In this document: positions 1 to 565 of the stretch, one piece after another
Layout of the letters: each line of letters begins with the position of its first letter
How positions within the stretch are numbered: position 1 is the first letter of the stretch
From: Escherichia coli
GTDB taxonomy: Bacteria; Pseudomonadota; Gammaproteobacteria; Enterobacterales; Enterobacteriaceae
NCBI RefSeq assembly: GCF_003334335.1
Contig: NZ_QOWQ01000171.1
DNA: 565 bases
Reading direction: 5' to 3' (one strand)
The notes under the pieces: model-generated
Told to the model about the DNA's origin: nothing
Seen by the model: the letters and a program-made list of their open reading frames with translations, nothing else
Database searches by the model: none
Translations under genes and position numbers: made by a program

Positions 1-552
1 CGCCTGGTTAAACGTCAGCCCTGCCGCCTGCCCGGCTCTGGAGAGCGTCAGCATACGATCGGCAGTCAGTCCGGCCTGATTGCCGGAAAGGACCAGCGTT
101 TTATTAAATTCTGAAAGCGTGGAATCCCCCTGGTACCAGGCGTACGCCAGCGCACCTGTCGCCACCGCCAGCGAGGTGACCCCGACCATCGGCAGGCTGA
201 TCGCACCGGCAAGCCCCCTGAACATGGGGATCATCCCGCCGAAGGAGTCCTTCACCTGACCGCCCTGTTGCAGCAGGATGAGCCAGGGATTCTGACCACC
301 GGCAAGCTGCGTGGCGATATCCGTAAACTGTGCGGGCAGGGTACGCATGGCTGCTTTATACTGCCCGACGGAAATCCCGGCTTTTTGTGCGGCCAGCGCC
401 TGACGGTTCAGACTCTGCTCAACGGCACCGGCGGTTTTTCTGGCGTCGGTATCCAGTCCTGAAAAATGACGCCTTACCCGGCTCATCTGCTCATCGAAAC
501 GGGCCGCATCCAGACTCAGGTCAATAACAAGATCACCAACCGGCTGGGACAT
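1..552 (-). CDS. H: Tail tape measure protein, lambda gpH-like; N-terminal 184 codons only, 3' end lies beyond position 1 of the window
   Basis: Seen in sequence: the minus-strand frame is open from ATG at 552..550 to the window edge (184 codons, no stop, checked codon by codon). Recognition: the translation closely matches my recollection of the lambda gpH N-terminus (MAEPVGDLVVDLSLDAARFDEQMARVRRHFSG..., ...AGGQSPWLILLQQGGQVKDSFGGMIPMFRGLAGAI...), with scattered, mostly conservative substitutions. The start is preceded by a strong Shine-Dalgarno. Identity level is not computed; it needs an alignment. Confidence 0.92.
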   Translation of the reverse strand, partial: MSQPVGDLVIDLSLDAARFDEQMSRVRRHFSGLDTDARKTAGAVEQSLNRQALAAQKAGISVGQYKAAMRTLPAQFTDIATQLAGGQNPWLILLQQGGQVKDSFGGMIPMFRGLAGAISLPMVGVTSLAVATGALAYAWYQGDSTLSEFNKTLVLSGNQAGLTADRMLTLSRAGQAAGLTFNQA

Positions 553-560
553 ATCTCACA

Positions 561-565
561 CCTCC
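561..565 (-). promoter_or_regulatory. Shine-Dalgarno ribosome-binding site for the tape measure gene (GGAGG, 8-nt spacer to ATG)
   Basis: Seen in sequence: the minus strand reads GGAGGTGTGAGATATG, with GGAGG 8 nt upstream of the ATG at 552..550. Inference: this is a canonical enterobacterial SD with appropriate spacing. Confidence 0.6.

Follow-up and report, generated by a model that had tools for sequence, protein, structure and literature searches.

The ruler role of the lambda tape measure protein gpH is said to go back to Katsura and Hendrix in 1984 and to Katsura in 1987, and the account of its G/GT partners reportedly comes from Xu, Hendrix and Duda in 2004 and 2014. Lambda gpH acts as a ruler, is cleaved to gpH* and forms a hexameric periplasmic gpH* channel, with its C terminus bound to gpI (PMC12617516). 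Residues 116-140 of the protein have tentatively been proposed as a membrane-spanning element, an assignment that is favoured yet unproven (PMC12617516). During injection, gpH was the one phage protein robustly labelled beside ManZ, which the SNIPE nuclease exploits, and dependence on ManYZ has been linked to the gpH substitution A304V and to the divergent residues 300-400 in PhiR68.2 (bioRxiv 10.1101/2025.11.03.685801).

Here, we analysed a 565-nucleotide stretch of DNA from an Escherichia coli assembly (GCF_003334335.1, contig NZ_QOWQ01000171.1), hereafter the window. It almost certainly contains the start of gene H from a lambda-type siphovirus or prophage, with the 3′ end of gene T lying ahead of it and overlapping it. 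With lambda gpH (NP_040595; chain H of PDB 8IYK, 8IYL and 8K35), it shares a conserved sequence block, a hydrophobic segment and a position after G and T. The gene family, its pairing with chaperones and the ruler mechanism are textbook knowledge, and the allele is a common one. This agrees with the first-pass annotation of the window, which had described the family as well known and of interest solely as a marker of a prophage region; both the gene family and the allele group had already been recorded.

Results

Reading frame and translation start of H

On the minus strand, a frame runs from position 552 to position 1 through 184 uninterrupted sense codons, ATG first, and its translation starts MSQPVGDLVIDLSLDAARFDEQ. 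They open the tail length tape measure gene H (1-552, minus strand), which continues past position 1. The single stop of this frame across the whole window is a TGA at 556-558, and since it lies two codons upstream of the ATG, the H start codon is fixed at 550-552 (minus strand). The start position is identical in lambda, in phage 21 and in the Stx1a and Stx2a alleles. Eight nucleotides before the ATG, a GGAGG Shine-Dalgarno motif can be read from the sequence as the ribosome-binding site of H (561-565, minus strand). This motif is kept in lambda and in all related alleles that we aligned, and in the records of phage 21 and Lambda imm434 a ribosome-binding site is annotated beneath the match to the window. 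The window covers 21% of the H gene; the completeness of this copy beyond position 1 lies outside its scope.

Homology to lambda gpH

The first-pass annotation had called the minus-strand translation a near-copy of the gpH N terminus, marking the start of a lambdoid tape measure gene, and had proposed a protein comparison with lambda gene H as a check. Run by BLASTP with the translation of NC_001416 10542-13103 as the gpH reference, this comparison aligned query residues 1-183 with gpH 1-183, residue 1 to residue 1 and without gaps, at 164/183 identical (90%) and 177/183 positive positions (E 5e-118). The placement at the start of the gene is thus borne out. The label of near-copy is overstated: the DNA shows 84.2% nucleotide identity to lambda over 552 nt (87 base differences) and belongs to a different H allele group. 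Third codon positions account for 61 of the 87 differences, and the codons that differ comprise 51 synonymous and 20 non-synonymous cases, the latter changing 20 of the 184 residues. This predominance of synonymous change is the mark that purifying selection leaves on a gene translated in the H frame.

Profile searches likewise put the match well past anything that chance would give. Residues 54-184 (1-393, minus strand) match the Pfam domain TMP_2 (PF06791) with an independent E-value of 1.2e-48, over positions 2-135 of the 208 in the model, the domain being truncated by the end of the window. It lies in the N-terminal third of the protein, the placement by which a gpH-type tape measure protein is recognized. 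Three PHROG families, 4498, 3827 and 24, all described as “tail length tape measure protein”, were matched with E-values from 1e-121 (4498) to 9e-81. The only close sequence in the PDB was lambda gpH itself (8IYK, 8IYL, 8K35), the match to 8iyk_H having an E-value of 2.6e-103. No NCBIfam model matched the 184-residue fragment alone. In full-length H, the only NCBIfam model that matches is TIGR01541; because it covers the C-terminal part of the protein, the blank result for the fragment says nothing against membership in the family.

The overlapping end of chaperone gene T

Positions 533-565 on the minus strand comprise the final 10 codons of T (GGVRYVPAGW) and the TGA that ends it; in the records identical to the window, the annotated T coding sequence ends 33 nt into the match. 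T is the frameshifted C-terminal part of gpGT, the tail assembly chaperone. Its frame extends upstream without a stop for about 150 codons in PhiR5_1 (locus L001), in JE86-ST05 (locus L002) and in a further locus, L009, and the JE86-ST05 T frame scores 193 bits against TIGR01715 (cutoff 77). The first-pass annotation had expected the chaperone genes just beyond position 565. V, G and T do lie upstream in two records identical to the window, so the expectation was right in its direction, but the final 10 codons and the stop of T are already inside the window, from 565 to 533.

T and H overlap here by 20 nt (533-552). The Stx1a, Stx2a, JE86 and PhiR5_1 group shares the 20-nt length, lambda and phage 21 have a shorter overlap of 8 nt, and HK225 has a longer one of 23 nt; across the alleles aligned, the overlapping arrangement is thus seen to be conserved and its length alone to vary. 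Compared with lambda, T gains four residues here, the lambda T stop having been removed by the changes A2S and E3Q in H. A T stop 20 nt inside H is the usual compact layout of the late operon, in which the two genes are probably translationally coupled.

Anatomy of the first 184 residues

Conservation is uneven along the fragment. The E. coli alleles compared agree well over residues 1-30, and between these residues and the TMP_2 domain lies the most variable stretch, residues 31-50 (403-462, minus strand). Here, the changes from lambda gpH are densest, with 7 of the 19 replacements in the BLASTP alignment, and amino-acid identity across alleles is lowest (0.46-0.55). A core follows at about residues 51-110, still recognizable at the DNA level in the tape measure genes of Serratia, Klebsiella and Pseudomonas phages, and within it the distant allele group retains an amino-acid identity of 0.6-0.9 per 10-codon bin. 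The TMP_2 proteins of N15/HK225-type, Serratia, Klebsiella and Pseudomonas siphoviruses have this same core and are likewise encoded after a frameshifted chaperone pair. Their identity is 43-69%, and the homology begins or ends inside the window, at mosaic junctions.

The block NPWLILLQQGGQVKDSFGGMIPMFRGLAGAI, quoted by the first-pass annotation, is present at residues 88-118 (199-291, minus strand) and starts within this best-conserved core; lambda has S for N at its first residue and is otherwise identical. Farther on, at about residues 113-140 (133-216, minus strand), comes the hydrophobic segment GLAGAISLPMVGVTSLAVATGALAYAWY, with a Kyte-Doolittle 19-residue mean of up to 1.7. It corresponds to lambda gpH residues 116-140 and is conserved here. 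As the sole strongly hydrophobic segment in the window, it is, by analogy with lambda, the leading candidate for insertion into the membrane.

The alleles of the Stx1a and Stx2d prophages align with the window up to about position 236 (residue 106 of H), after which their sequence is unrelated. On the evidence of these alignments, the switch at residue 106 is a mosaic junction placed just past the conserved core.

Genomic context and relatives

By Megablast, Escherichia phage PhiR5_1 (PV340545) matches the window at 100% identity, as do eight complete E. coli chromosomes, and the records with an identical window annotate the gene as a tape measure protein. Many Stx2a-converting prophages, LC727843 being one example, are 95.6% identical to the window. 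The H alleles of the Stx2a prophages, PhiR5_1 and JE86-ST05 show 95.6-100% nucleotide identity to the window over its whole length, with the same T/H overlap and a T protein ending in VPAGW. By these sequence features, the H of the window falls into an allele group distinct from that of lambda, and its nearest relatives below the 100% matches are the alleles of the Stx2a prophages. One of the records matching at 80% identity or more has an organism name starting “Campylobacter” and may be mislabelled or contaminated.

Gene order was inspected in two of the 100%-identical records, PhiR5_1 and JE86-ST05, with lambda as the comparison. The annotated flanks of both copies read Nu1-A-W-B-C-D-E-FI-FII-Z-U-V-G-T-H-M-L-K-I-J-lom, which is the lambda order; lysis genes precede Nu1, C/Nu3 lies at C, and tail fibre genes follow lom. 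The flanking genes predicted by the first-pass annotation, V-G-T upstream and M-L-K-I-J downstream, were accordingly recovered in both. In JE86-ST05, G matches TIGR01674 above the curated cut-off, and the -1 slippery heptamer known from lambda, G GGA AAG, occupies 14569-14575 of L002, in the zero frame of G and 17 nt ahead of its stop codon; G GGA AAG occurs across the locus no more often than expected by chance, and the heptamer is informative by its position alone.

Tape measure proteins also occur in tailocins and gene transfer agents, and the window itself contains no head genes, two points that would suit a non-phage tail-like device with a borrowed lambda-type tape measure. We give such an origin a next to negligible probability, since the PhiR5_1 and JE86-ST05 loci both have the lambda arrangement of terminase, portal, capsid, lysis and tail-fibre genes. 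In addition, the nearest matches listed were all phages or E. coli chromosomes, annotated with a phage tail tape measure protein and tail assembly protein T.

The copy in JE86-ST05 allows the gene to be followed beyond the window. A tape measure gene for a tail of lambda length has about 850 codons, and H of JE86-ST05 has 857 (L002, 15014-17587), its first 552 nt being identical to the window; its product of 857 residues compares with 853 in lambda gpH. The first-pass annotation had placed about 670 further codons past position 1, and the JE86-ST05 gene has 673 (857 - 184). As in lambda gpH, the full-length protein has the C-terminal TIGR01541 domain (tape_meas_lam_C; 360 bits, cutoff 105), at residues 476-817, outside the window. 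Between the two proteins, only 36 of the 100 positions at residues 301-400 are identical, against about 80-92% in the flanking 50-residue bins. This divergent mosaic cassette of JE86-ST05 H coincides with the region that the SNIPE preprint ties to ManYZ dependence.

We also weighed the possibility that the window copy is a decayed or truncated H of a defective prophage, homologous to the tape measure gene yet no working ruler. Of 5426 complete E. coli genomes, 3710 contain sequence matching the window, at a median of 2 and a maximum of 7 places per genome, and many E. coli prophages are defective. Moreover, a 1-nt deletion farther downstream splits H in PhiR5_1, whose sequence over the window is identical. 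Nevertheless, the H frame is intact within the window, complete with start codon and ribosome-binding site, and the JE86-ST05 copy, also identical over the window, is full-length and sits in a prophage whose lysis, head and tail modules are complete. PhiR5_1 itself was submitted as a complete phage genome, and its record gives E. coli C as the host. On balance, we consider a decayed copy unlikely and retain the interpretation of the window as the start of a lambda-type tape measure gene.

Several further observations concern these relatives. The PhiR5_1 deletion lies at H nucleotide 2234 (about 14247), in a G-rich run, relative to JE86-ST05, and the record annotates two “tape-measure protein H” coding sequences, at 12014-14347 and 14347-14586. 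The deletion could be a sequencing error, or it could be a real split that detaches the gpI-binding C terminus. Downstream of the window, the two H genes differ at 69 positions, this frameshifting deletion included, and PhiR49_1 is likewise listed with “H (x2)”. In the JE86-ST05 prophage (L002, 24481-30565), a YadA-like adhesin gene lies downstream of the tail fibre genes, and PhiR5_1 has a “putative adhesin/invasin” at the equivalent place; the JE86-ST05 prophage ends beside a tRNA-Ser gene and a frameshifted hyaA. Among the places that match the window, 31 sit on plasmids, for which phage-plasmids or assembly artefacts are possible explanations.

Search for additional elements within H

Two features of the window might hint at a second functional element inside H, either a plus-strand gene or an RNA or other embedded element at about residues 100-120. 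The first is a set of five mechanically called open reading frames of 30-65 residues, four of them on the plus strand (including those of 59-65 residues) and one in another minus-strand frame. The second is a run of about 60 nt at residues 100-120 without any difference from lambda, whereas differences elsewhere recur every few codons. Against a second gene stands the third-position pattern of the differences, which agrees with the minus-strand H frame, and the plus-strand frames were discarded as unsupported on the same codon-position evidence.

A codon-level comparison with 10 alleles, ranging from lambda to Pseudomonas phage Medea1, was negative for hidden synonymous constraint at about residues 100-120. 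In the distant alleles (HK225, Phi06_2987, Scapp, and the Klebsiella and Pseudomonas phages), codon identity at positions encoding the same residue was 0.40-0.63 there, as elsewhere. Because these alleles vary at synonymous sites in this interval as they do outside it, the run is a recombination patch among close alleles, and synonymous constraint was dropped as its explanation in favour of patchy recombination. A second element inside H thus seems highly improbable.

A permissive Rfam scan for embedded RNA returned one chance match, MIR1432, whose 20 bits fall short of the gathering score of 90, and was set aside. Scans for promoter-like and terminator-like sites in the window were negative, and no meaningful repeats emerged. 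At 120-149, within the coding sequence, lies an imperfect 18-nt palindrome centred on GGTACC and 78% complementary, which looks like a product of chance.

Discussion

If the protein encoded here works as it does in lambda, gpG and gpGT would keep gpH soluble and extended, and gpH would assemble on the tail-tip initiator complex, where gpV would polymerise around it as far as its end. Because gpV polymerisation stops at the end of gpH, the length of gpH would set the length of the tail. The protein would be cleaved near its C terminus to yield gpH*, which in turn would be ejected ahead of the DNA and form at least a major part of the channel across the envelope. Since the extreme C terminus of gpH binds gpI in the tip, residues 1-184 would make up the tip-distal end of the ruler, including the candidate membrane element.

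The amino-acid changes that separate the window from lambda, concentrated at residues 31-50 and flanking the core and the hydrophobic segment, could in principle reflect diversifying selection on an injected protein. Host defences that detect tape measure proteins at the inner membrane, such as SNIPE-type nucleases, might supply the pressure, as might a change in the inner-membrane entry factor. We regard this as very unlikely, given that the pairwise changes are mostly synonymous and that the ManYZ region, at about residues 300-400, lies outside the window. If it were true, the allele group would differ from lambda in its use of entry factors or in its sensitivity to defence.

The window allele is found in thousands of sequenced E. 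coli genomes. In the source genome, the orientation of the module places the head genes beyond position 565 and the tip and fibre genes beyond position 1. The value of the window is solely that of a landmark, one that points to a lambda-type tail module, and hence to a prophage or phage, in the genome from which it came.

Follow-up and report, generated by a model that had tools for sequence, protein, structure and literature searches.

The gene upstream of a lambda-like tape-measure gene is almost certainly the T frame, ending 20 nt inside H in an ordinary variant of the lambda T/H junction

The window considered here (the whole stretch of DNA that was analysed, 565 nt) carries on its minus strand 13 nt of upstream sequence, followed by codons 1-184 of a lambda-like tape-measure gene, H. 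The gene located upstream is almost certainly the lambda-type tail-assembly chaperone T frame, terminating 20 nt into H with the TGA at 535..533. This junction is an ordinary, already annotated variant of the T/H junction of lambda, and nothing in it is novel. Read in this way, it settles the 3' boundary of the G-T frameshift product in the lambdoid phage and prophage group of the window, and illustrates that the position of the T stop depends on the codons that H uses at its first few positions. About one complete E. coli genome in three carries the variant, whose coordinates are already present in GenBank and RefSeq. Its value is in annotation, where the TGA lying 3 nt ahead of H should not be mistaken for the end of a gene.

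The minus strand of the window starts with GGAGGTGTGAGATATGTCCCAGCCGGTTGGTGAT; it reads GGAGGTGTGAGAT-ATG-TCC-CAG-CCG-GTT-GGT-GAT..., after which a single open frame runs to the window end (Table 1). The 184-codon product begins MSQPVGDLVIDLSLDAARFDEQ... and is, over residues 1-119, 87% identical to the N-terminus of lambda H. The fragment matches two tape-measure families of PHROGs (phrog_4498 at 1e-121 and phrog_24 at 9e-81), and both PV340545.1 and NZ_AP022815.1 annotate H as a tape measure protein. No NCBIfam model matched the 184-aa N-terminal fragment, and the identity of H was instead taken from PHROGs and from direct comparison with lambda. As in tape measures of the lambda gpH type, the gene is homologous to lambda gpH and lies directly downstream of G-T. 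Homology to lambda H extends to the very first residue (MSQPVGDLV vs MAEPVGDLV), and the ATG at 552..550 is the annotated H start in both records. It is also the sole possible start, since H is bounded upstream by the in-frame TGA at 558..556, from which only GAT separates it.

Table 1. Features read in the window around the T/H junction (window positions)
Feature	Position	Strand	Basis
5' part of H, lambda-type tail tape-measure gene, codons 1-184	1..552	-	One continuous open frame on the minus strand
Start codon of H, ATG	550..552	-	First start after the in-frame TGA 558..556
Last 10 codons and stop of the T frame (C-terminus of G-T), GGVRYVPAGW then stop	533..565	-	157-codon open frame in the PhiR5_1 locus
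T / G-T stop, TGA, made by H codons 6-7 (GGT GAT)	533..535	-	Annotated T end in GenBank and RefSeq
Overlap of T (-1 frame) and H (0 frame), 20 nt	533..552	-	Extended records
TGA in frame with H, 3 nt upstream of its ATG; no gene end	556..558	-	9 open codons upstream
Predicted Shine-Dalgarno sequence of H, GGAGGTG, 6 nt before the ATG	559..565	-	Read directly from the sequence

The H coding sequence is overlain by other open frames: four ORFs of 30-65 aa on the plus strand, between 66 and 527, and one of 48 aa on the minus strand, at 66..212, in a different frame from H. A plus-strand gene was considered and rejected as unsupported, the plus-strand ORFs being antisense to the strongly conserved H frame. 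All five look like shadows of a GC-rich coding region, and show no gene-like signs.

A preliminary description, made from the letters of the window, had located the H start and two candidate stops for the upstream gene (558..556 and 535..533), and all of these coordinates were found to be right when re-read on the minus strand. It had also taken the frame of the upstream gene to be undetermined. Its count of 13 nt of upstream sequence was correct, but the window does give an indication of the frame, as the first 15 nt of the minus strand, read in the frame that ends at 535..533, give G-G-V-R-Y, the same five residues that precede the terminal Gly in lambda T.

Longer records containing the same sequence show directly what lies upstream. 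Over its full length, the window matches Escherichia phage PhiR5_1 (PV340545.1, 36219-36783) and prophages in 8 complete E. coli chromosomes with 100% identity, and matches of 80-99% identity are found in thousands of other prophages. Flanks of 4 kb on each side were taken from PhiR5_1 (locus L001) and from E. coli JE86-ST05 (locus L002), the minus strand of the window corresponding to 4001..4565 in both; the sequence upstream of the window is, in this way, that of identical records and not that of the window's own contig. The two loci are 96.5% identical over 8.5 kb, with 43 differences in 3100..4600, and identical records that diverge upstream still agree on the T frame and its stop. The gene order in the extended locus (major capsid, FI, FII, Z, U, V, G, T, H, M, L, K, I) is that of the lambda head-tail module.

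One peculiarity of the phage record concerns H itself, about 2.2 kb downstream of the window. In PhiR5_1, H is split into two CDS (4014..6347 and 6347..6586 in L001) by a 1-nt deletion in a G-rich run at about 6245, where GGGGA-CGGGGG replaces the GGGAACCGGTGG of the uninterrupted prophage H (857 aa). Either a sequencing error or a genuine frameshift could be behind this deletion.

The frames, their open lengths and the stop positions can be read directly in the two extended loci. In both, V occupies 2394..3140, G 3162..3593, and the T frame 3560..4033, with H starting at 4014; G and H are in frame 0, and T is in the -1 frame. In L001, the -1 frame is open for 157 codons (3560..4030) and closes at 4031..4033, which is 535..533 of the window. 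The annotations of GenBank and RefSeq (T at 3620..4033, H from 4014) give an overlap of exactly 20 nt, the T stop being H nucleotides 18-20. Of the two endings that the preliminary description had proposed, it is thus the second, in the frame kept relative to lambda, that holds: extension past position 565 reveals a long ORF homologous to lambda T in precisely this frame. The slippery heptamer GGGAAAG, which was to be looked for further upstream, is present and in phase. An ORF does, therefore, end at one of the two TGAs, and the gene upstream is a tail-chaperone gene.

The other proposed ending, at the TGA 558..556, would leave the two genes without overlap, the upstream gene ending 3 nt before the H start. 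A TGA is indeed present there, in the frame G-GAG-GTG-TGA, and a short intergenic spacer is a common gene arrangement. Nevertheless, the frame of this TGA is H's own and is open for only 9 codons (WLQRGFPEV, then the stop) after the previous stop at 3978 of L001, and this is so in every extended record. Frame 0 of L001 is closed six times before H (3657, 3744, 3864, 3975, 3978, and 4008), no ORF of at least 40 aa ends at this TGA, and the homology to lambda T lies in the other frame. The probability of this ending is consequently negligible. The third frame of L001 is repeatedly closed too. Within the window, the 188 codons of the -1 frame include 8 stops and the 187 codons of the +1 frame include 9; given this density, a stop is expected by chance within 6 codons of any point, and the occurrence of two TGAs near the H start is unremarkable. 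The upstream gene is, then, best read as the T frame ending at 535..533, a placement that no observation contradicts.

The identity of the two chaperone frames relies on several comparisons. By BLASTP, T is 73% identical to lambda T, and G 65% identical to lambda G. The NCBIfam models TIGR01715 (phage_lam_T) and TIGR01674 (phage_lambda_G) match them with 203.9 bits (cut-off 77.35) and 161.5 bits (cut-off 74.45), respectively. A PHROGs family of fusion length (phrog_32165, 290 positions) is matched by G over positions 1-141 and by T over positions 140-290, to the last query residue. Two overlapping ORFs, namely G and the T frame, are thus found between the major tail protein gene V and the tape-measure gene, the two parts being homologous to lambda gpG and to its T domain, with a slippery site in phase. 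A single GGGAAAG heptamer is found in the 8.5 kb of the locus; it spans 3569..3575 and is phased G GGA AAG, its GGA (from 3570) being a codon of the G frame. It is preceded by the opening of the T frame, 9 nt upstream, and followed by the G stop at a distance of 18 nt, as in lambda. The TGA 535..533 lies 456 nt downstream of the heptamer, counted from its final G to the first base of the stop codon. The deduced G-T fusion has 290 aa, with the peptide ...FSAGKVFDGELNFALR across the slip site.

In lambda, -1 slippage takes place at a low level, with a gpG:gpGT ratio of about 30:1; the G part binds gpH and the T part binds gpV, neither gpG nor gpGT is found in the virion, and T is reported to be made only as gpGT (PMC5009743, PMC3296357). 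Judging from the conserved anatomy of the locus, the phage of this window probably frameshifts like lambda. The production of the G-T fusion at a low ratio, and the need for it in tail assembly, are known for lambda only, and would apply here by analogy.

GenBank and RefSeq annotate T, in both L001 and L002, as a stand-alone CDS from the ATG at 3620, rather than as a slippage join. If this 137-aa CDS (3620..4033) were translated alone, no G-T fusion would be made, and the stop at 535..533 would remain unchanged. Such a reading is extremely improbable, even though the CDS is annotated in both records. The similarity to lambda T extends 15 codons upstream of the annotated ATG and starts at the slip site itself (VFDGELNFALRLARE vs VFDGELSFALKLARE), which supports the reading of G-T as a fusion. 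The fusion-length PHROGs family, matched by both parts, and the report that lambda T is made only as gpGT (PMC5009743, PMC3296357) also argue against separate translation. Furthermore, 78 of the 80 closest viral loci described below have kept the slippery heptamer in phase and at an unchanged distance from the G stop (77 with identical geometry, the other one being L030), while three viral loci carry A AAA AAG instead, in phase and at the same position. Annotating T as joined to G by ribosomal slippage would be preferable.

These viral loci stem from a scan of IMG/VR with the T part, which yielded 377 relatives, the best 80 of which were examined (T 88-100% identical). The 20-nt overlap and the same TGA are present in 80/80 of these best relatives. 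Their T tail is VPAGW in 77 loci and VPASG in 3, the latter with an H start of MSQPAGDL; in the VPASG loci L081, L082, and L083 (IMG/VR 2778261567_000001, 2617271340_000013, and 2541047950_000002), the 20-nt overlap was established by direct inspection. These three loci have no in-phase GGGAAAG. Their G frame at about 1488-1500 reads ACA TCA AAA AAG CAT, that is, an in-phase A AAA AAG, which is a dnaX-type slippery site. In addition, their G stop is at an unchanged distance, their G is more diverged, and an out-of-phase GGGAAAG is located about 30 nt upstream. In L030 (IMG/VR 2861053794_000003), the T frame opens 15 nt, not 9 nt, before the slip site, from which it follows that one upstream stop of the -1 frame has been lost; its slippery site and its 20-nt overlap are unchanged.

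Among bacterial genomes, a 70-nt query placed over the window junction matches 3142 places in 1671 of 5426 complete E. coli genomes, and a 70-nt query over the lambda junction matches 4188 places in 3493 of the same 5426, these counts being approximate, as matches of 95-99% identity carry 1-3 mismatches and the stop codon was not checked in each. Because the two queries share no 28-mer, the two megablast sets are essentially separate. The window-type and lambda-type junctions are both common alleles among the lambdoid prophages of E. coli.

The start of the minus strand also contains the likely ribosome-binding site of H. The motif GGAGGTG, given its complementarity to the 3' end of the 16S rRNA (established knowledge), probably serves this purpose, and it codes at the same time for Gly-Gly-Val of T. 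Lambda has GGAGGAG at this position, and in both phages the motif sits within the Gly-Gly codons that T conserves. The protein and the ribosome-binding site may, hence, jointly constrain the conserved GGVRY terminus of T.

A course of events can be proposed for this region, largely by analogy with lambda. The window would represent the T/H junction of a lambda-like siphophage tail module (order V-G-T-H-M-L-K-I). Upstream of it, ribosomes would translate the tail-assembly chaperone gene G, and a few per cent of them would slip by -1 at G GGA AAG, 18 nt before the G stop. The slipped ribosomes would continue for 152 codons in the T frame, generating the G-T fusion, with T presumably not made alone. 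The T frame would then enter the window at plus 565, add Gly-Gly-Val-Arg-Tyr-Val-Pro-Ala-Gly-Trp, and terminate at the UGA 535..533, 20 nt inside H. With only a few per cent of ribosomes in the T frame, if lambda is a guide, H would have to be initiated independently, at the AUG 552..550, presumably driven by the Shine-Dalgarno sequence GGAGGUG (565..559) within the Gly-Gly-Val codons of T. The longer overlap would be expected to have little effect.

The origin of this longer overlap can be traced codon by codon. In lambda (NC_001416), G spans 9711..10133, the T frame runs to 10549, and H starts at 10542; at its junction, GGTATGGCTGAACCG (...GGAGGAGTCCGGTATGGCTGAACCG...), T ends 8 nt inside H. 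In the window, H begins ATGTCCCAGCCG (ATGTCCCAGCC), the lambda stop at H nucleotides 6-8 is missing, and the junction is, therefore, not identical to that of lambda. The preliminary description had anticipated these points, i.e., the 8-nt ending of lambda T, the absence of an equivalent stop and a junction that may differ from lambda, and sequence comparison bears them out, with an overlap of 20 nt in the window vs 8 nt in lambda. At H codons 2-3, the window has TCC CAG (Ser-Gln) where lambda has GCT GAA (Ala-Glu), and it is through TCC CAG that the overlapping UGA of lambda (C-TGA-A) is lost. The next stop of the -1 frame is provided by codons 6-7, which are GGT GAT in the window and GGC GAT, without a stop, in lambda. 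These differences at codons 2-3 and 6-7 account for the extension of the overlap from 8 to 20 nt and for the RYVPAGW tail of G-T, the C-terminus changing from ...GGVRYG in lambda to ...GGVRYVPAGW, a net gain of four residues. The complete G-T has 290 aa, compared to 279 aa in lambda, partly owing to indels near the C-terminus of G and in T.

Whether such a tail matters for function can be weighed with the same data. Termination of G-T inside H, or the four extra residues, could tune H translation or T-domain activity in a manner different from lambda; the 20-nt geometry and the VPAGW/VPASG tail are invariant in the best 80 related loci, and the window junction type is widespread (1671 genomes). 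Invariance is, however, expected, given how little these loci have diverged (T at least 88% identical), and the tail is outside the conserved T core, which covers T residues 5-114 of 152 in TIGR01715 and 10-112 in phrog_39. Moreover, with a few per cent of ribosomes in the T frame, according to the lambda analogy (PMC5009743, PMC3296357), any effect on H initiation would be small, and lambda works with a shorter tail. A functional role for the 20-nt overlap is, for these reasons, highly unlikely. That the 12-nt longer overlap and the four extra G-T residues (VPAGW) define a functionally distinct allele is likewise very doubtful; if they did, access to the H start linked to termination, or the engagement of the major tail protein by the T domain, would be altered. 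Alternatively, the difference at the junction could be a neutral by-product of the two substitutions in H codons 2-3.

Compared with known systems, the locus is closest to its own kind: within the window, there is no difference from PhiR5_1 (PV340545.1) or from E. coli lambdoid prophages such as that of NZ_AP022815.1 (JL003_RS06100-06110). With lambda, it shares the order V-G-T-H, the in-phase heptamer G GGA AAG with the G stop 18 nt after it, a T frame at -1 relative to both G and H, a T stop inside H, and a T end reading ...GGVRY-. More generally, long-tailed dsDNA phages have a conserved -1 frameshift in their tail-assembly chaperone genes (reviewed in PMC5009743), and the locus has in common with this class two overlapping ORFs between the major tail and tape-measure genes, with a -1 slip site near the end of the first. 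It is a close relative of lambda rather than a distant analogue, and adds nothing new on this frameshift class.

Follow-up and report, generated by a model that had tools for sequence, protein, structure and literature searches.

How lambda DNA passes across two membranes is a 50-year-old open question, and the builder of the periplasmic channel is now known: gpH*, from the tape measure protein gpH. The 2025 Ur-lambda study (PMC12617516) attributes this channel to hexameric gpH* and fits a gpH* hexamer into it. The same study describes gpH residues 116-140 as hydrophobic and as a potential transmembrane domain, favoured by some predictors and not by all, and names a weaker transmembrane candidate at 691-712. 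It tentatively assigns gpH's N-terminal segment to the outer membrane, a placement presented as "by no means definitive". It also recalls that gpH* is fully protease-resistant once ejected into LamB liposomes; this is evidence on the whole protein. Structural views of the protein come from its other end: in the solved lambda and T1 structures the tape measure is modelled only at its C-terminal tip and its N-terminal parts are unmodelled, and the Ur-lambda study resolves only distal, unassigned gpH* chains, with the tape measure protein six-fold in the lumen.

A second line of work approaches the same protein from the cell. A preprint on the membrane nuclease SNIPE (10.1101/2025.11.03.685801) reports that TurboID-ManZ labels gpH during injection and that gpH A304V abolishes the requirement for ManYZ. 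In phage Bas14, escape from SNIPE variants maps only to the tape measure: Q100P, A105E, V117D, and deletion or duplication of 144-150. The SNIPE domain concerned is cytoplasmic, and the Bas14 tape measure is <20% identical to others in that collection.

Here we examine an allele of this protein. The window, by which we mean the whole 565-base stretch of DNA under analysis, is 100% identical to DNA of Escherichia phage PhiR5_1 (PV340545.1) and 95-98% identical to that of many Stx2a-converting and lambda-like phages. It holds the following features of the tail gene cluster:

1..552, minus strand: codons 1-184 of gene H, the tail length tape measure protein; ATG at 552..550, frame open to the window edge
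561..565, minus strand: Shine-Dalgarno-like GGAGG, 8 nt upstream of the H ATG; the minus strand reads GGAGGTGTGAGATATG
533..565, minus strand: 3' end of gene T, last 11 codons, after the PhiR5_1 annotation; T provides the T portion of the G-T tail assembly chaperone
1..393, minus strand: the part of TMP_2 (PF06791) inside the window, residues 54-184, from hmmscan

Gene H extends past window position 1, and the window contains its 5' part only. By sequence comparison, the product is a lambda-type tape measure protein gpH, as the initial annotation had proposed. Residues 1-183 are near-identical to lambda gpH (PDB 8iyk_H sequence) in a gap-free match at E 2.6e-103, and lambda residue numbering therefore applies directly to the window protein. 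Pfam TMP_2 covers H residues 54-256 (hmmscan, E 8.2e-69, model positions 2-207/208), Tape_meas_lam_C (PF09718) covers residues 631-705 of the frameshift-corrected full protein (E 3.3e-21), and PHROG tape measure families match at E 1.7e-208 and 7e-148. The corrected length of 857 aa, against 853 aa for lambda gpH, is likewise consistent with a lambda-type tape measure.

The neighbourhood agrees with this identity. The annotated order in PhiR5_1 is V, G, T, H, M, L, K, I, with H between the tail component T and the tail tip protein M; this is the lambda-type position, behind the G/T chaperone genes and ahead of M, L, K and I. The T stop codon (TGA, 535..533) lies inside H, giving a T/H start overlap of 20 nt (minus strand, window 533-552), which suggests that translation of the G-T chaperone product is coupled to that of the tape measure protein. 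In the PhiR5_1 locus, T runs from 4533 to 4946 and the H CDS ends at 4552, with locus position 4001 corresponding to window position 1. A search for promoter-like and terminator-like sites in the window found none. Plus-strand open reading frames of 59-65 aa were set aside as antisense to a strongly conserved coding frame.

The PhiR5_1 record itself splits the H annotation into two CDS (locus 2219-4552 and 1980-2219). The split comes from a frameshift of 1 nt where five G's follow one another (ACGGGGGTAAATATGAA), at L001 about 2281-2341, minus strand, around H codons 737-757 and outside the window. A shift of frame at about these codons gives back the lambda-like GGKYEPAGIVHRGEFVFTKEATSRIGVGNLYRLMRGY, and the frameshift is more likely a sequencing error in the homopolymer than a biological one.

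The subject of this report is a hydrophobic segment in the N-terminal part of H, which, with its surroundings, comprises:

133..234, minus strand: hydrophobic segment, residues 107-140, MIPMFRGLAGAISLPMVGVTSLAVATGALAYAWY, from translation and hydropathy
127..216, minus strand: strictly uncharged core, residues 113-142 (30 aa), with R112 (window 217-219) before it and an acidic flank, 143-148, after it
190..195, minus strand: Leu120-Pro121, a conserved proline position and a predicted helix break or kink within the segment
235..375, minus strand: the most conserved motif of the family, residues 60-106, AMRxLPAQFTDIxTQLAGGQxPxxIxLQQGGQxKDxFGG, directly N-terminal of the segment

The initial annotation had placed the segment at these nucleotides and residues, and the placement is exact: on the minus strand, 234..133 is in frame with the ATG at 552..550. 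The numbering 107-140 holds because MIPMFRGLAGAISLPMVGVTSLAVATGALAYAWY is in frame with this ATG, which stands behind GGAGG; a plus-strand reading of the same coordinates gives a meaningless translation. The annotation's description of the segment as Gly/Ala-rich and largely uncharged is fair. Among the 34 residues there are 7 Ala, 4 Gly, 2 Ser and 2 Thr, and R112 is the single charge. It had also described a continuous hydrophobic stretch long enough to span a membrane, and this is what the core offers: 30 uncharged residues, where a transmembrane helix calls for at least about 19 consecutive apolar and uncharged ones. The maximum of the Kyte-Doolittle average over 19 residues (KD19) is 1.71, at 113-131, against a classical threshold of 1.6.

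Two of these properties were compared with shuffles of the full H protein. An uncharged run as long as 113-142 arose in 3 of 5000 shuffles. The height of the KD19 peak was matched in 636 of 5000 (13%) and is not rare, because H is an Ala-rich protein; peak height was therefore left out as evidence against chance. The stronger evidence against chance is the conservation of the property across distant homologues, described below. Over the segment, the Eisenberg mean hydrophobicity is about 0.6 and the helical hydrophobic moment about 0.05 (0.03-0.1), so the segment is uniformly apolar and not amphipathic. The Hessa apparent free energy, taken as a simple scale sum, is +3.4 kcal/mol, which makes the segment marginal for a transmembrane helix of the translocon type. 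Pairs of the small-xxx-small kind are abundant in it.

Elsewhere in H, and outside the window, there is one other apolar stretch: a Gly-rich region at about 687-720 with KD19 1.2-1.5. It matches the weaker transmembrane candidate of lambda, 691-712, near the gpH* cleavage region. The uncharged run of this second stretch, 699-747, is 49 aa long.

To follow the segment through the family, a word-indexed homologue search returned mostly near-identical E. coli fragments, and an exhaustive search of 1.84 billion cluster representatives was used instead. It yielded 4332 representatives related to H at E<=1e-3. We aligned 111 relatives that cover the domain (median identity to the query over all 111, 33%) and restricted property statistics to the 103 that are <60% identical to the query.

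The initial annotation had proposed a comparison of the segment's conservation across lambdoid tape measure proteins, and the answer is divided: hydrophobic character, length and lack of charge are kept across the 103 relatives, and the sequence itself is variable, at 2-3 bits of entropy per column. The segment is gap-free in these distant homologues and thus of fixed length. Charged residues make up 0-3% of columns 113-139, except for column 122, where they reach 23%; about half of the segment residues are Gly, Ala, Ser or Thr; position 112 is K or R in 84% of the relatives; and column 120 holds Pro in 67 of 103. KD19 reaches 1.6 or more in 71% of homologues. The Hessa sum has a family median of +3.05 and is <=0 in only 2%. 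In 96 of the 103 full-length homologues, hydropathy along the whole protein is highest in the segment, and in 89 of 103 no second region reaches KD19 1.6. Of the 14 cases with such a second region, 12 have it 120-180 residues before the C-terminus, as in lambda (687-720). Since the segment is the only strongly apolar element in almost every family member, the helix is an obvious handle for mutagenesis and topology mapping.

The start of TMP_2 varies, from residue about 1 to about 400 in proteins of 600-2000 aa (P0130, P0161, P0169, P0217 and others). The hydrophobic helix is consequently not always near the N-terminus; in phage T1 the corresponding region is 179-312.

The segment had also been assigned to the best-conserved part of the protein. 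This is roughly right, in that it adjoins the best block; the block itself is 60-106. Mean identity to H among 9 full-length lambda-like relatives is 0.88 for 60-106, 0.51 for 107-140 and 0.39 for the whole protein, so that the motif is conserved far more than the helix that follows it. In the alignment A1 (108 sequences), Q75, D78, G86, Q96, G97, Q99 and D102 are invariant, and Q64, A68, R70, P73, T77, L83, Q95, G98, F104, G105 and G106 are conserved at 90% or more. We found no function assigned to motif 60-106.

The role of an uncharged stretch of fixed length can be considered for each stage in the life of the protein. The earliest is assembly, and the initial annotation had offered a chaperone-binding surface as one meaning of the segment: an apolar stretch gripped and shielded by gpG/gpGT before the tail tube polymerises. 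According to a review, the tape measure protein is bound by gpG and by the G portion of gpGT, neither of which is found in the virion; in the cytoplasm, an apolar helix left exposed would presumably have to be shielded; and the G, T and H genes are adjacent, with T overlapping the H start. The same review, however, has gpG on multiple regions of gpH, with many gpG per gpH rather than one site, and we found no link between binding and residues 107-140. The chaperone families are, moreover, highly diverged, whereas the properties of the segment are fixed across the TMP_2 family. As the main role of the segment, chaperone binding is thus very unlikely; as an early role, it is compatible with a later one in a membrane.

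The arrangement of residues within the segment is informative on later stages. Family-wide, bulky hydrophobic residues occupy positions 107, 111, 114, 118, 121, 125, 128, 132, 135 and 139, a strict alternation of 4 and 3. Mean bulky occupancy on this heptad stripe is 0.83, against about 0.2 at other phases, and the heptad-phase contrast of 0.60 was reached in 0 of 20000 permutations. This explicit test of heptad phase was used because Fourier analysis of bulky occupancy gave an ambiguous periodicity, with a peak at 156 degrees and an alpha-helical index of only 1.65. Positions outside the core are 70-98% Gly, Ala, Ser or Thr and essentially without charge. The segment therefore has the bulky a/d pattern of a soluble coiled coil and lacks the polar or charged residues that such a coil carries at b, c, e, f and g. 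Apart from its one heptad stripe, the helix presents small apolar faces, which sets it apart from a soluble coiled coil. A bundle embedded in a membrane would fit this combination, and so would a helix that is buried all round.

The second of these settings corresponds to a purely structural oligomerisation core: the centre of a hexameric or trimeric bundle in the tail lumen, and later of a water-soluble periplasmic tube, that would never enter a bilayer. The small residues would permit close packing all round, and the membranes would be crossed by gpI helices and ManYZ. Strict heptad spacing, abundant small-xxx-small pairs and a marginal insertion energy are what such a core would show. It also draws on gpI, which has strongly predicted transmembrane helices and a proposed role in opening the outer membrane, and on the AlphaFold3 hexamer of gpH 1-319, which is a tube (PMC12617516), together with the six-fold tape measure in the lumen. 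Against it, soluble coiled coils are polar or charged at non-core positions, and here almost no charge is seen at these positions across 103 homologues; hydropathy peaks in the segment in nearly all members of the family; and gpH* is fully protease-resistant in liposomes, which contain no ManYZ. We regard a role confined to oligomerisation as the main rival to a membrane role, possible but with the odds clearly against it.

Flanking charges add little on orientation. On the N side the flank carries a net charge of +0.96, against -1.07 on the C side, and in 95 of 103 relatives the former is the more positive. Only acidic residues produce this asymmetry; K+R counts do not differ between the flanks, and for this reason the positive-inside rule gives no topology. 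As evidence of topology, the acidic C-terminal flank is weak.

Structure prediction supports a helix at limited confidence. AlphaFold2 (AF2), run on the alignment of 108 sequences, gives a mean pLDDT of 75 and helices at 62-84, 89-104, 107-117 and 120-155. Confidence dips over the segment, where the three 10-residue blocks of 111-140 average 56, 50 and 61 and values at 120-124 are <50. The initial annotation's hydrophobic helix is thus predicted, as 107-117 and 120-155, with the segment helical at pLDDT 50-61. The findings that would have spoken against that annotation, namely predictions of neither a transmembrane nor an amphipathic helix, or poor conservation among homologues, are not what we observe.

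The part of H that follows, residues 150-290, is confidently predicted as an all-helical domain (pLDDT 80-97). Searched with Foldseek, the PDB gave no significant match to the AF2 model (best E 0.5), and a sequence search of the PDB returned entries of lambda gpH and T1 gp38 only, none of them with a solved structure that covers the segment. The core fold of TMP_2 is structurally uncharacterised, and the domain 150-290 is without a significant match among solved structures.

Taken with the conservation of its properties, these data make one reading plausible and the best supported, with a probability of roughly 0.5: that the TMP_2 domain has one strongly apolar helix, namely the segment, which forms the membrane-embedded part of the DNA conduit. 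In the virion, the helix would belong to the end of the tape measure oligomer nearest the head, within the tail tube, where the bulky residues of its one heptad stripe would pack helix against helix and the remaining faces would present small apolar residues (Gly, Ala, Ser, Thr) rather than polar ones. When the receptor opens the tail, gpH* would be expelled and would build a trans-envelope DNA conduit, and the helix would then form the membrane-embedded portion of this conduit. The favoured site would be the inner-membrane end, with motif 60-106 reachable from the cytoplasm and the following domains forming the periplasmic tube.

That segment 113-140 specifically enters a membrane, and which membrane this is, we infer. 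The initial annotation had suggested a membrane-interacting element; an apolar and conserved helix stands behind this suggestion, and it is tempered by the marginal Hessa sum of +3.4 and by the fact that only some predictors call the segment transmembrane (PMC12617516). A membrane role also has against it the low AF2 confidence, and the heptad is equally expected of a coiled coil that resides in the lumen.

The choice of membrane can be addressed through Bas14 (TheodorHerzl, a Dhillonvirus; MZ501107), whose tape measure (L003 11523-14165) is homologous to H over residues 36-748 at E 4.7e-55. With an offset that is constant at +25 in this region, the Bas14 escape sites correspond to H Q75, which is an invariant column, A80, I92 and 119-125. 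The three substitutions thus fall inside motif 60-106, and the equivalent of the 7-residue deletion or duplication, 119-125, falls inside the hydrophobic segment. In Bas14 the segment, 138-165, comprises 28 uncharged residues and has KD19 1.94. Since Bas14 tolerates the loss or gain of 7 residues, the exact length of the segment is not essential in the laboratory. We have not found this mapping of Bas14 onto H stated in the literature.

As an alignment-based argument, the mapping suggests that the N-terminal TMP_2 region, helix included, may work at the inner and not the outer membrane, and the escape mutations could act indirectly. A fuller and more tentative version, which we would not back at even odds, is that the TMP_2 helix spans the inner membrane while motif 60-106 is exposed to the cytoplasm, leads the DNA end in and is recognised by SNIPE. 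This inner-membrane arrangement, which draws on the Bas14 escape mapping (H Q75, A80, I92 and 119-125), would reverse the orientation of the model tentatively put forward in the Ur-lambda study.

That model has the helix insert in the outer membrane beside the tail tip, and it is the C-terminal part of gpH* that reaches the inner membrane. There, the AlphaFold3 hexamer of residues 1-319 fitted the cryo-ET density slightly better, and the authors cite the hydrophobic stretch 116-140 (PMC12617516). Their own caution about this placement has been quoted above. In T5, moreover, it is a C-terminal stretch of pb2* that is put in the outer membrane, and its lambda analogue is about 687-720; the Bas14 SNIPE-escape sites and the A304V change that confers ManYZ-independence all lie in the N-terminal third. 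An outer-membrane anchor is accordingly unlikely, if somewhat less so than chaperone binding as the main role. The Bas14 mapping makes a prediction in lambda: changes at 75, 80, 92 and 119-125 would alter SNIPE sensitivity or ManYZ dependence.

In sum, lambda gpH is already known to have this feature, of which the window carries another allele, that of PhiR5_1; our observation comes back to something that the literature has named, in a textbook protein. The additions made here are the family-wide conservation of its properties, the pattern of a heptad with small residues, and the Bas14 mapping.

Comparison with described tape measures places the segment as follows. Lambda gpH is the closest: its residues 107-140 differ from those of the window only at S119T and V125A, and the two share numbering, Pfam architecture and tail-gene context and show no material difference. 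The tape measure of phage T1, gp38, has a TMP_2 domain with the homologous apolar segment, T1 179-312 aligning to H 39-172, and Bas14 138-165 aligns to H 113-140. In both T1 gp38 and Bas14 the domain stands behind N-terminal extensions, which differ in length, and cryo-EM does not resolve the N-terminal part of T1 gp38. Bas14 is reported to do without a specific non-essential inner-membrane protein, whereas lambda needs ManYZ.

More distant systems resemble the segment in concept. T5 pb2 is also a tape measure stored in the lumen and expelled on receptor binding, with a hydrophobic segment proposed as a membrane channel. Its stretch, however, is about 46 residues long, contains two predicted transmembrane helices, lies at the C-terminal end of the mature protein beside the cleavage site and is proposed to insert in the outer membrane; the H segment is one helix of about 28 residues at 113-140 of 857 and does not belong to the T5 pb2 type. 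By position, the better analogue of the T5 stretch is lambda 687-720. In the lactococcal siphophage TP901-1, the tape measure has hydrophobic regions at I390-Y460 and F591-V679 that are predicted to span the membrane, and deletion of the first abolishes infectivity. These regions have three predicted spans each, lie in the middle of a protein of a different family and serve in a Gram-positive host; their membrane role, like that of the H segment, is putative.

Follow-up and report, generated by a model that had tools for sequence, protein, structure and literature searches.

The start of a lambda-type tail tape measure gene in Escherichia coli, under long-term purifying selection

The window analysed here is the whole stretch of 565 nucleotides of Escherichia coli DNA. 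On its minus strand, a stopless frame of 184 codons runs from position 552 to position 1, where it leaves the window; its translation begins MSQPVGDLVIDLSLDAARFDEQM. The frame, its start signals and the gene that precedes it are laid out as follows.

1..552, minus strand: lambda-type tail length tape measure gene (gene H homologue), codons 1-184, from translation, alignment, PDB and PHROG matches, and annotation.
550..552, minus strand: ATG start codon of H, which aligns with the lambda H start and is the annotated start in PhiR5_1 and JE86-ST05.
561..565, minus strand: Shine-Dalgarno-like GGAGG, 8 nt 5' of the H ATG, read from the sequence.
533..565, minus strand: end of gene T (gpGT frameshift product), comprising its last 10 codons and TGA (533-535), from the annotated T CDS and the reconstructed frame.
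1..393, minus strand: part of the Pfam domain TMP_2 (PF06791), protein residues 54-184, from a Pfam scan.
133..234, minus strand: hydrophobic stretch, residues ~107-140 (MIPMFRGLAGAISLPMVGVTSLAVATGALAYAWY), by Kyte-Doolittle analysis; counterpart of lambda gpH 116-140.

The H start context (GGAGG, 8 nt, ATG) is shared with lambda gpH, and the GGAGG preceding H occurs in lambda and in 88/88 related junctions. Upstream, the slippery site of the programmed G-T frameshift, G GGA AAG, is conserved, and no stop interrupts the GT fusion before the TGA at window positions 533-535. The annotated T coding sequence ends at locus position 6033 in both the PhiR5_1 and the JE86-ST05 loci, and the reconstructed C-terminus of T reads ...GGVRYVPAGW*. 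Lambda T ends at a TGA that is removed here by the replacement of AE with SQ at H codons 2-3 (ATGGCTGA); as a consequence, T/GT terminates four residues later (...RYVPAGW, compared with ...RYG in lambda), and T and H overlap by 20 nt in the window rather than by 8 nt. This SQ form of the T-H junction is identical in 86 of the 89 related loci. The 20-nt overlap, together with a GGAGG that lies within the end of T, would be consistent with the translation of the tape measure being coupled to that of its chaperone. A sigma-70-like promoter and an intrinsic terminator were sought on both strands of the window, and none was found. An Rfam scan of the window likewise returned nothing above threshold, the best hit being a plant miRNA at 20 bits against a gathering score of 90 (E = 0.48), a level expected by chance.

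The window protein matches the PDB entry 8iyk_H, 'Tape measure protein', with E = 2.6e-103, and the tape measure family PHROG 4498 with E = 1e-121. Its residues 54-184 align with model positions 2-135 of the 208 in TMP_2 (E = 1.2e-48); in the full protein, taken from the chromosomal copy in JE86-ST05, whose window is identical, the same domain spans residues 54-256 (E = 5.7e-70). Two further domains of that copy lie beyond the window: TIGR01541 at residues 476-817, scoring 360 bits against a cut-off of 104.75, and Tape_meas_lam_C (PF09718) at residues 631-705 (E = 9e-21). No NCBIfam model matches the N-terminal fragment alone, as only a C-terminal domain model exists. TMP_2 and Tape_meas_lam_C are both shared with lambda gpH (NP_040595; PDB 8IYK chain H), as are the neighbouring genes G, T, M, L, K, I and J. 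By every sequence and synteny criterion tested, the encoded product is a member of the lambda gpH family.

Escherichia phage PhiR5_1 (PV340545.1) carries all 565 bases with 100% identity, and so do eight complete E. coli chromosomes: JE86-ST05, JE86-ST02, UCPROB-001, UCPROB-002, S1-KEN-03-A, S1-KEN-04-A, 99RCEF and JNEC-KY204. Of these identical records, UCPROB-001 and UCPROB-002 alone have H on the minus strand, as in the window, which hints weakly that the window stems from a chromosome whose H is intact. The corresponding tape measure proteins carry the accessions XSB41330.1 in PhiR5_1 and, for example, WP_001625273.1 in the prophages, and one metagenomic viral contig is identical over the 552 coding bases. 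Of 5426 complete E. coli genomes, 3710 contain a match at 80% identity or more, the median number of matching places per genome being two. Stx2a-converting phages (LC727840 and about 30 related, unannotated records) have a tape measure gene with 95.6% nucleotide identity over the whole window. In the annotated carriers the frame is always called tail tape measure protein, and the gene 5' of H is always tail assembly protein T. Gene order around H is that of lambda, (Nu3/C)-D-E-FI-FII-Z-U-V-G-T-H-M-L-K-I-J; in both the PhiR5_1 and JE86-ST05 loci, H directly follows the chaperone genes G and T, which have a -1 frameshift site, and precedes M-L-K-I-J. The gene is thus already known, with identical sequences deposited and annotated, and is not new. 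PhiR5_1 itself is a complete lambdoid genome of 51 kb, with integrase, cI/cro, O/P, Q, lysis, terminase, head and tail genes; a full-text literature search on 'PhiR5_1' found no relevant paper. As a separate observation, positions 7915-9488 of the PhiR5_1 record are annotated as a pair of HipA toxin and 'HipD antitoxin' between kil and cI, in the immunity region.

For comparison with lambda, we used a global alignment to lambda H (NC_001416, 10542-13103). Residues 1-184 align with lambda gpH without gaps, 164 of the 184 being identical (89.1%) and 20 replaced, and the DNA differs at 87 of 552 bases (84.2% identity), distributed 13/13/61 over codon positions 1/2/3. A preliminary description of this DNA had listed differences from lambda gpH, namely SQ for AE at residues 2-3, I for V at 10, LDTD for TESD at 33-36, T for M at 71, N for S at 88 and D for N at 143. 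The alignment bears out every one of them, as A2S, E3Q, V10I, T33L, E34D, S35T, M71T, S88N and N143D, with D36 unchanged. The remaining replacements are A24S, K38R, A42G, V43A, S49N, V79I, T119S, A125V, D148E, V169T and T184A. The same description had reported no frameshifts or stops in 184 codons, in agreement with the open translation and the gap-free alignment, and had called the changes mostly conservative, which also holds: 18 of the 20 replacements have a BLOSUM62 score of 0 or above, and their mean is +0.95, whereas random missense changes of one nucleotide in the lambda codons average -0.45 (p about 5e-5). Its picture of scattered single-residue changes stands only in part. The changes are indeed of single residues and free of gaps, but they are clustered, 11 of the 20 falling in residues 1-49 and nine in the other 135 (Fisher p = 0.0055).

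Divergence from lambda is uneven in other respects as well. Third-position differences stand at 44% in codons 1-91 and at 23% in codons 92-184, and H nucleotides 301-360 contain a single difference. This unevenness may reflect mosaic ancestry or local constraint. A search for a recombination breakpoint inside the window by the maximum chi-square method gave only a borderline result (permutation p = 0.04), and we do not claim one. Over its full length, the protein of the carriers with an identical window has 857 residues, compared with 853 in lambda gpH, and is about 78% identical to it (670 of 859 aligned columns). In JE86-ST05 H (6014-8587), residues ~300-400 are only 32-57% identical to lambda, with indels, between flanks of 80-97%, and synonymous divergence from lambda is saturated there. 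Strong divergence of the central region is usual for mosaic lambdoid genes.

The bias of the differences towards third codon positions can be expressed as a measure of selection. The codon alignment against lambda H that the preliminary description had proposed gave, by the Nei-Gojobori method over the 552 bases, dN = 0.071 and dS = 0.616, hence dN/dS = 0.114 (95% interval 0.062-0.188 by codon bootstrap), a value that reflects the whole history of both lineages, gauges past selection rather than present function and is blind to very recent inactivation. None of 2000 bootstrap replicates exceeded 0.27, and the partition into synonymous and nonsynonymous differences from lambda is highly significant (Fisher p = 5e-20). 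For the full gene in its JE86-ST05 copy, dN/dS against lambda is 0.17. A scan of IMG/VR yielded 80 related loci, in all of which the 552 bases are ungapped, begin with ATG and lack stops; altogether, a stop or indel in this stretch is found in 0 of 89 related copies. The 90 sequences collapse to 47 unique alleles and 22 unique proteins, with 123 segregating sites among the alleles, divided 23/19/81 over codon positions 1/2/3, and pairwise pN/pS between the window allele and each of 45 closer alleles lies between 0.12 and 0.34. This stretch has evolved under long-term purifying selection. Among singleton variants, 10 are synonymous and eight nonsynonymous, the nonsynonymous share being above that at depth, which hints at some relaxed constraint or at mildly deleterious variants at the tips, and would also be seen if some tips lay in decaying prophages. 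The earlier judgement that we are dealing, at least over this portion, with a functional diverged allele and not with a decaying pseudogene is therefore supported, both by the dN/dS of 0.114 and by the absence of copies disrupted within the 552 bases.

That description had also called for a look at the rest of H beyond position 1, where frameshifts or insertions might lie, and here the outcome is divided. In all five inspected chromosomes with the identical 565 bases, H is open over 2574 nt, or 857 codons, and is found inside a complete lambda-type head and tail module. In PhiR5_1, the frame is split: a run of five G residues occurs where 21 related loci have six (ACGGGGACGGGGGGTAAATATGA), at H nt ~2234 and about 1.7 kb downstream, and from this 1-nt deficit the gene is annotated in two pieces of 777 and 79 codons. 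Over 12.5 kb of comparison between PhiR5_1 and JE86-ST05, this is the only frameshifting indel inside a CDS. We had considered that the PhiR5_1 record might be riddled with homopolymer errors, and rejected the idea on that count of one. A sequencing error at this one site is plausible, the change having the form of a homopolymer miscall. Among 68 assessable IMG/VR relatives, 58 have a full-length-like H (851-859 codons), eight are truncated at codons 400-836 and two are longer. All eight truncated relatives (about 12%) keep their first 184 codons open; an intact N-terminal quarter raises the odds of a whole gene but does not guarantee it. Longer frames are seen in the IMG/VR loci L048, with over 1184 stop-free codons in the DNA examined, and L039, with 879, which suggests that their 3' ends are altered or that they are fusions. 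PhiR5_1 and JE86-ST05 first differ at H nt 553, just past window position 1, and the last 370 nt of their H genes are 90% identical; the onset of divergence right after the identical window points to recombination within H among close prophages.

The G run in PhiR5_1 has counterparts in other records. At one G6 run (run A; PhiR5_1 ~8247, in the region of H nt ~2230-2355), a G5 occurs in PhiR5_1 and in the IMG/VR locus L066 and leads to a stop after 777 aa; L080 has a stop at the same place. At a second G6 run in the same region (run B), PhiR12_2_star has G5 (locus position 5366) and L010 has G7. Runs A and B are both flanked by the presumed gpH*/gpHC cleavage region on one side and the gpI-binding helix on the other. 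In PhiR5_1, the TGA that ends the first H piece overlaps the ATG of an in-frame methionine (CTGATGCGG), an arrangement that could permit coupled reinitiation. Run lengths of G5, G6 and G7 are thus seen in independent records, PhiR5_1, PhiR12_2_star, L066 and L010 among them. That the G6 runs in the last 350 nt of H are real slippage hotspots rather than sites of sequencing errors nevertheless strikes us as improbable. Were the slippage real, certain viable phages would produce the tape measure as a gpH*-like body plus a C-terminal piece with its own initiation, which includes the gpI-binding helix, and such a two-piece gene would mimic the proteolytic cleavage of lambda gpH.

We weighed three other accounts of the window. 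The open frame might be a product of chance in G+C-rich DNA, or the true gene might lie on the plus strand. The lack of stops is, on its own, weak evidence for a gene, because in 1.4% of window shuffles at least one frame stays open for 184 codons or more. No other frame of the window is open for more than 115 codons; that length is attained by frame 0 of the plus strand, which has only two stops. Such an antisense run is typical of a G+C-rich coding region, GC3 being 67%, and is no sign of a gene, and the plus-strand ORFs, none of which exceeds 65 aa from a start codon, are regarded as antisense noise. The plus-strand alternative is further countered by the lack of any Rfam family, promoter or terminator. 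It is the homology and the codon-position pattern, not the open frame itself, that provide strong evidence for the gene: the match to lambda gpH at E = 2.6e-103 and the 13/13/61 distribution of differences refute the chance-frame and plus-strand accounts, to which we attach next to no probability.

The other two accounts accept the gene and concern the state of the element that carries it. In one, the window comes from a cryptic prophage in decay, with H disrupted further downstream, the N-terminal part having merely escaped a hit so far and the low dN/dS recording a functional past. The split H of the identical carrier PhiR5_1 speaks for this account, as do the eight of 68 relatives that stop early at codons 400-836 with their first 184 codons open, and recent inactivation would be invisible to dN/dS. 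Against it, in all five inspected chromosomal carriers H is open over 857 codons and the head and tail genes on either side are complete. The G6-to-G5 homopolymer change of PhiR5_1, moreover, could be a sequencing error and is the only CDS frameshift in 12.5 kb, and the PhiR5_1 record gives E. coli C as host, in which the phage may have been propagated. We therefore consider decay unlikely. In the other, the gene is functional but resides in a domesticated element, such as a tailocin-like particle or a tail-borrowing satellite, rather than in an autonomous phage. Tape measure genes of this type are widespread, often in several copies, through the 3710 of 5426 complete E. coli genomes, and many of those prophages are defective. 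However, the 51-kb record that carries the identical allele also has integrase, cI/cro, O/P, Q, lysis and terminase genes along with complete sets of head and tail genes, and the chromosomal copies show the full lambda morphogenetic order, which makes a domesticated element very unlikely.

The window is thus, with high confidence, the 5' quarter of a lambda gene H-type tape measure gene of a lambda-like temperate E. coli phage or prophage, read from the minus strand and preceded by its ribosome-binding site and the overlapping 3' end of the chaperone gene T. The 20 differences from lambda are best read, with the same confidence, as long divergence under purifying selection on a working protein.

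The proposed function follows from homology with lambda. Lambda gpH is held by gpG/gpGT; it both nucleates and restricts the polymerisation of the gpV tube, its own length thereby setting that of the tail, and cleavage near its glycine-rich C-terminal region yields gpH* and a C-terminal fragment. By analogy, the gpG/gpGT chaperones would keep the tape measure protein of the window soluble and deliver it; the protein would then oligomerise inside the growing tail tube and, by its own length, would set tail length. In the lambda tail tip structures, residues 818-849 alone of gpH are resolved (PMC10721106). Processed to gpH* and a C-terminal fragment, lambda gpH is ejected to form a trans-envelope channel; gpH* is hexameric in the tail tube and forms the periplasmic channel, and residues 116-140 of gpH are the best, though uncertain, transmembrane prediction (PMC12617516). 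On ejection at infection, the tape measure protein encoded here may likewise form all or part of the channel by which DNA passes the cell envelope. Its residues ~107-140 (window 133-234) are a candidate counterpart of the proposed membrane-spanning element of lambda. In this stretch, Kyte-Doolittle means over 19 residues reach 1.71, and T119S and A125V are the sole differences from lambda.

The value of these results lies mainly in calibration, in that the lambda sequence assumed in the preliminary description was accurate and purifying selection on the gene holds quantitatively. Beyond correct annotation they are of little importance, the window belonging to a well-studied gene family that is present in about two thirds of complete E. 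coli genomes.
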